The notes under the pieces were generated by a model. That model was not told the origin of the DNA. It saw only the letters and a program-made list of their open reading frames with translations, and ran no database searches. This document shows positions 1-64,000 of a stretch of DNA of 64,000 nt, piece after piece; within the stretch, counting starts at the first letter, position 1; each line of letters opens with the position of its first letter. The translations under genes and the position numbers were made by a program. Source of the stretch: Fervidicoccaceae archaeon. Lineage in GTDB: Archaea > Thermoproteota > Thermoprotei_A > Sulfolobales > Fervidicoccaceae. The DNA is taken from positions 1 through 64,000 of the forward strand of contig JAVYOA010000003.1 of NCBI GenBank assembly GCA_038734945.1, written 5' to 3'.

Positions 1-313
1 GACCATCATGCCAAGTGGCATTGGTTCTCAGCTTAAATACGTAGCAGCCACATGTGGTGTTTACATAATAGCTCTCTGCCAGTCCCGGAACCAAGTTCAG
101 GTTATTGTCGAACCTAAGCAGCGTGTCGAAAATCTGAGCAGCTACAAAGGCACCATTCCATGAGCTCGATGCTGTTATTTGTGTAGGCTCTGAAACCATT
201 GCAATGGTCAGTGTTCCTCCAACCTGAATTTCGCCTGCCTCTGTATATAGGAACGATGCTATAAGAGATATAATTGCAAGAGCTATTGCCAGAGTTATAT
301 AGATCTTCTTCAA
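1..313 (-). CDS. ABC transporter peptide/oligopeptide substrate-binding protein (family 5), N-terminal part; runs off the window edge
   Basis: Not in the ORF track. Manual translation from TTG at 313 (GGTGG RBS upstream) gives MKKIYITLAIALAIISLIASFLYTEAGEIQVGGTLTIAMVSEP...QIFDTLLRFDNNLNLVPGLAESY...YVFKLRTNATWHDG: signal peptide plus typical OppA/DppA motifs. Confidence 0.9.
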   Translation of the reverse strand, partial: MKKIYITLAIALAIISLIASFLYTEAGEIQVGGTLTIAMVSEPTQITASSSWNGAFVAAQIFDTLLRFDNNLNLVPGLAESYYVNTTCGCYVFKLRTNATWHDG

Positions 314-510
314 TGGGAACCACCTAAGTTGGGAAGTTTCATTGGTGGGAAAATTCGCTGTAGACTGTAGATTAAAAAGTTGATGTTCTACTCATGACAA
401 ATTTAAAAAAAGCTGCGGAAAAAACATTCGGTTAACTGGAATGCTGTTTGAGATCCTATGCTTCAAGCTTCTACTAAGAAAGGGGAAACTCTCAATCCGA
501 AAAAGCCCTT

Positions 511-1716
511 TTATTTTGCTTCATTTAGATACTCTCCCAAAGTCTCTATACCTTTCTCTATCTTTTCTTCAGGCTGGGTCACAAACGTTATCCTCAGATG
601 CCCTCTTCCACTACTTCCAAAAATTGAGCCTGGCAGCATTATCACTTGCCTTTCCTCAGCAAGCCTGTAGGCGAATTCCACGTCATCCTTTATATTATAC
701 TTCTCCATGTAGGCTGATATATCTGGAAAGAGATACATTCCCGCTGGAGGCTTCCAAACCTTTGCTTCAGGAAGATACTTCCTAACAGCCTCGTAGGCTT
801 TGTCTCTTCTGTTTTTGTAGAGAGGAATAACTCTTCTCAGGTATTCCTCCTTTATGTTTGTGGTAAGAGCAAAATATGCCATCCATTGAGCGGAAGTAGA
901 AGATGAGATCGAGGTAAGTCCCTTCAGCTTTGCAAGCTCCTTGATAACTTCCTTTGGAGCATATGTGTATCCAAGCCTCAGACCTGGTATAGCTATGTCC
1001 TTGGAGAAAGAATTGATGCCAACCAGCCTCTCCATAGTTCTGCTGTATCTTTGGATCCAAACGTGCTCTCCTTCGTACACTATGTGCTTATATGCTTCAT
1101 CATACAGCAGCCACACATCATTATCTATAGCTAGATCAGCAATCAGCTTCATTGTGCTCTCTCTCAATATTCTCGAAGTAGGATTATCTGGACTCGTCAC
1201 AAGCACAAAAGATGTAGTTCTTGTAATCTTTTCCTTAAGACATTCCTCATCAGGCTGAAACTCATTGTCTATGGTCTGAGAGCAAGTTTTCAATTTCAAA
1301 CCGTACATCTTTGCTAGGTCCCAGTAGACACTGTATGAGGGATCAAGAAAGAGAACCTCATCTCCAGGATCAGCAAGGGCAAAGAACGTGAGATTCAGTC
1401 CCTCTATTCCTCCTTCGGTTATAACTATATTGCTTGGCTCAACATCAAATTTCCCATATTTCTTCAGATCATTGGATACAGCCACTCTCAGCTCTTCGAG
1501 TCCTGCAGGTGGGAGATATTTATAGTGATTGAAGCTGTCTTTCAGCGCATGCTCGAATGTCATTCTTATCAAATTCTCATCGGGAGGAAAACCAGGCTGA
1601 CCAGCAGAAAAATTATAGACCTTCTTGCCACTCCTTATTAGTTCATCAAGCTTAGAAACGAGAATGCGATGAGGAGATGGAGAAATCTGCTTGCTTCTGG
1701 ATGAAATCTTTCTCAA
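511..1716 (-). CDS. PLP-dependent aminotransferase class I/II (aspartate aminotransferase-like)
   Basis: GQPGF, SPDNPTS, DEAY, SFSKDIAIPGLRLG (PLP lysine), PGSIFG..GRGHLRITF. Confidence 0.92.
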   Translation of the reverse strand: MRKISSRSKQISPSPHRILVSKLDELIRSGKKVYNFSAGQPGFPPDENLIRMTFEHALKDSFNHYKYLPPAGLEELRVAVSNDLKKYGKFDVEPSNIVITEGGIEGLNLTFFALADPGDEVLFLDPSYSVYWDLAKMYGLKLKTCSQTIDNEFQPDEECLKEKITRTTSFVLVTSPDNPTSRILRESTMKLIADLAIDNDVWLLYDEAYKHIVYEGEHVWIQRYSRTMERLVGINSFSKDIAIPGLRLGYTYAPKEVIKELAKLKGLTSISSSTSAQWMAYFALTTNIKEEYLRRVIPLYKNRRDKAYEAVRKYLPEAKVWKPPAGMYLFPDISAYMEKYNIKDDVEFAYRLAEERQVIMLPGSIFGSSGRGHLRITFVTQPEEKIEKGIETLGEYLNEAK

Positions 1717-1867
1717 AGTATCACCATAATTAAAAATGATGCTATTTTTGTAATAAACTTTTTGAATTTTGAGAAAATATGCATAAAATTTTACTTTTAA
1801 TAGTTTTTCATTTTATAAAAAGTCAATGAAATTCCTCATAATAGATGTTTTCTGAAAAGCTGAGAAA

Positions 1868-4429
1868 TCACGCTTCACATGTAGGACATCCTCCTGCATA
1901 ATCCTCTTCAGCAGCCAACATCTCCTTCTTTCCAATTCTGAGCCTTTTCGCCGTTTGTTTAACCTCTCTGAACTCCTCCAATTTTTTCTTTATTGCTTCA
2001 TCGCTCTGCATGCTGCCTTTTTTGGTTACCCCTTTGTTGAGAACCTGTATGCTTTTGCTCTTGTCTCTGTAAACAGTGACTCCCTTTATTCCAAGCTTCC
2101 ATGCTAGCTTGAAGATTTTGCTCACCGTCTCGCTTGGCTCGCTCTCCCTCAGGTTTATTGTCTTGCTCGTCCCAGCATCAACCCATGCCTGCCAAGCTGC
2201 TTGATGTAGCAAATGCCATATGGGATCGATATCGTGAGCTGTTTTGAAAACTTCTTTAAGAGCGGGATCAATACCATCTATTTCCTGAATGGATCCCGTT
2301 TCTGCAATTTTCTCTATGAGCTCTCTCGATCCTTTCCCTCTTCTGTCGAGTTCCTTCATGAACACTTTATCAATCTCCATGAAAGTTCCTACAGATACAA
2401 TTCTCATAAATGCAAGAGCGAACAGAGGCTCAATGCTGCTACTTGTTCCTCCTATTATGCTAATTGTCCCAGTAGGAGCAATACTGGTAACTGTAGCATT
2501 TCTAAGTCCATTCTCCTCGTACAGCCTATCGATCAATGACCAGTCCGGCTTAGGAAGATCCATAGACACCTTTTTCTGAACTTTTATGTTTGCTTTCTCG
2601 AGCAGATCCTCAATTTTTATGGCATCTCTCCATATAGGTCTGTATTTCCTTGGATCGAATGAGGGGAATGGGCCTTTCTCCTTTGCCAAATATATGCTCT
2701 CCAAATATGCGTTGTAGGCTATCCACTCCGAAATCTTGTATCCAAGATAAACAGCATCAACTGAATCGTAGGGAATTCCCAGCATTCCCAACATGTGGGC
2801 CCATCCCATTACACCAAGTCCTATCTTTCTTGTTTTCCTATTGGCCTCTGTTATTTGAGGAAGTGGATGCTTGTTTGCATCTATCACATTATCAAGGAAT
2901 CTCACAGCGATCCTTACATCTTCCCCAAGCCTATTCCAATCAATAGTTAGGCCGCTTTCTCCCTCTACTACGTACTTTGTTAGATTTATGCTGCCCAGAT
3001 TGCAGTTCTCCCAATCAAGAAGTGGTTCCTCTCCGCACGGATTTGTTGAATTTATCTTTCCTAGGTACCATGTGGGATGCCTCCTATTTATTGTGTCGAT
3101 GAAAAGCATGCCAGGATCTCCGCTATCCCACGCACCGTTCACAATTTCCTCGAATAGCTCTCTGGCTCTAACCCATCCAACTATGGCATTTTCATTCTCG
3201 GCTATCGCGAGAGCTTCCTCCCATGTTATTATAGAGGAGCTTGTGAGAGCAATGGACCAGTCATTTTCCTCAAGCTCCTCGTAAATCTCTTCCTGAACCC
3301 ATTCCTCGCTTATGCTATATCTCATCAGCCTTGTAGCGTAGAACCTGCTGTCCAGCTCTTCAGTATTCCTCAGCCAAGTCCTTCTTGGATTAATGAGAGG
3401 CCACATCCCATCCTTCTCTACTGCTTCCATGAACTTGTCATAGATTCCAACGCTTATGTTGAAGTTCTGGAGCACCACGTCCTTCAGTTCTCCCGTTTTC
3501 GCCTTTATGAACTTTCTAATATCTGGATGGAATACATGGAGAACCCCCATATTTGCTCCTCTTCTCTTTCCTCCTTGCTTTATCACCTCTGTAGTTGTAT
3601 CAAAAAGTCTCATGAAGCTGAGAGGACCACTCGCTATACCTTGTGTTGACTTGACTATATCTCCCTCCGGTCTGAGCTCTGAGAAGTCAAATCCAGTTCC
3701 TCCTCCCTGTTGCTGTATGAGAGCCTGGGCTCTCAAGGAATCCATTATGCCGTCTCCCTTTTCAGTTGTAAGGGAATCTCTGACTGGAATAACATAGCAT
3801 GCACTGAGGACACCGTTTCTGGTGCCAGCATTCATGAGAGTTGGTGAGTTTGGCATGAATCGAAGTTCAGAAATTATTTCATAAAACTTTTTTGTATAAT
3901 AATTCTTTTTTTCTTGGTCATTTTCAACTGATGCTATGAAGCTTGCTACACGATAGAACATCATGGAAGGTGTTTCAGCATATCTGAGAGTTTCGTGATT
4001 CTTTACCAAATACCTAGCTTCAAGGACCTTGAGGGCATTGAAGGAGAGCCTGAGGTCCTCTTCCTTGAAGGAGCTCCATTTGCCCTTTCCAAATACATGA
4101 TTGTAAATCCTGCCCAGAACATAGCGCTTAGCTGCTTCTTCCCAAGCTGGATTTTCAATCATCAGAGATATCATGTTTTTTTCCACAAGATCAGAGATCT
4201 GCCATGTCGGTACTTCGTTTCCTCTTAGTCCTACATCTCTTAGAATCTGCTCTAATATCTGCTCTTTCTCTTCTTCAATTATTTGAGATATCCCGTTTGT
4301 GGCCTTTCTAATTGATGCTCTGATCTTCTCCACATTAAGTTCCTCCTTCCTTCCATCCCGCTTCACTACTGTTATCTTCACATCGACAGGACTATCGCCA
4401 TTTTTTGGCTCAATAATTTCCTGTTTCAT
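1868..4429 (-). CDS. nrdJ: Adenosylcobalamin-dependent (class II) ribonucleotide reductase with N-terminal ATP cone
   Basis: VVKRDGR ATP cone, [25 protein letters not shown] thiyl-radical Cys, [14 protein letters not shown]-terminal CPTC. Start moved to ATG 4429 behind a GGTG RBS. No intein seen. Confidence 0.95.
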
Positions 4430-4781
4430 AAGATAACACCGCACAGCTTTCATTCTATTTTCGGAGAAGCGCCCCCGATAAAATCTAGATCATCGTTTAT
4501 GTTATAGAAATTTATCCTTTTTGTATTTTTGCAAGTTTTGGAAGTTATCAGATCAGTAATATTTCTGAGAGAATGGTTGGGCACCATTTTTCGAAAAACC
4601 TTAAAATATCAAATTTATGATGCTTTTAGGATTCAGGAGCTGCTTTCGTGCTGATTGGTTTGAAATTATATCGAATTTAACAAATATTAGGCATGTATTA
4701 TGAATTAAAATCAAGAGAATTTTCAAAAAAAAAGAGAAGAAAGTGCTTAGTTTAAACAACGTAGCACAAAATAAGTTATTC

Positions 4782-5702
4782 ATGAGAAGTGAGAGAAAAT
4801 TGATGTGCACCAGATGCAAGGGAAAGCCAGCAATAGTGAAGAAGCCATTTACGAGTGAGCTACTCTGCAGGGAATGTTTTTTGAGTGACCTTGTTAAGAG
4901 AGTGAAGAGAAACCTCTCTAGAAGCAAGCAGCTGAACTATGGAGAGAAGGTTGCCTACCTACTACCTTCCCGTTTCCTGATCTCTGGAGCACTCGGCTTA
5001 AAAATAGTTAGCAGTATAGAAAAGAAATACTCCTCGGAGGTACATGTCTTTTTGGATAGCAGGAAGAGTGCAGAGGTTATTGAGAGGGAGGTTAAAATTG
5101 ATGGGGGGAGCATGTATATTCTCAATATACCACAAAAGCTGAAGAAGTTGATTGATAATGATAGTCTTCTTGCTTGGTGGAGAAGATACAGGGCAATAGC
5201 CAGCCATGCTTTATCGAAGAGAGGATTCAGATCCATCCTTTTTCCCATATGTGCAGAAGCTTCTCTAAAAATGGAGATATCTTCTATATTGGCTGCTGAA
5301 CTGGATGGTGTGGGGGAAAGCAAGCTATTCTTTCAGAGGCCGGATGGTTTCAGCTTTGTTAACATTTTTCATGGCATCTCTTGCCGCGAAGCTTATTTCC
5401 TTTCTTATCTAACTTTTCCCTCTCTCTTCAGCATTGAAGGTACTGTAGGAAAAGTATGGATAGAGAGCTTGAATGATAAATATGCCGAGAGGCTCCTTCT
5501 CAGTGCAATAAAGTTCAGAAGCGGGGAAATACTGCATTCCGTTGATAAATCTATGGAATGGCTTTTGGGGTCATCTATCACAGCGAGATGCAGATTCTGC
5601 GGAGGTCTGTCAATAGGAAAAGATACCTGCAATGCCTGTACTTACTTCGAAAATCCGGAGATCGCGAGCCTACTTTCTGATATCGACCTTGAGGAGTACT
5701 GA
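4782..5702 (+). CDS. TtuA/Ncs6 (tRNA thiolation)-like protein with terminal zinc fingers but a degenerate PP-loop
   Basis: N-terminal CTRC..LCREC followed by KRVKRNL..LNYGEKVA; C-terminal CRFCG..TCNAC. SGGKDS is absent (LLPSRFLIS at that position). Start uncertain (4782/4800/4803). Confidence 0.6.
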   Translation: MRSERKLMCTRCKGKPAIVKKPFTSELLCRECFLSDLVKRVKRNLSRSKQLNYGEKVAYLLPSRFLISGALGLKIVSSIEKKYSSEVHVFLDSRKSAEVIEREVKIDGGSMYILNIPQKLKKLIDNDSLLAWWRRYRAIASHALSKRGFRSILFPICAEASLKMEISSILAAELDGVGESKLFFQRPDGFSFVNIFHGISCREAYFLSYLTFPSLFSIEGTVGKVWIESLNDKYAERLLLSAIKFRSGEILHSVDKSMEWLLGSSITARCRFCGGLSIGKDTCNACTYFENPEIASLLSDIDLEEY

Positions 5703-5731
5703 GGCGAATGAAAGTGCCTGGTTCTATGTCT

Positions 5732-6070
5732 CTATGTACCTCTCCCCTCATCTTTTTCTCCTTTTCTAATAAGCTCCATCCTTCTTATTTCGCTATATCT
5801 GTTTATGAGATATGAAAGGAGGACCTTGAGCCTACCGTAATACCTAGGACTCTTGTACCTTCTCAGTTTAGTTTTCAGCTCGTTCAGATCGGGTTCTTTT
5901 CCCCCAAACCAGGACTTCACTAGCGATCTGTATACATACATCATGAGGCGCTCATATTCATCTTCTAGAGCGAAGGATGAATCATCCATTTTCTCCTCTA
6001 TAATTTCGAGGACATCGTCGCCAATGTAGGAGTCAAGAACATTAATTATTTCGGTGGCTTTTCTTCTCAT
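5732..6070 (-). CDS. Hypothetical protein
   Basis: 112-aa ORF with GGTG RBS and a charged helical composition; fills the gap between neighbours. Confidence 0.75.
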   Translation of the reverse strand: MRRKATEIINVLDSYIGDDVLEIIEEKMDDSSFALEDEYERLMMYVYRSLVKSWFGGKEPDLNELKTKLRRYKSPRYYGRLKVLLSYLINRYSEIRRMELIRKGEKDEGRGT

Positions 6071-6252
6071 CTAAAGCACCTTCGGAGAAGGGGCCATTTA
6101 GTTTTTGTGGTGTACTAGGAATTTTAATTTTTTCCCTCTCCCTTATATACATGCTTTTTCTACAAAGAATTTCGCTCGTGCTGAAAGGATTTCTGAAATC
6201 CCATCTAAATAGATATTTAAATTTGTCAATCCATCCTCTTTGTGTGGTCAAA

Positions 6253-7323
6253 TTGAAAATAAGGGCATTAACACTGCATATAAGCGTACCACAGGGGATC
6301 AAGGAAAGTGAGCTTGAAAAGCTCCTTTCAGATAAGACGAATCTGCTTCTCAATTCAGCTGAAAAATTGGAGGCTGAAACAGGAATTGAGGTCTGGTCAG
6401 CGAGAATTTCCCTTCATTCAATGCAAGACAATCTAATAGATGAGGCAATAGCTACTTTGAAAAAATATCCGAATGTTAGAGCCATGATTTACGAGAGGAA
6501 AGTTTCTGAGATGGACATAGATCTCTTGAAGAAAGTTACCAAGGAAGGTATGTATGCTGCTATAAAAGTAGAGCATCATGGAGAGCTGGAGAAGCTTGCT
6601 AGGGCCATTGAGAGAGTTTCCGAAGAAAATCCTGAGCACGCTACAAGATTTGCTGCAGAATTGAGCGGCGAAAGCCTTGAGACTGCTTATTTTCCTCTTT
6701 CTCTTCATGGTGGTGGAAAAGAGGATAAGTTCACTCTGGCGCTTCTCTATCCAAATGATGCCATGCTTATTCCCGAGGAGATAGCCAAGTCTCTTGAAAT
6801 TGTGCTAGAGAAGTTCTACGAGAAGATTTCTTTGTTTCTGAAGGAAGGTCTCCTGGGGACAAAAATTTCAGGCATTGACTACTCCCTCAGCCCTTGGATG
6901 GAGGAAAGCGTAGCAAAGCTTATTCAGGAGAAGGGGAAATGCAGATTGGAAAGGGCTGGATGTCTTGGTGAAGTATGGGAAGTGAACAGGGTCCTTCAAG
7001 GAATTGCGAGAAAAAGGATGGGGATTGGGTTCAATGAAGTTATGCTGCCATTATCCGAAGACGATGAGCTTAAAAGCTTAGTTAGCCAGGGAAAGCTGGG
7101 TATTAGAGACTTCCTGCTTTACTCATCAGTTTGCGTGGCTGGATTGGATATGATTCCTCTCAGTACAAGCTCCAGAGAATTGCGGGAGATACTTCAGGCA
7201 GCTTATGCGATTGCAAGAACAAAACAGAGACCATACGGTGTAAGGCTCATATTGGTGAAAAATGCTGATGGGAAAGTTCGCTTAGGGGGGTTCGGAGATG
7301 TGCCAGTGCTAGTGAAGTATTAG
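6253..7323 (+). CDS. DUF711 family (PFL-like fold) protein
   Basis: MKIRALTLH start, RISL, YFP, GIDYSLSPW..ESVA, GFNEVMLPLSED, YSSVCVAGLDMIP. Start set to TTG 6253. Confidence 0.8.
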   Translation: MKIRALTLHISVPQGIKESELEKLLSDKTNLLLNSAEKLEAETGIEVWSARISLHSMQDNLIDEAIATLKKYPNVRAMIYERKVSEMDIDLLKKVTKEGMYAAIKVEHHGELEKLARAIERVSEENPEHATRFAAELSGESLETAYFPLSLHGGGKEDKFTLALLYPNDAMLIPEEIAKSLEIVLEKFYEKISLFLKEGLLGTKISGIDYSLSPWMEESVAKLIQEKGKCRLERAGCLGEVWEVNRVLQGIARKRMGIGFNEVMLPLSEDDELKSLVSQGKLGIRDFLLYSSVCVAGLDMIPLSTSSRELREILQAAYAIARTKQRPYGVRLILVKNADGKVRLGGFGDVPVLVKY

Positions 7324-7754
7324 GCGCTTACCCTCTTCTCGGCACACTCAAATAGCTGCCTTACGATATCGGCTGCAACATTCTCAACGACCTTTCCTAG
7401 AGCAGCAAGCATGCCTCCCAGTTTCGCATCAGCTGTGTAATCGAGCTTTGTTTTACCCTGATCTTGATCTGCAAGGATAACGCTCGCTTTTGCTTCAAAA
7501 GAGTTTCCTATGCTTCCACCCTTGAGAAATACCTCATATTCTTCCTGAGGCTTCTGCTCTTTTATGTATCCTTCTATGTTGAAAGTCCCGGAGATAGCCC
7601 CAACCTTGAACTTCACTTTTGCCTTGAAGTTTGTTCCTTTTATGTCATAGCTTTGAATGCCAGGAACACATTCAACAACCTTCGCGGGATCGTTGAAGAA
7701 CTCAGCTACTTTTGCCCTACTTGCGTTTATCAGAAGTGTGTTTTTTATTTGCAT
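7320..7754 (-). CDS. CoxG / SRPBCC family protein
   Basis: FFNDPAKVVECVPG, KVGAISGTF, YTADAKLGGMLAALG. Confidence 0.85.
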   Translation of the reverse strand: MQIKNTLLINASRAKVAEFFNDPAKVVECVPGIQSYDIKGTNFKAKVKFKVGAISGTFNIEGYIKEQKPQEEYEVFLKGGSIGNSFEAKASVILADQDQGKTKLDYTADAKLGGMLAALGKVVENVAADIVRQLFECAEKRVSA

Positions 7755-7927
7755 TTTTTTCACCGATCAAGAGATATTTTTCGAGGAATTAATTTTTTTC
7801 GCATGTTAGCGACAAAAATGAAAAATAGTTTTGAACCATTCGAGAACATACAAAATAAAATAATTACGATATATTTATATGAATTGAAGCTAAAGGTTTA
7901 TGCAACATATTTAGGAGGATGGAAAAT

Positions 7928-8302
7928 ATGAAAAAGTTTGGGGATTTGATTTATTCACCTGAGCAAGCAGCCGGAGAGGCGATAAGCAAAGTAGAGACGC
8001 ATACTCCGAAAATCGAGGCTCCAGAAAAGGTTAAGGCCAACGAGCCATTTGAAATTAAATTGTTCGTGGGTCCACATCCTAACCAAGTAGCCCACTCAAT
8101 ACGCTACATAAAGGTATACTTCGAGGAGGAGGGCAGAGCTTTCAATCCGGTTCACATTGCAACAACTTATCTTGAGCCTGAATACGCTGAACCAAAAATA
8201 ACTCTCACTGTGAAGCTTAAGAAAAGCGGAGTGATTTATGCCATAGAGTACTGCAACCTGCATGGCCTCTGGGAAGCGAAGAAGGAAATAAAGGTGGAGT
8301 GA
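7928..8302 (+). CDS. Superoxide reductase-like (class II SORL / desulfoferrodoxin domain) protein
   Basis: ETHTPKIEAP, PHPNQVAHSIRYI, YCNLHGLWE iron-ligand motifs. Confidence 0.92.
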   Translation: MKKFGDLIYSPEQAAGEAISKVETHTPKIEAPEKVKANEPFEIKLFVGPHPNQVAHSIRYIKVYFEEEGRAFNPVHIATTYLEPEYAEPKITLTVKLKKSGVIYAIEYCNLHGLWEAKKEIKVE

Positions 8303-8344
8303 ATTTTTCATCTCTGTTTTTTTCCGCGAACCCTTGAACTGTTT

Positions 8345-8902
8345 TTATTTCTTTTCACTGAAAAATAGAAGTATGAAGCCGGAAAAATAGCAGAATATAT
8401 TGAATAATTCGAGAAGAGCCACAGACGGCCACGAGATTGCTATAGAACCTCCTATGCTTGCTGCAAATATAGCTATTAAGGCTAATCCATGTAGTTTCTT
8501 TCCTGATCGCATTAGCGAAATCCCAAAAATGAATAGGGAAAACGTCATGATGATGAAGAACTCGAGTGAGACGAACATATGCGGTTTTGTTCCCTCGGGA
8601 AAAAGTCCTATAGCCGCAAGAGAAAAGGTCCCAACCAGATATATTCCTGCTCCAATGCAACCAATTCTATTGGGCAAGAGCTTTAGGATATATACTGAAT
8701 AAATGGAGGCAAAAATCGATGATGCAATTAACGTATAGTTGAATATGAACGAATTTTCTATCCCTATTCTACCTAAATCGCTAAGAGCATTTTCCCATAC
8801 ATTGAACCAAGGATTTAGAGAAATGGAAATTCCTATTCCAGTGAAGGCTATTATGAAGGACAAAATTCCAAAGTACTTAAGTAAACCTGTTGACAGTTTC
8901 AT
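8345..8902 (-). CDS. DUF998 family membrane protein
   Basis: NPWFNVWENALSDLG, IGLFPE..PH; several transmembrane segments. Confidence 0.8.
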   Translation of the reverse strand: MKLSTGLLKYFGILSFIIAFTGIGISISLNPWFNVWENALSDLGRIGIENSFIFNYTLIASSIFASIYSVYILKLLPNRIGCIGAGIYLVGTFSLAAIGLFPEGTKPHMFVSLEFFIIMTFSLFIFGISLMRSGKKLHGLALIAIFAASIGGSIAISWPSVALLELFNIFCYFSGFILLFFSEKK

Positions 8903-8921
8903 TTTTGAAGCACGCTTGAAT

Positions 8922-9641
8922 CTAGAGCCTCTTCAGAAGTGATTCAATCTCATCTATTGTCAGCTTCCTGTATTCCTTCCGCTCCGCTTCTATCACGCCA
9001 ATATCGAAGTTAATTGCCTTGAGCTCCTGGTCGCTGGATTCCTTCAGGACTCTTATTGAAAGAAGTATAGCATCCTCGAGGCTCATGTCCTGCTTGTAGC
9101 TCTTTTCCAGTTTCTCCTCAATTGTAGATTCGCCCCTTCCTATGGATGTAGCGTAGTACCCGAAGTATTGTCCAGCAGGATCAGTCTTGAATAACTGGGG
9201 ACCTGAGGAGTCAACACCTCCTATGAGCAATGAAACACCGAACGGCCTAACTCCTCCGTGCTGTGTGTATGCTTGCTTTAGGTCGCTTATCTGCTTGGTA
9301 AGATACTCTATTGGAATTGGCTCTCCATATGTCAGTCTGTGCCCCACCGCTAGTTGCCTCGCATACTCTATAAGTATTCTTCCATCTCCTCCAAAGCCAG
9401 CGAATGATACACCTATATGAGAATCTATAGTGCTTACCTTCTCAATACTTGCAACATCTACTAGTGACTTGGTAATAGCCTTCTCTGCAGCTAGTACTAC
9501 GCCCTGTTTTACTCTTATTCCTACTGTGCTCCATCCCTGTTTTACAGCTTCAAACGCATACTGAACTTGATAGAGCCTTCCATCTGGTGAAAACACGGTT
9601 AATGCTCTGTCATATCCCATCATAGCAGGGGAGAATGCCAT
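8922..9641 (-). CDS. psmA: Proteasome subunit alpha
   Basis: GYDRALTVFSPDGRLYQVQYA signature, GGVRPFGVSLLIGG. Confidence 0.97.
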   Translation of the reverse strand: MAFSPAMMGYDRALTVFSPDGRLYQVQYAFEAVKQGWSTVGIRVKQGVVLAAEKAITKSLVDVASIEKVSTIDSHIGVSFAGFGGDGRILIEYARQLAVGHRLTYGEPIPIEYLTKQISDLKQAYTQHGGVRPFGVSLLIGGVDSSGPQLFKTDPAGQYFGYYATSIGRGESTIEEKLEKSYKQDMSLEDAILLSIRVLKESSDQELKAINFDIGVIEAERKEYRKLTIDEIESLLKRL

Positions 9642-9886
9642 GGATCTTCCACCTTCTATTTTTCCCTTTTCTTTTTAAGTTGAAAGCTATTAATAGTTTC
9701 GCTCGTGCTTTTTTCAATATAGGCGAAAAATTTCATGTACTGCCTGGAATTCCATTTGCTATTAATACAGAAAAAATGTTATTCCTTTGCTCTTTTATGA
9801 GCAAGCAGTCTTTCTATTCCTTAAATATTAGGAATCCACTTTTATCCAATTTATCTCTTTGAGAATTCGAGAAAACTAATTGAGAA

Positions 9887-9965
9887 TCAGGTCAGGTCGT
9901 CGCGAGGCATTCATCGGCGGACGTTCTCCGCCTAATTCCCATTTTGGGACGGCCTCATCATTCCC
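9887..9965 (-). ncRNA. Structured box C/D-like small RNA
   Basis: GC-rich island in an AT-rich spacer. Minus strand: GGGA-ATGATGA (C box, 9955-9961), two perfect hairpins (9937-9949, 9916-9932), CTGA D boxes (9892-9895, 9887-9890). CTTATAT TATA-like element at 9991-9997. Confidence 0.65.
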
Positions 9966-10021
9966 TTATCATGATTTATTTAGCAAAAGAATATAAGTGT
10001 TGACCGCATCAACCGTTCTAT

Positions 10022-11704
10022 TTATTTTCTCTTCTGAATGTCCCCATTATTGGAGCTTCCTGTTCCGAAGAAGTCCAGGCTGAGTTTCTTTCGCTTCTTC
10101 ATCTGAGCTTCCTCTGCTGTTCCCGTGGTAACTATTTCGTAGAGCTTTGCAATTTTTCCAGGACTTGGCCTGAGAAGCCTACCGAGCCTCTGAACGAATT
10201 GCCTCCTGCTTCCAGTCCCAGCCACAATAATCCCAACGTTCACATCAGGAATGTCTAAGCCCTCATCACCAACGGTTGTGAGGACAAGCACACCCTTTTC
10301 TGATGCCTTGAACTCCTCCAGGATTTTTCTTCTTTGTTTGGGATCAGTCTCGCCAGTGAGAACACCTGCCCCAAGGAGCTTTCCTAGCTCCTCAGCCTGA
10401 TCAACGTATTGCGTGAAGACTAGAATCTTAGATCCTGCTTCCAGCTCCTTCTTAACTAAGTTCATAACAGTCTTTTCCTTTTCCTTTGCCTTTTGATAGA
10501 TTTGTAGCATCTCATTATGAATTTTCAGAGCTCTAGCCATCAGAGGATTGCCCTTCTGAGCCCTCGCCAGAACTTCCTTGAATGGAATTCCCTTTGTTAT
10601 ATTCTTATATGACTCCTTGAGCCTCTCATATCTTGCTCTTTCCTCATCAGTCAATCTCACTTTGATAATGAAGGTCTCGTATGGAGCTAAATACCCTTTG
10701 TCTACCATTTCCTGGGGGGTTTTGTAATAAACGATCCCTCCCATAAGTGGGAAGAGATCGACGTGCCTACCATCCTCTCTTATGACTGTTGCACTCAAAC
10801 CCATTCTCACAGGGGAATACATTCCCAGAGCTATTTCTCTGAACTTATCTGCCGGAAGATGGTGAACTTCATCTACTATGAGAAAGCTGTAGCGGAAGGA
10901 TAGTTGATCTATATATCTGAAGGCTGTCTGATATGTGGATACCGTTATGGGAGCTAGCCTTTTTTCTTCGCTATAGAATGGAGCTATCATGCTGCTGGGT
11001 ATATTCGTATACTTCATAATCATTTCGATCCATTGATTCAACTGCTCTTTAGTATAAGTTATTATGAGGGTCCTCTCTCTGGCTTTCGCTATAGCCGCTA
11101 TCCCTATGATAGTCTTGCCTGAACCTGTCGGCAATGCAACGATTCCCCTTTTTCCATTTTCCAACCACTTTGAAATTGCTTCAATTTGATAGTCTCTCAG
11201 CTCAGCTCTAAGCTCTACTTCAAAATTGAGTGGGATGCTTTTCATTATACTCGTTCTATCGTCTATCTTTACTCCCTTGGAATTCAGCGTCTCCAGCAGC
11301 TCGAAATATTTTCCAGGAGGAATGATGTATGCCTTAAGATCCCTATCATATGTGATGAACCCTGAGAGGTTACCCAGAATCCCCTTGAGAAAGAAGTTCG
11401 ATCTCAGTAGAATACGATTCCCACTTAGAAGAAGGTATGCGCTCATTACCTGCTGTTCTTTCGATTCAGCATCCGTTGCGTTTGAGAGTATCTTCCCACT
11501 CTTCTCGAGCTCTTCTAGTCTGTTCTTCACATAGTCCTCGCTTAACCCATTTTTCCTTGCTTTCTCCATATTTACAAAGAAAATTTTCGAGCCATCTGAA
11601 CTTGTTCCTCCATAATCACTGAACTTGAGAAGTTCTCTGAATACCTCTTCGCTCAGCCAACCTTTTATGAGGATCCTTCGCCGAGCATCAGTCAGCCCAG
11701 CCAT
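10022..11704 (-). CDS. xpb: XPB/Rad25-like superfamily 2 DNA helicase
   Basis: LRDYQ, LPTGSGKT, DEVHH, GLSAT, EGLDIPD, QRLGRLLRP. Start ATG 11704 behind a GGAGGTG RBS. Confidence 0.9.
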   Translation of the reverse strand: MAGLTDARRRILIKGWLSEEVFRELLKFSDYGGTSSDGSKIFFVNMEKARKNGLSEDYVKNRLEELEKSGKILSNATDAESKEQQVMSAYLLLSGNRILLRSNFFLKGILGNLSGFITYDRDLKAYIIPPGKYFELLETLNSKGVKIDDRTSIMKSIPLNFEVELRAELRDYQIEAISKWLENGKRGIVALPTGSGKTIIGIAAIAKARERTLIITYTKEQLNQWIEMIMKYTNIPSSMIAPFYSEEKRLAPITVSTYQTAFRYIDQLSFRYSFLIVDEVHHLPADKFREIALGMYSPVRMGLSATVIREDGRHVDLFPLMGGIVYYKTPQEMVDKGYLAPYETFIIKVRLTDEERARYERLKESYKNITKGIPFKEVLARAQKGNPLMARALKIHNEMLQIYQKAKEKEKTVMNLVKKELEAGSKILVFTQYVDQAEELGKLLGAGVLTGETDPKQRRKILEEFKASEKGVLVLTTVGDEGLDIPDVNVGIIVAGTGSRRQFVQRLGRLLRPSPGKIAKLYEIVTTGTAEEAQMKKRKKLSLDFFGTGSSNNGDIQKRK

Positions 11705-12140
11705 AATAGCAAAGCACCTCCGGATCTTCAATAGCACTGAGGATCTTAATGGCATCTTCAACAGAGAGGTTTGGGGAAGTGCACTCTACAAGCACTATAT
11801 CCTTCTGTCTGAGGATCCTGCTCTCTCTGCATGCTCCCAGCGCCTCTGTAAGCAATGTCCAATCCTCATCTGCTCTGAATATGTGAAGTTCCTTCCATTC
11901 CTCGGGGATGGAGTCCAGCAATGATGGATCGTACCTTGTAACTACCTTCACTCCTCTTCCAGTTTTCCTATCTATTATTAAGATGATTTCATTCCCTTCT
12001 ATCTCGCAGTCAGTAATTGATTCGAGGACTTCATCTAACCATGGCTTTCCTTCCTGAGTTTCTCTAAGTATATAGTAGAGGCCCTCATTGCGTGGGTTAC
12101 TCTTCATCTTTTTATCATCTGCATTTAGGATCCTCTTCAT
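11688..12140 (-). CDS. Hypothetical protein overlapping the xpb start
   Basis: 150-aa acidic ORF; its 3' end overlaps the xpb RBS and start. Confidence 0.7.
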   Translation of the reverse strand: MKRILNADDKKMKSNPRNEGLYYILRETQEGKPWLDEVLESITDCEIEGNEIILIIDRKTGRGVKVVTRYDPSLLDSIPEEWKELHIFRADEDWTLLTEALGACRESRILRQKDIVLVECTSPNLSVEDAIKILSAIEDPEVLCYYGWAD

Positions 12141-12257
12141 CGGAACCTAATACAATATTTTCAATAGGGCCCTTAATAATTGAATGCTTCTACAGACAAG
12201 GAAAAATAATAAGGTCTATCAGAAAAATTCATTTTCGATAGATGAGGAGGACTAGTC

Positions 12258-13106
12258 TTGGGGACAAACTATGCTGAAATGATGAGAAAGGAAGCTGAGA
12301 TGAAGATAAAGGCCCTCAGAAAAACTGCGGAAATCCCCATAAAGATTGTTGTTCTAAGTGGAAAGGGGGGTGTTGGAAAGAGCGTTACAACAGCAAATCT
12401 AGCTCTTGCTTTTTCAAGGATTGGATATAGAGGAAAAGTATCCATATTGGATGGTGATATACACGGTCCAAGCATCCCGATATATCTTGGCATGGATTCT
12501 CTCCAGTTAGGTGTCGATGGTGAGACAATTATTCCAGCTGAGGGACCTATGGGAGTTAAAGTTGTAAGTGCTAGCTATTTCCTATCAAAGCCGGATCTCC
12601 CAATTATATGGAGAGGCCCCCTCAAGATGAAGTTCATAAGGGATATGCTAGCCTCGGTTGCATGGGGTAATACGGAAATACTGCTCATAGATACTCCACC
12701 TGGAACTGGAGATGAAATTCAGAGCGTGACTGAATATGTCAGCAAAATGAGCGGGGCTGTAGTTGTAACGTCTCCCTCAGATGCCTCAATCAATGTTGTG
12801 AGGAGGGCAGTTACTTTTCTCAGGATAAAGAAGATACCACTTCTTGGGATAGTGGAGAATTTTAGCTATATAAAGTGTCCAAGTGGAGAGGAAAGAAGAA
12901 TAATGGGAGAGGGAGGGAAAAAAGTGGAAGAGCTGCTTGGAGGAAAAATAATAGCAGAAGTTCCCTATGACCCTCTTCTAGCATCCCCATTAACGGATAT
13001 AGGGAATCCATATGAGCTGGAAGACCTTGGTGGAAACAGAGCCGCAGAAGCGTTTCTCCTAGCAGCAGAAAGCATATTGAATCAAGTGAGAGGTGGTCAG
13101 AAATAA
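12258..13106 (+). CDS. Mrp/NBP35 family ATP-binding protein (Fe-S cluster carrier)
   Basis: SGKGGVGKS, DGDIHGPSIP, WRGP, DTPPGTGD, GIVENFS. Confidence 0.93.
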   Translation: MGTNYAEMMRKEAEMKIKALRKTAEIPIKIVVLSGKGGVGKSVTTANLALAFSRIGYRGKVSILDGDIHGPSIPIYLGMDSLQLGVDGETIIPAEGPMGVKVVSASYFLSKPDLPIIWRGPLKMKFIRDMLASVAWGNTEILLIDTPPGTGDEIQSVTEYVSKMSGAVVVTSPSDASINVVRRAVTFLRIKKIPLLGIVENFSYIKCPSGEERRIMGEGGKKVEELLGGKIIAEVPYDPLLASPLTDIGNPYELEDLGGNRAAEAFLLAAESILNQVRGGQK

Positions 13107-13252
13107 CGAAGTGGCAACTCAAATGCAACGAATGCGGTACAGAGTGGTATCTCGAAGTTAGCTTCAATTTGGAAGAAATGGGAAAGATATTTCACTACTG
13201 CAAGACATGCAGAAAGAATACATTTCATTCAGTCATTAGCAGAATAGAGTGA
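13103..13252 (+). CDS. Small zinc-ribbon protein (49 aa), probable ATA start
   Basis: Below the ORF-track cutoff: (M)TKWQLKCNECGTEWYLEVSFNLEEMGKIFHYCKTCRKNTFHSVISRIE*. Two CxxC pairs; GGTGG RBS at 13092-13096; fills the gap to top6A. Confidence 0.75.
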   Translation: MTKWQLKCNECGTEWYLEVSFNLEEMGKIFHYCKTCRKNTFHSVISRIE

Positions 13253-13257
13253 ACCAA

Positions 13258-14625
13258 TTAATCCAGCCAGTCACCAGTCTCTATTTTTCTTGGAAGATAT
13301 TCCTCAGCAAGAAACTTTAGCCCTTTGCTTGCCATTGCCTCGATCTCGAGCTTGCTATGAGTAAGGAAGAACAGCCCTATTTCCTTGATCCATTTGGGAT
13401 CTTGGAACCACTGATAGCCTGGTGATCTCTTTACACTTTTCTTTCCACTTCTTGATGTTTTCAGCTGCTCACCAGCGAATGCTCGGTATACCTTGTCTCC
13501 AACTAGCTCCACTGCTCTCTCTAGATCCTGCTCTTTAGCTCTAATTATGAAGTTCTTCCTCTCCTCTGCTGTCATAAATGGCTCCTTATTCAGCTTTCCC
13601 TTATATCCGAGCTCCTTCAAGGCTTTCAAAAACCTTTCCTTTTTCTCCTTCCTCATCTTCTCTGGGTTTCCCATTTTAGACTCCTCTGGGGTTAGATAGA
13701 TTTCGGCAAGTGGCACATCATCTCCGAAGACATCGCTCATTGTTACCCCAAGAAATCTGGCCTTTGGTGTAGCCAGTCTCTCACTTTCATAGCTTAGAGT
13801 TATTGAGCCTATTTTGAAGACGCTATATATGTAGAATCCATAAGGATCAGAGTCAGCCAGAATGTATACAGGAAGCTTCAGTTCCTCGTTTAGTCTCCTC
13901 ACAAACCTTCTGGTTGCTCTGTCAGGCTGCCCCGCGCTAGTAACTAGAATTACCTTGTTCTTTTTCCAGAAACCATATCTGTGAAGCTGCTGAAACACTG
14001 CATCCTTCTCCACTACCAGAACATATTCCGCATTTAAATCAACAAAATCAATTAGATCAGGTGTCGATTCTATGGCATATGCACCGTGCCCCATCTTGCT
14101 AAGATCGATTGTATCGTTACCGCTCCTGAGTCTCATGTCTCCTACAACTTTTCCCTTTTCCTTGCTCAGAATAAGCATCTCTTCTCTGAGCTTGTTAGTA
14201 AGCACCTCTACGTCTCTCAGAACTGCATCGCTTTCTTTTTGCTCTTCCCAAGTATTCTTGAACTTATCTCTAGGGGAAACGTATGGAAGGGTGTGTTTCC
14301 CCCTATAATAGAGATCTCTTATTGTGGGGTACTCGTTGTTCTTGAGAGATTCGTAGATTATCTTGGCCATCAGAACGGTCTGCATGAAAGTTCTGGCCTC
14401 TGACTCATCAAAAAGTCTTCTGACTAGCTTCTGGTTCCCGAGAAGCAAGAGTTTTCTTCTCGCATCATAAATTGTATTTGAGAGGGTTCTCTTCTTTATT
14501 ACAAGTGAGGGTTCCTCGCCTCTCTTGATTTGCTCAACGAGCTTTGCGAATATTTCCCTTATGACCTTCATTGATTCCTGTCTAGCCCTTAAGTCCGCCT
14601 TGTCTTGAAAGGCTTCATTGGTCAT
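13258..14625 (-). CDS. top6A: DNA topoisomerase VI subunit A
   Basis: TIRDLYY (catalytic Tyr), VEKDAVF, SAGQPDRATR, DSDPYG TOPRIM motifs, KLEIEA. Confidence 0.96.
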   Translation of the reverse strand: MTNEAFQDKADLRARQESMKVIREIFAKLVEQIKRGEEPSLVIKKRTLSNTIYDARRKLLLLGNQKLVRRLFDESEARTFMQTVLMAKIIYESLKNNEYPTIRDLYYRGKHTLPYVSPRDKFKNTWEEQKESDAVLRDVEVLTNKLREEMLILSKEKGKVVGDMRLRSGNDTIDLSKMGHGAYAIESTPDLIDFVDLNAEYVLVVEKDAVFQQLHRYGFWKKNKVILVTSAGQPDRATRRFVRRLNEELKLPVYILADSDPYGFYIYSVFKIGSITLSYESERLATPKARFLGVTMSDVFGDDVPLAEIYLTPEESKMGNPEKMRKEKKERFLKALKELGYKGKLNKEPFMTAEERKNFIIRAKEQDLERAVELVGDKVYRAFAGEQLKTSRSGKKSVKRSPGYQWFQDPKWIKEIGLFFLTHSKLEIEAMASKGLKFLAEEYLPRKIETGDWLD

Positions 14626-14643
14626 GCCACATCACCTCCATCT

Positions 14644-16380
14644 CTATTCTTCCTCATTCTCTCCACCATCTTCAGAGGGATCTGATACTTCAGCAGCAGA
14701 TTCCTTCTCGGCTGAAAGCTGAACTATGTGAGGTTCTGAATCGGTCTGCTCTATCTGAATCCTGATCTTCTTCTTTGCCATCTCTATGAGAGTGCTCTCG
14801 ATTTCCTTTGCTAGAGATGAATAGTTCTTCTCTTCATTGGAAGCGAGGTAGGCGAGGTTCTGAGCGATTTCCGGAATATACTTCATGAAAATTCTTAACT
14901 TCTCCTGCGCTTCCTGTCTCTTCCTCTTCTTCGTTAAATAGACCCTGAGCCTCCTCGCTACTTCCTGTACTGCTGCCTCAATTTCCTTTCGTAGCTCTTC
15001 AACCGGTGCTATGCTCTCTTTTCCCACTCCTTTGTATGGCACCTTAGTTGAAGCTATGTGGACCAGAACTGCCACAACGTCATTTTGCTCTAGCTTGTAT
15101 GTTGTTCTCCAGCTGAATTCGTCTGAGTTAACAATGCTCCATATGACATCGGCCTTTTCGTCGAATAGAAGTGGGATCTTATTGGAATACCTGAGAAGAG
15201 CTATATAGGGTCCCTGCTGTCCCTTCAGAGAATCTTTAGCTATCTCATCGAGATTCTCAACTAGCTTTCCTCCATAGGCAATTCCCGCCTCCACTATGAA
15301 AGGATGACCGCCATAGGACTTTGGCTTTCTTGTGACTGCATCGACGAACTCTGCCTGCAGCACTTCCTTCAATCCTATCTTTATGAGATCCTCTCCTATT
15401 GGTGAGAGAGATTCCGCTGATGGAGCGATGAACTTCGTTTCTCTGATGGCTTTATATAGGTTCTCCAGCTCAGCATCTGTCAGAGAAGAAGCTCTCTTGT
15501 TTGGAGGTATTCCGGCCTTTTCCAAGATTTCCTCTGCTTTCTTTTCTCCAACTCGCTGAAAGCTCTTCATAAGGAACTCCTTCATTGTTGCTGATGGTCT
15601 CTCTGAGATCATCATTTTCAGCATCTCCAAGTCAACTCCTATCGGATGGGGCTTGGTTTCTTTTGGTGGAGATGGGAGCTTGGTTGTAACCCTTCTGTAG
15701 ACATTTATCTCGAATTCCTTCTCATTTCCTTCTAGTTTTGGAGATATGAAGACTATGTCTGCGTAGGGAGCTATAATTGCAGTCCTCTTCAGGTAAACGG
15801 AAATATAGTCCCTCGTTCTCTTGCTCCATTCTCCCTCCAGAGTTAGACGAACAATTGTACCATGCCAATCGGAAGACTTGGGCCATTCACCTTCTTCTAG
15901 CACTAGTGGCTCATTCTTATCCATTCTTATCATTATCTTATAGTAATAGATCTTTTTGGAGTGGGCTGTACTGCTGTAAATTTCAAACGGTTTTCCCGTG
16001 TTCTGCTGCCCATACAATATTGCCATTTTTGCACCTAATCCATACATCCCTCTTGTCTGCCTGAGCTTATACTTCGATGAGAACAGAACTCTACCAAAGG
16101 CATCTGGTATAACTGTGCTTGGTATTCCTATACCGTTATCCTCTACGGTGATTGTATAATAGCTGGGGTTGTTTGGATCCTCCCTTGAGATCCTCAAAAC
16201 AATTCTTGGGAGAATTCCGTGAACTTCTGTTGCATCCAAGCTGTTCTCAAAGAACTCTCTGACTGCTTGGTACATTGCTCTCGAAGCACTGGTAAATCCT
16301 GCTATTTCCTTGTTCCTGTAAAAGAATTCAGCAGGGCTCATTTGTCTGAATGATTCAGCCGACATCTCGCCCATCGCCAT
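14644..16380 (-). CDS. top6B: DNA topoisomerase VI subunit B
   Basis: SPAEFFYRNKEIAGF, ENSLDA, DNGIGI, QTRGMYGLGAK GHKL motifs, H2TH domain, STKVPYKGVGKE. Confidence 0.97.
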   Translation of the reverse strand: MAMGEMSAESFRQMSPAEFFYRNKEIAGFTSASRAMYQAVREFFENSLDATEVHGILPRIVLRISREDPNNPSYYTITVEDNGIGIPSTVIPDAFGRVLFSSKYKLRQTRGMYGLGAKMAILYGQQNTGKPFEIYSSTAHSKKIYYYKIMIRMDKNEPLVLEEGEWPKSSDWHGTIVRLTLEGEWSKRTRDYISVYLKRTAIIAPYADIVFISPKLEGNEKEFEINVYRRVTTKLPSPPKETKPHPIGVDLEMLKMMISERPSATMKEFLMKSFQRVGEKKAEEILEKAGIPPNKRASSLTDAELENLYKAIRETKFIAPSAESLSPIGEDLIKIGLKEVLQAEFVDAVTRKPKSYGGHPFIVEAGIAYGGKLVENLDEIAKDSLKGQQGPYIALLRYSNKIPLLFDEKADVIWSIVNSDEFSWRTTYKLEQNDVVAVLVHIASTKVPYKGVGKESIAPVEELRKEIEAAVQEVARRLRVYLTKKRKRQEAQEKLRIFMKYIPEIAQNLAYLASNEEKNYSSLAKEIESTLIEMAKKKIRIQIEQTDSEPHIVQLSAEKESAAEVSDPSEDGGENEEE

Positions 16381-16454
16381 CGCTTCCAGCAATTAGAACT
16401 ACATTCTCAATTAATTCTCTCAAAGGTTATTATGAGACATTGAGGTTATAACCT

Positions 16455-17402
16455 CTAGTACAGCACTGAGACGATTATCGGCAATGTTATTGTAGCATCG
16501 CCATAAACAACTATGTGCTTTGCCTCCTTCTTCAGCTTTCCCCACGATATTGCCTCTCTTGTTTGTGCTCCGCTCAAGCTGCCATCATACTCAAAAGCAG
16601 TAGTGAGGTAAACAGCATAGTCTAGACCTCCCTTGAACTGATTCCACCAAATGACGTGGTGTTTGCTTATTCCTCCCCCGATAGATAAGGCAAGGCTTTT
16701 TTCATTAACAGATTCAAATACTAGATCCTCGATCAGTTTTTGATCGAGGGAGAAATCAAGCTCCACGTTGTTCAGCCTACCATATATTAGTGCGTTGGTT
16801 CCAAAGCTACCGTCATAAAATCCGGGAACAATTATCGGAACTTTTCTCTCATATGCAGCTCTAAGTATCGAATTGGGATCATCTATCCTCTTGCCAGCAG
16901 AATAAAGAAGCTCATTTGGAGATATTTTTTTCCCCTTGAACTCCTCCATAATTGTTTTTACGAATGATTCGATCACTGGTCCATAGCTCTCCATGGGAAT
17001 GAGAATGTTTCCTAGTCTATGAATTTCTAGGTCACGAAGCATTAAATCATCTAGTTCAAACCTTCCCCTGAAGTAACCAGGTCCAAGGGATTTAGCTATA
17101 TCATGATCTAGTGTTCCAGTCGTAGTTACTATTATATTGAAATGCCCGTCTCTGATCAGCTTCGCTATTAAACCTCTGAGACCAGTTGATACGATGTTTC
17201 CCGTAAAGGAAAGGAATCTCAATTTGCTCTCTCTTACCCCTTCTTTTAGTATCTCTGCTGCCTCTGATAGATGCCCAGCTGTGAAGCCATGAACCATTGA
17301 ATAGTATCTTAGGAGCTCCTTGCAGCTCCTTAGAACTTCGATGCTGGGGGGATCATCGATGATCTTTTCCCTGATCACGTCTTGTCTTCTCATTCTCTTC
17401 AT
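16455..17402 (-). CDS. dys: Deoxyhypusine synthase
   Basis: SFTGNIVSTGLRG, HRLGNI, GGGISKHH, DGSLSGAQTREAISWGK. Confidence 0.95.
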   Translation of the reverse strand: MKRMRRQDVIREKIIDDPPSIEVLRSCKELLRYYSMVHGFTAGHLSEAAEILKEGVRESKLRFLSFTGNIVSTGLRGLIAKLIRDGHFNIIVTTTGTLDHDIAKSLGPGYFRGRFELDDLMLRDLEIHRLGNILIPMESYGPVIESFVKTIMEEFKGKKISPNELLYSAGKRIDDPNSILRAAYERKVPIIVPGFYDGSFGTNALIYGRLNNVELDFSLDQKLIEDLVFESVNEKSLALSIGGGISKHHVIWWNQFKGGLDYAVYLTTAFEYDGSLSGAQTREAISWGKLKKEAKHIVVYGDATITLPIIVSVLY

Positions 17403-18847
17403 CCCTTCGTGACTCCAATTGGCTTAAGTCTTGCGACCAACTTCGCTATTCCAACTCTATCAGCCACTAGCGCAACCCTATCTACATCCTTGTAAGCAGA
17501 GGGTGCTTCCTCTACTAACACTCCCTTTGAGGCCGCTCTAACATATATTCCCTGCCTATTGAGCTCTCTAATGAGCTGGTCTGCTGTGTAGTTTTTAAGA
17601 GCCTTGGATCTGCTCATCCACCTGCCTGCTCCATGGGGAGCTGTGTACCACGTTCTTTCTCCTTTAGCAGATCCCACAAGAACATAGCTGGCTGTACCCA
17701 TTGAACCTGGGATTAACACTACCTGCCCCACGCTTCTATGATCGCTTGGAATCTCTGGATGTCCGGGAGGAAATGCCCTCGTAGCTCCTTTTCTGTGAAC
17801 TACAAGCCCTCTTCGCTTTCCATTCAAAGTATATTCCTCGTATTTTGCTATATTATGGGCTACATCGTAAACTATTTCCAATCCCAGCTTCTCATCATCT
17901 GTAGATAGGACTTTCTTGAAGGATTCCCTGACCCAATGTGTTATTAGCTGTCTGTTTGTCCATGCGTAGTTTGCTGCTGCTGCCATCGCCTTAAAATAGC
18001 TTTGTCCCTCTTCCGAGTTAAAAGGTATGCTTGCCAGCTCTCTGTCGGGAGGATTTATGCCGTATTTTCTCATTGCTCTCTCCATTATCTGGAGGTAGTC
18101 ACTAGCTACTTGGTGTCCAAGGCCTCTGCTCCCTGTATGTATCATGACTGTGACCTGACCCACGTTGGTAATTCCTATCTGCTTTGCTATCTGCTCATCG
18201 TATATTTTATCAACAACCTGGATTTCAAGGAAATGGTTTCCACTACCTAAGCTCCCTAGTTCTGGAGCTCCTCTGCTTTTAGCCCTTTGAGAGACCTTCT
18301 CGGAATCTGCCACTTTCCAGCTACCTCTCTCCTCAATATGTTCAGGATCTTCATTTCTTCCGTATCCCTTCTCTATTGCCCACTCCACGCCTCTATCAAG
18401 AACCTCATCAAGCTGCGCAGTTGAGACTTTGATTTTCCCCTCACTTCCAAGGCCGCTGGGGACATTTACTGAGAGCTCATCCACTAGGTCCTTTATTTTT
18501 CCTTCAATATCCTTTAGTTCGAGCTCGGTCCTCAACAGTCTTACTCCGCAGTTTATATCGTAGCCAACGCCTCCAGGGCTTATGACTCCCCCTTCCTCGA
18601 CGCTCATTCCAGCCACTCCTCCTATTGGGAATCCATATCCCTGGTGACCGTCTGGCATCACATAGCTTGCCCCCACAATTCCATTCAGACATGCCACATT
18701 TGCTGCCTGTTCGAGTGTCATATCCTCTCTCATCTTTGATAGGAGGAAGTCATCTGCAAATACTACTGCGGGAACCTTCATGCACGGCTTTTCTCCCTTC
18801 TCGATTATCCATTCATAGTCGTTCAATTTCCTGACGTTTACAGGCAC
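17399..18847 (-). CDS. rtcB: tRNA-splicing ligase RtcB
   Basis: PDGHQGYGFPIGG, GVGYDINCG, GSGNHFLE, HTGSRG, HNIAK, HRKGATR, PGSMG, HGAGR, EEAP.AYKD. Confidence 0.97.
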   Translation of the reverse strand: MPVNVRKLNDYEWIIEKGEKPCMKVPAVVFADDFLLSKMREDMTLEQAANVACLNGIVGASYVMPDGHQGYGFPIGGVAGMSVEEGGVISPGGVGYDINCGVRLLRTELELKDIEGKIKDLVDELSVNVPSGLGSEGKIKVSTAQLDEVLDRGVEWAIEKGYGRNEDPEHIEERGSWKVADSEKVSQRAKSRGAPELGSLGSGNHFLEIQVVDKIYDEQIAKQIGITNVGQVTVMIHTGSRGLGHQVASDYLQIMERAMRKYGINPPDRELASIPFNSEEGQSYFKAMAAAANYAWTNRQLITHWVRESFKKVLSTDDEKLGLEIVYDVAHNIAKYEEYTLNGKRRGLVVHRKGATRAFPPGHPEIPSDHRSVGQVVLIPGSMGTASYVLVGSAKGERTWYTAPHGAGRWMSRSKALKNYTADQLIRELNRQGIYVRAASKGVLVEEAPSAYKDVDRVALVADRVGIAKLVARLKPIGVTKG

Positions 18848-19007
18848 GTTTCACCACCCTGCTCTTCTGAAGCTCCTGAGATTTTTGTGAAAATTCAATT
18901 TGCGAAAACTGAGCAATAGCAATTCTATTATAAGAAAATACCATTATAAGCTTGTCCGATGCATTCCGAAGCAAACAGTTATTTTTTTCCTCTTCCACAT
19001 AGGAATT

Positions 19008-19076
19008 GGGCAATGATTTGAATGGCGCAATATATGCCTCTCTGAATTCATGATGAGGGGCCAAAGCTATGAGCCC
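19008..19076 (+). ncRNA. Box C/D guide sRNA predicted to direct 2'-O-methylation of U34 in tRNA-Gln(UUG)
   Basis: Terminal stem GGGC(19008-11)/GCCC(19073-76). Variant C box ATGATTT (19013-19) matched by variant D box ATGA (19069-72), a compensatory U-A pair. D' CTGA (19042-45), C' ATGATGA (19050-56). The 12-nt D guide GGGGCCAAAGCT is complementary to GCUUUGGCCCC. Confidence 0.8.
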
Positions 19077-19758
19077 GGTCAAGCAAAATTGCTTTTCCAT
19101 TTTCCATGTATATGACCCTTGAATTTTGAAATCTCGATATAATCCCCTCGTCGTGAGATGTCATCACTATGCCTGTCTCTCTCAGCTCCTCTCTGAGTAT
19201 TCTTTCAAGAATAGCTCTCCTCTCTTTATCCAGATGGGAAAAAGGTTCATCTAGGAAAAGAAGGGATGGTTCTATTGAGATTGCTCTTACTATGGAAACA
19301 AGCTGCATTTGACCAGAAGAAAGCTTCCTAGCATCTTTCTCGAGTATATCCTCAATTTTGAGCTCCTCCATCAGCTTAATTGTTCTCTCATATACTTCCT
19401 TTCCATTCTTTCCTCTTATGCTTAGCCCAAGCAGGAGGTTTTCAAGAACTGTTCCCCTTACAATAATAGGCTTCTCATGAACAAATGTTATCTCTCTTCT
19501 GATTTCGATTTTCTTATTCTCAGGGAGAGACCAGAAGTTGGAATTGTTTACAAGGACATCTCCCCTAGAGGGTTTGTATATGAGTGCTGCTATTTTCATC
19601 AGGGTTGTCTTTCCTGCTCCATTTGGACCGAAAATTATTGTGGTCTCTCCACTTCGAAACGAAATAGTAATACCATCCAGAACCAAGTGGGCCTTGTTTC
19701 TATATTTATATTCAACGTCTTTCAAGACAACCTCAATCGGTTTCGCTTGCACTGCCAA
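19048..19758 (-). CDS. Tungstate-type ABC transporter ATP-binding protein (TupC-like)
   Basis: GPNGAGKT, LSSGQ, LDEP; in an operon with TupA/TupB-like genes. Confidence 0.88.
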   Translation of the reverse strand: MAVQAKPIEVVLKDVEYKYRNKAHLVLDGITISFRSGETTIIFGPNGAGKTTLMKIAALIYKPSRGDVLVNNSNFWSLPENKKIEIRREITFVHEKPIIVRGTVLENLLLGLSIRGKNGKEVYERTIKLMEELKIEDILEKDARKLSSGQMQLVSIVRAISIEPSLLFLDEPFSHLDKERRAILERILREELRETGIVMTSHDEGIISRFQNSRVIYMENGKAILLDRAHSFGPSS

Positions 19759-20380
19759 TCACCTTTAGTGCTAATCCTATTCCGATCATCAGTGCGAGTA
19801 AAGCGAGCCCGAGTTGAAGGCTATCAGCAAATTCCCCCTTTGATACGCCCAGAGCTATAGCAGTCGTCATGACCCTAGTGTATCCAGCTATATTTCCTCC
19901 AAGCATAAGAGCAATCCCCAGTTCTCCAATTGCTCTCGAAAATGCCATTACTGCTGTGGCCAGGAGTCCATTTATGGATTCCCTTAGAATAAGCATGGCT
20001 GTCTGTATCTGCGTTGCACCAAGAGTGATAGCAAGCTCCAGTATGCTATGAACTTTCTCCCTGAGAAGCCTGTAGCCCATAGAAACTATTATTGGAATAA
20101 TTAGAATTGCTTCTCCGATTATCATTGCCATAGGAGTATATAAGAGATGAAGGCTGCCTAGCGGTCCTGAAGAGCTTAGCAGAAAGTAAAGCAGTAGCCC
20201 AAGAACAACTGTAGGGAAGCCGACAAGGGATTCCACTATGGCAGATCCCCATTCGGGAAGGCCTTTGAGTGAGAGCCTATATGCTAGTAAAATTCCAATT
20301 GGAAGCGCTATAATTGTGGCAACTCCAGAAATATAAATGGATCTCAATATTGTCATGACTGTTTCGTACTCCATATTCAA
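19733..20380 (-). CDS. Tungstate ABC transporter permease (TupB-like)
   Basis: PTVVLGLLLYFLLS..GPLG, RAIGELG..LMLGGNIAGYTRVMTTAI. Confidence 0.88.
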   Translation of the reverse strand: MNMEYETVMTILRSIYISGVATIIALPIGILLAYRLSLKGLPEWGSAIVESLVGFPTVVLGLLLYFLLSSSGPLGSLHLLYTPMAMIIGEAILIIPIIVSMGYRLLREKVHSILELAITLGATQIQTAMLILRESINGLLATAVMAFSRAIGELGIALMLGGNIAGYTRVMTTAIALGVSKGEFADSLQLGLALLALMIGIGLALKVIGSASETD

Positions 20381-21282
20381 CCATCTCCTGCTAGCATGTT
20401 CCAGACATTGTTCAGAAATTCCTCTTTTCCATATGCTGGAAAAAAGAGAGGCGAGCCGTAGTCAGATACTCCAAAATTGCCAATGAGCTCTTGACTTCCA
20501 TCAACAAAATCAACAAACTCCTTTGCAGCTTCAGCTTCACTCCCCCTGCATCCAGAAACTAGATAGGAGCTATAGACGTTTATGAGCTCAGTCGAGTTAT
20601 AAAACAGAATAGTTAAATTGGGAATGCTTCCGCTCTTCTCGAATACAAGATAGGTTCCTATGTCGCTGAGAGTGTAGGCTTTGAGCTCGTTTGCCATTAT
20701 CAAAGCCTGATCCATTCCTCCTCCTATTACTTTATACCATTTCTTTCCCATAGGGTTCAATCCAGTTTCATTCCAAATCTGGAGCTCTTTCACATTTGTA
20801 CCTGAGTTATCTCCCCTGCTTATAAAAACAGCTTCATCTCTCTCTCCAGCTAAGAATATCCTAGTGAAAGCTTCCGAAGCATTATGAGCTGTGCTCACGT
20901 TAGCAGGATCGTTCTTAGGACCAACAATCACAAAGAAGTTATAGGCAAATATGTGATGGTAATAAATCGAGGAAGTGGATAAGTATTTTTTTTCTAGGCT
21001 CGGTGCATGGACGAGAACAGCGCAGGATTCTCCTCTCCTGGCTAGCTCAAGAGCAGCTCCGCTTCCAACTGGTATGAACTCTACGGAAATCCAGGGATGG
21101 GAGGACTCAAAAGCTGAGCCAAGATAGTCCAAAAGCCCCGTAGCATAAAGCGAAGTCGTAGTTGAAACTAGGAGTCTCGTCTGCTGCGGGAAAAGAATGT
21201 GATATGTGAAAATGGAGAGAATCGCTATAGTAGCAAAAGCTGCCAGAAAAACATAAACAATTCTGAAGCTAAGCTTGTACAA
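20377..21282 (-). CDS. Tungstate ABC transporter substrate-binding protein (TupA-like)
   Basis: STTTS tungstate-binding motif, GSGAAL, VHAP, SRGDNSGT, YTLSD.GTY. Confidence 0.9.
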   Translation of the reverse strand: MYKLSFRIVYVFLAAFATIAILSIFTYHILFPQQTRLLVSTTTSLYATGLLDYLGSAFESSHPWISVEFIPVGSGAALELARRGESCAVLVHAPSLEKKYLSTSSIYYHHIFAYNFFVIVGPKNDPANVSTAHNASEAFTRIFLAGERDEAVFISRGDNSGTNVKELQIWNETGLNPMGKKWYKVIGGGMDQALIMANELKAYTLSDIGTYLVFEKSGSIPNLTILFYNSTELINVYSSYLVSGCRGSEAEAAKEFVDFVDGSQELIGNFGVSDYGSPLFFPAYGKEEFLNNVWNMLAGDG

Positions 21283-21431
21283 CTTTATTCACCATTCATT
21301 TCTCCTGCCTTCCAGCGTACAGTTTATTTGACTCGTAGTTATTTAAAAAAATATTATGTATAACAATAGACATTTGCATTCTATCCCTTTTCGGTCTTCA
21401 ATGTAGGAAAAATGCTATGGGGGGGTAAGAG

Positions 21432-22511
21432 CTGATATTTGAATTTGTTGATCCAAAGAAAAGAGTGCTGAGATTGAGAGTTGAGAACTCGGATGATCTC
21501 TGGGTGCTTTACACCCTGCTCAGAGAAGGAGATCAAGTTACAATGAGGACTCTAAGAGAGATCAAGCAGGGTGAAGGAGGAAGAAGTAGAAGAGTCCCAA
21601 TGATATTAACAATAGTTATGAAGCACATGGAATTTCAACCATTCACTAACAAACTCAGAATAAGGGGATCTGTTATAGAGGGGCCTGATGTCTTTGGTCT
21701 CCTGGGATCGCATCACACGCTCTCAGTGGATGTCGGTGATGAGCTCATTGTCTTCAGGGAGGATGGATGGAGCGGAAGAGATTTACAGAGATTGGAGAAA
21801 CTGTCAATGAAGTTAGGCTCCATTCTAATAGTGGCAATTGATTATGATGAAGTTGGAATCAGCATTTATAGGAGACAGGGGGTGAAAGGAGTTCTCAACA
21901 GAGATCTGAAACTCAGCGGGAAGGGAAGCGAAAGCAGGGATGTTGAGCTCAGAGATGCATTGAGAGAAATTGCTAGAGACATTGAACTGATTCTGAAGAA
22001 AGAAAGTGACATTGTTGGAATTATAGTAGCAGGACCTGGGTTCTTGAAGGAACAACTGGCATCTGAGCTATCCGAACTGGTGAGAAATATGCCTATTGCT
22101 GTCGAGAGTGCGAGCATGGGGGGAGAAGCGGGAGTGAGGGAAGCAATAGCCAGAGGTAAGCCAGCTGAGCTGTTGAGAAGCCAGGAAATGCAGGAGATAG
22201 ATCGCATTTTGGATAGAGCACTGGAGCTATTGGGAGAGAAGCCTGGTTACATTGCTATTGGATTGGAGGAATGTGAAAGAGCTTCATTGATGGGAGCTGT
22301 GGATCTTTCCTTGGTTCTCGATGAGCTCCTTTCCGTTCAGAGAAAAGAAATGAGGGAAAAGGTCGAGGCCATACTAGAAAGGATTTACTCGTATGGAGGG
22401 AAAATACATGTAGTCCCAAGCAGTTCTCCCGCAGGTGAAAGAGTTTTTTCTCTTGGTGGGATCATATGCTTGCTAAGATTCCCAGTTAAGGAAGAGAGGG
22501 GGAATAATTAA
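21432..22511 (+). CDS. pelA: mRNA surveillance / ribosome rescue protein Pelota
   Basis: ENSDDLW, EFQPFTNKLRIRG, GSHHTL, AGPGFLK, LGGIICLLRFP. The start is probably CTG 21432; the ORF track uses GTG 21465. Confidence 0.93.
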   Translation: MIFEFVDPKKRVLRLRVENSDDLWVLYTLLREGDQVTMRTLREIKQGEGGRSRRVPMILTIVMKHMEFQPFTNKLRIRGSVIEGPDVFGLLGSHHTLSVDVGDELIVFREDGWSGRDLQRLEKLSMKLGSILIVAIDYDEVGISIYRRQGVKGVLNRDLKLSGKGSESRDVELRDALREIARDIELILKKESDIVGIIVAGPGFLKEQLASELSELVRNMPIAVESASMGGEAGVREAIARGKPAELLRSQEMQEIDRILDRALELLGEKPGYIAIGLEECERASLMGAVDLSLVLDELLSVQRKEMREKVEAILERIYSYGGKIHVVPSSSPAGERVFSLGGIICLLRFPVKEERGNN

Positions 22512-23560
22512 AACATTATCCTCTCTCTATTGAGAACAAACCTATCATCTGTTGGATGCGATTCTATAATCTCCGCTGCTCTTCCCACATTTATCTTTCT
22601 TATTGTCTCTAGATCATCCGGGTGAAAGCAGAGCCCCCATCTGCATTCAAACAAAATACCTTTCTCTACATATGAAGCTGTCCTGTGCGCATCATAATCT
22701 AGAAGAACTCCAAATATCACTGTTCCTTCACTCGTACTCTTCTCATATATCTTCAGATCGCTTCGAATGGTCCTTAGAAATCTGTTCCTAGTTTGAATTC
22801 TATCCTTAAATGATGCGGGGCAAAAGTGTATTGGTATTTTCAATCCCAGCTTCATAGCTTCTCTCATAGCATTTAGAGCAGTTTCAGCACTTCCCACAAT
22901 AGACTTCCCATCCTTTGACACGATGAATCCAGCTAGTTGGAGAGAATCAACATTGCTTTCGCTCACGTCAAGCTCATTTATGTTTAAGAAGTCAGCTCCA
23001 ATGCTATCAAGAAAAACAGCTAAGTCCACAATTTCCTTCTCTCTTCCTGGAATTGCTGGAATCTCGGCTCCTACTGACATCGATGTTTCCCTTTTTGCTT
23101 CATTAATCCTCTTAAGAGTAGCTATTTCTGTTGGATGAAATCTTATCTCATCCAACCCTGCTCTATCCAATCTCTTTAGAATGTCCCTCCTGATCAAGAT
23201 CCCATTTGTGTACAAATGAAGATGAAAGGATGAGCCAAAGGAGGATTTTAGTGCCTCTATGATGGAAATTGTTCTTTCTAATCTTTCCAGCGGGTCTCCT
23301 CCGGTTAGACTCGCCGAATCAGCTCCGCTCCTTTCAATCTCAGATATCATGTCATCGATGCTCTTCACCTCTTTCTCGTTCACATAGAAAACATCTTTTC
23401 TAATTCTGTTTAACCCAACTGGACAGTAATAGCACCTTTCCCTGCACAGACCTGTAACAAAGATAACTGCCTTGCTTCCCTGAAAGCATAGAGAGCAGCC
23501 CCTCGAAACTCGATCTCCATATATTGCCGAATAATTTGCGATCTTCAAGCTATAGCTCAA
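22508..23560 (-). CDS. Uncharacterized archaeal radical SAM protein
   Basis: GC.LC..G.K.V.FVTGLCRERCYYCP (CxxxCxxC), TGGDPL, HLYTNG, LDEIRFHP, FLNINEL. Confidence 0.9.
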   Translation of the reverse strand: MSYSLKIANYSAIYGDRVSRGCSLCFQGSKAVIFVTGLCRERCYYCPVGLNRIRKDVFYVNEKEVKSIDDMISEIERSGADSASLTGGDPLERLERTISIIEALKSSFGSSFHLHLYTNGILIRRDILKRLDRAGLDEIRFHPTEIATLKRINEAKRETSMSVGAEIPAIPGREKEIVDLAVFLDSIGADFLNINELDVSESNVDSLQLAGFIVSKDGKSIVGSAETALNAMREAMKLGLKIPIHFCPASFKDRIQTRNRFLRTIRSDLKIYEKSTSEGTVIFGVLLDYDAHRTASYVEKGILFECRWGLCFHPDDLETIRKINVGRAAEIIESHPTDDRFVLNRERIMF

Positions 23561-23564
23561 GAAG

Positions 23565-24293
23565 CTATCTCCCTCTCAAAGCTCTTCTGACAGCAGGGTC
23601 CCTTTCCGCTATTTCCTTCAACTTCTGTTCAAAGCTCTCACCTGTGCTCACAAGCTCGCTTAAGTAAACTCCTGTTCTTCCTATTTTATCCCTTCTACTG
23701 AGAACTCTCATTCTTTCCAAGACTGTTTCGAGGCTTATGCCAAGCAGTGATGCCACTTCCCCCTCCCTTCCTAAAATGCTGGACACCAGATAACCGTGCT
23801 CAATCGGCTTGATCAATTCCAATCTCTTATTGACGCCCAGGACTCTTTTCCCTTCTTGAAGCTCCTCAAGAGAAATTGAACCTCCAAACTTATAGAACTC
23901 AACCTCCCTGCTTTGAAGCCTCGCAAGCGGAAAGCTGACAACTATTAAACCCTCTGGATCTAATGTTATGTATCCCTTTGGAGTGCTCATGGGCGTGGCT
24001 TGAACAATTTTTCGCTCGAACTGCTTGAGCCCAAATCTATCTAGAGCTATTTCTATTATATATGATGGAGTCATATTGAGGACAGCTATATCAACATCGC
24101 TCTTTTCGTGAACATCTCCTCTTGCAACACTTCCGTGGAGAAGGGGATCAGCTCCCGCTTTCTTGAGAGCTTCCATAATTTTTGAGGCAATTTTTCTCTT
24201 CTCCGTGAGAAGCTCTATATCCTTCTGTTCATATAGTATGATCCGCTCATCCAGATTTCTGGATATCTTCTCTCTGACCATCCTGTTCCCCAA
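23565..24293 (-). CDS. Pol-beta superfamily nucleotidyltransferase (archaeal, uncharacterized)
   Basis: HGSVARGDVHEKSDVDI, QATP..TPKGYI, EFYKFGG, GVNKRL, RRDKIGRTGVY. Confidence 0.88.
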   Translation of the reverse strand: MGNRMVREKISRNLDERIILYEQKDIELLTEKRKIASKIMEALKKAGADPLLHGSVARGDVHEKSDVDIAVLNMTPSYIIEIALDRFGLKQFERKIVQATPMSTPKGYITLDPEGLIVVSFPLARLQSREVEFYKFGGSISLEELQEGKRVLGVNKRLELIKPIEHGYLVSSILGREGEVASLLGISLETVLERMRVLSRRDKIGRTGVYLSELVSTGESFEQKLKEIAERDPAVRRALRGR

Positions 24294-24324
24294 TTTCTAC
24301 AAAGAGAGGGGGGAGGAGGCTGGT

Positions 24325-24362
24325 CCAAAGCCCCGCATCCTTGGCCGCTAGACTACCCGGCT
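24325..24362 (-). tRNA. tRNA-Gln(TTG) 5' half (positions 1-37), probable split, trans-spliced tRNA gene
   Basis: AGCCGGG-TA-GTCTAGCGGCCAAGGAT-G-CGGGG-CT-TTG-G: acceptor 5' strand, full D arm, anticodon stem 5' strand and TTG anticodon (24326-24328). It continues into ACCAGCCTCCTCCCCCCTCTCTTT with no T arm and no 3' acceptor strand. Confidence 0.85.
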
Positions 24363-24388
24363 GCTGTCATAAAAGTTAGTTAGGCAAG

Positions 24389-24402
24389 CTTTTAAGTTTT
24401 AG
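24389..24402 (-). promoter_or_regulatory. BRE/TATA promoter of the tRNA-Gln 5' half
   Basis: Minus strand CTAAAACTTAAAAG about 30-40 nt upstream of tRNA position 1, similar to the spacing at tRNA-Pro. Confidence 0.6.
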
Positions 24403-24479
24403 CCCACTCTGAAATGCGGATAACCATCAATATTCACAATGAGATTCTAGGAAATGACTTCATGAACTGAGCAAGGGCT

Positions 24480-24959
24480 CTATTCTTCGCTCTCTTCCTC
24501 TAGCTCCAGTTCCTTTTCCTCTTTAGCTAGCTCCTCCAAGGATGGCTTTCTAGTTGTTTCCTCCAAGAGATCCTCCAGGATTTTTGCATCATCTTCTCTT
24601 ATGTATGGAGCGACTGCTGCAACCCCCCTATCATGATAATTCTCCTCGCTTACTTTCAGACTCTCATAGACTATGAGATACACAGGAAGGGTTGCTATTA
24701 TCGTGTCCTTGCCGGTTCTCTTAAGTCCAAAATCTCTATATCTCGCAATAACTTCTTTATCTGAGCCTACCTTCAGTTCTATTTCTATGGAATCTCTTAG
24801 GATCATGAAGTCGCTAAAAGTTGGTAACCACTCATTCATGAGAAGATCCTTAGCAACGCTCTTAACGACATCCTCCAGTTGACCTTCTAATACTTCCTTC
24901 TTTTTGATCTTACCTGAATGTGCCTGAATTACAATGCAACTCTGCCTTTGAGATGACAT
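24480..24959 (-). CDS. Conserved crenarchaeal hypothetical protein (DUF2286-like)
   Basis: EW.P..SDF.ILRD, LPVYLIVYES, VAPYI pattern; acidic tail. Confidence 0.7.
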   Translation of the reverse strand: MSSQRQSCIVIQAHSGKIKKKEVLEGQLEDVVKSVAKDLLMNEWLPTFSDFMILRDSIEIELKVGSDKEVIARYRDFGLKRTGKDTIIATLPVYLIVYESLKVSEENYHDRGVAAVAPYIREDDAKILEDLLEETTRKPSLEELAKEEKELELEEESEE

Positions 24960-25024
24960 TACCCGGACACCAAACTAGCTGCTCTATTTAAGAATAAGGA
25001 GAGGTTAAAAAAGGTTCTCAATTT

Positions 25025-26248
25025 TTAGGATGAAGGTGTGCTTCCTCTCATCTCGAGAAAAGCTTCTTTCAGGAGGTGCATTCCATTTACTATTTCCTTC
25101 TCTGTTGGATAGCTAAAGTTAAGCCTCATAGTATTGGTGCCACTTCCATCATGGAAGAATGCTTCTCCTGGAACGAAGACTACTCCTTTCTTCATTGATA
25201 TCTTAAGAAGATCTCTAGTGTTTATCTTATTATTGAACGACATCATCAAAAAAAGCCCTCCTCTTGGCTTGGTCCACGTTCCGTAATTGCTGAAATTTTC
25301 CTCCAGAGAGGATAGCATCATGTCCCTCTTTCTTCTGTACACGGGAAGGGACTCGGTTAAAAATTCTTTGTAGATCTTTCTCTTGATCCATTCTATAGCT
25401 ATGAATTGGGAGAGGGTAGAAGTATGCAGATCTGCCACCTGCTTCACGAGCTCGAGTGCCTCAATCAGAGGACGCTCAGCCATTATCCACCCAATTCTCA
25501 GACCTGGGGAGAGTATCTTGCTCAGAGTGCTCATGTAAATTACCCTTCCCTCCTGATCCAAGCTCTTTATTGGCTTCATTGGCTCTCCCTCAAATGTGAT
25601 TAGATTGTAGGGATCATCCTCGTATATGAGGAAATCATACTTTACAGCAAGCTCATATAGATGCTTCCTTCTATCCTCAGGAATTGTTGTTCCAGCTGGA
25701 TTGTGATTGGAAGGTATTGTGTAGAGTAATTTGACCTTCTTTCCCTGGGAATATATCTCCCGCAACAAAGATTCCAGCTCATATGTGTTGAGACCATTTG
25801 AATCTTGATTAACTCCGTATATAATGGGCTTTCTTGGTCTGAAGGAATTCAGTGCTGCTAAGTATGTGGGTTTTTCTACTATTATTATGTCCCCTGGATT
25901 AATGAGAGCTCTCGCTGTTAAGTCAAGACCCTGCTGGCTTCCGGTAAGAATTATTAGATCATCATATTCTTTTCCTTCTAACTTATACTCCAGTTTCATT
26001 AAGTCCTTCAGAGCATCGATTAGCTGAGAGATTCCTTTTGTTGGAGCGTACTGCATCGCCTTCTGAAAGTTAATTATAAGAGTTTCTTCAAGCAGTTCGA
26101 TTGCCTTCTTGAAAGGGAAAAGGCTGAAGTCTGGAAGTCCGCCTCCGAAGCTTATCACTTTCTTCTGTTCAGTGACTTTGAGAAGCTCTCTGACATCGCT
26201 TTGCCTGTACAACTTCAATTCATCGCTAAAGAAATTCGAGATTAGCAT
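25025..26248 (-). CDS. PLP-dependent aminotransferase (ARO8/LysN-like)
   Basis: SDVRELLK, ISFGGGLPD, GSQQGLDL, NPAG, EDDPY, STLSKILSPGLRIGW, MRLNFSY. Start ATG 26248. Confidence 0.92.
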   Translation of the reverse strand: MLISNFFSDELKLYRQSDVRELLKVTEQKKVISFGGGLPDFSLFPFKKAIELLEETLIINFQKAMQYAPTKGISQLIDALKDLMKLEYKLEGKEYDDLIILTGSQQGLDLTARALINPGDIIIVEKPTYLAALNSFRPRKPIIYGVNQDSNGLNTYELESLLREIYSQGKKVKLLYTIPSNHNPAGTTIPEDRRKHLYELAVKYDFLIYEDDPYNLITFEGEPMKPIKSLDQEGRVIYMSTLSKILSPGLRIGWIMAERPLIEALELVKQVADLHTSTLSQFIAIEWIKRKIYKEFLTESLPVYRRKRDMMLSSLEENFSNYGTWTKPRGGLFLMMSFNNKINTRDLLKISMKKGVVFVPGEAFFHDGSGTNTMRLNFSYPTEKEIVNGMHLLKEAFLEMRGSTPSS

Positions 26249-26524
26249 AATTTCCCCTCTATAAAAATTAATAGTTTTATATCTATTTAAATGCATCTGT
26301 ATTTTTTGAATTATATAATAAAAAATTAGAATTAGTCAAATAAGTCTCAAGATCTATGCGTTTTTTAAATAAACAATTTCATTTGTCTTATGTAATAAGT
26401 TCAATATTGGATCATCCTCATCTGCTCTGTTGAGAGAATTTGAGAGCAAAAAATATTAAAGTTCAACCCTTCTGAATTCTTTACAGCTTATTTCAATTTT
26501 TCCAAATATGTAAAGGGGATTCTA

Positions 26525-27226
26525 TTGCCTATATCTATAGAGAGCTTGGTTGAATTCCTCTTACAAGAAGAGTCTGTATCCATAGACTACTTGGAGAAAT
26601 TGCTTACTGCAAATAGAATGCAAGTTACTTCTGCACTTAAAGGACTTGAAGGTGTGAAAGTAGAAGGTGAAAGAGTGATAGTTACAAGCAAGGTTTGGCT
26701 CGCTATCTCTGCTATCAAGAAGGGGGCAAGAGCAAAAGCTATATCGAAGAATCTCAGCTGGAAGGAGTTCGAAGAAGAGGTTGCGAGGATATTTGAAGAA
26801 GCAGGCTTTGCTGTGGAAAAAAACTTTAGGACTTTTAGACCGAATAGGACTGAGACCGACGTCCTAGCAGTAAGGGGAAATGTGGTTATTGCTGTGGACT
26901 GCAAGCACTGGAAGCTCTCTGGACCTGGTCCTTCAAGCTATTCCATCGCTGCTCTTAATCACCTTGAGAGAGCTAAAAAGCTTATAAAAAGTCCAGATTT
27001 TCGAGCTTGGGTTTTCAAAAATGCACTGAGTGAAAGAAACATACGAATAGTTCCTGTGTTAATAACCCTCGCTGAAAAGGCAAAGGGAAAACAATCAGGA
27101 GTTCTTGTTATTCCGATTGCATATCTCCAGGAAGCTCTACATCAGCTTGATGAAATTCTTTTGGATTCCGAGGTGCTAACAATAGAGGGGAGCCTATCGT
27201 CCTCCAATAAAAAGAGCTTGGGTTGA
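26525..27226 (+). CDS. PD-(D/E)xK nuclease (Mrr/NERD-like) with an N-terminal HTH-like region
   Basis: LSWKEFEEEVARIFEEAGF, ETDVLA...AVDCKHW. Confidence 0.75.
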   Translation: MPISIESLVEFLLQEESVSIDYLEKLLTANRMQVTSALKGLEGVKVEGERVIVTSKVWLAISAIKKGARAKAISKNLSWKEFEEEVARIFEEAGFAVEKNFRTFRPNRTETDVLAVRGNVVIAVDCKHWKLSGPGPSSYSIAALNHLERAKKLIKSPDFRAWVFKNALSERNIRIVPVLITLAEKAKGKQSGVLVIPIAYLQEALHQLDEILLDSEVLTIEGSLSSSNKKSLG

Positions 27227-27263
27227 AAATGCTCATCTAGAGCAACAAAATGGTGAAAATTGA

Positions 27264-28079
27264 ATGAAAGTGAGCATAATTTCATACACAGATGAATGCG
27301 AACTGATTGTAGCCTCAGCTGGAAAAGCAACAATATCTGGCAAGAGTGCCGAGGAAATAATGGGCTCTATGAGTAGTGAAGCAGTTGAAAGATGGATCAG
27401 AGAAATAATTACTAGGGATCATGGAAGTGTTCTTGAGCACTGTGTTTACACATTCTCTGTGGAAGGCATATCTAGAGTTGCTTCTCATCAATTGGTTCGT
27501 CATAGGATAGCGAGCTACTCTCAGCTCAGTCAAAGGTACAGAAAAATTGAGGAGGAAATTTTCGATGTTGTAGTTCCACCAAGCGTCAGGAAAATGGGAA
27601 AACAAGCTGAGAGCTTTTTCAGAGAATATGCTGACGAAGCATTCAAGCGCTACAGAGATCTTATTTCGCATGGGATTCCACCCGAAGATGCTAGATACAT
27701 CCTTCCGCAGGCAGTTACAACTAAGCTGATTATAACAATGAATGCTAGAGAGATCATGCACTTCTTATCGTTAAGGCTTTGCTCCAGAGCTCAATGGGAG
27801 CTTAGATCGATTGCCTGGTGCCTGTTGAGAAAGCTCTTGAAACTGCATCCCAATATATGGAAATGGGCAGGTCCTAGATGTGTGATGATAGAGAATGTGA
27901 TCAAAAGCTCTCCTCAGCCAATTATAGAAAAAATTCTGGCTGACGAAGATGTAGACTACTCATTTGTTTCACAGAAGTGCCCAGAGGGTATACCAAGAGA
28001 AAAAATTGCCAAATGCATACTCAACGGAAAAAGAGATGTTTGGGAAATTATCAAAAACTGCGAACAATCTGAAATTTAA
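27264..28079 (+). CDS. thyX: FAD-dependent thymidylate synthase
   Basis: HGSVLEH, SRVASHQLVRHRIASYSQLSQRY, EDARYILP, LRLCSRAQWELR. Confidence 0.96.
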   Translation: MKVSIISYTDECELIVASAGKATISGKSAEEIMGSMSSEAVERWIREIITRDHGSVLEHCVYTFSVEGISRVASHQLVRHRIASYSQLSQRYRKIEEEIFDVVVPPSVRKMGKQAESFFREYADEAFKRYRDLISHGIPPEDARYILPQAVTTKLIITMNAREIMHFLSLRLCSRAQWELRSIAWCLLRKLLKLHPNIWKWAGPRCVMIENVIKSSPQPIIEKILADEDVDYSFVSQKCPEGIPREKIAKCILNGKRDVWEIIKNCEQSEI

Positions 28080-28728
28080 CACTATCAGAGTCTATGAGCA
28101 TTTCCAATGGTGAAGAGGGGGGATTTGAGAAGCTCAATTTAATTAAGGCAAGCTCTCTTCCTCTCGTCTTCTCATTGACCCTCAAAACATAGATGGCATC
28201 ACTGTAGTACTTTAGAAGTCTCGCTTCTTTTTTCTCCATAAGAGCAATATCAATGAATATGTTCACAGTTGCACTTCTCCTGCCGGTGGTCTTAATTTTC
28301 TTGAGTAAAGCAGCCAATTTCTCCAGGAATTCCAGCTCATTTTCTCTCAAGTGAGGGATGAAAAGATAGAGATGATTTGAACTTCTATAATACAGGTCTA
28401 CTGCTCTCAGAAGCTCTTCCGTTGCCTCATATGTTCTGAAATGAATGTTTGGGGATTCGTTTATTATGAATCTGAACCTTGAAGTAAGAGGAGTTGGAAT
28501 GACTGAACTGCTTATTATGCCTTGAAAGTCATATTGAAATGTTCCAACAAATATATCCTTATCAGGTTCAAGCTCGCTTCTCGACAGAACTAAGTAGAGA
28601 AAGAGGGCCTCTGGGTTAGCAATTGGATCTACAGCATAAATGTTGAGGGAAATTGGGGGATAGTATATCCTCATTTCGCGAAGAAGCCCTATTTCTGGCT
28701 GATTGATTCTCAGCTCCTCTTCTTTCAT
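28051..28728 (-). CDS. Hypothetical protein with a KaiC/RecA-like C-terminus and no Walker A motif
   Basis: LKYYSDAIYVLRVNEKTRGRELALIK resembles the KaiC/RAD55 C-terminal strands; no GxxGxGKT. Confidence 0.55.
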   Translation of the reverse strand: MKEEELRINQPEIGLLREMRIYYPPISLNIYAVDPIANPEALFLYLVLSRSELEPDKDIFVGTFQYDFQGIISSSVIPTPLTSRFRFIINESPNIHFRTYEATEELLRAVDLYYRSSNHLYLFIPHLRENELEFLEKLAALLKKIKTTGRRSATVNIFIDIALMEKKEARLLKYYSDAIYVLRVNEKTRGRELALIKLSFSNPPSSPLEMLIDSDSVKFQIVRSF

Positions 28729-28795
28729 TTTTCAGGTCACCGATGAAGGGGTAACCAGCTTATATATTATCTCTTCCCTTTCAAGCAAATTTACC

Positions 28796-29260
28796 TCAGT
28801 CCTCTTTCTCCGTATACGGCGTTATCAGCACATCTCTATTATGAACTAAATTCAGGACTGTCTGACTTACGCTTCCTACCAGCACTCTCTCCAATATCCC
28901 CTTTTTGCTCTTTCTCCCCATAACAATGAGCTCCGCTCCCTCTTCCTCGGCAACTTTGACAATTTCATTTGCCGGAAGTCCTGTACGAAGAATGTACCTC
29001 ACTTTTTCCAATTTCAGAGAATCAATGTATCTCTTAGCCTTCTCAATTATTTTTTGGGCAATCTCTCTCTGCTTGGTAACTACTTCGGGCGGAATCGGCT
29101 CTCCATAGAATACCTCTATTGGTTCGATAACTGTCACAACAAGAAGCTCGGCATCAAATCTCTTTGCTATTTCACAGGCTCTATCAAGAGCTAGCTTAGA
29201 TGATGGGCTACCATCATATGCTAGTAGTATTTTAGAATACAAAGCTATCTCCTCTTCCAC
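28796..29260 (-). CDS. Universal stress protein
   Basis: KILLAYDGSPSS, G.PANEIV, LIVMG...LVGSVSQTV. Confidence 0.93.
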   Translation of the reverse strand: MEEEIALYSKILLAYDGSPSSKLALDRACEIAKRFDAELLVVTVIEPIEVFYGEPIPPEVVTKQREIAQKIIEKAKRYIDSLKLEKVRYILRTGLPANEIVKVAEEEGAELIVMGRKSKKGILERVLVGSVSQTVLNLVHNRDVLITPYTEKED

Positions 29261-29341
29261 TATTTTTTATAGAGATCATTTAGCTTTAGCTATCATATTA
29301 AGCTTTCCATTTTGATGAAAATTAAAAGGCTCTGTTGGAAG

Positions 29342-29761
29342 CTAATATGATTTCAAAACCATTACAGTAACTGTCGATGTTACTGTCTGTATTTCTCTGA
29401 TTTTATCAACTGCATCGTTCAAAACTTCCACAGTTGGTGCTGAGACGAGAGCCACTAGGTCATAATCTCCAGCTACTTCATAGACTTTATCAACATAGGG
29501 AAGTTTAGAGATGATATCTGCTGTTTCAGCTGTTCTAACCTTAGCTGTTGTTTTGATGAATATGAGCGCTTTAACTTCTGCCCTCGCACTTAGCTCTATT
29601 GTGAATTTAGAAATTATGCCTTCTCTCACAAGTCTATCTATCCTCTTCTTTACAGCAGTCTTGCTTATACCAAGTTCCTTTGCAATGCTGCTTAGAGAGG
29701 CTCTTGCATTCGCTCTCAATATCTTGATGATTTTATCATCAACTTCGTCCAAATCATTCAA
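29342..29761 (-). CDS. Lrp/AsnC family transcriptional regulator
   Basis: LDEVDDKIIKILRANARAS..IAKELGIS..AV..RI, VYEVAGDYD. Confidence 0.93.
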   Translation of the reverse strand: MNDLDEVDDKIIKILRANARASLSSIAKELGISKTAVKKRIDRLVREGIISKFTIELSARAEVKALIFIKTTAKVRTAETADIISKLPYVDKVYEVAGDYDLVALVSAPTVEVLNDAVDKIREIQTVTSTVTVMVLKSY

Positions 29762-29867
29762 GAAATCTCCCCCTCTTAAAGAGTTTTTGAGAAGTAAGCT
29801 TTATTTATTTGGTATGCATTCGAATACACTTGGGGAATAAATAACCAATCCAAGGGTTGCTAATCAG

Positions 29868-30182
29868 ATGGCGGAAAAAGATATTGAATCCCTATGTGGA
29901 GGTCTTCCTCCAGAGCTTTGTGAGCAGCTTGTTAGGGAGCAGCAGCTTATAAAGATTAGGCTCGAAAAAAGAAAGTTCGGCAAGGAAGTCACGATAATAG
30001 AGGGAATAGATGAGAGAGATGTTGATATCAAGAAGCTGGCATCTCAGCTCAAATCAAAGCTTGCCACAGGGGGAACGGTAAAAAATGGAAAAATTGAGCT
30101 CCAGGGAGATCATAGAGGAGTACTTAGAGATTTGCTAGTAGAACTAGGCTTCCCCCCAGACAATATAGTTGTACTGAGCTAG
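29868..30182 (+). CDS. Translation initiation factor aIF-1 (SUI1)
   Basis: [43 protein letters not shown]. Confidence 0.95.
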
Positions 30183-30214
30183 AGACAGCAGTGCTTCCAA
30201 TATTGAGCTGCTTA

Positions 30215-30252
30215 AGAAAAATTTATAAAGGAGAAAGAGAAAAATTTATAAA
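30215..30252 (+). promoter_or_regulatory. Tandem BRE-TATA elements upstream of tfb
   Basis: Perfect 15-bp direct repeat AGAAAAATTTATAAA at 30215-30229 and 30238-30252. Confidence 0.6.
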
Positions 30253-30311
30253 CGATTTTTTAATTTCAATTAAAAAATAAATCGCCGGGCTTCTACCGGT
30301 GAAGCAATAGC

Positions 30312-31271
30312 ATGTCTGAAAAAACTTCTAAGGAATCCAGCGAAGAATCAAAGAAGGAATCCAAGAAGGAAGAGCTTCCTTGTCCACCAGAAGCGATTGT
30401 ATTTGACCAGGAGCGGGGAGAGTACATCTGTACTACCACTGGAGAAGTTCTAGAGGAAAAGCTAGTTAATCAGGGTCCAGAGTGGAGGGCCTTTACACCT
30501 GAGGAAAAGGAAAAAAGGGCCAGAATAGGTGGTCCTCTTTCTCCCACTGTCCATGATAGAGGATTGACCACACTCATTGATTGGAGGGATAGAGACGCCA
30601 GCGGAAAGAAGCTTGAACCTAAAAAGAGACTGGAGTTTCTAAGATATAGAAAGTGGCAGATTAGGAGCAGGATTCAGTCTAGCATTGATAGAAACCTTGC
30701 CCAAGCTATGAACGAGCTGAACAGAATCTCCAATCAGCTTCACCTCAATAGAGCTGTCAGAGAGGAAGCGGCAATAATTTACAGAAAGGCAGTTGAGAAA
30801 GGTCTCGTGCGTGGAAGAAGCATTGAAAGTGTTGTTGCTGCATCTGTTTATGTTGCCTGTAGGCTCAAAAAGCTCCCCAGAACGCTTGATGAAATAGCGC
30901 AACACACGAGAGCTAACAGAAAGGAAATAGCTAGGTGCTACAGACTTCTGGTAAAGGAGCTGCAAATAAAGGTTCCAATAGTTGATCCTATAGATTATAT
31001 TCCTAGGATGGGGAGTCTTTTAGATCTGAGCGGAAAGGCAATGAATATAGCAGCGAAGATAGTGAAGGCAGCTAAGCAAAAAGCCTTAACAGCAGGAAAA
31101 GATCCAACTGGGCTGGCGGCTGCAGCAATTTACATAGCAACGTTGCTGGAAAATGAGAGAAGAACTCAGAAAGAAATAGCAAACATAGCTGGAGTCACGG
31201 AAGTAACTGTGAGGAATAGGTATAAAGAGCTCGTAAGTGAGCTGGACCTAGATATTCCTGAAGAAGAGTAA
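30312..31271 (+). CDS. tfb: Transcription initiation factor IIB
   Basis: GPEWRAF, HDRGLTT, two cyclin repeats ([20 protein letters not shown]), [13 protein letters not shown]. Confidence 0.97.
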
Positions 31272-31330
31272 AAGAGTTTTTTAAAAACAATGCTTTTTAC
31301 AAAAAAGAAAAAAAGTCAATTTGAGAGTAT

Positions 31331-32770
31331 TTATTTTGTTTTCTTTTCTGGTAGAGCATATGTTTTGAAAGCCAGCGAGAGTATTGAGTACAGCAGCAGT
31401 GAAATGAAGAAGCCATAGTACCAAGCTAGCTCTTCTCCAGGAACTGGTATTCCATAATAGAACTGAAGCGTTCCTCTAGCCCATGAGATGATGTACTCTC
31501 CCAAAATGCCTAGCAAGAATGAACCTACTCCCATCCAGTTTATACCAGAGCTGTACCAGTACTTACCTTGCGGGCCTATATTATAGAGCTCATCCAGTAG
31601 GTACTCCCTTTTCCTTATGACCCAAAAGTCAATTACCATGATTCCAGCGATGGGACCCAGCCACATGCTATAGTACCAATTGAAGTTTGTTAGATAGTTG
31701 GCAACATCGAGGGACTGCTTCCAGTAGACTATACTGTATGGTCCTATGACAAGCCATCCAAGAACGGTTGCAATAGTGAGAGATTTAACCCACCCCAGTC
31801 TTGTTAATCTGATTATTGCGTTAGTTGCTGCAGGAACATCTCCAGTGAGGTTTGTGCTAGCTGTTGCCATAAAAGCAAAAACTAGGCCAAAGAAGGCAAC
31901 TCCAGCAGAGGGTGTATATTTTGCTATAATGTCAATAGGACTATAGGTTCCTCCAGTTAGCGTGGTAGCTATGAATCCGAGAGCTGTTCCAACGACCTGT
32001 GGAGCTATTAATCCTAGAATATGCCCAGAGATCAGGCTCTTGGTTCCCTTGTTCCATCTGCATATGTCACTCACGTTCAATGCTATGGTTCCCCACCAGG
32101 CCGTTTGCACAGCAACTGCCAGGAAGAAGCTATTGCTTATCCAGGGGACTCCACCCTGAGTCCATGAGGGCATCTTTCCTGGCAGGTTTGGAAGACCAGC
32201 CATGTAGTAAGTGAACCATGCAAAGAATATGAGGAGTAGGGGTCCTGCCAGCGTATCAAAGTACTTTATTCCTGTGATCCTGAAATAACCGAAGGTCCAA
32301 ACAAGCAGCAAGTAGAATATGAACGTATACGGCGTGTAGAGTAGTCCATTGGCAATAATCCAGTCCGATGGCTTCCCCAAGAGTACTAAGATCATCTCCG
32401 TCATTGCCCAAGCAGCTATGTAGCCGTCAACGCCATACCAGAATATGCTCACGATGGCTCTAACGAGCATTGGGAGTATGGAACCTCTGTAGCCGAATGC
32501 TGGTCGAAGCTGAACCGGGAATGGTATTCCATATTTGATTCCAACATATCCGTTGAAGTACATAACTAATGCTATAACGGTGTTTCCAATGAAGGCTGCT
32601 ACTACTGTCTGCAGTAAATTAAGTCCAAGGATCTGGCTAATCCATCCTAGAAAGAATATGGATGTTGTTATTGCCATAGAGAGTATCATTAGAACGTACT
32701 GCCATCCTGTAGTGCTCCTCTTGTCAGATGGGATTGGAAGAAGGTCGGGATGGTCTTTGTAACTACTCAT
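31331..32770 (-). CDS. NCS1 family nucleobase:cation symporter
   Basis: GIKYGIPFPVQLRPAFG..GS, WYG, LGPIAGIMVIDFW, YWY..G.NW; about 12 transmembrane segments. Confidence 0.9.
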   Translation of the reverse strand: MSSYKDHPDLLPIPSDKRSTTGWQYVLMILSMAITTSIFFLGWISQILGLNLLQTVVAAFIGNTVIALVMYFNGYVGIKYGIPFPVQLRPAFGYRGSILPMLVRAIVSIFWYGVDGYIAAWAMTEMILVLLGKPSDWIIANGLLYTPYTFIFYLLLVWTFGYFRITGIKYFDTLAGPLLLIFFAWFTYYMAGLPNLPGKMPSWTQGGVPWISNSFFLAVAVQTAWWGTIALNVSDICRWNKGTKSLISGHILGLIAPQVVGTALGFIATTLTGGTYSPIDIIAKYTPSAGVAFFGLVFAFMATASTNLTGDVPAATNAIIRLTRLGWVKSLTIATVLGWLVIGPYSIVYWKQSLDVANYLTNFNWYYSMWLGPIAGIMVIDFWVIRKREYLLDELYNIGPQGKYWYSSGINWMGVGSFLLGILGEYIISWARGTLQFYYGIPVPGEELAWYYGFFISLLLYSILSLAFKTYALPEKKTK

Positions 32771-32920
32771 TAAACCACCTTTTCATTTTAATTGTTATTT
32801 GTTAAAATTATATTAAAATTTTTCTTCAATAATATTTAAATTTTTATGTGCTAGTTAGAGATGATATTCAAGTTAAAAGCAATTTTTTAAAAGGGGAAAA
32901 GATTCTTATTATAAGTGTGC

Positions 32921-32997
32921 GGGGCCGTAGTCTAGCTTGGTAGGATGCGAGGCTTGGGCCCTCGTGGTCCGGGGTTCAAATCCCCGCGGCCCCACCA
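32921..32997 (+). tRNA. tRNA-Pro(TGG), intronless, CCA encoded
   Basis: GGGGCCG/CGGCCCC acceptor stem, CGAGG-CT-TGG-GC-CCTCG anticodon arm, GGTTCAAATCC T loop, ACCA end; TTTTAAA box at about 32885. Confidence 0.97.
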
Positions 32998-33155
32998 CGA
33001 TGTTTTCCTTCATGCTCAAATCCAAGGCATTCTCTATACAATTTCCGAAGAAGCAATGGACTTAGCTTTATTTTTCCTAGAGAAAAACAATTATTAAGTA
33101 TAATGTAAGTTCTTCCATATGACCTTGGAGAAAGGAGGTAAAAGAGGTATCTGCA

Positions 33156-34250
33156 ATGAGCTTCCAGATTTCTAAGGAGCAGCTGAGGGCTTTGCTCAAG
33201 GAGCTGAAGCAGTGGAGGGCGCCTGCAACAACACTGCTTTCCTTGTATATTCCCCCAGGGAGGCCCGTTAGCGATGTTGTCAACATGCTGAGAACCGAAC
33301 TGAGTATAACCGATAACATTAAGCTAAAGCGAACGAAGGATGCCGTCCAAACATCCTTGAGCATGGCTATAGACAGGCTTTCAAGCATTTCCAAAATCCC
33401 TGAGAACGGGTTAGTTCTATTCTGTGGAGTCAACTCGGATACGGGAAAGCAGATATGCATGATGTTTTCCCCTCCTGAGACTGTTAAGATCTATTACTAC
33501 AGAACAGATAAGTGGTTCCACACAGAGTTTCTCGAGGAAATGGTTTCCGAGAAGAACTATTATGGGCTAATAATAATTGAGAGGGATGAAGCAACAATAG
33601 GGCTTCTGAAGGGAACTACTATAGAGCTTCTCGACAACCTCATGAGCTATATTCCGGGAAAGCATACAAAAGGAGGGCAGAGCCAAAGGAGGTTCGATAG
33701 GATAATTGAGCAGATGGTTGAGGACTTCTACAAGACTGTGGCTGAGAGGGTCAAGCAGCTCTTTGAACCAATCCTTCTTGAGGGAAAGTTAAAGGGAATA
33801 CTGATTGGCGGCCCGGGCTATAGTAAGCAAGACTTTGTGAATGGGGAGTATCTTGAGAAGCGGTTCAGAGATCTGGTCATTAATAAGCTTATAGACGTTG
33901 GTTACCAGAATGAAGCGGGATTGAGAGAGCTGGTGATAAAGGCCTCTGATGTTCTTCAGGACCACAGATATTCAGATGCATTCAAGAGGGTTGAGGAATT
34001 GAAAACTCATATGGCTAAGGCAGATGGACTGGCCATTTTTGGCTATGATGAGGTTAAACAGGCTGCTGATATTGGAGCTCTTCAGGTCTTGCTTGTTGTG
34101 GAGGATCACCCCCTCATTGACGAATTGGAAGCTCTAGCAAAGAAGTCTGGTGCAGAATTGGTAGTTGTTCCCCTGAATTCTCCGGAGGGGGAATGGCTCC
34201 AGAGCTCCTTTGAAGGAATTGCAGGCATAGTGCGCTACAAGATATTCTAG
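33156..34250 (+). CDS. prf1: Peptide chain release factor aRF1
   Basis: LLSLYIPPGR, DNIKLK, KHTKGGQSQRRF, GGPG, FEGIAGIVRY. Confidence 0.96.
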   Translation: MSFQISKEQLRALLKELKQWRAPATTLLSLYIPPGRPVSDVVNMLRTELSITDNIKLKRTKDAVQTSLSMAIDRLSSISKIPENGLVLFCGVNSDTGKQICMMFSPPETVKIYYYRTDKWFHTEFLEEMVSEKNYYGLIIIERDEATIGLLKGTTIELLDNLMSYIPGKHTKGGQSQRRFDRIIEQMVEDFYKTVAERVKQLFEPILLEGKLKGILIGGPGYSKQDFVNGEYLEKRFRDLVINKLIDVGYQNEAGLRELVIKASDVLQDHRYSDAFKRVEELKTHMAKADGLAIFGYDEVKQAADIGALQVLLVVEDHPLIDELEALAKKSGAELVVVPLNSPEGEWLQSSFEGIAGIVRYKIF

Positions 34251-34353
34251 TCTCTCTTCAGAGGCTCTGGGATCGTGTGAAATGAATAAAAAGGTCCTTT
34301 GCTAATTTATTACACGAATAGAGCAGCTCATTATTTCAATGCGCTGATGCAGG

Positions 34354-35595
34354 ATGTCCAATAGAACCTCCATATGTGTTCTGTGCAAGGGCAATAAGGG
34401 TCTCTGCGGACTTAGAGAATGCCCTCTGCTAACAAGAACAAGGAGTATGTTCAAGATATATAGCAGAATAGTTAATGACTTGGACATAAGCGGTATGACG
34501 CCTCCCAGTGCAGTTGTTGGGGAAAAAGGCTATCCAGAGGTTCCACTTTTATTCAATATTGCAGAAGCTGTGGAGAAGGAGAAAGCCTCCATCTATGATG
34601 ATCCTAAAGCATGGCACGGAAAACTTGGCCTAAAGGAAATAGTTGAGCTGAGGACTTCAATGATCAGCGGTCTATTGAGAGTCCCAGTATTTGACCCATG
34701 GAGGCTGTATGAAAAAGAAATCTCTCTTGCACTCGTCAGCACTACACCAGTTGATAGCGAAGCTTTCTTGAAGAAGCCTCCCAGGCTAGATCTCTCTTTT
34801 GACAGCGTTCTGAGACCAGTGGGTCTCATATCCCCCCTGCAGAGGCTCATAATTGAGGGGTCTCCTAAAATTCACAGAAGCCTGGAGAAAATGATTTGGG
34901 ATGATGTCCTGGCAAGGAATGCAGTCATAGAGCTCTATATTAGCGGAATAGATGTATATGTGCTCGAGAGGGCACTGAGCCTAGGTTTGCTCGGTATGAA
35001 GAAAGGAAGAAAGCTTGTCCCAACTAGATGGGCAATAACTGCTATAGATGACATAATAAGCGACTTTTTGAGGGATAAAGTTCAACAGTTTGAGGAGCTA
35101 AGTCAACCTGAAGTATACTATGGAGAATATCTCTACAATAAGTTTACTATTGTTCTCCTTCCGGGCACTTATGAGGGCATTTGGATAGAAGTGTGGCATC
35201 CTCGTAGCATATGGGCAATGGGCTCAAGAGCTCCGGAGATAGCAATAGTTAGAGAGGGGGTAAAGGGAAAGCCAAGACCTCCCGATGGTGGCTTCTCTGC
35301 AGCAAGATTGGCTGTTCTGGAGCACCTATTCAATGAGAGGAGAAACGCAAAATTCATAATATTAAGGGAGGTTATGCCTCAATACAGCGTTCCTCTGGGG
35401 AACTGGCACATAAGAGAGACTGTTAGGTCTGCTCTCCGCTCGCCTCCCTTGAAAGTCAATAGCATTGACGAGATTTTCGATCTGCTGGAGATGAGAGCTA
35501 GTTCGAGGGAGGCTATAGAGCTATTCAGAGATGCTTTAAATAGGATTATTAGCCAGAAGAGTATTCTTCAGTACCTAAACTGGGGAAAAGAATAG
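34354..35595 (+). CDS. Nre family DNA repair protein
   Basis: CVLCKG.KGLCG..CP, PPSAVVGEKGYP, KLVPTRWAITAIDD, GNWHIRE, C-terminal PIP-like QKSILQYL. Confidence 0.92.
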   Translation: MSNRTSICVLCKGNKGLCGLRECPLLTRTRSMFKIYSRIVNDLDISGMTPPSAVVGEKGYPEVPLLFNIAEAVEKEKASIYDDPKAWHGKLGLKEIVELRTSMISGLLRVPVFDPWRLYEKEISLALVSTTPVDSEAFLKKPPRLDLSFDSVLRPVGLISPLQRLIIEGSPKIHRSLEKMIWDDVLARNAVIELYISGIDVYVLERALSLGLLGMKKGRKLVPTRWAITAIDDIISDFLRDKVQQFEELSQPEVYYGEYLYNKFTIVLLPGTYEGIWIEVWHPRSIWAMGSRAPEIAIVREGVKGKPRPPDGGFSAARLAVLEHLFNERRNAKFIILREVMPQYSVPLGNWHIRETVRSALRSPPLKVNSIDEIFDLLEMRASSREAIELFRDALNRIISQKSILQYLNWGKE

Positions 35596-35610
35596 ATAGC
35601 GTGAAGGAAA

Positions 35611-36162
35611 ATGTTTGCAGGAATCATATATAGACTGAATGAGAAGGAAGGATATTCCTTGGCAGTTGGTGCTGCCGCCGTTGTTTTGGCGCTTGTTGGT
35701 AAATTCTCTTATCTTGGAATAATTTCTGTCCTTATAGGATTCTTTATGCACGAGATGGCACACAGGTTCTTTGCTAGAAGAGCTATGTGCAGCAGCAGGT
35801 TTGTTCTTGATCCTTTGGGTTTAGCTATAACACTGATATCATCTATCCTTCCCCTTGCATTTCTTGCGCCAGGATATGTTGGAATTTATTGCTATGGGAA
35901 TGTTCTGAGAAGAGGGGATATGCTAAAAATAAGCTCTGGAGGTATAGCAACTAACTTAGCTCTTTCTATTATTGGAGCGATTCTCTATCCTATTTCTCCT
36001 GCCTTTTTCTCGACATTCTCAGTGATAAATGCTTGGTTTGCTCTATTCAATTTGATACCGTTCGGTCCATTTGATGGTGCCAAGATCTTCAAGATAAGTA
36101 AGCTGATCTGGATTATTATGTTTATTTTGTCTCTTTCCCTCTACCTATACTGGATAATCTGA
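35611..36162 (+). CDS. Site-2 protease (M50) family membrane metalloprotease
   Basis: HEMAH, APG.V, FNLIPFGPFDG. Confidence 0.88.
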   Translation: MFAGIIYRLNEKEGYSLAVGAAAVVLALVGKFSYLGIISVLIGFFMHEMAHRFFARRAMCSSRFVLDPLGLAITLISSILPLAFLAPGYVGIYCYGNVLRRGDMLKISSGGIATNLALSIIGAILYPISPAFFSTFSVINAWFALFNLIPFGPFDGAKIFKISKLIWIIMFILSLSLYLYWII

Positions 36163-36268
36163 TATTCCTCTGATCATAAATTGGTGAGGATTCCAGCTGT
36201 AGGGCTCTGACATACAAGCGGCTAATCTATATAAGAGGAGAAAGAAAAAGAGAAAAGCGGTGCACAAT

Positions 36269-36598
36269 TTGACTGAGAAGGTCAGAAAGATAGCTGTTTT
36301 TGAGGGAAAAGCCAGAATTGGAGAGATCATGGGAGGGCTGACAAATATACAGCTGAGACCTGAAGACTTCTCCAGTCCTGTCGCTCTCCAGATGGCCTTT
36401 TCAAGAATATATGAAGGTGTGATAAAGGCTCTAGAGGAGGGGCCCAAGAAGAGGTTTGTAGCAGAGGTTAAAATGACTGATTCTCTTGGTAATCAGATTG
36501 TCATGGGCATTGATCTTGGAGAGGCTCCACCTCCATTTAGCAAAAGCGAAGTGAAAGCAAGAATTACAGTTGAACTCTTTGAGGAAGAGGAGGAATAG
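36269..36598 (+). CDS. Hypothetical protein
   Basis: 110-aa ORF with GGTG RBS, upstream TATA (CTATATAA) and an acidic C-terminus. Confidence 0.8.
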   Translation: MTEKVRKIAVFEGKARIGEIMGGLTNIQLRPEDFSSPVALQMAFSRIYEGVIKALEEGPKKRFVAEVKMTDSLGNQIVMGIDLGEAPPPFSKSEVKARITVELFEEEEE

Positions 36599-36643
36599 CA
36601 CCACAGTATCTTTGATAAGGATATCACATTAGCTGGACTGCGG

Positions 36644-37030
36644 GTGGGCAGAACGAGACTTCCAAAAAGCTACATTCTATATGATAAAGCATTGGAAGAA
36701 TATGGAGCACTCATTGAGAGAGTGAAGAAAGAGGGAAAAACCCATTTTAGCGAGATCATCGTAACTTGTGAGCCTGTTTCAGTAGTCGGCACAATTTTCA
36801 TTAAGAACTCTCAAGTTATCTCTCACGTTGAACTTGTGGCGGGATCCAACTCTATACTACTGCCTCCACCTCCCCTGGCTGAAAGCTACGTAGTTTTGGA
36901 AGCTGATGGTTGGGGAGAGGCTATAAAAATTGATATTCAAAATGTGAGGGATCCTTCTTCGAGGATTCTCGATGTCCTCTCCGCACTGGAGTCTGGTGCT
37001 TTCAGCTGCAAGGAAAAGGGGAGAGAATAA
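36644..37030 (+). CDS. Hypothetical protein
   Basis: 128-aa ORF; its stop overlaps the next ATG (TAATG). Confidence 0.65.
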   Translation: MGRTRLPKSYILYDKALEEYGALIERVKKEGKTHFSEIIVTCEPVSVVGTIFIKNSQVISHVELVAGSNSILLPPPPLAESYVVLEADGWGEAIKIDIQNVRDPSSRILDVLSALESGAFSCKEKGRE

Positions 37031-37329
37031 TGAGATGGCCAAAAAAGAGAGAGCTCTTGGCCTTCTATTTTCTCTCGAAGGAAATGCAAGAGAAGGAGGT
37101 TTCTGCCTTTGAAATTGCAAGTGCTCTCAAAACGGAGCTCTGCTTATCCATGGCAACTTCGAGGAGAATAGTGAAGAGGCTGCTATCTCTTGGAATGCTT
37201 GAAAGAGGCTCTGAAGGAAGGCTGAAAGTGAGGAAGATGGAAGATTACTTTGAAAAAGCTTACAGCAAATATAAGGAAGATAGGTGCAGAAGAAAGAAGC
37301 GTATGGGTAAGATAGAGAGAGGGAAGTGA
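37030..37329 (+). CDS. Small basic winged-HTH-like protein
   Basis: EIASALKTELCLSMATSRRIVKRLLSLGMLER pattern. Confidence 0.65.
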   Translation: MRWPKKRELLAFYFLSKEMQEKEVSAFEIASALKTELCLSMATSRRIVKRLLSLGMLERGSEGRLKVRKMEDYFEKAYSKYKEDRCRRKKRMGKIERGK

Positions 37330-37407
37330 ACTTATCTTCTTCACATTAAAAATAAAATTTTAGAGTAAAAACCATTATATTGTTTTCAAAATATTTTGAA
37401 TTGAATT

Positions 37408-38691
37408 ATGGTGATGAGATTGACATTTGATGTGGACAGAGTCAGAGAGGATTTTCCTATATTAAACAGAAAAATAAATGGACGACAGCTGATATACTTT
37501 GACAATGCAGCTACAACCCAGAGGCCAAAGCAGGTAGTAGAGGCTATAGCAAGATTCTACCTTCATAGCAATGCTAATGTCCATAGGGGAATGCATGCTC
37601 TTTCTCAGGAAGCTAGCCAGATGTTCGAGGAAGCTCATGAGACTGTTGCTAAATTTATCAATGCAGATTCATGGCAAGAAATAGTTTTGACATTGAACAC
37701 GACAGATTCCATAAACTTGGTTGCTTGGGGATGGGGGCTGAAAAATCTATCTCCAGGCGATGAAATATTGCTAACAGTTATGGATCATCACAGCAATATG
37801 CTGCCCTGGAGAATTGTTGCTAGCAAACTTGGTGCAGTTGTGAAGTATGTTGATATAGATGATGAGGGAAGAATTAACTATGATGACCTCGAAGAGAAGC
37901 TCAATGAGAGGACTAAGATAGTTGCCTTCCCTATGGCGAGCAATGTTGTGGGAACAATTAATGATATTAGAAGAATATCGAGGCTTGCTCACTCAGTTGG
38001 AGCGATAGTTGTTGGAGATGGTGCCCAATATGTTCCACATGTACCAACAGATGTTAGGAGCCTAGAGCTTGACTTCATGGCATTCAGTGGGCATAAAATG
38101 CTAGGCCCCATGGGAGTAGGAATTCTATGGGGAAGGAGAGATGTGCTTGAGGAACTCATGCCATTCAGGGTTGGAGGAGAGACTATTGAGGATGTGACTC
38201 TGGAGAGCATCAAGTGGCAACCCCTTCCCTGGAGGCTAGAAGCTGGAACTCCGAATGTTGCAGGGATGATAGGACTGGCTGAGGCAGTGAAGTATTTGAG
38301 TAGAATTGGAATGGAGAATGTGAGAAAACATGACATTGAGCTAACCGACAGGGCTCTTAGATTATTGATGGAGCTTGGAGAGGAAGTCTCAATTCTTGGT
38401 CCAAAGAGAGCGGAAGAGAGAACGGGATTAATAGCATTCAATATAAAGGGACTGCATTATCACACTGTTGCAAAGGCTCTGGATATCTTTGGAATCGCTG
38501 TTAGGAGTGGAGGACATTGTGCCCATCCGCTCCATTATAGGCTCGGAACGAGGGGAAGCGTAAGGGCAAGTTTCTACATATACAATACAGTTCAGGAGGT
38601 CAATGCCTTCTATGAAGCTCTGAAAGCCATATTATCGCTGAGAGAGAGGCTTTCTTCTGAGCCTGTAGAAGAGGTTTGCACGGGCACTTGA
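37408..38691 (+). CDS. sufS: Cysteine desulfurase, SufS type
   Basis: YFDNAATTQRP, ANVHRG, DGAQ, FSGHKMLGP.G, EAGTP, RSGGHCAHP, RASFYIYNT. Confidence 0.93.
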   Translation: MVMRLTFDVDRVREDFPILNRKINGRQLIYFDNAATTQRPKQVVEAIARFYLHSNANVHRGMHALSQEASQMFEEAHETVAKFINADSWQEIVLTLNTTDSINLVAWGWGLKNLSPGDEILLTVMDHHSNMLPWRIVASKLGAVVKYVDIDDEGRINYDDLEEKLNERTKIVAFPMASNVVGTINDIRRISRLAHSVGAIVVGDGAQYVPHVPTDVRSLELDFMAFSGHKMLGPMGVGILWGRRDVLEELMPFRVGGETIEDVTLESIKWQPLPWRLEAGTPNVAGMIGLAEAVKYLSRIGMENVRKHDIELTDRALRLLMELGEEVSILGPKRAEERTGLIAFNIKGLHYHTVAKALDIFGIAVRSGGHCAHPLHYRLGTRGSVRASFYIYNTVQEVNAFYEALKAILSLRERLSSEPVEEVCTGT

Positions 38692-38698
38692 GGCAGCA

Positions 38699-39664
38699 CT
38701 ACTGCACAGAAACGCACCCAACTCTCTCGACAGCATTTCTTACTATTCTCGCAACTAAGCTGATTCCAACTTTGCTTGGCATAAGCTTCATCGCGAACTT
38801 TGCATATGTTGGTATTGGGGATCCACTTGCTTTTGGATGTCCGCCCCCTCCCAGCTCATATGCTATGTTTCTAACATTGCATCTGTTCGATCTGAACTCG
38901 AGCTTCCCCCTCTCATTAACGATTACTGCTATATCTGCATTGAATCGGGCCAGCATGAATTGTCCAAGCAAGCTAGAACTAATTTCGGGCTCTTTCTTAA
39001 TACCAATAGCAATTTTCAACTTCCCGCTCTCTAAGAGAAACACTTTTTCAATAAAGCTCTTTATATTCCTGAGCTCTAGCTCATGAATCTCTATTGCTCT
39101 AGGTATTGCCAATTTCATCAAGCTATCTATGCTTTCAGAAGATAGGAATGCTCTGTGCACCTTTGTCAGCCAAGATGGATCTCTACTGAAGCCGACATAT
39201 CTGACTAAAAAGGGAGAAAGTGGTTCATCGAACCTCCATTGATCTGCTGAGCATGTAATCTTAGCAAGATCAGCTATATAGGAATCTCCTTTGGCTTCTT
39301 CAGCTGCTATGCCAGTAGCGCATAGATCCTCATTCAATTTCAGCTCAATATTGGAATGCAACGCCGCATTCTTCCATTCATCTCTCCAAACATGATGATC
39401 AATCCATACCACTCTTTTTCCTCTTTTTCTAGCAGAAGACAAAATTTCCAGAGCATCCTCGAAAATTGCGGGATTTGGGCCGAGATCTGTTATAGCTATT
39501 AGTTCGACTTCCTGCATCCTCCTGCGAAATGATCTGAGAGTTAAGTGAAGAGAGTCAGGTTCAGTAAAAGCAACAGTATAATCATTTACATTCCATGCTC
39601 TCAGAAGGACTGCTGACGAAGCTACCCCATCAAGGTCCGTATGAGTGATTGAAAGCACAGTCAA
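38699..39664 (-). CDS. DHH/DHHA1 family phosphoesterase
   Basis: HTDLDG, ITDLG, WIDHH, GGGGHPKASG. Confidence 0.9.
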   Translation of the reverse strand: MTVLSITHTDLDGVASSAVLLRAWNVNDYTVAFTEPDSLHLTLRSFRRRMQEVELIAITDLGPNPAIFEDALEILSSARKRGKRVVWIDHHVWRDEWKNAALHSNIELKLNEDLCATGIAAEEAKGDSYIADLAKITCSADQWRFDEPLSPFLVRYVGFSRDPSWLTKVHRAFLSSESIDSLMKLAIPRAIEIHELELRNIKSFIEKVFLLESGKLKIAIGIKKEPEISSSLLGQFMLARFNADIAVIVNERGKLEFRSNRCNVRNIAYELGGGGHPKASGSPIPTYAKFAMKLMPSKVGISLVARIVRNAVERVGCVSVQ

Positions 39665-39753
39665 ATCCCACGTCGCCTCAATCTATACAAGTTTAGAAAT
39701 TTTCCATTTTAAAATAGATGCTTTTTCGAGTTGATTGGCTTCTGAGCATGGAT

Positions 39754-40740
39754 TTATGAGATAGAGCTTTCTCCTTTAAATAGAACAAGAGACGAAGAAT
39801 GCACTGCTACGTATGCTTTTTCACCCTCTTTCCACTCCTCATCAGCTCTTACCCTGACGAGAACTTTCAATCCACCATCGAGTTCGAGCTCCACTAGCTT
39901 GTAGGAGCCAAGGTACTGAATCCTCTTGATTGTTCCTTTCAGCTGTCCTTCTGTTCTGCTTAGCTGAGCATCCTCAGGTCTAAAGCCAACAGAGTCTGCA
40001 CCGTCTATGCCTAACAGATTTGCTGGAAGAAGGTTGCTATGACCGATAAAATTGAAGACAAACAAGTTCTTGGGCTTCCTGTATATCTCAAAGGGAGATC
40101 CGCTCTGAACAATTTTCCCATAGTTAAGCAGCATTATTCTATCGGCAAGCGCCATAGCCTCTTCCTGGTCATGTGTGACATGTATTACTGTCATCTCGAG
40201 CTCCTTTTGAAGTTCTTTTAGGAAGCCTCTAACCTCAATTCTAACTCTCGCATCAAGGTTGCTCAGAGGCTCGTCCAATAGCAATATCCGTGGCTCCTTT
40301 ACGAGAGCTCTTGCTATGGCTACTCTCTGTTGCTGTCCTCCGGAGAGCTGTGATGGGTATTTCTCGAGCTCGCTGGCTATTCCAAGTATCTGAGCTACTT
40401 GCCTTATTCTTTTATCTATATCTGCTTTACTAAGCTTCTTTATTCTGAGAGGCACAGCAATGTTTTCATACGCTGTTAGATGGGGATAAAGTGCATAGTT
40501 CTGAAAGACAAGTCCTATGTTTCTCATATATGGAGGAAGATATGTTATATCCTCCTCATCGAGAAGAACTTTACCAGCATCAGGATACTCAAGGCCAGCT
40601 ATAATTCTAAGAGTTGTCGTCTTTCCTGAACCGCTTGGTCCCAGCACTACATTGTAGCTCTTGTCGGCAAATACGTAGTCCTCTATCATGAGCTCGAACT
40701 TACCATACTTCTTCCTAATTCCTTTCAATCCAAGGGCCAT
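39754..40740 (-). CDS. Carbohydrate ABC transporter ATP-binding protein
   Basis: GPSGSGKT, FQNYALYPH, LSGGQQQR, DEPLSNLD, TOBE-like tail. Start ATG 40740. Confidence 0.93.
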   Translation of the reverse strand: MALGLKGIRKKYGKFELMIEDYVFADKSYNVVLGPSGSGKTTTLRIIAGLEYPDAGKVLLDEEDITYLPPYMRNIGLVFQNYALYPHLTAYENIAVPLRIKKLSKADIDKRIRQVAQILGIASELEKYPSQLSGGQQQRVAIARALVKEPRILLLDEPLSNLDARVRIEVRGFLKELQKELEMTVIHVTHDQEEAMALADRIMLLNYGKIVQSGSPFEIYRKPKNLFVFNFIGHSNLLPANLLGIDGADSVGFRPEDAQLSRTEGQLKGTIKRIQYLGSYKLVELELDGGLKVLVRVRADEEWKEGEKAYVAVHSSSLVLFKGESSIS

Positions 40741-40744
40741 ATAT

Positions 40745-42430
40745 TCAGACACCTCCTGAACCCCAGATCTTCTGCAGATTGTTCCTTCCAAAATAAAGTA
40801 GGAAAAGCGGAGGTATCGAGCTTATCACTCCCGCTGCTGCAACACCGCCATAGCTCATTGATACTGGACTCATGAGAAGCCCAATGAAGATAGAGAACGT
40901 TTGGGCTCCAGATAAGGATAGGGGATGGGAAAGATCAAGAGGAGAGTAGGTAAATGCTAGGGGGAATATCAGGGCTCCCCATGAATAAAGAAAAGCATAG
41001 ATAGCGGCAACGCTCAATCCGCTTCTACTCAATGGAAGGACCATTCTAGCAAAAGTCCTCAGGGGATTAAGACCGTCAACCTGGGCAGCCTCCTCAAGTT
41101 GCTTTGGAAACTTGAGATAATAGTTGTAGAGAATCCATGTGGTTACAGGAATTGTCATTATAGGATATGTTAGGATAAGAGCCCACCATGTGTTTATGAT
41201 TCCTAAATACTTCAGTATTGAGAACAGAGGAATTATGTAAATTAGTGTTGGAGTGGCATTCAGATAAAGAATGTAAATGAGCAGATTTCTTCCCCCTGCT
41301 TTGTGCAGGGCCATAGAATATGCCAATGGAGCAGAAAATCCTAGTGTTATAATTGTATTTATTGATGATACTGCTAAGGTCGTTATAATATATGGAAGGC
41401 CTTCGGTGAACATCAGCCTGAAGTTCGACATTGATAGAGTTTTTGGAAAAATCGTTGGAGGAATGCTGATCAGTTCAATGGGAGTCTTCAGAGAGACAAC
41501 AATTACCCAATACATTGGCACTAGAAAGAAAATTAGGTAGAGAGCCATTACTATCTTGTGAACCCAAAGCGGTAGGTCAAAAGATGGAAGGAAAGATGGA
41601 GCGGGGAACTTGACAAATTTTCTCGAACCAAGTGCCTTTATGTATAGCACAGCCAGCGCAGTTGAGAGTATGCTCATTAATACAATGATAGCAGCTGCAT
41701 ATCCTGGAACGCCAGAGTAGAACTGATCGAAAGCATAGTAAGCTAAGTTATCAAGAATGCGGGGACCTGCCTGAGAGGTTCCTATATAAATGGGATCGAA
41801 TGTGAAGAGGCCTGTTATTGTCATCAAGACGAATGCTGCTATTATCTGTGGCACAATGAGGGGCAAGTCAATCATAAATAGCTTTTTGGCTCCGCTTACT
41901 CCATCAACGCTAGCAGCTGCTTCTATTTCCTTTGGAATTGATGCGAGGCCTGAGTAAATAATGAGAGTTGCCATTGGGAGGCTTCTCCAGACGTTTACTA
42001 GAACAACTGTCCAGATGGACGAAGCCAGGTTCTCCTTTGTAAAATAGTATGCAAGTCCAAAAAAAGGATTTATCATTAGATACCACATGCTCGCAGCAGT
42101 TACCGGGGGTATGAAGGCAGGCAGCATTATGAGGAAGAGCCATTTGTTCCCTACTCTTTTAAGAGCGACAGCAAGTGGAATAGCTAGAAGAACGTCCAGA
42201 ACAGGAGTGCTTATCATGTACAATATGGTGTTGAACGTTATTCTAGTAAGATATGGATCTTTCTGGAACCACAAATAATTATCAAGTCCAGAGTAGTGAA
42301 GGTTCCCAAGAACGTCCTGAGTATATAAGCTTAAAATGAAATTGCTAACTATGGGATAGATTGTAAATATAAGAAGATAGGCTATGGCAGGTATAGAGAG
42401 TAAAAAAATGTATTTGTTTATCCTTCTCAT
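40745..42430 (-). CDS. Carbohydrate ABC transporter permease, fused MalF-like and MalG-like domains
   Basis: Two EAA loops (IEAAASVDG, LEEAAQVDG). Start ATG 42430. Confidence 0.9.
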   Translation of the reverse strand: MRRINKYIFLLSIPAIAYLLIFTIYPIVSNFILSLYTQDVLGNLHYSGLDNYLWFQKDPYLTRITFNTILYMISTPVLDVLLAIPLAVALKRVGNKWLFLIMLPAFIPPVTAASMWYLMINPFFGLAYYFTKENLASSIWTVVLVNVWRSLPMATLIIYSGLASIPKEIEAAASVDGVSGAKKLFMIDLPLIVPQIIAAFVLMTITGLFTFDPIYIGTSQAGPRILDNLAYYAFDQFYSGVPGYAAAIIVLMSILSTALAVLYIKALGSRKFVKFPAPSFLPSFDLPLWVHKIVMALYLIFFLVPMYWVIVVSLKTPIELISIPPTIFPKTLSMSNFRLMFTEGLPYIITTLAVSSINTIITLGFSAPLAYSMALHKAGGRNLLIYILYLNATPTLIYIIPLFSILKYLGIINTWWALILTYPIMTIPVTTWILYNYYLKFPKQLEEAAQVDGLNPLRTFARMVLPLSRSGLSVAAIYAFLYSWGALIFPLAFTYSPLDLSHPLSLSGAQTFSIFIGLLMSPVSMSYGGVAAAGVISSIPPLFLLYFGRNNLQKIWGSGGV

Positions 42431-42441
42431 ATTAAAGCCCC

Positions 42442-43938
42442 TCAGGAAGATACTTTCATTAGCTTTACCCACTGCTCGGCAATATAGTTCATTGCATACT
42501 CAGCTGTTATCTTACCTCTGAAGTAATCGGCTACTGTATTTATGAATATTGGCCTCAGGTCGGTGAAGAAGTTCGTTATATAGTTAACGAGAGCCATTCT
42601 CTTTAGATCAGGAATGCTCATTTCCTTCAGCAAAGGTATGAAGTTAGCAACCCAAGCAGTTTGATTTACCTTGGCTGCTTCCTCCATTCCGGAGAACGTT
42701 GCTGGGAGGAATCCATATAGCTGTGCACCCTTCCTATATTCTTCTGGAGTCATCATGAAGGCGATGAATTGTGCTGCTAGGTCTGGATCCTTTGAGTTCG
42801 GATTGATTCCTATGAAGGTTGGAGCCTGACCTGTTGCCACGCTGGGGAGAGGAGCAATGCCTATGTTCCCTGCAACTTTCGACATGGAGGCGTTATTGTA
42901 AATTGGTATAAAGCTTGTCCATGCAGCTACCATAGCATAGTCTCCTGTCAAGAAGAGATCTCTGAGCTGATCGTATTCCATCGCCTGCTGGTCTATTGGT
43001 GGCTCAAACTGTATCAGAGCCTTATGAGTTTCTAGAGCCTTTATTCCTGCTGTGCAGTTTATTGTAGGTACTATAGTTCCGTTAACGCTCTTGAATAATG
43101 CCCAATATCCATGAACTGGAATCCCCTGCGATGAGACTGCTGGAACAGCTGTGCATGAATCATTTAGAGCATACGTAAAAAATATTGCTACATATCCATT
43201 GAAAATCGACTGCGTCAATCCATCTGGAAAGAGAAGAGCATATTTTGTAATTCCTTTTGACTGGATAAATTGAGCAGCTGTTATCAGCTTATCCCATGTA
43301 TCCCACTTCGTTGGATCGAATGGAAAGCCATACTTGCTCTCGAACTCATTCTTCAATGTTTGATTTTGGAAGATGCTCTTCTGATAGACTAGGGCATAAC
43401 CGAAAACCTGTTGGAACGGCACTCCGGAAATCTTCACTATTCCTCCTTGGCTATCCAAAAGATATGTTGGAAGCAGAGTTGATGGTGGTATGTCGCTTAA
43501 ATTGAAGACACCCTTTGTGAAGTATGGTCTTACATCGAGGAGATACGGACCAATCGTTGATGCCTGAGAGGGGTAGTATATTATGAGATCTGGTGAGGGA
43601 TTTTGATTTCTGAGAGAAGTGAGTGCTGTGGTTACTAGCTGAGCGTATGGCACAGGCTGAACCTGTACGGTTACTTTCGGATATTTGGCCATAAAGTCAT
43701 TTGCAACCATCTGAATGAATGGCAAGAGAGTTGGATCGCCGGATGGAACCAGAATGCTCAGTGAACCGGAAAGCGAGGATGTGGTTGTTTGTGTTGTTGT
43801 TGGAGAAGTTGTTGTAGTAGTTGTTGTGGGAGCTCCGCCTCCTCTTGTGGCGAGATAGGCTCCAACAGCTACCACTGCCAGTATAACTACAACTATTCCA
43901 ATTAGGGCTGCTGATGATATTCCCCTCTTTCGAGACAT
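42442..43938 (-). CDS. Carbohydrate ABC transporter substrate-binding protein
   Basis: Class III signal peptide (KRG/ISSAALIG), Thr-rich linker, F.TGDYAM, SKVAGNIGIAPLP. Confidence 0.88.
   Translation of the reverse strand: MSRKRGISSAALIGIVVVILAVVAVGAYLATRGGGAPTTTTTTTSPTTTQTTTSSLSGSLSILVPSGDPTLLPFIQMVANDFMAKYPKVTVQVQPVPYAQLVTTALTSLRNQNPSPDLIIYYPSQASTIGPYLLDVRPYFTKGVFNLSDIPPSTLLPTYLLDSQGGIVKISGVPFQQVFGYALVYQKSIFQNQTLKNEFESKYGFPFDPTKWDTWDKLITAAQFIQSKGITKYALLFPDGLTQSIFNGYVAIFFTYALNDSCTAVPAVSSQGIPVHGYWALFKSVNGTIVPTINCTAGIKALETHKALIQFEPPIDQQAMEYDQLRDLFLTGDYAMVAAWTSFIPIYNNASMSKVAGNIGIAPLPSVATGQAPTFIGINPNSKDPDLAAQFIAFMMTPEEYRKGAQLYGFLPATFSGMEEAAKVNQTAWVANFIPLLKEMSIPDLKRMALVNYITNFFTDLRPIFINTVADYFRGKITAEYAMNYIAEQWVKLMKVSS
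43779..43828 (-). repeat. Low-complexity ACA/ACT run encoding the Thr/Ser linker of the binding protein
   Basis: PTTTTTTTSPTTTQTTTSS; GTT/GTA trinucleotide runs on the plus strand. Confidence 0.7.
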
Positions 43939-44040
43939 ATTATTCACCTGATATAAATTTTTCATTATCAAAGTGGTATAAATGACTTTTTAGAGATCAT
44001 GTGAGGTTACTATTTAATTTTTTTCTTTTAAAATGAAAAA

Positions 44041-45684
44041 TCATGCTGTTGGAGAAATTCCCGTTGCTACCGCCTTTGTGAGCCTCGAAAACAGCCATGT
44101 AGTAAATAGCGTTATAGCTATAAGTATTGTGGTTAGGGCTGCTCCATCTCCGAAAAATCCCTCCGAGAACATCATAAACGCTACAACTATGGCTGTCTCG
44201 ACCTGTACAGACAGGATAGCACTAGCACTGAGCTCCTTCACAGAGCTGTTGAAAACGAACACCCAGGAGCTGAGAAGACCTCTCATCAAAATAGGTAAGA
44301 CTATCCCTCTTAGGGTTTTGAAGAGGCTGACGCCGTGTATTCTGGAAGCCTCTTCCAGCGATTCATCCAGCTGCATTATGTTGGACTCAAGCGTCCTCGT
44401 AGCATATGGAAGGAATCTAATAATAAATGCGATTAGCAACATAACCCAAGTTCCGTATATGAGAGGATAAATTTTCCCGCTGGCAACTATAAGCCCCACA
44501 CCAATCACCAGTCCGGGAATACTGAACGGCAGAAATATGACGTAATCTGCTATTTTCGATGATATACCCTTTTCTCTAACGATCATATAGGCTACCAGGA
44601 AACCGAATAAGGAAGCAAAAGTAGCTGCAAGGACGCTTACTAAAAAAGTTACAGAGAGAGCATTGAGCACTCTGCCCATGCTGAGAACTCTTTGAAAATG
44701 ATATAGGCCTATGTTCTCGAGTGTGATTGGCAGGCCTATAGTTTTTATAAATGAGCCAAATGCCACTGATCCTATTGGAAGATAGACGAGAAGTAGGAGA
44801 ATAGAGATGAGCAATATTCCTATCTTGCCTCCTTTTTTCTTCTCTAATCTTCCGGCCTTACCTGAAATTGCTACATATTTTTTTCCTTTCAGCACGAGGT
44901 AGTTGATAGCGAGAAGTGAAATTCCTATGGCAGAGAGAATTAGAGAGAGGGCCTCAGCAAGTTCGTATTCAATAGGAGCTACAGTCATGAAGGAATAAAT
45001 CATTGTTGTGAGCACTGGATAGCCCACTGGTATTCCAAGGACTGCTGGTGCTCCGAACTCAGAAATGGAATATGCAAAGGAAAGAATAAAGCCTGAAAGA
45101 ATGTGCGGCCTGATTAGAGGGAGCACGATCTTCGTTGCTACCGATCTTGAGGGTATGCCATGTATCTTTGCTGCTTCTTCGAGCTCTGGGTTGAGGTTCT
45201 TGAGGCCTGTGTATATGCTTAGCAGAGCCAGAGGGTAGTTGTGCAGAGCAAATATTACTATTAAGCTGAATGGCCCATATGGATATATGGGACTCTGCAT
45301 TCCAAAAAGCTTTTCAAAGAATCCATTCTTTGTCCATATAAGGACCCAACCTATTGCCATAGCAAAGGATGGCATTATATAGGGGCCAGTCAGGAGAGAG
45401 AGAAGGAGTTCTTCTCTTCGATAGCTTCTTCTGGCTAGAATCCAGGCCAAAGCCAAGCCCAAAAGTGTTGATAATGCTGCAGAAATACCACATACGAAAA
45501 TTGAGTTCATCAGTGGTATTTTCAAGTAATATGGCTTTGAAAAAAGCGATTCGATCTTGTAACTTTCAGTCACACTGAGGTAAGCTACATCCCAAACTAT
45601 GAATGCTATAGGGGGTAATACTAGGAAAAAAATTAATGTTATAAGAATTGCTTTTGTTGTTGCCGGAATCATTTTTCGAGGCAC
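44041..45684 (-). CDS. Iron(III)/thiamine-type ABC transporter permease (FbpB-like, two-domain)
   Basis: Two EAA loops (ELEEAAKIHG, SLEEASRIHG), SEFGAPAVLG. Confidence 0.9.
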   Translation of the reverse strand: MPRKMIPATTKAILITLIFFLVLPPIAFIVWDVAYLSVTESYKIESLFSKPYYLKIPLMNSIFVCGISAALSTLLGLALAWILARRSYRREELLLSLLTGPYIMPSFAMAIGWVLIWTKNGFFEKLFGMQSPIYPYGPFSLIVIFALHNYPLALLSIYTGLKNLNPELEEAAKIHGIPSRSVATKIVLPLIRPHILSGFILSFAYSISEFGAPAVLGIPVGYPVLTTMIYSFMTVAPIEYELAEALSLILSAIGISLLAINYLVLKGKKYVAISGKAGRLEKKKGGKIGILLISILLLLVYLPIGSVAFGSFIKTIGLPITLENIGLYHFQRVLSMGRVLNALSVTFLVSVLAATFASLFGFLVAYMIVREKGISSKIADYVIFLPFSIPGLVIGVGLIVASGKIYPLIYGTWVMLLIAFIIRFLPYATRTLESNIMQLDESLEEASRIHGVSLFKTLRGIVLPILMRGLLSSWVFVFNSSVKELSASAILSVQVETAIVVAFMMFSEGFFGDGAALTTILIAITLFTTWLFSRLTKAVATGISPTA

Positions 45685-45696
45685 CGATTTATTCGT

Positions 45697-46755
45697 TCAT
45701 CCTCCGAATATAGATGTCCAGTTATCTCTCAGTCCAGCAACGTATGGCTGAAGATCATTTATTGTGACATTGAACGTTTTCATTTGACTCAATGGAGGAA
45801 GGCCAGGAGGTGTTGGTCCATCGATTCTGCTAGAATATGTATAAGCATTTGCCAAAGATATAGCGGCCTGTTTCGACAAAAGATATCTTAGAAGAAGGGT
45901 GGCATCTGATAGATGCTTGGTACCATTGATTATTCCGATGGGGCTTGGTATAATAATAGCACCATCATTTGGAATAGTATAGTTCAGGTTCGTGTATGTC
46001 TTCAGATACATTGTCAGAGTAATTCCAACAGGCCTTTCTCCAGTGGCTACTGATCTGGCAACGTCGGGGACGTCTTGAACCACGAGCGGATTGTTCTGTT
46101 TAAGCTGCTGGAAGTATCCCCAACCATACTTTGAGACCAGAGCTAGAACAGAGTACTGCCACGATCCTGAAACCATTGGATTAGCGATAACTAACTTGTC
46201 CTTCCATTGCGGCTGGAGCAGCTCCTGCCAAGACCTGGGGGGATTGCTGACAAGGGCTGGATTATACACTATGACCATTACCAGAAGTCTTCCCATAACG
46301 TAGTAGCCATTCGGATCTTTGTAAATGTTGGGAATGTACTGCATTTCGGGAACTGAGGGAATTTTTGCTATTAGTCCATTGTCCTGAAGGGTCTTGAAGT
46401 CAAAGTATCCAGCAAGATAGACAACGTCTGCCTTAATGCTTCCTGCTTTTTGTTCGGCCAAGATTTTCGCAACTACGCTACCAGATCCAGCTCTGTAATA
46501 GTCTAGCTTGGAAAAGTTGGAGAAATAAGTGTTCCAGTCCTTGATCCATCCGTCCATGATTTCCTGTGGAATTGATGTATATAGCATCACGCTTCCTGTT
46601 AGATCTGTGGGAATCTCTATTGTTTCTCCTGTTGACATAGTCACATGAGCTAAAGCTGGTCCTCCACCAGCTTCTCTTTCATATAGATAATATCCTAAAA
46701 CAGCTGCCACGATAACTACAGCAATGGCTATACCTAAGACTGCTTTGGATACCAT
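45697..46755 (-). CDS. ABC transporter substrate-binding protein (FbpA/AfuA-like)
   Basis: N-terminal TM anchor, LYTS, GSG.V.AKI.AE, PRSWQELL.P.WK..L..ANP..SGS. Confidence 0.88.
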   Translation of the reverse strand: MVSKAVLGIAIAVVIVAAVLGYYLYEREAGGGPALAHVTMSTGETIEIPTDLTGSVMLYTSIPQEIMDGWIKDWNTYFSNFSKLDYYRAGSGSVVAKILAEQKAGSIKADVVYLAGYFDFKTLQDNGLIAKIPSVPEMQYIPNIYKDPNGYYVMGRLLVMVIVYNPALVSNPPRSWQELLQPQWKDKLVIANPMVSGSWQYSVLALVSKYGWGYFQQLKQNNPLVVQDVPDVARSVATGERPVGITLTMYLKTYTNLNYTIPNDGAIIIPSPIGIINGTKHLSDATLLLRYLLSKQAAISLANAYTYSSRIDGPTPPGLPPLSQMKTFNVTINDLQPYVAGLRDNWTSIFGG

Positions 46756-46819
46756 GATCCCACTCCGAAAAATATTTTAAAAATTTTTTCAACAAGATTG
46801 CAAATAAATCTTTAGTTGA

Positions 46820-47911
46820 GTGGAAATGCCTGAGCTTTTTCTGGACGGGATCAGTAAGCAGTATGGAAAAGTAGTTGCTGTGAAAGATGTAACCCTGAAA
46901 GTAGAGGATGGGAAGATAGTGAGCTTGTTGGGTCCAAGCGGCTGCGGAAAGACGACAACCCTTAGAATCATTGCTGGGCTTACCTTGCCGGATAAGGGAA
47001 AAATTCTGCTTGGGGGAAGGGACATAACTTTCTTTCCACCAGAAAAAAGAGGCATGGGAATGGTATTTCAGAACTATGCAGTATGGCCCCACATGACTGT
47101 ATTTGATAACGTAGCCTTTCCATTGAAAAGCAAGGGTTTAAGCAAGGGAGAGATAGCATCGAGAGTAAAGGAAGCTCTCGAGCTCGTTAGAATGTACGAG
47201 CTGAGAAACAGGTATCCTCACCAGCTTTCTGGTGGACAGCAGCAGAGGGTTGCTCTAGCAAGAGCGCTGGCAGTATATCCAGAGGTGCTATTGCTCGATG
47301 AGCCCCTGAGCAACCTTGATGCCAGGTTGAGAGAGGAAATGAGATTTGAGATAAGGGAGCTACAGAGGAGGCTTAAGCTTACTGCTGTATATGTAACGCA
47401 TGACCAGCTTGAGGCATTCACAATTTCTGATAAAATAGCTGTAATGAACGAGGGGAAGATTCTTCAGATTTCTGAGCCCAGGGAGCTCTACAATAACCCA
47501 GCAAACGATTTCGTAGCCACATTTCTCGGTAAGCTGAATGCGATGAGAGGAGAGGTCACATCGGTTCTCGAGAACTGCTTCGCTCTGATAAGAACACCTA
47601 TAGGAATTCTGAGGGCAAGAATGACTAAGTGTGGAGAGGGCTTGAAGGGATCGAGAGTTTTAGTTGGGATAAGACCGCTCAGTTTGAAGATAGTCAAGAG
47701 AGAAGTCAACAAGGATGAGTGGAATTATGTTAGAGGAACTGTTGTTTCTTCAGTGTTCCTCGGAGATCTGTTCGAATACAAGGTCAAGGTTTCCGAGGAA
47801 GCTGTTCTTATAGTACAGTCCACAGAGGAAGCGAATGAGGGGGAAGAAATAGGACTTCTTCTTGATCCTGAAAGGCTTCTTGTTGTACCAATATACTCGG
47901 AGATTGCATAG
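46820..47911 (+). CDS. ABC transporter ATP-binding protein (FbpC/PotA-like)
   Basis: GPSGCGKT, FQNYAVWPHM, LSGGQQQR, DEPLSNLD, TOBE; divergent from its binding protein and permease. Confidence 0.93.
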   Translation: MEMPELFLDGISKQYGKVVAVKDVTLKVEDGKIVSLLGPSGCGKTTTLRIIAGLTLPDKGKILLGGRDITFFPPEKRGMGMVFQNYAVWPHMTVFDNVAFPLKSKGLSKGEIASRVKEALELVRMYELRNRYPHQLSGGQQQRVALARALAVYPEVLLLDEPLSNLDARLREEMRFEIRELQRRLKLTAVYVTHDQLEAFTISDKIAVMNEGKILQISEPRELYNNPANDFVATFLGKLNAMRGEVTSVLENCFALIRTPIGILRARMTKCGEGLKGSRVLVGIRPLSLKIVKREVNKDEWNYVRGTVVSSVFLGDLFEYKVKVSEEAVLIVQSTEEANEGEEIGLLLDPERLLVVPIYSEIA

Positions 47912-48137
47912 ATTTTCCATAGAAAAGTTATGGGCTCTAACACGCAAATAAAGTTTATCTTGGACCTTGCAGTAATTTGCAAGAGAAAACAACTCTATAA
48001 CAAACAGACTGAATATATTCATGAAACATTTTAGCGATTATTTTAAAAACTTAAGGTGTAGCATTTAATTTGTTATGATGACAAAATGATATGAAGATTT
48101 CGGTTTTGCCGGCAAAGCAATAGCAGAATTTCCATAG

Positions 48138-49616
48138 GTGCCAGAACGCATGTTACCTCCAGTGATACCTCAGTTCATTGAGGTTGATGATATCGTAAAG
48201 TTCAGCATGTTCTTGACATATATCAAATATGGGCTTTATTTTATTTGGATAGTTCCACTTTATAGAGGAATAGTAACATTCAAGTCATGGAAAACCCATT
48301 ATCAGAGCCTTGTGAAGATTCCCGCGAGAACTGAGGCTATACCCATTCTTCGCTATCCAACTGTAGCTGTTGTTATACCAGCTAGAAATGCATCCAAGTT
48401 CATAAGAAGCTCGATCCTTTCCGTTCTCAACCAAAGTGTTTTACCTAGAACTATATATGTTCTGAATGATGCATCCAAGGACAATACCTTAGAAGTTGTT
48501 CAAAATTTAATAGGAGAGCTATCGGGAGAGCTTATTGAAGTGAGAGCTGAAAAAGGGAGAACGCTTCTGAAGTATCGCGTTCACCTGAGAACAGGGAAGG
48601 AAATATATATAGCTATCATGTCATTCGCCTCCCATTCGGGAAAGCCAAAAATGATAAATTCTGTGCTAGGAGAAGTAGCAAAGGAACATGACTACATGCT
48701 AGTGTTAGATTCTGATACTATAGTGGAGAAAAAATATATTGAAAAATTAATGCATTTCATGAATAAGGACGAGAGTGTTGTTGGGGCAAATGGCACGGTA
48801 CTACTATGGAAACCGGAGGGAAGCGGAAAAGCATCATGGTTCTTCGCAAGAGCCTTTAGGAATATCGCCTCCCTCTATTATCTTCTCACAGTAAGATTCT
48901 CGGAAAGTGTTTTTAAGAGTGTTAACAGCCTAAATGGTAGCTGTGCTCTATATAAAGTAAAACCACTTATAGAAGTTGGAGGAATACCAGAGGATACTTA
49001 TGTAGAGGATACTTCAATAAGTTGGGAGCTTCAGCTTAGAGGATATAATGTTCTATACATACCTGGAGCTTATTCCTACACGGTTGATCCATCCTCTCCA
49101 AGAAGATTTTTCTCTAAGGTCTTCAGAATAACCTTGGGTATACAGAAGCTTTTCATTACAAGAGCAAAGAAGCTTGTTAGGAAAAGGAGGAGAAATCTTG
49201 TACTTACTTCTCTCTATACAAGCCTAGGCAGTCTTCCTTTCATTTTTGTCATTGCCAACACCATAATTTCAGCTATTCTTGCAGAGTTTGGAATCTATGG
49301 TGGCGGTCTATCTCAGTATATTTTCGGATCTCTCCAGTTCACTCCCATATCAATCGTACTAGCATTCATCTATAAGTACCCTCTCAGCTACTTGCTACTG
49401 AGCTATCTGATAGGCATACTTGAATCCTTTGCGATCTATAAGTTCCTAGAAAGGCTGTACAGAGAGGAGCCAAGCATAAGAGTATCCTTGAAGTCAGCAG
49501 GAAAAACAATAGTACTCGTGCCTCTAATACTGTGGGTGCAGGCATTCATAGCTCTAATTTCTCTCCCAATCTCAATATATCATGTCATTGCGAATAAGAA
49601 AATCAGCAGGTGGTAG
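48138..49616 (+). CDS. Membrane glycosyltransferase family 2 (processive synthase-like)
   Basis: VVIPARN, LNDASKD, GKP, LDSD, LNGSCALY, VED; N- and C-terminal TM segments. Confidence 0.85.
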   Translation: MPERMLPPVIPQFIEVDDIVKFSMFLTYIKYGLYFIWIVPLYRGIVTFKSWKTHYQSLVKIPARTEAIPILRYPTVAVVIPARNASKFIRSSILSVLNQSVLPRTIYVLNDASKDNTLEVVQNLIGELSGELIEVRAEKGRTLLKYRVHLRTGKEIYIAIMSFASHSGKPKMINSVLGEVAKEHDYMLVLDSDTIVEKKYIEKLMHFMNKDESVVGANGTVLLWKPEGSGKASWFFARAFRNIASLYYLLTVRFSESVFKSVNSLNGSCALYKVKPLIEVGGIPEDTYVEDTSISWELQLRGYNVLYIPGAYSYTVDPSSPRRFFSKVFRITLGIQKLFITRAKKLVRKRRRNLVLTSLYTSLGSLPFIFVIANTIISAILAEFGIYGGGLSQYIFGSLQFTPISIVLAFIYKYPLSYLLLSYLIGILESFAIYKFLERLYREEPSIRVSLKSAGKTIVLVPLILWVQAFIALISLPISIYHVIANKKISRW

Positions 49617-49620
49617 ACCC

Positions 49621-50739
49621 TTGATTGGCAGAAATTTGAGATATGCTGCCATATTAGTAACTATACTGGTGATTTTCCTCTCAATTGCAACTTTTACGGA
49701 GGTTTTCAGCGAAAAAGAACCAATAAGGTACGTGGGCCCCACTAAGTTCTATGCAAATTATTCATCTGCCTGCATTTTCCGTGTTGATGATTTTGTAGCG
49801 GATCCTTCAGAAATTTATAATATAACCTTTCATATTGGTTCTAAGAATATTACGCTTCACAACTACCAGATGGATCTGATAAATTACTTGCTCACATCAC
49901 ATCCAGAAGCTAGGCTAGTATTTGGTGTAATAACTGGTGATCTTTCTGGCGAAAACAACAGTGAGCTGTGGTCCCTCTATTCTGTGCTGGTTAAGGAATA
50001 TGGGTGGGAAGCTGCCTCTCATACACGATATCACTTATTGCCTCCAAGGAGCACGAATGATATCCTCGGTTCGATAAGAGATATAGAGGGGAACATAACT
50101 GGCTATAAGGTTCTCACATATATCCCTCCATATGGAAAAACCGATAAGAAAGAGCTGGGGCTTCTCAAAGAAGCTGGAGTAAAAATAATCATGAGCGATA
50201 AGCCTTTCCAGTTCAGAGAGCCAGCAGAATGGAGTAACCTTCATATAACGCTAAAAATCTCTCCTTCAATTCCTTGGGTAGAGCCGCTGAAAATATTGCA
50301 CTCCATTGAAAACAGAATTGGAGGAATAATGGTTATATATACACATGCAACCAGCTTCGACTGGAAGAACAGCAGACAATTGGAAGATGCTTTTAATACA
50401 GCTCTCTCTGTAGTTGAGGATGGAAGAACTTGGATAACGGTACCTTCAGAGCTCTACAAGTACTACGTTGAAAGAAATAATGTTCAGGTCTACTTGATAA
50501 ATGGAAACCAATTCAAAATAGAGCTCAGAAAGGCCATCGATTTTCAGCCCATTCCCATAACCTTCAAATTCATTGTAGATAGAGAAGTTAAAGCTGTTTA
50601 TTTCAACAACTCAGCTATACCTGAACTTGATTCCTTCGGATATATACCAAAAGTAGGATATAAGCAAATTGGAAACACGCTATTAGTATCTGTTTTACCC
50701 AATGGAACCCTGGAAGTTCTTTTCAGCGGGGGCAGCTAA
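49621..50739 (+). CDS. Membrane-anchored polysaccharide deacetylase (NodB/CE4-like)
   Basis: N-terminal TM, FRVDD, ASHTRYH, YIPPYG, IYTH, WIT...EL. Start TTG 49621 behind GGTGG. Confidence 0.82.
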   Translation: MIGRNLRYAAILVTILVIFLSIATFTEVFSEKEPIRYVGPTKFYANYSSACIFRVDDFVADPSEIYNITFHIGSKNITLHNYQMDLINYLLTSHPEARLVFGVITGDLSGENNSELWSLYSVLVKEYGWEAASHTRYHLLPPRSTNDILGSIRDIEGNITGYKVLTYIPPYGKTDKKELGLLKEAGVKIIMSDKPFQFREPAEWSNLHITLKISPSIPWVEPLKILHSIENRIGGIMVIYTHATSFDWKNSRQLEDAFNTALSVVEDGRTWITVPSELYKYYVERNNVQVYLINGNQFKIELRKAIDFQPIPITFKFIVDREVKAVYFNNSAIPELDSFGYIPKVGYKQIGNTLLVSVLPNGTLEVLFSGGS

Positions 50740-51653
50740 TGCAACAGGATTTCTACTTTGATTATTGCATAGTTGGCCTTGGAAACATAGGAATTCTGAT
50801 TTCATATTTTCTCAGAGAAAGGAAATATGCTGTTATTTCGAGGAGAAGCAAAGGAACTCACATGAAGGTTGTTCTCAAGAGGGGGGGAGAAAAAATATGG
50901 TCCGAAAATGTCAATACTTTTCCACCAGATTCTAAAATAAAATGCGACATCCTTATACTCTCCCTCAAGGCTTATGACATACCATGGGCTTTGTCCTATT
51001 TGAAAGATAAGGGAAAAAGGGTTGCGATATTTTCCAATGGCCTTGGATTGTTGGAGATGGCATCCACAAGTTTTGGTATCAACAATTCTGTGGCTACTTC
51101 CATCACCTATGGACTAACAAGCTGCGGCGAGAACTGTAGCGAAATTAGGGGAGATGGTGAAATCAGAATAGGGGGAATGGGTTCATCTGAAGCCCTGAAA
51201 ATGGCAGAGCAGATAGCAGAAGAAATAAGAAGGGGCGGAGGCAAAGCGCATGCTGAGATGAACATCTTACCACATCTATGGCTCAAGGGAATTGTGAACT
51301 CCGCAATAAACCCAGTCACAGCCATTCTAAGAAAACCCAATGGATTTGTTGTAGAGAATGAATATGCTCAAGAAATAGTAGAAAAGGTTGCAGAGGAGGG
51401 AAAGGAAATTGCTGAAAAGCTTGGAATAAGCCTTGAAAGAGATCCTCTGGAAGCAATAATCGATGTAGCTTCAAGGACCAAATCCAATTACAGCAGCATG
51501 CTTCAGGACATTTTGAATGGAAGAAGGACCGAAATAGATTTCATAAATGGATATATAGTAAGGGAAGGTATACGATTGGGCATCAAAGTGGATGTCAATC
51601 TTTCTCTATATCTCCTCGTTAAGGCTCTTGAAAATAGAATGGGAAGTGGATAA
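50739..51653 (+). CDS. panE: 2-dehydropantoate 2-reductase
   Basis: GLGNIG, LKAYD, NGLG, WLKGIVNSAINP.TA, SSMLQDI..GRRTEIDFING. Confidence 0.92.
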   Translation: MQQDFYFDYCIVGLGNIGILISYFLRERKYAVISRRSKGTHMKVVLKRGGEKIWSENVNTFPPDSKIKCDILILSLKAYDIPWALSYLKDKGKRVAIFSNGLGLLEMASTSFGINNSVATSITYGLTSCGENCSEIRGDGEIRIGGMGSSEALKMAEQIAEEIRRGGGKAHAEMNILPHLWLKGIVNSAINPVTAILRKPNGFVVENEYAQEIVEKVAEEGKEIAEKLGISLERDPLEAIIDVASRTKSNYSSMLQDILNGRRTEIDFINGYIVREGIRLGIKVDVNLSLYLLVKALENRMGSG

Positions 51654-51767
51654 AAATGCACGGCTGTGTTTTAAGTTTTTAATAAGAAAAATCTAAATAA
51701 TAGATATAATACTTTACATGACATTTATTTTTGAGATGTTTTCTATCGAATTCGGAGGAGCACAGAA

Positions 51768-52562
51768 ATGAGCGAAAGAATGACAGTGAGGAAATTTTTG
51801 AAGAAGAAAGAACTCAAGGAGAAAATAGTCATGATAACAGCCTACGATGCACCATTTGCTAGAGCAGCAGACGAAGCAGGTGTGGACTCGATACTTGTAG
51901 GAGATTCGATGGCAATGGTTGTTCTTGGTATGGAGAACACGCTAGGTATTACGCTAGAAGAGATGATTGAGCACACAAGAGCAGTTTCTCGTGTCAGGCC
52001 CAGAGCATTAATAGTCGGAGATATGCCCTTCATGAGCTATGAGACTGGACCTGCTAGGGCTATGGAAAGTGCATCGCTTTTTGTGAAGGCTGGAGCTGAT
52101 GCCGTTAAGCTTGAGGGGGGCGAGGAAGTTTCTGAGCAAATAAGGGCTTTGGTTAAAGCCGGCATCCCAGTCATGGCTCACATAGGCCTCACTCCTCAGC
52201 GCTTTCTCAAGTTAGGAGGATATAGGATTATAGGGAAAAGAAGCGAGGAGGAGGAGCAACTTTATAGGGATGCTGAAGCTATTCAGGAGGCAGGTGCCTT
52301 TTCTGTTGTGCTCGAGTACGTAGTTTCTGAGATAGCGAGGAAAATTACAGAAAAGCTAAGTATTCCAACTATTTGCATCGGTGCTGGTCCCTACTGCGAC
52401 GGCCAGGTTCTTGTGCTACACGATGTTCTGGGTCTATCTCTACATTCCCCACCATTCGCTAAGAGATATGCTGATCTATATTCAATAGCCCGCGATGCTA
52501 TCTCTAAGTATGCGAGAGAAGTAAGAAATGGAGAATTCCCGTCACAGGAATTTTACAAATAA
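51768..52562 (+). CDS. panB: 3-methyl-2-oxobutanoate hydroxymethyltransferase
   Basis: MITAYD, ILVGDS, GDMPFMSY, VKLEGG, HIGLTPQ, IGAGPYCDGQVLV. Confidence 0.96.
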   Translation: MSERMTVRKFLKKKELKEKIVMITAYDAPFARAADEAGVDSILVGDSMAMVVLGMENTLGITLEEMIEHTRAVSRVRPRALIVGDMPFMSYETGPARAMESASLFVKAGADAVKLEGGEEVSEQIRALVKAGIPVMAHIGLTPQRFLKLGGYRIIGKRSEEEEQLYRDAEAIQEAGAFSVVLEYVVSEIARKITEKLSIPTICIGAGPYCDGQVLVLHDVLGLSLHSPPFAKRYADLYSIARDAISKYAREVRNGEFPSQEFYK

Positions 52563-52581
52563 ATTGGGGGAAAGATGTGCA

Positions 52582-53355
52582 ATGAAGAGTTTTATAGACG
52601 AGCTCTATGACTACTTGATAAAAATTGCGGAAGGGCAGAGAATTGAAAAGGCTGTAATAGGAGCGGGCTATACTTTTGTTGAGCTCAACGATGGAGGCGC
52701 AGGGGTTTCTTACAGCAATAGAGATGGGGGTATTAAAGAGGGTTTGCCGGGAAACTTGGAAGGCATGCGAGTTGAGGATGCTATCTCCTATTTGCTTTCA
52801 GGAAGAGGTCTGGATGTTAGTTTTGGTTTAGCATCGGCCAATGCTCTGGTAAACCGGATAAGAAAAGAGATGATTGAGAGAGACGCTCTTGTAGAGGAAG
52901 AGCTCAGTCCCAATGATGTAGTAGTTCTGATAGGTTATTTTCCGTCATACATAAGGAGGCTAAAAGGAAAAGTGAAGGAAATATATGTGCTCGAAATAAT
53001 GGAAGTTGCTTCCAGAGAAGCTGAAGTTTATCCGTGGTGGGCCTATTCAAGGCTGTTCCCAAAAGCAACAAGGCTATTCATAACGGGTACCACAATCTCG
53101 AACCACACAATAAACTACATCCTTCCTTCCTCTATGAATGTAGAGCACAAAGTTCTACTAGGTCCATCAACTCCCATGATAGAATGGCCATTTGCTAAAT
53201 ATGGAGTTGAGGGGCTGTGTGGAAGCATAGTAACGGATAACAAGCTTTGCTTCAAAATAGCATCGCAGGGAGGTGGTGCTAGGGAGATGTTTGATAGGGG
53301 ATGCCTGAAGAAAGTTTATCTTCCAATAAGGAAGAGCCAGTCCAATCCCACTTAA
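52582..53355 (+). CDS. DUF364 / Rossmann-like domain protein
   Basis: GLASANAL, VVLIGYF, ITGTTISNHT, LLGPSTP. Start ATG 52582. Confidence 0.82.
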   Translation: MKSFIDELYDYLIKIAEGQRIEKAVIGAGYTFVELNDGGAGVSYSNRDGGIKEGLPGNLEGMRVEDAISYLLSGRGLDVSFGLASANALVNRIRKEMIERDALVEEELSPNDVVVLIGYFPSYIRRLKGKVKEIYVLEIMEVASREAEVYPWWAYSRLFPKATRLFITGTTISNHTINYILPSSMNVEHKVLLGPSTPMIEWPFAKYGVEGLCGSIVTDNKLCFKIASQGGGAREMFDRGCLKKVYLPIRKSQSNPT

Positions 53356-53378
53356 GCATTTTCGGGAATTGAAATGTT

Positions 53379-54029
53379 TCAAAGGTATTTGGAATCTTTT
53401 TCTCCTAGTTTATCGACCTCGCTTATAAGTTCTTCGAAAATTGCAGCTAGCTCCGGTCTGTACTTCTTTCTCTGAACGAGAAAGCTCTTTATTAGAGGAA
53501 TATATTCTAGTGCGGAAGGAAGAACAGGACCATAGCTCTTCACTATTTCATTGAAAGCCTCCAATGCTAGCTCTCTATCACGCTCTCTATGGTATATTGA
53601 AATCATTGAGGTAGAAGCCAAATCAACCAAATCCCTTACTATGCCTTGACTATCTATTATGATGCCTGCTTCCTCGAAATCCAAACCATATATTTTTCCT
53701 TTATTAAGAATGAAGTTCCTCGGGTTGCAGTCTCCTTTCTCGATGCCTATTGAGTGTAGCCTTCTCAACCATCCTACAACCAAATGTACAGCACTGAAAA
53801 ACTCCTTGATGCTAAGATCAGAGAACGGAGTTCCTTCGATGTATTCGAGAAATATCTCCTTTTTCTCAATTCTCGTAGATATGACCTTGGGAACTTCGAT
53901 TCTGTCGCGCAGAAAGTTGAGGATGATCAATTCTCTGAAAAGGCTTTTCTCGTTATTGAAGATCTTTCTCACAACTGGCTTGTCTTCAGTCTCGAGAAAT
54001 ACAAGATTTTTTCTACTGAACAGCCTCAT
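53379..54029 (-). CDS. Minimal protein-kinase-like (Bud32/RIO/Kdo-like) protein
   Basis: VRK..RE, VPKV, LEYIEG, LH.IGI.KGDCNPRNF, GLDFE, DLVDL. Confidence 0.72.
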   Translation of the reverse strand: MRLFSRKNLVFLETEDKPVVRKIFNNEKSLFRELIILNFLRDRIEVPKVISTRIEKKEIFLEYIEGTPFSDLSIKEFFSAVHLVVGWLRRLHSIGIEKGDCNPRNFILNKGKIYGLDFEEAGIIIDSQGIVRDLVDLASTSMISIYHRERDRELALEAFNEIVKSYGPVLPSALEYIPLIKSFLVQRKKYRPELAAIFEELISEVDKLGEKDSKYL

Positions 54030-54323
54030 TAACTTGCCCCCTGAAGAAAATCTGCATGGAAGAGAATTAAGCAATTTGTATTTTTTAATTTTTCAATTCA
54101 CTTGGGAAAATGCATGAAATCAAGGTGAGCAGGCAACGCAACGATTAATAATTTTTTAAAATTATCTATTGATATGAAAGAGGGCTTTTTAGTAAATATT
54201 CAATCCCTTTGAGCTGTTTATGGTATTCCTTGTTTGTTCAAATCAATCCCCTTTTTTAAATAAAATACTTAAAACTTAAAAAAGGAAACTAAAAAATCCA
54301 ATGCCTTAAAGAGGATTTAAAAA

Positions 54324-55235
54324 ATGATGGGAAAGAAAATTACATCAGAGAGAGTGTTTTTCAAGTTTGACCCAGATATTTCTCCAATTGCTAAAGTCCA
54401 TCCCAACGAAAGCATTATTATAGAGACGAGAGACTGCTTCTCCAATCAAATTAAGGACGAATCGCAGCAAATATCTTCTATAGATTTTTCCCAAGTAAAT
54501 CCAGCCACAGGACCTATTTTCATCGAAGGTGCGAAAAAAGGAGACGCGCTGGCTGTTCATGTCAGGAAGATAAAAACAAGCGACTCAGGTCTCGTGGTCG
54601 CTATACCTGGAGAGGGTTTTCTTGGGGAAGATGTTAAGGAATCGAGGAACAGAAAGTGCAGGGTTCTGGGAAATTGGGTGGAGATCAGTGGAGTTAAAGT
54701 CCCGTATAGACCAATGATAGGAGTAATAGGTGTAGCTTCAAGCGAGAGAAACCCAACAGGAGTTCCGGGAAGGAATGGTGGAAATCTCGATACAAGGCAA
54801 ATAACGGAGGGTGCTACAGTCTACCTTCCAGTAGAATTTGAAGGTGCTTTATTTGGAATAGGAGATCTCCATGCTGCTATGGGAGATGGAGAAATATGTG
54901 TTTCTGGATGCGAGGTCAGGGGAGAGGTGGAGCTTGAGTTCGGCATAATCGAAAATCTTGCTCCACCATGGCCCATAGTAGAGTACGGCGATTCTTTGTA
55001 TATAGTAGTTTCAGCTGGATCCGTCGAGGATTCTCTAAAAGAAGCGTCAAGAATAGTGGTATCTGCTCTATCAAATGCTTTCTCAATTGACTGGATTGAT
55101 GCATACCTTCTTTCAAGTTTGGTTGTGGACATGCAGATAAGCCAGCTAGTTGATCCGAAGAAAACAGTGAGAGCTCGAATTCCCACTTCTGTTATCAGTG
55201 CTAGACTTCTTCTTGAAGCGCTTAGGAGGCGGTAA
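54324..55235 (+). CDS. Acetamidase/formamidase family protein
   Basis: ETRDCF, NPATGPIFIEGA..GD, PMIGVIG, GGNLD, GDLHAAMGDGEIC. Confidence 0.93.
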   Translation: MMGKKITSERVFFKFDPDISPIAKVHPNESIIIETRDCFSNQIKDESQQISSIDFSQVNPATGPIFIEGAKKGDALAVHVRKIKTSDSGLVVAIPGEGFLGEDVKESRNRKCRVLGNWVEISGVKVPYRPMIGVIGVASSERNPTGVPGRNGGNLDTRQITEGATVYLPVEFEGALFGIGDLHAAMGDGEICVSGCEVRGEVELEFGIIENLAPPWPIVEYGDSLYIVVSAGSVEDSLKEASRIVVSALSNAFSIDWIDAYLLSSLVVDMQISQLVDPKKTVRARIPTSVISARLLLEALRRR

Positions 55236-55237
55236 AA

Positions 55238-56551
55238 ATGGAGGGCGTAAAGGAAAAAGAACAGCTGAAAAGAGTTCTGAAGATGAGAGATCTAATAGCT
55301 TTCGCTATAATGACCATGGTTCCCATTGCCCCGATGGGAATTTATGGTGTGGTCGCTGTATTGAGCAATGGACAGGTTCCTCTTACATATGCAATAGGAG
55401 CAATTGCAATGTTCTTCACAGCATGGGGATATGGACAATTTGCCCTGAGATTCCCTGAAGCTGGCTCGGTCTATGCGTATGTGCGTGAAACGCTTGGACA
55501 CAATGTTGGATTTATAGCAGGCTGGGTTATATTGCTTGATTATATTCTGATTCCGGCGCTAGTTATACTCGTTTCAGCACTTTGGCTGGAAGCTCTAACA
55601 GGGATCAGCTTGATTGTTTGGGCAACAATTTTCATAGCAGCAGCAACAATCCTCAACGTACTTGGTGTAGAGCTAACAGCGAGAGCTTCGATGGCTCTCT
55701 TTTTATTCGAGGACTTTGTGCTAGTAGCTTTCGTTGCTGCTGCTCTATATAGGGTAGCTACTGATCCTTCCCTTAGCTTCAATTTGCTGCCATTTTACAA
55801 TCCGGCAGAGTTCTCGTGGGGAGCCGTGCTCTCGGGAACTTCGGTTGCTGTGCTAAGTTTCTTGGGATTTGATATAATGACAACATTGGCCGAGGAGACC
55901 ATAGAAGCAAGAAAAGTAGTTAGCAGGGCTGTTATCCTAGTAATTCCCATAATTGCTTCCATGTTCATTCTCCAAACATATTTGGCTGCTTTAATTCATC
56001 CTGGATACTCCTTTGAGTCTCCCGACGTTGCTTTTTACTACATAGCTGAAGAGGCAGGAGGTAGGGGTCTTCAGCTTCTAACCCTCTTGGGAACAGTTCT
56101 GGCTTGGGGAGTTGGAGATACTCTGGCAGCTCAAGCAGGAATATCTAGAGTGCTGTTCTCTATGGGAAGACAAGGACATCTTCCAAAGATATTTTCAAAG
56201 GTCCATCCGAAGTACAAGACACCCTACTTCTCAACAATATTCGTGGCATTAATTACAGCCCCTCTAGTCTATTTGCTCACATTGAAGGATCTTTCTTCTG
56301 TTGTAAACTTTGGAGCGCTAACTGCGTTCGCAATAATGCACATTGCTCTTGCATATAGATTCATTAAGCTTGAGAAAAGAACAGTGCTCGCAGTAATGCC
56401 ATTCATAGGATTTGTGATCACGGCAGCCATTTGGTATGGCTTAGATGTTTATGCGAAGGAGCTTGGTATTGTTTGGCTCATCCTTGGAATAGCTTACCTG
56501 GCATATATCACAAGGGGGTTCAAAGTTAGAACAGTAATTCCTGTTGAGTAA
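55238..56551 (+). CDS. APC family amino acid/polyamine permease
   Basis: MVPIAP, PEAGSVYAY, LDY, SFLGFD..TTLAEE, SRVLFSMGR..LPK.F..VHPKYKTP. Confidence 0.92.
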   Translation: MEGVKEKEQLKRVLKMRDLIAFAIMTMVPIAPMGIYGVVAVLSNGQVPLTYAIGAIAMFFTAWGYGQFALRFPEAGSVYAYVRETLGHNVGFIAGWVILLDYILIPALVILVSALWLEALTGISLIVWATIFIAAATILNVLGVELTARASMALFLFEDFVLVAFVAAALYRVATDPSLSFNLLPFYNPAEFSWGAVLSGTSVAVLSFLGFDIMTTLAEETIEARKVVSRAVILVIPIIASMFILQTYLAALIHPGYSFESPDVAFYYIAEEAGGRGLQLLTLLGTVLAWGVGDTLAAQAGISRVLFSMGRQGHLPKIFSKVHPKYKTPYFSTIFVALITAPLVYLLTLKDLSSVVNFGALTAFAIMHIALAYRFIKLEKRTVLAVMPFIGFVITAAIWYGLDVYAKELGIVWLILGIAYLAYITRGFKVRTVIPVE

Positions 56552-56556
56552 TTTTC

Positions 56557-56576
56557 TGCCATTTTTGAAAATGGCA
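56557..56576. promoter_or_regulatory. Perfect inverted repeat (operator or terminator)
   Basis: TGCCATTTT-TG-AAAATGGCA between the permease and the trans-sulfuration gene. Confidence 0.45.
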
Positions 56577-56637
56577 ATAAAGACCAAAGCTTTTTTCTTT
56601 GTGTTGGAACTTTCTCATTTACTGTTGGGTGGTTATT

Positions 56638-57801
56638 ATGAAAAAGGGCACAGTTTCAATTCATGGGCATGAGTACTATGATGAAGGATATGGTATCAGG
56701 ATGCCTCCTGTGTATTTGACGTCGCTTTTCGAGCAGCCAAACAGGAAGACGGGAGAAACAAAAATAATAGATGGGGTAAGGGAGCTCAAGTATTCGAGAG
56801 AAGAAAATCCTACTACGAGGTCTCTGGAAAAAGCCATTGCCAAACTGGAAGAAGGAGAAGATGCTTTGGCCTTCAACAGTGGAATGGGGGCTATATCAAG
56901 CGTACTCCTTTCTAGGCTGAGTTCTGAATCAAAAGTTGTAATACCAATGGAGGCTTATTCAGGTACGATTGCATTGTTGGTCAATCTCTCAAAAAAAATT
57001 GGATTCAAGCTTGAAAAGGTTTGGCCTTCAACAGAAAAGATCATTGAAGCTATTGAGAAAGATGCAGATTTAGCGATAGTGGAGACGATAACTAATCCAA
57101 CTCTGAGAGTTGTGGATATTGGCGAGATAGCCAAGGTAAGTGCCGAGAAAGGAACTTTCTTGATTGTCGACAACACTTTTGCTTCTCCCATATTGTATAC
57201 TCCATTATTGCATGGAGCTTCCTTAGTTATAGAGAGCACAACTAAGTATATCAGCGGTCACAACGATGTTGTGGGTGGAGTAATTGCTGGTAAAAGGGAA
57301 GATGTTTTATTTCTATGGGAGTGGAGAAAGCTCCTTGGTACAATAATGCAGCCATTCGAGGCTTTTCTGGTTCTCAGGGGCATGAAAAGTTTTGCAGTTA
57401 GGATGGAGGCACACTCCAGGAATGCTCTCGCGGTTGCTGAGTTCCTATCGGAACATCCAAGAGTCTCTGAGGTTTACTATCCTGGATTAGAGAGCAATCC
57501 TTATAGAGAAATTGCCTCTAGACTGTTTAGGAAAAAAATGTATGGGGGAGTTGTTTCCTTCAAAGTTAAAGGAGGAAGAGATTTTGCTCTCTCTGTGCTG
57601 AGAAAGCTGAAAATAATAATTCCCTCTCCTAGCTTTGGAGGACCTGAAAGTCTGTTAACCTATCCCATAATTTCCGCTTCAAAATATATCCAGGAGGAGG
57701 ATCGGAGGGCGTTGGGAATAACGGAGGATTTGCTTAGACTCTCAGTTGGACTGGAAGATGTAGATGATATTATCGAGGACCTTGATCAAGCTCTCTCATG
57801 A
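56638..57801 (+). CDS. Cystathionine gamma-synthase / methionine gamma-lyase family enzyme
   Basis: YSREENPT, FNSGMGAI, ETITNP, VDNTFASP, STTKYISGHND, LLRLSVGLED. Start ATG 56638. Confidence 0.93.
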   Translation: MKKGTVSIHGHEYYDEGYGIRMPPVYLTSLFEQPNRKTGETKIIDGVRELKYSREENPTTRSLEKAIAKLEEGEDALAFNSGMGAISSVLLSRLSSESKVVIPMEAYSGTIALLVNLSKKIGFKLEKVWPSTEKIIEAIEKDADLAIVETITNPTLRVVDIGEIAKVSAEKGTFLIVDNTFASPILYTPLLHGASLVIESTTKYISGHNDVVGGVIAGKREDVLFLWEWRKLLGTIMQPFEAFLVLRGMKSFAVRMEAHSRNALAVAEFLSEHPRVSEVYYPGLESNPYREIASRLFRKKMYGGVVSFKVKGGRDFALSVLRKLKIIIPSPSFGGPESLLTYPIISASKYIQEEDRRALGITEDLLRLSVGLEDVDDIIEDLDQALS

Positions 57802-57830
57802 TAAATAAGGATTAAGTATTTACCCAATGC

Positions 57831-58604
57831 CTAGCTCTTTTTTCCAAAGGTAGCCAGCAGATCCCTCGAAAGTTGCTTAAGCGCAGCATACACAGTAGTT
57901 TTCCTCAATAAATCGGGATTTCCATAGGCATTCTCTATTCTATCATCTCTCTCTATCCTGAAGATCTTTCCAATGTTTTCCTTCTGATATGCATCCAGAA
58001 TCTCAGAATAAAGTTTTGGAGAACCAGCACCCTCATTCAGAATTAAGGCTATGGGCAAAATCCCTATTTCCGAGAACATTCGTATAAGGTTGATTGTCGG
58101 ATGTATCGAGAGCTTGCTCGATGAAGATATCACGAGGGGGTAAAGCTTTTCTTTCATGAATCTCAGCACATTCAAAGTGATATCGGAGAGACCTGGGGGC
58201 ATATCTATGACTAAGAAGTCCAACTTCCCCCAAATGGTTATGGAGAGTATTTCCTTAAATGCCTCATTGAGCTCTTTTCCCCTTAAGGGAGTTGGATTAT
58301 TCTTTGTGAAAAAGGCAAGTGTCATTAGCTTTATGCCTTCTACTTCCACAGGCAAAATTCCCTTATCTTCTCTGGGCATAGCCACATTCAAGTCTAATCC
58401 AAGTACCAAATGCGTGCTTGGATTAGTGAAGTCGAGATCAAGCAGTCCAACTGATGCTCCTGAATCAGCAAGAGAAAGGGCTAACAGAGAAGAGATTGTT
58501 GTCTTTCCTACTCCTCCCTTGTAGCTAACGGCTGGGAGTATAACGGAGATCTCTTTCAGTCTGATGGGGATTGTGTTATCTCTGGGATCTTCATTCCTCA
58601 TCAT
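57831..58604 (-). CDS. Mrp/NBP35 family ATPase coupled to hypA (hydrogenase maturation)
   Basis: KGGVGKT, DLDFTNPS, PLRG, WGKLDFLVIDMPPG; overlaps the hypA end. Confidence 0.88.
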   Translation of the reverse strand: MMRNEDPRDNTIPIRLKEISVILPAVSYKGGVGKTTISSLLALSLADSGASVGLLDLDFTNPSTHLVLGLDLNVAMPREDKGILPVEVEGIKLMTLAFFTKNNPTPLRGKELNEAFKEILSITIWGKLDFLVIDMPPGLSDITLNVLRFMKEKLYPLVISSSSKLSIHPTINLIRMFSEIGILPIALILNEGAGSPKLYSEILDAYQKENIGKIFRIERDDRIENAYGNPDLLRKTTVYAALKQLSRDLLATFGKKS

Positions 58605-58989
58605 AGCTGATCTCCTCTATGTATATCCCTCTTCCTTTCAGCACTTCATAATCTCTTGATCCGCATCTAGGACATTTGATGAATGAATGAATTGCTTCAG
58701 GTATGAAGTGGATCATCTCTGATGCCTCAGCCCCAAGCTCTTCTGGGAGAAGCTTCCAAGAATATCCACATGCTCTGCACTTCAGCTCTACCTCAATTGT
58801 CCTATATTCGATCTTTGCTACCTTAACATTATATTGATTCAGAAGCTCCCTCAATGCGAAGTCCAAAATATCTAAGTCAATGGATTGGAGAATGCCTACG
58901 CCTATGACTATTTTATTGAAAGCTCTGCCCCCGTGCTTTTCTGATAGATATGTAGCTATCGATTCCGCCAATGCCCATTCGTGAACCAA
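58591..58989 (-). CDS. hypA: Hydrogenase nickel incorporation protein HypA
   Basis: HEWALA, CRACG...IHFIPE...CPRCGS...GRG. Confidence 0.93.
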   Translation of the reverse strand: MVHEWALAESIATYLSEKHGGRAFNKIVIGVGILQSIDLDILDFALRELLNQYNVKVAKIEYRTIEVELKCRACGYSWKLLPEELGAEASEMIHFIPEAIHSFIKCPRCGSRDYEVLKGRGIYIEEISYDEE

Positions 58990-59074
58990 TCTGGAGCACC
59001 ACGCATTTTCTCTTTTTTTAAGAAAAAAAGAGTTCCGCTTATCTGTACTTGAGGAGAATCAGCGTCGGCAAAAT

Positions 59075-60382
59075 CTATGGAGAGAAGCCCAAGAAGTATT
59101 GAAGTATTGAGCTCTGCAGGGGAGAGAGCAATATTGATAAGAGAAAGAAGAGCAGAATTAATAGACCCATAGCATCAGTTCCTATCCTTTCACTTTCAGC
59201 TGCCCCCTCGGCATATGTGTATATAATTTTAAAGGCATATCCAGTGGACAGCACGATGGCTGTGAAGTATACTATAGCTAATATGTTCCATGGAGTCCCT
59301 GCTGAAAATGTGCCCAAGAATATGTAGAGTTCACTCCAGAAGCTCAGGAATGGTGGTAGACCAAGAAGGGCTAGAGCGCTTCCTATCACTACGAATTTAT
59401 AGCTACCTCCAAGTCTTGAGAGGCTGTTGACTTCGCTTGTTTTGAGCCTGCTCAGGAGTGCAAAGGATATCAGAAGCAGTGAGGCCTTGGGAATTTCATG
59501 TGCGATCATCTGCAGAATAGAGTAGCTCCTGGCTAAAGTAGTTCCTGCAGATAGACCTAGAACTATGTATCCTATCTGAGAGAGAGTGCTGTAGGAAAGA
59601 AGTTTTCTCAGGTCACCCTGCACTATAGAGGAGAGAGAGCCAACGAGGGATCCTATTAGGGCTAAGGAGGATATAACAAGAGCTGTCGCAGGACTCATAG
59701 AAGCTATGGTTCCAACAATGTAGGATGTCGCTGGCAAGATTGAGGATACCTCAACTGCGAGGAGAAGGGGGTGCATGCCAACGTACACGCTTGGAAGCCA
59801 CACATACATTGGAAAGAGAGCAATTTCAGCTCCAAAGCCTATAGCCATGAGAGCTTTGGAGAGAGAAGCTGCGCCGAGGAGAAGTTCTGGAAAAGCAAGA
59901 GATCCTGTCTCTGAAATAGCTAAAATTAGGCCAAACAGTCCTACTATCGAGCTGGGTAAACAGATAATAGCATATTTTAATGCAGCCTCATAGCCATCAT
60001 TGCTCCTATAAAGTGCGAGGCTTCCTATCATGACCATTGCTATTATTTCCCAGTAGATGAATAATCTGAGGGCACTGTCTGTTATCAAAAGGAGTATGGA
60101 TGTGCCAACGAAGTAAACTCCTAGCATTGAAAACATTGCCCTTCTCTCTACCCTATATAGCTCTGCTATGAGAAGCGATACTATTAGTGTCAGTACTCCC
60201 ATTGAACCAATTAGACCAGCCACGCCTCTAGCATTGAAGCATAGATATGCCATAGCTATTCCTGTAGCTATGGACAGCACATTTACGATTAGGTCCTTCA
60301 AGTACCTTGCTATGACGTGTATTGAATATGAGAGAATAGTATAAGCAAGTAGTAGCACGGCAATCTGAGACTCCAAATTCAT
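59075..60382 (-). CDS. Mrp-type antiporter-like membrane subunit (NuoM/N, MrpD-like)
   Basis: FIYWEI, EAALKY, FPMYVWLP, DLRKLLSYSTLSQIGY, GLPPFLSFWSE. Confidence 0.85.
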   Translation of the reverse strand: MNLESQIAVLLLAYTILSYSIHVIARYLKDLIVNVLSIATGIAMAYLCFNARGVAGLIGSMGVLTLIVSLLIAELYRVERRAMFSMLGVYFVGTSILLLITDSALRLFIYWEIIAMVMIGSLALYRSNDGYEAALKYAIICLPSSIVGLFGLILAISETGSLAFPELLLGAASLSKALMAIGFGAEIALFPMYVWLPSVYVGMHPLLLAVEVSSILPATSYIVGTIASMSPATALVISSLALIGSLVGSLSSIVQGDLRKLLSYSTLSQIGYIVLGLSAGTTLARSYSILQMIAHEIPKASLLLISFALLSRLKTSEVNSLSRLGGSYKFVVIGSALALLGLPPFLSFWSELYIFLGTFSAGTPWNILAIVYFTAIVLSTGYAFKIIYTYAEGAAESERIGTDAMGLLILLFFLLSILLSPLQSSILQYFLGFSP

Positions 60383-62061
60383 GGAGCAAACACCACCAGA
60401 GCAATTATTATGAGAACCACTATTGCTATCATTCCTCTCAGCCCCTGAGAAGCTTTCCCACTGTTCAGTTTGGAAGCTGCCATTGATATGTATCGGTAAA
60501 AAACCTCTCCGATCCTATTATATGCAATATCAATTCCAAATGAGGACTCAATGCTCTTTCTCATGATGTTGCTTATGCTCACATTTGTCCTAGGTATGAA
60601 GAATGCGCAGAGTATTCCAAGCAGAACTCCAAGGAATGGAAGTGTCTCTATCTCTAGCTTGAGGCCGCTTCCTCCTAAATACCTAGAGATGATTATAGTT
60701 GGGACAATTGCTATTAGAGTCATCGCGAGAAGGAATAAATTCACGCCTGTCATCAGAGGTGTTCTCTCTTTATCATGAGCTCCTTCATTGCTAGTTCTTC
60801 CGAGAAAGGACAAAACGAATGGCCTCATTATGAAAATGGCCATCAGGAAGGACATAGTTCCAGCTATCAGATAATATTCCAGAAGGGAAAAGTGGGGAAT
60901 CATCCCGACAAACAGCTCTTCCTTCACAATTCCAGCAGATAGAGGAGGAAGACCTGCAGCGCTTAGAGCCCCTATTAAGAATCCAGCTGTCTCAATTTTG
61001 AATCCCTTTCCCCAAAGTCCCTTCAGCCTCGAGATATCCCTTGTGTGGAGGGAGTGCTCTACTCTTCCACTCACAAGGAATAAAAGTGCCTTGAAGAGAG
61101 CATGATTGAAGAGGTATAGTAGGGCAACGTAGAACTCCCCAAGACATATTGCTATGAACATGAGTGAGAGGGAACTAAGTGTGCTGAAGGCCAGGACTCT
61201 CTTTATATCCATTGAAACCAAGCCAGCTAGCGAAGAGAGGTAAAGAGTAATTATAGATACTGCTAGAAGAAAAGCAACAGCTGCTTGATTTCCAAGGAAA
61301 ATTGGATAGAATCTTAGCATGAGATATACTCCAGCTTTAACCATTGTGGCAGCATGGAGCAGTGCGCTTACTGTGGTGGGCCCTTCCATAGCATCGGGAA
61401 GCCATGTGTGCAGCGGAAATTGAGCGGACTTCCCCATTGCCGCGAGAACCAGGAGTGGTAAAAAGGGAATAAGTTTCAATGAAAGCTGCTGAGAGGACAG
61501 AATCGCTGGAATGCTGGATTCTCCGTAATATAGAGCAATAGAGGCAAATGCCATTAAACCAACGTCTCCAATTCTGGTCATGATCAGGGCCTTCATTCCA
61601 GCCCTCCTGGCTTCTTTCCTTTCCCACCAATACGCTATTAAAAGCGCACTGCACACTCCAACAAGCTCCCAATTGAGGAGTAGATATATTATGTCGGAGG
61701 CTAGAACTAAGTTCAGCATTGCTCCAACGAAGAGAGAAATCAGAGAATAATACCTTGTAAAGTCCTTAGCATTCTTCATATAGTCAACACTGTAGATAGC
61801 GACTGCACTTCCAATGAGGCTCACAACAAGGGAGAAGAAGGCGGATAGCCTATCTAGATATAGCGATATATGTGGAAGAAATTGTATCTCTATTGGAAGA
61901 TATGGCAGAGATATTAAATACATTGATATTGCTAGAGAAAGAATTGCTGAGGCAATTGCAAGCAGCTCAGCAATTGCTCTCCTTCTGAAAAGAAGGATAA
62001 GAGCAGAGGCTACAAAGCTGTTGAGGGAGAGGATTGCGAGAAGATTTGTTGTGGTTTCCAC
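60379..62061 (-). CDS. NuoL/MrpA-like antiporter subunit
   Basis: WELVG..S..LI, KSAQFPLHTWLPDAMEGPTTVSALLHAATMVKAG, HALFKALLFL. Confidence 0.9.
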   Translation of the reverse strand: METTTNLLAILSLNSFVASALILLFRRRAIAELLAIASAILSLAISMYLISLPYLPIEIQFLPHISLYLDRLSAFFSLVVSLIGSAVAIYSVDYMKNAKDFTRYYSLISLFVGAMLNLVLASDIIYLLLNWELVGVCSALLIAYWWERKEARRAGMKALIMTRIGDVGLMAFASIALYYGESSIPAILSSQQLSLKLIPFLPLLVLAAMGKSAQFPLHTWLPDAMEGPTTVSALLHAATMVKAGVYLMLRFYPIFLGNQAAVAFLLAVSIITLYLSSLAGLVSMDIKRVLAFSTLSSLSLMFIAICLGEFYVALLYLFNHALFKALLFLVSGRVEHSLHTRDISRLKGLWGKGFKIETAGFLIGALSAAGLPPLSAGIVKEELFVGMIPHFSLLEYYLIAGTMSFLMAIFIMRPFVLSFLGRTSNEGAHDKERTPLMTGVNLFLLAMTLIAIVPTIIISRYLGGSGLKLEIETLPFLGVLLGILCAFFIPRTNVSISNIMRKSIESSFGIDIAYNRIGEVFYRYISMAASKLNSGKASQGLRGMIAIVVLIIIALVVFAP

Positions 62062-62068
62062 TTTTTCA

Positions 62069-62350
62069 TCACCCCGAGTGCTCTCTCAGTTCATCGAAAT
62101 CCTCAACCTTCCTGCTCTTAGAAAGGGATATGAGAAAGGATATGAGAACAGCTTCCGAAATTCCAGAAATGCTTGCTATTAGAACTATGGCAAATGAAGA
62201 TGGACATATGGAGGAAATAAGATAAACTGCTCCAATTGATGCTGAAAAGATTCCCAATATGAACCTAAAGAGGCTTCTATAGGTTAGAATAGCAGCTATG
62301 CCCGCACTTATGAGGAGAGAAGATAAAATTGCTGTCAATACTGGTATCAT
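62069..62350 (-). CDS. NuoK/MrpC-like small membrane subunit
   Basis: Three TM segments, ISEAV, operon position. Confidence 0.7.
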   Translation of the reverse strand: MIPVLTAILSSLLISAGIAAILTYRSLFRFILGIFSASIGAVYLISSICPSSFAIVLIASISGISEAVLISFLISLSKSRKVEDFDELREHSG

Positions 62351-62814
62351 TTTCTAGCACCTCCAAGCAAAATTATGATTATTCCTATGGCTATCACTAG
62401 AGCAGTAGCAAGGGAAGTTATGTCTAGATAGCTTATCGGGAGAGTGGGGGAAAGAATGCATGAACCCCCTCTAGGACCCGCTATTTTAATTGCTGTTGAA
62501 AAGAGAACAGAAACTAGGGCAGGTATAACTATCAGCTTCAATAGCTTGCCCGATGAGGCTATTACTGCTTCTTTTTTGCTGAGAAGAATGGTTGAGACAT
62601 ATGTGAGAGCAGTTAGTCCGCCGCTGTAAATGAGAACGACTGCTAATCCTGCCTTAGGATCCACTTCAGCAGCTATGGAGAGACCTATGAGCAGAGAGCC
62701 AAAAAGGATAGATACTATGCTGAGAGACCACTTCTCTGTAATCAATGAAAATATGATGACAGCGCTCCCTAGTATGGCCAGGGCTGAAGCGATAATGTCC
62801 ATCTTTCCCACCAC
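62347..62814 (-). CDS. NuoJ-like membrane subunit
   Basis: VLIYSGGL motif, five hydrophobic segments, operon position. Confidence 0.7.
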   Translation of the reverse strand: MVGKMDIIASALAILGSAVIIFSLITEKWSLSIVSILFGSLLIGLSIAAEVDPKAGLAVVLIYSGGLTALTYVSTILLSKKEAVIASSGKLLKLIVIPALVSVLFSTAIKIAGPRGGSCILSPTLPISYLDITSLATALVIAIGIIIILLGGARK

Positions 62815-63171
62815 TCATTTTATTATGATTATTGGATCCACATTCTTCCTCATCTCTATGGCATTCTGCCTGCACACCTGGGCGCATAGACCACAATAGA
62901 TGCACTTTGAATAATCGAAGCTTGGATTCTTGATTTCAACCTGTCTATTGCCAAGCATTCTCTTTCCTCCAGGTATCATGGTTATTGCCTGAGCTGGACA
63001 GGATAATGCGCAGAGAGAACAACCAATGCACTTATCTGCTATCAGGACTGGTATGCCTCTTGAAACTTCTGTGAATGCTCTTTCAGTATCTTCTGATGGA
63101 AAAGTCTCCGGTCTTGAAAAAAAGCTCTCTATAGCTTCAAACACTGTCTTCACGCTTTTTTTCGCTACCAT
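62815..63171 (-). CDS. NuoI-like 2x[4Fe-4S] ferredoxin subunit
   Basis: CIGCSLCALSCP and CIYCGLCAQVC. Confidence 0.9.
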   Translation of the reverse strand: MVAKKSVKTVFEAIESFFSRPETFPSEDTERAFTEVSRGIPVLIADKCIGCSLCALSCPAQAITMIPGGKRMLGNRQVEIKNPSFDYSKCIYCGLCAQVCRQNAIEMRKNVDPIIIIK

Positions 63172-64000
63172 AATCCCATCCTCCAGCTTGTTATTATTAG
63201 CGCCTGTATCACGAGCATTGATGCTAATGGAAGAGCAAGCCTCATGGGAAGGAGCATGCTCCTCACTCTCACAGCTACTCCCTCAATGAATGCTAGAAGT
63301 ATAATTAGTGCGATAGACTTGAGAAGGAAGTATATTGGCCAAAGAATTGGTAAGCTTGAAACAAGGGGACCATAGCCTCCGCCAAGGAATAGGGACACTA
63401 TAAGAAAAATGCTGAGGGTAAAGTCCATGTCGCCAGAGAGTCTTATGTAAGCCAGAGTCCTGCCTGAAAGCTCACTCATCCAACCTGCTGCAATTTCCTG
63501 CTTGGCGTGAGGCAAATCGAATGGAGGCTTCTCTAGCTTTGCAAGCAAGGAGATAACTGCTACAGCAAAACCTATAGGCTGATAAACAATGATAGGAACA
63601 TTCTGTACCTGGTACTGAACGATCTCACTAATCGTAGCTGATCCTACCTGCAAAAATATGATTGCAAAGCAAGACAAGAAGATCAGCTCATAGAGAGAGT
63701 ACTGCACTATTAACCTGCTTGTACCCACTAGTGTGAAGGGAGTCTTTATGGACATTCCCGCCATGAGATAGGAAAAAGATGTCAAGGCAAATATAACTAA
63801 TATGACCAACAGATCTCCGTTGAAGCTGAGAATAGAGCTCTTGGAAAAAAATGGTATGTGGAGAAAACCGTAGGTGAGAAGTGTAACTCCCACGAGTGGA
63901 GAGAGCCTGTACAGGAGTATATCTGTTCCCTCTGAAATTATCTCCCTCTTTCCCAATAGCTTCAGGAAATCAGCTACAGGCTGCAGGATGCCTCCAGGTC
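63165..64000 (-). CDS. NuoH-like membrane subunit (5' end outside the window)
   Basis: The frame stays open to the window edge (PGGILQPVADFLKLLGKRE); PPFDLPHAKQEIAAGWMSELSG. Confidence 0.9.
   Translation of the reverse strand, partial: PGGILQPVADFLKLLGKREIISEGTDILLYRLSPLVGVTLLTYGFLHIPFFSKSSILSFNGDLLVILVIFALTSFSYLMAGMSIKTPFTLVGTSRLIVQYSLYELIFLSCFAIIFLQVGSATISEIVQYQVQNVPIIVYQPIGFAVAVISLLAKLEKPPFDLPHAKQEIAAGWMSELSGRTLAYIRLSGDMDFTLSIFLIVSLFLGGGYGPLVSSLPILWPIYFLLKSIALIILLAFIEGVAVRVRSMLLPMRLALPLASMLVIQALIITSWRMGLW

Follow-up and report, generated by a model that had tools for sequence, protein, structure and literature searches.

A diverged box C/D sRNA of the sR14 type in Fervidicoccaceae and its probable action on the wobble U34 of a trans-spliced tRNA-Gln

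A stretch of 64,000 nucleotides from the genome of a Fervidicoccaceae archaeon (GCA_038734945.1; contig JAVYOA010000003.1, positions 1 to 64,000; hereafter, the window) carries, at positions 19008-19076 of the forward strand, a 69-nt locus that reads as a box C/D sRNA and whose D guide is complementary to the anticodon region of tRNA-Gln(UUG), a tRNA encoded in this genome as two separate halves. We consider it probable that this RNA is an effectively single-guide orthologue of the sR14 type, which directs methylation of U34 of tRNA-Gln(UUG) after trans-splicing. In the mechanism that we propose, the sRNA would assemble with L7Ae, Nop5 and fibrillarin; the two tRNA-Gln transcripts would be joined between positions 37 and 38, the splicing endonuclease cutting a bulge-helix-bulge and RtcB ligating the exons; and the D guide would pair with residues G31 to C40/41 of tRNA-Gln(UUG), placing a 2'-O-methyl group on the wobble U34. 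The sRNP would prefer the joined tRNA, most likely to the point that no other substrate is used efficiently, with methylation coming after trans-splicing. We infer the expression of the sRNA, the methylation of U34, the joined tRNA and the order of events from sequence (NB: hereafter, G000 designates the genome under study and other G numbers its relatives; C, L and f numbers designate contigs, loci and families, respectively).

The sRNA gene and its surroundings

The elements of the locus are listed in Table 1. Its layout is that of a box C/D guide RNA, as put forward in the initial annotation, and the 12-nt guide that had been placed between C' (AUGAUGA) and D (AUGA) is present; in addition, the C'-guide-D part is conserved order-wide, and the same locus is recognized by the Rfam sR14 family in two genomes of family f13 (see below). 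The layout and the conservation together mark the locus as a genuine box C/D sRNA gene. An internal D'/C' pair, of the kind found in archaeal box C/D sRNAs, is formed by CUGA-AUUC-AUGAUGA, and the D spacer has 12 nt, whereas the C-D' spacer has 22 nt, against the norm of about 12 nt for archaeal C/D guide spacers (PMC7229835). Boxes C and D, AUGAUUU and AUGA, depart from the consensus (RUGAUGA and CUGA), with the GA dinucleotides for the sheared pairs retained, and both variants, the U at position 6 of box C and the AUGA box D, co-occur in G002, from the same genus, and in G004, from another genus of the same family. In a k-turn, position 6 of box C pairs with position 1 of box D, and U6-A1 would be a Watson-Crick pair.

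Table 1. Elements of the sRNA locus, its neighbours and the tRNA-Gln halves (window positions unless a contig of G000 is named)
Feature	Position	Strand	Remarks
RtcB tRNA-splicing ligase gene	17399..18847	-	Pfam PF01139, E = 3.6e-175; direct neighbour of the sRNA gene
A/T-rich TATA-like element, TTATTTTTTT	18979..18988	+	lies some 20-29 nt before the 5' end of the sRNA
Terminal stem, 5' strand, GGGC	19008..19011	+	pairs with GCCC at 19073-19076 (4 bp)
Box C, AUGAUUU	19013..19019	+	U, not G, at position 6; one A precedes the box
C-D' spacer, 22 nt	19020..19041	+	between box C and box D'
Box D', CUGA	19042..19045	+	followed by an AUUC loop, then C'
ABC-transporter ATPase gene	19048..19758	-	last 29 nt (...SFGPSS and stop) antisense to C', guide and D
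Box C', AUGAUGA	19050..19056	+	position kept in 31 of 41 related genomes
D guide, GGGGCCAAAGCU, 12 nt	19057..19068	+	complementary to G30/G31-C41 of joined tRNA-Gln(UUG); A19064 (D+5) opposite U34
Box D, AUGA	19069..19072	+	A, not C, at position 1; same register as CUGA of relatives
Terminal stem, 3' strand, GCCC	19073..19076	+	read from sequence
Trailer of the tRNA-Gln(UUG) 5' half, ACCAGCCUCCUCCCCCCUCUC	24304..24324	-	pairs with the 3'-half leader in the bulge-helix-bulge
tRNA-Gln(UUG) 5' half, A1 to G37	24325..24362	-	followed by ACCAGCC...
tRNA-Gln(CUG) 5' half	G000:C4:17898-17935	+	identical to the UUG half up to position 33
tRNA-Gln 3' half	G000:C9:274250-274212	-	begins C38-CCCCG

Applied to the whole genome, a strict double-guide grammar (RTGATGA...CTGA) returned a single sRNA, and none in each of five shuffles. 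This grammar is too strict for the organism and was replaced by a half-mer scan of the same genome, with a C'-like box, 11-13 nt and (C/A)UGA as the pattern. The scan gave 140 sites, in 12 of which the guide is perfectly complementary to rRNA or tRNA over 9 nt, compared to four with reversed guides and three with reverse-complemented guides. AUGA serves as the D box in seven of these 12 half-mers, and the odd D box is thus normal for the organism. The minimum-free-energy fold of the sRNA was no better than those of shuffled sequences (z = -0.22), a measure that is uninformative for k-turn RNAs. Judging from its position, the TATA-like element is a possible archaeal promoter; a scan for promoters and terminators of the sigma-70 type gave no match, its consensus being a bacterial one that does not apply to archaea. 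In about 3% of one metatranscriptome run, from a study in which this DNA occurs, no read came from the stretch, a sample that has no bearing on expression.

The C-D' spacer has no target of at least eight Watson-Crick pairs in rRNA or tRNA, the number of its 11-mer complements in the genome (eight, with roughly eight expected) is at chance level, and it is not kept even in the genus mate G002. It folds with -4.8 kcal/mol (z = -1.0) and may form a weak, 4-bp hairpin. Given the absence of an rRNA or tRNA target and the chance level of complements in the genome, this spacer is probably not a second guide, and we read the sRNA as, effectively, a single-guide RNA. Among relatives the 5' part takes several forms. 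The D' spacer of the f13 homologues is 11-13 nt long, and in three of them (L009, L004 and L019) the D' guides contain CUAGACU-like stretches complementary to the D-arm of tRNA-Gln (AGUCUAG); the target position given by the +5 rule disagrees with the G18 named in the literature. Homologues from f11 (L005, L018, L024), f10 (L007, L016) and f7 (L013, L014) have, in place of the C-D' spacer, a stable hairpin whose stem reaches 9 bp; the 5' boxes of these homologues are degenerate, and conservation is limited to the C'-guide-D half.

The sRNA gene lies next to rtcB both in G000 and in its genus mate G002, an arrangement seen neither in G004 nor in G012, and the tRNA-Gln(UUG) 5' half is 5 kb away. 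All three core proteins of an archaeal box C/D sRNP are encoded in the genome: fibrillarin and Nop5 side by side (PF01269 and PF01798, at C9:232144-233654), and two proteins of the L7Ae family (two PF01248 matches). In addition to RtcB, two EndA paralogues are encoded, as expected where the endonuclease is heteromeric and tolerates relaxed motifs.

The split tRNA-Gln and its pairing with the guide

The genome (1.34 Mb in nine contigs, 99.95% complete) has no intact tRNA-Gln gene, and the tRNA-Gln halves lie at separate loci, which makes this a split tRNA. In the whole genome, ARAGORN found 33 tRNAs, none of them for Gln; the Rfam tRNA family gave 43 matches, 41 of which over the cut-off, and all 41 were typed by ARAGORN, again with no Gln. 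Both ARAGORN and Rfam at the gathering score miss the tRNA-Gln(UUG) 5' half. The 3' half was not found with 12-mer seeds from the reverse complement of the trailer; it was found by searching the whole genome with a pattern made of the T-arm and the complement of the acceptor strand, and its locus is exactly that of one of the two weak Rfam tRNA matches. It consists of a leader, ...GGGGGUUGAGGAGGCUGG-GGAG-AU, followed by C38-CCCCG-CGAC-CGGGG-UUCGAAU-CCCCG-CCCGGCU-A-CCA.

The two halves were read with the canonical geometry of the bulge-helix-bulge. The outer helix is formed by CCAGCCUCCUC with GAGGAGGCUGG (11 bp), the central 4-bp helix by C32-U35 with GGAG, and the two 3-nt bulges, G36-G37-A and A-U-C38, set the cuts between positions 37 and 38. 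In a cofold of the two transcripts the trailer is paired with the 3' leader and the acceptor stem is closed. The joined tRNA-Gln(UUG) reads G31-CUUUGG-C38-CCC; a 3' half starting YCCC, with C or U at position 38, was anticipated from the guide in the initial annotation, and the half found on another contig of the same genome, with C38-CCCCG at its start, agrees with this prediction. The trailer of the CUG 5' half contains CCUCCUCAACCCCC, which pairs with GGGGGUUGAGGAGG; this segment, too, belongs to the single 3' leader, where it overlaps, without coinciding with, the part used by the UUG trailer. One 3' half is common to the UUG and CUG 5' halves.

The guide was compared with the 16S and 23S rRNAs, with every tRNA match, and with tRNA-Gln both in its joined forms and as precursors. 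A guide was taken to have at least 9 bp with its target at D+5, and the joined tRNA-Gln(UUG) offers the best target by this measure, with 12 of 12 pairs (11 Watson-Crick and one G-U) and U34 at D+5. The second target is the unspliced 5' half, with nine Watson-Crick pairs and one G-U: eight contiguous pairs (a U.G and seven Watson-Crick over G30-G37), a mismatch, two further pairs with the trailer, and another mismatch. The remaining matches in rRNA and tRNA have eight pairs each, which is at chance level. The pairing claims made earlier for this locus hold in each respect, in that CCAAAGC pairs with G31-G37 of the 5' half, A19064 at D+5 faces U34, the unspliced half pairs more poorly (two mismatches) and the full duplex forms with the joined tRNA only; nor did 16S, 23S or any tRNA yield a better target.

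The predicted duplex energies, at 37 C and 80 C, respectively, are -23.5 and -9.7 kcal/mol for the joined tRNA-Gln(UUG), -14.5 and -3.9 kcal/mol for the unspliced 5' half, and -19.8 and -7.5 kcal/mol for the joined tRNA-Gln(CUG), which has an A-C mismatch at the target site. A search for a guide directed at C34 of the CUG isoacceptor (GGCCAGAGC) gave eight sites, none in a box context. Of the guide footprint, 7 nt fall in the 5' exon and 3-4 nt in the 3' exon; this would make the joined tRNA the preferred substrate, so that methylation would follow trans-splicing.

Conservation of the guide and structure of the target gene

The pattern TGA-N4-GGGCCAAAGC-N3-GA was searched in 41 genomes, our own included, with the reversed pattern as the control. 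The C'-guide-D module was found in 31 of the 41 genomes and in 12 of 13 families (30 of 37 among genomes that are at least 90% complete), in one copy per genome except for two in G038; the control had no match in any of the 41. All 31 genomes with the module share one and the same 10-nt guide core, GGGCCAAAGC. Likewise, BLAST matches of positions 18990-19095 to 40 relatives were almost confined to the C'-guide-D part, and 24 parsed homologues share the guide core while their terminal stems, C-D' spacers and flanks all vary. Taken alone, GCTTTGG shows no enrichment in the window (11.0 matches expected, 15 observed), so that the evidence lies in conservation and box context and not in this 7-mer. 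In G002 and G004 the sRNA locus is purely intergenic, with no overlap with the ABC gene; the conservation is therefore no by-product of coding constraint on that gene.

Within the eight-genome family, the module is found only in G000, G002 and G004; it was not found in the other five (G001, G003, G005, G006 and G007), two of which are 98% and 91% complete. Matches to the pattern with at most one mismatch in these five genomes were rejected as sRNAs, as they come without C' boxes. Degenerate homologues are possible in f9 (G035 and G015); at L184 (G035:C5:59835-59849), a possible minimal half-mer homologue, a stem GAGGGGC/GGCCCCUC flanks GAUGUCA-UG-GGGCCAAAGCG-UUGA.

At the gathering score, Rfam reports only a tRNA-Pro in the 64-kb window. 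The best match below threshold is sR14 (RF01145) at the sRNA locus, with 25.7 bits and E = 4e-5 (19.6 bits in a second scan), below the gathering score of 38 bits that defines membership in the family. At exactly the guide-bearing loci of the two f13 relatives that score highest, RF01145 lies above the cut-off, with 47.3 bits in G029 and 40 bits in G039, and it does so in one of 10 control genomes, a list that includes Sulfolobus acidocaldarius. In line with that list, its seed is presumably from Sulfolobus. The shared guide module, and the fact that in G029 and G039 the loci with this module are those that RF01145 recognizes over its cut-off, point to homology with sR14, and the sRNA would then be a diverged orthologue of the Sulfolobus sR14 type.

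Of the 31 genomes with the module, 26 allowed the structure of the tRNA-Gln(UUG) gene to be read. The gene is uninterrupted across the guide footprint in 14; it has a short intron at 37/38 in six, of which G010 has another at 32/33; in two its sole intron is at 32/33; its parts lie about 150 nt apart in one (G022); and it is split onto distant loci in three (G000, G002 and G004). It is thus interrupted inside the footprint in 12 of the 26, with the guide core the same in all. Over these 26 genomes the core never tracks intron or trailer sequences and matches the mature tRNA; being the same whether or not the gene is interrupted, it points to selection on the mature sequence. Position 38 is C in 24 of the 26 and A in two genomes of one genus (G017, L050; G037, L173), where A38 stands opposite an unchanged guide G. 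A mismatch at this place, D+9 of the guide, thus appears to be tolerated, and pairing of residue 38 is not strictly required.

In all eight genomes of the family, which represent five genera, both tRNA-Gln isoacceptors are split at 37/38 into free-standing halves (loci L031-L042 and L161-L170), with two 3' halves in G005 and in G006 and one in each of the others; the UUG and CUG 5' halves use a common 3' half in some genera and one each in others. From this distribution, the split looks old and family-wide and not sporadic. In the literature that we searched there was no report of a family-wide split tRNA-Gln, and none linking Fervidicoccus and split tRNA. Outside the family, the two parts of tRNA-Gln(UUG) in G022 (L056/L178, at G022:C4:229137-229375) are separated by about 150 nt with A/T-rich, promoter-like stretches, and represent either a long intron or adjacent halves; in G033 (L064/L179) the halves of tRNA-Gln(CUG) are on different contigs. 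Together, G022 and G033 suggest further, independent splits outside the family. Introns at 32/33, the position of the split in Nanoarchaeum equitans, are present in tRNA-Gln genes of G010 (L044, L045), G021 (L054, L055) and G033 (L065).

Order of methylation and trans-splicing, and relation to known systems

Given a working sRNA, methylation after joining is likely on the present sequence data, and the strongest argument for this order comes from the comparative gene-structure data. The reverse order, in which the sRNA would act on U34 before trans-splicing, with the 5' half, alone or annealed to the 3' half, as its substrate, is in our judgement unlikely. The unspliced half does offer eight contiguous pairs to the guide and two more, and the mature tRNAs of G017 and G037, with A38, presumably form a functional duplex with the same pattern of seven pairs, a mismatch and three pairs. 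Moreover, the trailer in G006 starts with CCCU, and full pairing with the guide would be expected there; yet no sRNA was found in G006. In the precursor, however, nucleotides 32-35 and the trailer are already paired with the 3' leader in the bulge-helix-bulge; the duplex with the unspliced half is predicted to be much weaker than that with the joined tRNA at 80 C; and the GGG at the 5' end of the guide always fits exon 2, and never the divergent intron or trailer sequences of relatives. Archaeal C/D RNPs are described as recognizing at most 10 nt, with substrates that form 9-10 bp being modified efficiently (PMC7229835), which also speaks against the unspliced half.

Two further readings concern what the RNA does once the tRNA has been joined. 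Its main role could be that of a chaperone, a splint or a quality check of the joined tRNA-Gln, tied to rtcB, and not methylation; the guide footprint does cross the exon-exon junction, the sRNA gene adjoins rtcB in G000 and G002, and the 5' half is close by, but the sRNA is kept in 14 genomes with an uninterrupted tRNA-Gln(UUG) gene and lacks the rtcB neighbour in G004 and G012, the tRNA body already holds the exon ends together, and the D+5 geometry on U34 is conserved, Um34 having been observed in Sulfolobus (PMC7668247). We regard such a role as very improbable. Hardly more probable is a reading in which the sRNP, with a footprint present in correctly joined tRNA-Gln(UUG) only, would be a junction-specific checkpoint. 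Um34 would then mark this molecule and not the CUG chimera or the free halves, and the sRNA gene would adjoin rtcB because ligation and marking are co-expressed, or even because the RNA acts like a splint on the cleaved exon ends. Least probable of all, and in our view almost negligible, is that box-like motifs arose by chance in the intergenic sequence and antisense to the 3' end of the ABC ATPase gene, with no sRNA made. The off-consensus boxes C and D, the fold that is no better than shuffles and the absence of an Rfam match at the gathering score at the sRNA locus would fit this, but the occurrence of the module in 31 genomes with none for the control, the purely intergenic loci of G002 and G004, for which coding constraint is no explanation, the homologous loci of G029 and G039, where RF01145 scores over its cut-off, and the enrichment of C'/D half-mers for 9-nt complements of stable RNAs (12, with four and three in the controls) would not. 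The action of an sR14-type guide on U34 of the joined tRNA-Gln(UUG) is the reading that we retain.

Guides to this position have precedents. For tRNA-Gln(UUG) of S. acidocaldarius, U34 is given as a C/D target, with reference to Ziesche 2004, and mass spectrometry showed Um34 there (PMC7668247), so that the Sulfolobus precedent invoked in the initial annotation is in print. A U34 guide of tRNA-Gln is thus already known, and the sRNA extends a known guide family to Fervidicoccaceae. It resembles Sulfolobus sR14 (RF01145) in the C'-guide-D module (GGGCCAAAGC, N and the D box), in having U34 as the D+5 target and in the type of locus, and differs from it in its AUGAUUU and AUGA boxes, a score under the cut-off, a C-D' spacer of 22 nt with no target, and a target tRNA that is trans-spliced. 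Pyrobaculum sR27 is likewise described as a C/D guide, its one tRNA target being the wobble U34 of tRNA-Gln (PMC6009581); it is from a different order, and the likeness is one of described target. In Haloferax volcanii and other Euryarchaeota, a C/D guide of pre-tRNA-Trp also directs 2'-O-methylation of position 34 in an interrupted tRNA; that guide is encoded in the intron and acts on the precursor (PMC11408192), whereas the guide described here has a gene of its own and a footprint that matches the exon-exon junction. The fit to the junction implies an order opposite to that of the tRNA-Trp guide.

As for the target, the split tRNAs of N. equitans share with those described here GC-rich, complementary leaders and trailers, joining through a bulge-helix-bulge and two isoacceptor 5' halves per 3' half, the two tRNA-Glu 5' halves of that organism sharing one 3' half (PMC3218864). 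The tRNA-Gln of N. equitans is split at 32/33 (PMC3218864), whereas here it is split at 37/38, in a free-standing genome of 1.34 Mb and in eight of eight family genomes. Split tRNAs are also reported from Caldivirga and from four species of Desulfurococcales (Asp and Lys), and the family-wide split of tRNA-Gln contrasts with the sporadic, recent splits in the latter (PMC3218864). In the portions of the split-tRNA literature returned by our search, no guide RNA that spans a trans-splice junction is mentioned. Over at least 12 families the guide core has not changed, whereas the target gene may be whole, may carry introns at 37/38 or 32/33, or may be split. This provides a clean comparative argument that this C/D guide reads the mature tRNA, and a natural system for studying the order of guided modification and (trans-)splicing; to tRNA specialists, the family-wide split of tRNA-Gln may matter more than the sRNA.

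Other candidate guides emerged from the half-mer scan. Three more half-mers in the window, at 48312 (+), 12107 (-) and 1121 (-), have perfect 9-nt complements in stable RNAs, namely tRNA-Cys, the T-arm of three tRNA-Leu genes and 23S rRNA near position 1220, respectively; that at 12107 is complete, with all four boxes (C, D', C', D) as well as a terminal stem. A further half-mer, AUGAUGA-UGGUUAAAAGCG-AUGA, at about position 21073 of G000:C4 (-), has no clear box C upstream; it can pair with the tRNA-Lys(UUU) anticodon loop, which would place D+5 on U34, and may be a second wobble-U guide.

Follow-up and report, generated by a model that had tools for sequence, protein, structure and literature searches.

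A Fervidicoccaceae archaeon with a putative 5' half gene for a trans-spliced tRNA-Gln(UUG)

An isolated 5' half of a tRNA-Gln gene is found on the minus strand of the 64-kb stretch of Fervidicoccaceae DNA analysed here (the window), where it stops at the anticodon loop and is followed by a C-rich trailer and a protein gene. Is it one part of a tRNA assembled from two transcripts, or what is left of a gene that was broken? Read from sequence, the locus very probably encodes the 5' half of a tRNA-Gln(UUG) that is split and trans-spliced. We infer that a partner exists in the genome of this archaeon and that the half is transcribed, cut and ligated.

Anatomy of the 5' half gene

The elements of the locus, and the one tRNA gene of the window with which they are compared, are as follows:

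24400–24389 (−38 to −27), minus strand: promoter-like A-run and TATA-like box AAAACTTAAAAG, identified by consensus match only
24362–24325, minus strand: 5' exon of tRNA-Gln(UUG), positions 1–37, identified by direct sequence reading, exon comparison and the uniqueness of a 17-mer
24324–24301, minus strand: 3' trailer read directly as A(+1), a 20-nt C-rich pairing segment and TTT
32921–32997, plus strand: tRNA-Pro(UGG), the sole complete tRNA gene of the window

The exon, AGCCGGG-TA-GTCT-AGCGGCCAA-GGAT-G-CGGGG-CTTTGG, is built of the 5' strand of the acceptor stem (AGCCGGG), the D arm, the 5' strand of the anticodon stem (CGGGG) and the loop CTTTGG, which holds the anticodon TTG. It measures 38 nt up to G37, because the D loop contains one extra base. 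Over the 39 nt that include it, two to three differences separate it from the tRNA-Gln 5' exons of four of the loci described below (L002, L004, L005 and L006), all of them at unpaired positions, and seven from that of L001. Within the exon, the sole difference from L005 and L006, which also carry the anticodon UUG, is at the unpaired position 9, and the CUG genes L002 and L004 differ at this position and in the anticodon. The original prediction of an undamaged tRNA-Gln 5' half is thus borne out both by direct reading and by its closeness to four relatives. A 17-mer taken from the exon occurs once in the window, against a chance expectation of 0.03 matches. The acceptor strand (7/7) and the anticodon-stem strand (5/5) are complementary to the 3' halves of all seven loci, a complementarity that was demanded by the search pattern and is not independent evidence.

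The half was also said to have a promoter of its own. The box AAAACTTAAAAG lies 26 nt 5' of the mature tRNA start, the same offset as that of the box TTTTTTAAAAGG of tRNA-Pro in the window, and similar boxes are located about 26 nt 5' of the L002 and L004 5' halves, so the claim stands at the level of a consensus match. Downstream of G37 the gene departs from the tRNA into A-CCAGCCTCCTCCCCCCTCTC-TTT, as had been described, and then reaches a protein gene, an ORF with an NTP_transf_2 domain whose ATG, at 24281, is twenty bases past the TTT. These three T residues are likely the end of the transcript. The A reported after G37 is present, but it is the first base on the intron side, and position 38 would be a C provided by the 3' half. 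The genes that neighbour the half encode a DUF2286 protein, the NTP_transf_2 protein, a radical SAM protein and pelota.

Neither ARAGORN nor Rfam, at its gathering thresholds or with E values up to 10, calls the 5' half, a silence that is expected for half a gene. Near the locus Rfam returned only chance-level matches, to mir-4672 (E 1.9), sR9 (E 3.3) and snoU6-47 (E 8.1). The sR9 match, resembling a C/D-box sRNA, is at 24438–24494 on the minus strand, just 5' of the promoter-like box and overlapping the end of the DUF2286 ORF; its 16.3 bits fall short of the gathering score of 36, and chance is the probable explanation. The mir-4672 match arises because the trailer can pair, at 13 of 16 positions, with the region around the start codon of the NTP_transf_2 gene (24276–24325, minus strand). 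A hairpin between the two was considered and dropped: the segment 24262–24362 folds at −31.5 kcal/mol, compared with a mean of −34.2 kcal/mol for shuffled sequences (z +0.77), and 156 of 200 shuffles fold at least equally well.

The 3' half in the window and in related genomes

The window covers 24.3 kb of DNA downstream of the half and 39.6 kb upstream of it, and three types of search found no tRNA-Gln 3' half on either strand of these 64 kb, in agreement with the earlier observation that a T arm and a 3' acceptor strand are missing. The T-loop motif was matched once, within tRNA-Pro, and the scan for a T arm plus acceptor yielded no candidate with a TTCRA-type loop; CCCGGCT occurs in the window solely as the complement of the 5' half. 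A covariance model made from the seven tRNA-Gln 3' exons described below, run on both strands with filters off, detected nothing beyond tRNA-Pro, whose 3' part scored 23.4 bits, and one match at noise level (7.3 bits). The 16-mer complement of the trailer is found in the window only at the locus itself, and neither exon nor trailer has a second copy within the 64 kb. Since the window contains no 3' exon, the gene is neither cis-spliced within 24.3 kb nor permuted, and within these 64 kb the other half is not contiguous with the first. What closes the trailer is a T-run, with no same-strand 3' exon in the 24.3 kb beyond it, an arrangement that does not fit a cis intron.

The genome collection was scanned once, with a pattern that opened with GGCTGG, which is complementary to the six trailer bases next to the bulge, and continued with 4–12 free bases, CCCCG, 8–10 free bases, the T-loop consensus and CCCGGCT. 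This pattern, which is unable to match the window's own locus, retrieved seven loci (L001–L007), all of them from Thermoprotei, and ARAGORN called a tRNA in none of the seven. The CCA end is encoded in all seven tRNA-Gln 3' exons, as it is in the tRNA-Pro(UGG) gene of the window.

Two of the loci, L003 from a Thermoprotei MAG and L007 from a Fervidicoccaceae MAG, are orphan tRNA-Gln 3' halves, around which no 5' half was found within 2 kb on either strand with up to 9 mismatches. Both are laid out as GGGGTTGAGGAGGCTGG-GGAG-AT-C-CCCCG...GTTCGAATC...CCCGGCT-ACCA, and each has an A-run and TATA-like box from −39 to about −25 relative to the leader block, with different intervening bases. The separate 3'-half gene that had been predicted, with a leader close to GAGAGGGGGGAGGAGGCTGG-RRRG-NN and an exon ending in CCCGGCT, therefore has its counterparts in L003 and L007, with the spacing of a bulge-helix-bulge, in genomes related to that of the window and other than it.

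In L002 and L004, from Acidilobaceae MAGs, both halves of a split tRNA-Gln(CUG) are present, with a promoter-like box and a complementary leader:

L004, 5' half at 1759–1797 and 3' half at about 1990–2055: split tRNA-Gln(CUG), separation about 165 nt
L002, 5' half at 36–74 and 3' half at about 1989–2053: split tRNA-Gln(CUG), separation 1.9 kb

The L004 spacer is formed by about 165 nt of AT-rich DNA that follows a T-run and contains an internal promoter-like box, and the 1.9 kb of the L002 spacer accommodate genes for a PfkB-family kinase and a DeoC/LacD-family aldolase on the opposite strand. The trailer/leader helices of these two loci have 17 bp or more. L005 and L006, of Pyrodictium type, are contiguous tRNA-Gln(UUG) genes with a 32–33-nt intron at 37/38 that starts with CCCAGC and ends with GGCTGGGAGGAA. 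In L001, from a Sulfolobales MAG, both tRNA-Gln parts lie about 40 nt apart (about 2000–2115, minus strand); the 5' part diverges right after C32 and TTTGG appears some 30 nt further on, which points to two or more introns or to an intron at a non-canonical position.

Alignment of L003 and L007 reveals 63 consecutive invariant columns, comprising the 23-nt leader, the exon, the CCA and two further bases. The first G of the leader is also the first base of the invariant block; the leader is 100% identical in the two loci, and upstream of it 48 of 115 positions (42%) are invariant. The proteins encoded on the flanks, an XerA-type recombinase and an XPF-type nuclease, are 65% and 61% identical, respectively. 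These divergences place L003 and L007 in well-separated organisms, in which the leader has been preserved no less strictly than the body of the tRNA. A leader this conserved implies a partner 5' half with a trailer resembling that of the window, as its conservation would make sense only if it paired with a 5'-half trailer, and the window half looks to be of exactly that kind.

Further features were observed around the orphan 3' halves. Each is surrounded by a perfect 11-nt inverted repeat (2001–2011/2062–2072 in L003 and 1974–1984/2036–2046 in L007), one arm of which is the splice-site part of the leader and the other is situated in the final codons of the convergent XPF/ERCC4 gene. The repeat is retained despite only 61% identity of the XPF proteins, and it could reflect self-folding of the 3'-half transcript or be the trace of a rearrangement. 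L007 also has a 109-aa TnpB remnant with a Cas12f-like TNB domain (2283–2612, minus strand) between the 3' half and the XerA gene, which is missing at the equivalent place in L003.

Regarding the origin of the window itself, its pelota protein is 65% identical to that of a Fervidicoccaceae MAG and 51% identical to that of Fervidicoccus fontis, with lower values for other Thermoprotei, which points to a Fervidicoccaceae-like source, that is, the family of L007. The window and the L003/L007 loci have no gene in common, and a comparison of XerA relatives found no link between the window genome and L003.

Trailer/leader pairing and the predicted splice junction

When the window half is folded together with the leader of L003 or L007, two segments of its trailer are engaged:

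24323–24313, minus strand: trailer positions +2 to +12, CCAGCCTCCTC, outer helix of the predicted bulge-helix-bulge (cofold)
24310–24307, minus strand: distal CCCC, which can pair with the initial GGGG of the L003/L007 leader (cofold)

The segment CCAGCCTCCTC is the perfect complement of GAGGAGGCTGG in the L003/L007 leader, and a 2-nt C/U mismatch (24311–24312) separates this 11-bp helix from the distal CCCC. A complementary leader had been anticipated along the full 20 bp; what is found with L003 and L007 is 11 bp, the 2-nt mismatch and then 4 bp. Only the 6 bases of the helix that lie beside the bulge were demanded by the search pattern, so that the 5 further complementary bases, the GGAG central strand and the spacing of 7 nt, where 4–12 were allowed, are independent of it. 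The duplex of the trailer with the L007 leader has an energy of −32.9 kcal/mol, compared with a mean of −18.9 kcal/mol (sd 2.6) for shuffled trailers, none of which reached so low a value in 2000 trials.

Cofolding of the complete window half with the 3' halves of L007 and L003 gave −75.5 and −74.9 kcal/mol, respectively, in a structure that contains the acceptor stem, the anticodon stem and the trailer/leader helix of 11 plus 4–5 bp. The halves can be placed in a register in which two 3-nt bulges, G36-G37-A and A-U-C38, flank a 4-bp helix between C32-U35 and the GGAG of the L003/L007 partners, as had been expected of a bulge-helix-bulge. This modelled geometry, obtained with partners from related genomes only, is the canonical one for a 37/38 junction. 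The GGAG strand would form two G-U pairs with C32-U35 in a UUG tRNA and one in a CUG tRNA. The canonical hBHBh' form lies 2.8 kcal/mol above the local minimum free energy (MFE), which uses a slipped register; this is not counted against the reading, because the Pyrodictium cis intron, a real splicing substrate as judged by its gene structure, slips likewise in the energy model when used as a control.

The following course of events is proposed. The 5' half would be transcribed from its own promoter up to the T-run, and its trailer would pair with the G-rich leader of a 3' half that is encoded elsewhere in the genome and transcribed separately. The trailer/leader helix, together with the acceptor stem (7 bp) and the anticodon stem (5 bp), would then create a helix-bulge-helix-bulge-helix at 37/38, with a predicted 5' bulge G36-G37-A, a central helix between C32-U35 and GGAG, and a 3' bulge A-U-C38. 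Both bulges would be cut by the splicing endonuclease, and G37 would be joined to C38 by RtcB, the ligase that joins tRNA exons in archaea. A gene for this enzyme is present in the window:

17399–18847, minus strand: RtcB-family RNA ligase gene (NCBIfam RtcB models, E down to 1.2e-217)

Its role at this locus is assigned by analogy with established archaeal tRNA splicing, and RtcB would act here in trans. The 5.5 kb that separate the RtcB gene from the 5' half may be a proximity due to chance.

The Pyrodictium-type genes L005 and L006 share with the window half the exon sequences, the intron position and the CCAGC/GGCTGG helix by the splice sites, and differ from it in being single contiguous genes with a 32–33-nt intron. 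Because that helix is identical in the cis intron, the ancestor from which the split derived was most likely a tRNA-Gln gene interrupted by a canonical intron. Some of the complementarity between trailer and leader could have been inherited from the common intron rather than kept by selection.

Competing explanations and known split tRNAs

Were the locus a dead remnant, an ancestral tRNA-Gln gene would have been rearranged through its intron, leaving a non-functional 5' fragment, and an intact tRNA-Gln(UUG) gene would lie elsewhere. The 2-nt mismatch with the L003/L007 leader would fit such an event, and the pairing as such could stem from a cis intron like that of L005 and L006; yet the exon shows no damaging change, differing from those two at position 9 only, and a promoter-like box is retained at the standard offset. 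In addition, the L003 and L007 3' halves keep a fully conserved leader beside proteins of 61–65% identity, which is hard to explain unless such 5' halves are used in the family, and we regard a remnant as unlikely. Hardly any credence is given to a misreading of the DNA itself, either as an assembly artefact with a false join near 24324 or as a cis gene with a giant intron of more than 24 kb. A false join would not yield a trailer that is both closed by a T-run and in register for pairing with the leader conserved in related 3' halves, and the 24.3 kb downstream of the half, which a giant intron would have to span, are occupied by housekeeping genes on both strands and contain no 3' exon.

Archaeal tRNA genes are frequent targets of integration, a point discussed in PMC4390854, and a virus or plasmid that integrated into tRNA-Gln could have left a partial copy of the gene as an attachment-site remnant. 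A tyrosine recombinase gene does adjoin the 3' halves of L003 and L007. It was initially taken into account as a sign of an integrated element and then dropped, given that these recombinases score 221 and 210 bits on the NCBIfam XerA model (cutoff 220) and that their relatives in F. fontis and Ignisphaera carry the name XerA; they are of the chromosomal type, and their position is syntenic between the two diverged genomes. Among the 64 window ORFs of at least 80 aa, none belongs to an integrase or transposase family, and the half is flanked by core genes, which include those for pelota, topoisomerase VI, RtcB, TFB, ribonucleotide reductase, the proteasome, XPB, deoxyhypusine synthase, ThyX and aRF1. 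The fragment is unrepeated in the window, the segment 24295–24410 has no match in phage or plasmid collections, and a promoter of its own and a pairing trailer are normally missing from attachment-site remnants. We consider this origin very improbable, and a trans-spliced 5' half accounts best for the locus.

The mechanism proposed for it is the established one; what appears to be new is a Gln isoacceptor split at 37/38 in Thermoprotei. The organisms that the original prediction had named as carriers of split tRNAs (Nanoarchaeum, Caldivirga, Aeropyrum, Thermosphaera and Staphylothermus) agree with PMC3218864 and PMC4033280. According to the 2014 review by Fujishima and Kanai, 29 trans-spliced genes with 12 anticodons were known from seven genomes (PMC4033280). 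According to the prediction, no split tRNA-Gln was known from crenarchaeotes, and a literature search covering freely readable main texts gave none in Thermoprotei and none other than that of Nanoarchaeum equitans.

A close parallel is the split tRNA-Asp of Aeropyrum and Thermosphaera, described by Chan, Cozen and Lowe 2011 (PMC3218864) as split at 37/38 with halves about 160 nt apart. It shares with the window half the crenarchaeal host, the canonical 37/38 position, a promoter for each half, a G/C-rich leader on the 3' half and a bulge-helix-bulge at the junction, and it is also thought to derive from an intron-containing gene. Its halves, however, are separated by about 160 nt, as in L004, whereas the partner of the window half would be more than 24 kb off or elsewhere, and both the amino acid and the lineage differ. 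[quoted passage not shown]

The same isoacceptor, tRNA-Gln(UUG), is made by trans-splicing from two distant half genes in N. equitans, where the split is at 32/33 according to Table 1 of PMC3218864 and PMC4390854. That organism is a nanoarchaeon with a reduced genome, in contrast to the Thermoprotei lineage of free-living type considered here, with its split at 37/38. The two splits are almost certainly independent events, because position and lineage differ. In the free-living crenarchaeon Caldivirga maquilingensis, split and tri-split tRNAs have pieces common to several isoacceptors, with no Gln case listed among them, as reported by Fujishima et al. 2009 and relayed in PMC4033280. Such sharing is a possibility for the L003/L007 3' half, whose GGAG strand is able to pair with the loops of both UUG (CUUU) and CUG (CUCU) tRNAs.

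Split tRNA genes are rare, and the question of whether tRNAs were first made as halves or were broken up later turns largely on them. With a split tRNA-Gln at 37/38, Fervidicoccaceae and Acidilobaceae bring a new isoacceptor and new lineages into this discussion, and the graded series of tRNA-Gln genes, from a cis intron through adjacent halves and halves two genes apart to distant halves, supports the derivation of such splits from introns. As standard tRNA finders miss both halves, the genomes of these lineages would look as if they had no tRNA for CAA codons. A wider reading, which we put forward tentatively and which may well prove too broad, is that the window half belongs to an old split tRNA-Gln system common to the whole family Fervidicoccaceae and paralleled by another in Acidilobaceae, a system that would predate the divergence of genera and in which a single 3' half would possibly serve both UUG and CUG 5' halves. 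If this were true, every stage in the fragmentation of a tRNA gene would be found for one tRNA in living genomes, from the contiguous Pyrodictium-type gene through the Acidilobaceae halves, with their separations of about 165 nt and 1.9 kb, to the half described here.

Follow-up and report, generated by a model that had tools for sequence, protein, structure and literature searches.

Of the trans-spliced tRNA genes on record, the accessible part of PMC4033280 counts 29 gene pieces, representing 12 anticodons in seven genomes. In Nanoarchaeum equitans, tRNA-Glu(CUC) as well as its UUC counterpart have a common 3´ half joined at 37/38 (PMC3218864, Table 1), and the two 5´ halves, which carry synonymous anticodons and lie far apart, meet this 3´ half through a complementary trailer and leader that form a bulge-helix-bulge (BHB) motif (accessible parts of PMC3218864, PMC4033280 and PMC4390854). 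The same organism, a reduced symbiont, has a trans-spliced tRNA-Gln(UUG) joined at 32/33, for which the accessible part of PMC3218864 (Table 1) lists neither a CUG partner nor a shared 3´ half. Split tRNA-Asp and tRNA-Lys cases in Desulfurococcales, as described in the accessible part of PMC3218864, have a canonical hBHBh´ motif with a GC-rich stem of 13-14 bp and separate promoters, with tRNA-Asp joined at 37/38; the halves, each with a single partner, are either adjacent or separated by 4.5 kb. In Caldivirga maquilingensis, synonymous tRNAs arise from a constitutive half that is joined to alternative partners, as reported for its split and tri-split tRNA-Gly, tRNA-Ala and tRNA-Glu (accessible parts of PMC4390854 and PMC4033280).

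The locus described here is a tRNA-Gln(UUG) 5´ half in a 64-kb stretch of DNA (the window), corresponding to contig C3 of the source genome (G000; 1.34 Mb in 9 contigs, 99.95% complete by markers). Its predicted organization resembles that of the N. equitans tRNA-Glu genes, with distant 5´ halves for synonymous anticodons and a single 3´ half. It differs in that the isotype is Gln, the carriers form a whole family within a free-living crenarchaeal lineage, and one relative (G005) has two dedicated 3´ halves. Isotype, anticodon and predicted trans-splicing are shared with the N. equitans tRNA-Gln(UUG), but the junction is at 37/38. The hBHBh´ motif, separate promoter-like boxes and similar hosts are features in common with the Desulfurococcales tRNA-Asp and tRNA-Lys, whereas the pieces here are on three contigs and the 3´ half appears to be shared. 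The alternative use of one half is as in C. maquilingensis, though with a different isotype and a different order, and no three-piece tRNA was found here. Thus, the split-tRNA mechanism is known, while the isotype, the lineage and the breadth are probably new here; prior annotation is possible. No crenarchaeal split tRNA-Gln and no split tRNA-Gln(CUG) was found in the freely accessible literature searched, and the accessible parts of PMC7080975, PMC9897764 (with one supplement), PMC8007984, PMC8450103 and PMC12397907 hold no such case.

The tRNA-Gln(UUG) 5´ half and its neighbours

On the minus strand of the window, the 38-nt 5´ exon of tRNA-Gln(UUG), from A1 to G37, occupies 24325..24362 and comprises the acceptor 5´ strand, the D arm and the anticodon stem 5´ strand, with the anticodon TTG at 24328-24326. 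As the preliminary description had claimed, the half (24362-24325) is undamaged and ends at G37, and it diverges at 37/38 into an A (24324), a C-rich trailer and then a protein gene, all of which can be read directly on the minus strand. Positions 32-35 (24327..24330, minus) form the 5´ strand of the central 4-bp BHB helix and pair with GGAG of the 3´ leader, two of the pairs being U-G. The 3-nt bulge G36-G37^A covers 24324..24326 (minus), and by the known BHB rule EndA would cut between 24325 and 24324. The trailer (24307..24323, minus) pairs with the leader of a 3´ half on contig C9, and the pyrimidine/T run that follows it (24298..24306, minus) is, from its sequence, a candidate terminator. 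Judged together with its partner pieces, this element very probably functions as the 5´ half of a tRNA-Gln(UUG) made by trans-splicing.

The half was missed by both ARAGORN and Rfam, for which a tRNA-Pro was the only call in the 64-kb window; standard annotation misses tRNA-Gln halves in this group. A search with the 38-nt half matched tRNA-Gln 5´ parts in 40/41 genomes and gave no match with a reversed-pattern control, which argues against a chance match. A permuted tRNA gene was considered and rejected, in line with the earlier claim, since there is no T arm upstream of the half and the 3´ half is on a different contig (C9).

Downstream of the half is a gene with a nucleotidyltransferase domain (23565..24281, minus; PF01909, E 8e-07), which in relatives starts at the ATG corresponding to 24281. 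This gene order is found in 8/8 genomes of the family (tblastn identity of 46-67% for the G001-G007 loci). The idea that it represents an insert that split the tRNA was not supported; inserts between nearby halves elsewhere are LAGLIDADG-like, and the sole nucleotidyltransferase homolog among loci L060-L228 is near an intact gene (L217). The gene upstream of the half encodes a DUF2286 protein (24480..24959, minus) and is also present upstream in G002, G004, G005 and G006.

The position of the half between these genes bears on whether an intron-containing tRNA-Gln was broken at a repeat during assembly and the wrong flanks joined. The two 5´ halves of the genome differ by one base and unitigs from run X4 break inside the half, as would be expected for such an error. 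The junction at 24324 is outside the repeat, however, and a 2.9-kb X4 contig covers, with three differences, the downstream gene as well as the trailer and position 24352. In addition, the trailer-to-gene junction is present in the 7 other family genomes and the 3´ half has its own promoter-like box. Given the synteny and the independent X4 contig, we regard misassembly as virtually excluded. In a strain represented in run X4, the trailer base at 24322 is U instead of C, and the pairing is kept as U-G.

Partner pieces, predicted pairing and processing

Two places in the source genome match the half at ≤8 mismatches: the window itself and C4:17898-17935 (plus strand), where a 5´ half identical except for the anticodon CTG (CUG) is located. 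The preliminary description, which did not foresee this second 5´ half, had predicted a separate 3´-half gene. This gene exists as the single 3´ half of the genome, at C9:274250-274213 (minus strand, C38 at 274250), and is flanked by xerA and an ERCC4/XPF gene. Its junction, GGAG-AT, fits the RRRG-NN pattern that had been predicted, and it ends in CCCGGCT-ACCA, with an encoded CCA. Both 5´ halves would use this C9 3´ half, and the tRNA-Gln pieces are on three contigs (C3, C4 and C9). The proposed check for a missing intact tRNA-Gln(TTG) gave 0 Gln among the 42 tRNA genes called by ARAGORN, and T-arm and D-arm scans outside of the called genes detected no further Gln piece in the genome. When joined in silico, the halves give tRNA-Gln(ttg) and tRNA-Gln(ctg), each recognized by ARAGORN as a 76-nt cloverleaf with a 5-bp T stem. 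As a side observation, the ARAGORN calls Pro(cgg), Ser(aga) and one Met of this genome (C9:44116-44317, C9:229732-229843 and C4:22843-22933) appear by eye to be misreadings of Trp, Thr(CGT) and Thr(TGT) genes that carry introns.

A BHB at 37/38 can be drawn with standard pairs for both combinations, with a 3-nt bulge, a 4-bp helix and a 3-nt bulge. Positions 32-35 pair with GGAG, the bulges being G36-G37^A (UUG) or G36-G37^U (CUG) and AU^C38, and the central helix (4/4 pairs) and anticodon stem (5/5 pairs) are complete. The UUG trailer pairs with the C9 leader first over 11 bp and then, beyond a 2-nt bulge on the leader side, over another 6 bp (-35.1 kcal/mol; 17/17 pairs standard). In the CUG pairing, stretches of 2 bp and 14 bp are separated by a small loop (-33.2 kcal/mol). 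Of the leader predicted earlier, the RRRG-NN junction is thus present, while the perfect complement expected beyond it was wrong in the distal part; the exact predicted sequence is absent from the genome, where its nearest matches have 4 mismatches, one of them being the true leader. From these pairings, the putative shared leader is a compromise, with a proximal part that fits the UUG trailer perfectly and a distal part that fits the CUG trailer.

Unconstrained co-folding of the halves, as had been proposed, kept the acceptor stem and the trailer helix and left the central 4-bp helix incomplete (for the UUG pair, 2/4 pairs at 37 °C and none at 65-80 °C). When prefiltered sites were ranked as partners, the true leader was first of 3284 for the CUG trailer and third of 3573, self excluded, for the UUG trailer (-36.4 vs -38.2 and -37.6 at two unrelated sites). 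The UUG trailer is therefore not unique in the genome, and specificity needs the exon stems too.

Promoters were scored with a matrix trained on the upstream regions of the 42 ARAGORN tRNA genes, with 2000 random windows as background. The BRE/TATA-like box claimed for the UUG half is located at 24389..24402 (minus), ends 26 nt before A1 and scores 9.7, and the boxes before the other two pieces score 11.8 and 13.4. These scores exceed those of 48% (UUG half), 76% and 98% of the 42 tRNA promoters and are reached by 1.55% (UUG half), 0.5% and 0.15% of the random windows (n=2000). For the 3´ half, 47 nt separate the end of the box from C38, enough to accommodate the leader. By motif score and spacing, each of the three pieces thus has its own promoter-like box.

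Genes for the splicing enzymes are present as well. The window contains rtcB, the only copy of the tRNA-splicing ligase gene in the genome (17399..18781, minus; ORF limits from the first ATG), 5.5 kb from the half gene and without an internal stop (PF01139, E 8e-176 at 17402-18709). EndA is represented by two PF01974 genes, corresponding to two subunits. The alignment of the catalytic subunit with PDB 3p1z/3ajv covers the loop region, with K-P kept and E in place of R46, the residue named at that EndA position in the accessible part of PMC12397907.

Collectively, these data suggest that three small genes, each with a promoter, make both glutamine tRNAs of this organism from a UUG 5´ half, a CUG 5´ half and one common 3´ half. 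Each 5´ transcript would anneal to the 3´ transcript via the 16-17 bp trailer-leader helix together with the anticodon and acceptor stems, two-subunit EndA would cut after G37 and before C38, and RtcB would join the exons. The ends would be trimmed by RNase P and tRNase Z, the CCA being already encoded.

We also considered that the pieces could be non-functional leftovers of an integration or rearrangement event (att-site fragments) and that an intact tRNA-Gln gene went unassembled. Partial tRNA copies are common at archaeal integration sites, including one of Gln-TTG in Pyrococcus yayanosii (accessible part of PMC9897764), and a gene for a tyrosine recombinase directly adjoins the 3´ half. 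This recombinase is, however, the only one in the source genome, is single-copy over the cut-off in 5/5 family genomes searched and has archaeal XerA as its best match (211 bits, cut-off 220), and thus looks chromosomal. Moreover, the 3´ half is not repeated elsewhere in the genome and has 0 exact matches in viral contigs, the closed, single-contig genome G004 also lacks an intact tRNA-Gln gene, and remnants would not keep promoters, the exact 37/38 boundary, the BHB geometry and leaders that co-vary across 5 genera. We consider this explanation very improbable compared with functional split genes. The recombinase (L037:2280-3404; C9:274279-275403) is divergent from the 3´ half and has a C-terminal zinc ribbon, and the order of xerA, 3´ half and XPF is syntenic in G001, G002 and G006.

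Separated tRNA-Gln pieces across the family

Forty relatives were compared in all, of which seven (G001-G007) form, with the source genome, a family set that is probably Fervidicoccaceae-like. Relatives with named records are Desulfurococcales/Sulfolobales archaea. All 8/8 family genomes have only separated tRNA-Gln pieces, and a contiguous tRNA-Gln pattern was found in 0/5 of those tested. Four genomes (the source genome, G001, G002 and the single-contig G004) have a 2+1 set, in which a pair of 5´ halves goes with a single 3´ half. In G004, the 5´ halves at 102158 and 963128 and the 3´ half at 1009083 are at least 46 kb apart and there is no intact gene. G005 has two 5´ and two 3´ halves, with each 3´ half matched to one 5´ half (-29.5 and -30.1 vs -5.5 and -19.7 for the crossed pairs), and G006 has one 5´ half and two 3´ halves whose leaders differ. 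G003 (71% complete) has two 5´ halves and a single 3´ half, to whose leader the CUG trailer is poorly fitted (3/4 helix pairs), and G007 (61% complete) has one of each.

These differences bear on whether the 3´ half of the source genome is truly shared or whether a second, UUG- or CUG-specific 3´ half is absent from the assembly. Consistent with a missing piece, two 3´ halves with different leaders exist in G005 and G006, the second 3´ half of G006 is also between xerA and the ERCC4/XPF gene, XPF flanks the CUG-specific half of G005, and the source genome is a 9-contig bin from which a second 3´ half could be lacking. The 2+1 sets of G001, G002 and G004 point the other way; in all three genomes the single leader pairs with both trailers (-29.8 to -38.2 kcal/mol), and the source genome is nearly complete by markers. 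A dedicated second 3´ half is thus improbable, if less so than the remnant and misassembly explanations, and we favor one 3´ half common to both 5´ halves. This adds a free-living, family-wide example of a common 3´ half.

The leaders differ between genera yet match their own trailers, in a pattern of co-variation that extends across 5 genera. When 20 5´ halves were scored against 17 leaders, a comparison in which close kin are not independent, the leader of the same genome was the best partner for 15/20 (3 of them tied); of the remaining 5/20, three scored best with a near-identical leader of the same genus and two with the leader of another genome. The central helix was kept at 4/4 pairs in 19/20 5´ halves.

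Split tRNAs in other relatives and at other sites

Among the 33 relatives outside of the family, 22 have only contiguous tRNA-Gln genes, 4 were not scorable and 7 have separated pieces. Dispersed CUG pieces were found in G016, G023, G033 and G036; G013 has a separated piece for which no partner was found, and the halves are 155 nt apart in G022 and 755 nt apart in G024. In G016 and G036 (L049 and L050), the orphan 3´ half directly follows another tRNA gene with no AT-rich box in between, and therefore may be co-transcribed with the preceding tRNA.

When genome contigs were scanned for 3´ halves preceded by a BHB-type junction, at least 120 loci were obtained. Among the matches listed, 90 have a 5´ half <100 nt upstream, 3 have it at 127-175 nt, 23 are orphans and 4 loci are too short, one of these also being an orphan. 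After 7 of the resulting 24 orphans were dropped as repeats of loci already examined, the remaining 17 were spread over 16 genomes, and a 5´ match was present in 14 of these. Among these listed matches, a non-contiguous 5´ half pairs with the leader of the same genome in 14/14 genomes (-29.5 to -48.5 kcal/mol), compared to -7.2 to -18.2 kcal/mol for contiguous genes (n=6). The halves are dispersed in at least 9 of the 14 genomes, and at least 6 of these have 2+1 sets, with completeness not given; the at least 6 sets outside the family, again among the matches listed, fall into two groups with leaders unlike those of the family. Both tRNA-Gln halves are thus dispersed in at least 21 genomes (8 in the family, 4 and 9), which indicates that split tRNAs are far commoner in this group than recorded. 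One carrier, Ignicoccus pacificus DSM 13166 (L085), has a CUG 5´ half 32 kb from the 3´ half on the other strand, with a trailer-leader pairing of -41.9 kcal/mol and an intact UUG gene; being cultured and having a closed genome, it is open to bench tests. In a second tRNA-Gln of G050 (L213 and L120), the pieces are separated by 1070 nt, and a 325-aa ORF that belongs to no clear family is located between them. The CUG anticodon is on the 3´ piece, together with an intron, which places the break ahead of the anticodon loop.

Halves separated by 667-761 nt on one strand were found in at least 5 of the 14 genomes, among the matches listed, and in G024. In five of the six spacers, with halves 667-755 nt apart, there are ORFs on the opposite strand that resemble one another (L206:1539-2283, L199, L203, L225 and L056) and are LAGLIDADG-like; of these ORFs, four were scanned, with three passing the Pfam cut-off for homing endonuclease or LAGLIDADG domains and one giving a weak match. 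The spacers with such ORFs are bounded by long perfect stems, and the 667-761 nt cases may be either long cis introns or already split genes. The ORF in the L213 spacer has no LAGLIDADG match, and the L207 spacer has no ORF of ≥90 aa. Five further tRNA-Gln loci (L057, L074, L089, L151 and L113) have 97-175 nt spacers with long terminal stems and AT-rich, TATA-like boxes inside, and are candidates for adjacent halves like the tRNA-Asp of Aeropyrum.

Living relatives thus display a short intron, a 97-175 nt spacer with an inner TATA-like box, a 667-761 nt spacer with an endonuclease gene, dispersed pairs and 2+1 sets, the last in at least 3 lineages whose leaders are unrelated. With these intermediates, whether split tRNAs are ancient or derived from introns becomes testable by phylogeny. 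The locus in the window would go back to a 37/38 cis intron that had a long terminal stem and gained an inner promoter; the halves would then have moved apart, with the later loss of one of two 3´ halves. More tentatively, position 37/38 of tRNA-Gln could be a hot spot at which split genes arise repeatedly in Desulfurococcales-type archaea via an intron with an antisense LAGLIDADG gene, followed by transcription of the 3´ exon on its own, drift and sharing of the 3´ half. The LAGLIDADG intron would position both a promoter region and a long, perfectly paired terminal stem beside the 3´ exon, and we infer the step from such an endonuclease-bearing intron to a split gene. If true, this recurrent, endonuclease-linked route would provide a mechanism for a late origin of split tRNAs.

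The source genome has four split tRNAs made from seven pieces. The tRNA-Lys(CUU) gene (L038) is split at 30/31 into adjacent halves with an inner promoter (C9, plus strand, 5´ half from 427908 and 3´ half from 428095); 3´ halves alone were found in G001, G002, G004 and G006, and the gene is intact in G005. The initiator tRNA (L198) is also split at 30/31, with the 5´ half at C2:38731 (plus strand) and the 3´ half at 36333-36269 (minus strand), the latter with an extra 37/38 intron. These halves are 2.4 kb apart on opposite strands and form a duplex of -32.0. The gene is likewise split at 30/31 in G002, a 5´ half with a trailer is present in G001, and G004, G005 and G006 have a cis intron at 30/31. 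As judged from these gene arrangements, the initiator tRNA shows what appears to be the same intron-to-split path at another site. The flanks of the initiator tRNA also look complementary, with GGCGGGG before the 5´ end and CCCCGCC after the 3´ end (L198 and L185-L189, as well as relatives), and possibly form an extra pairing or processing stem.
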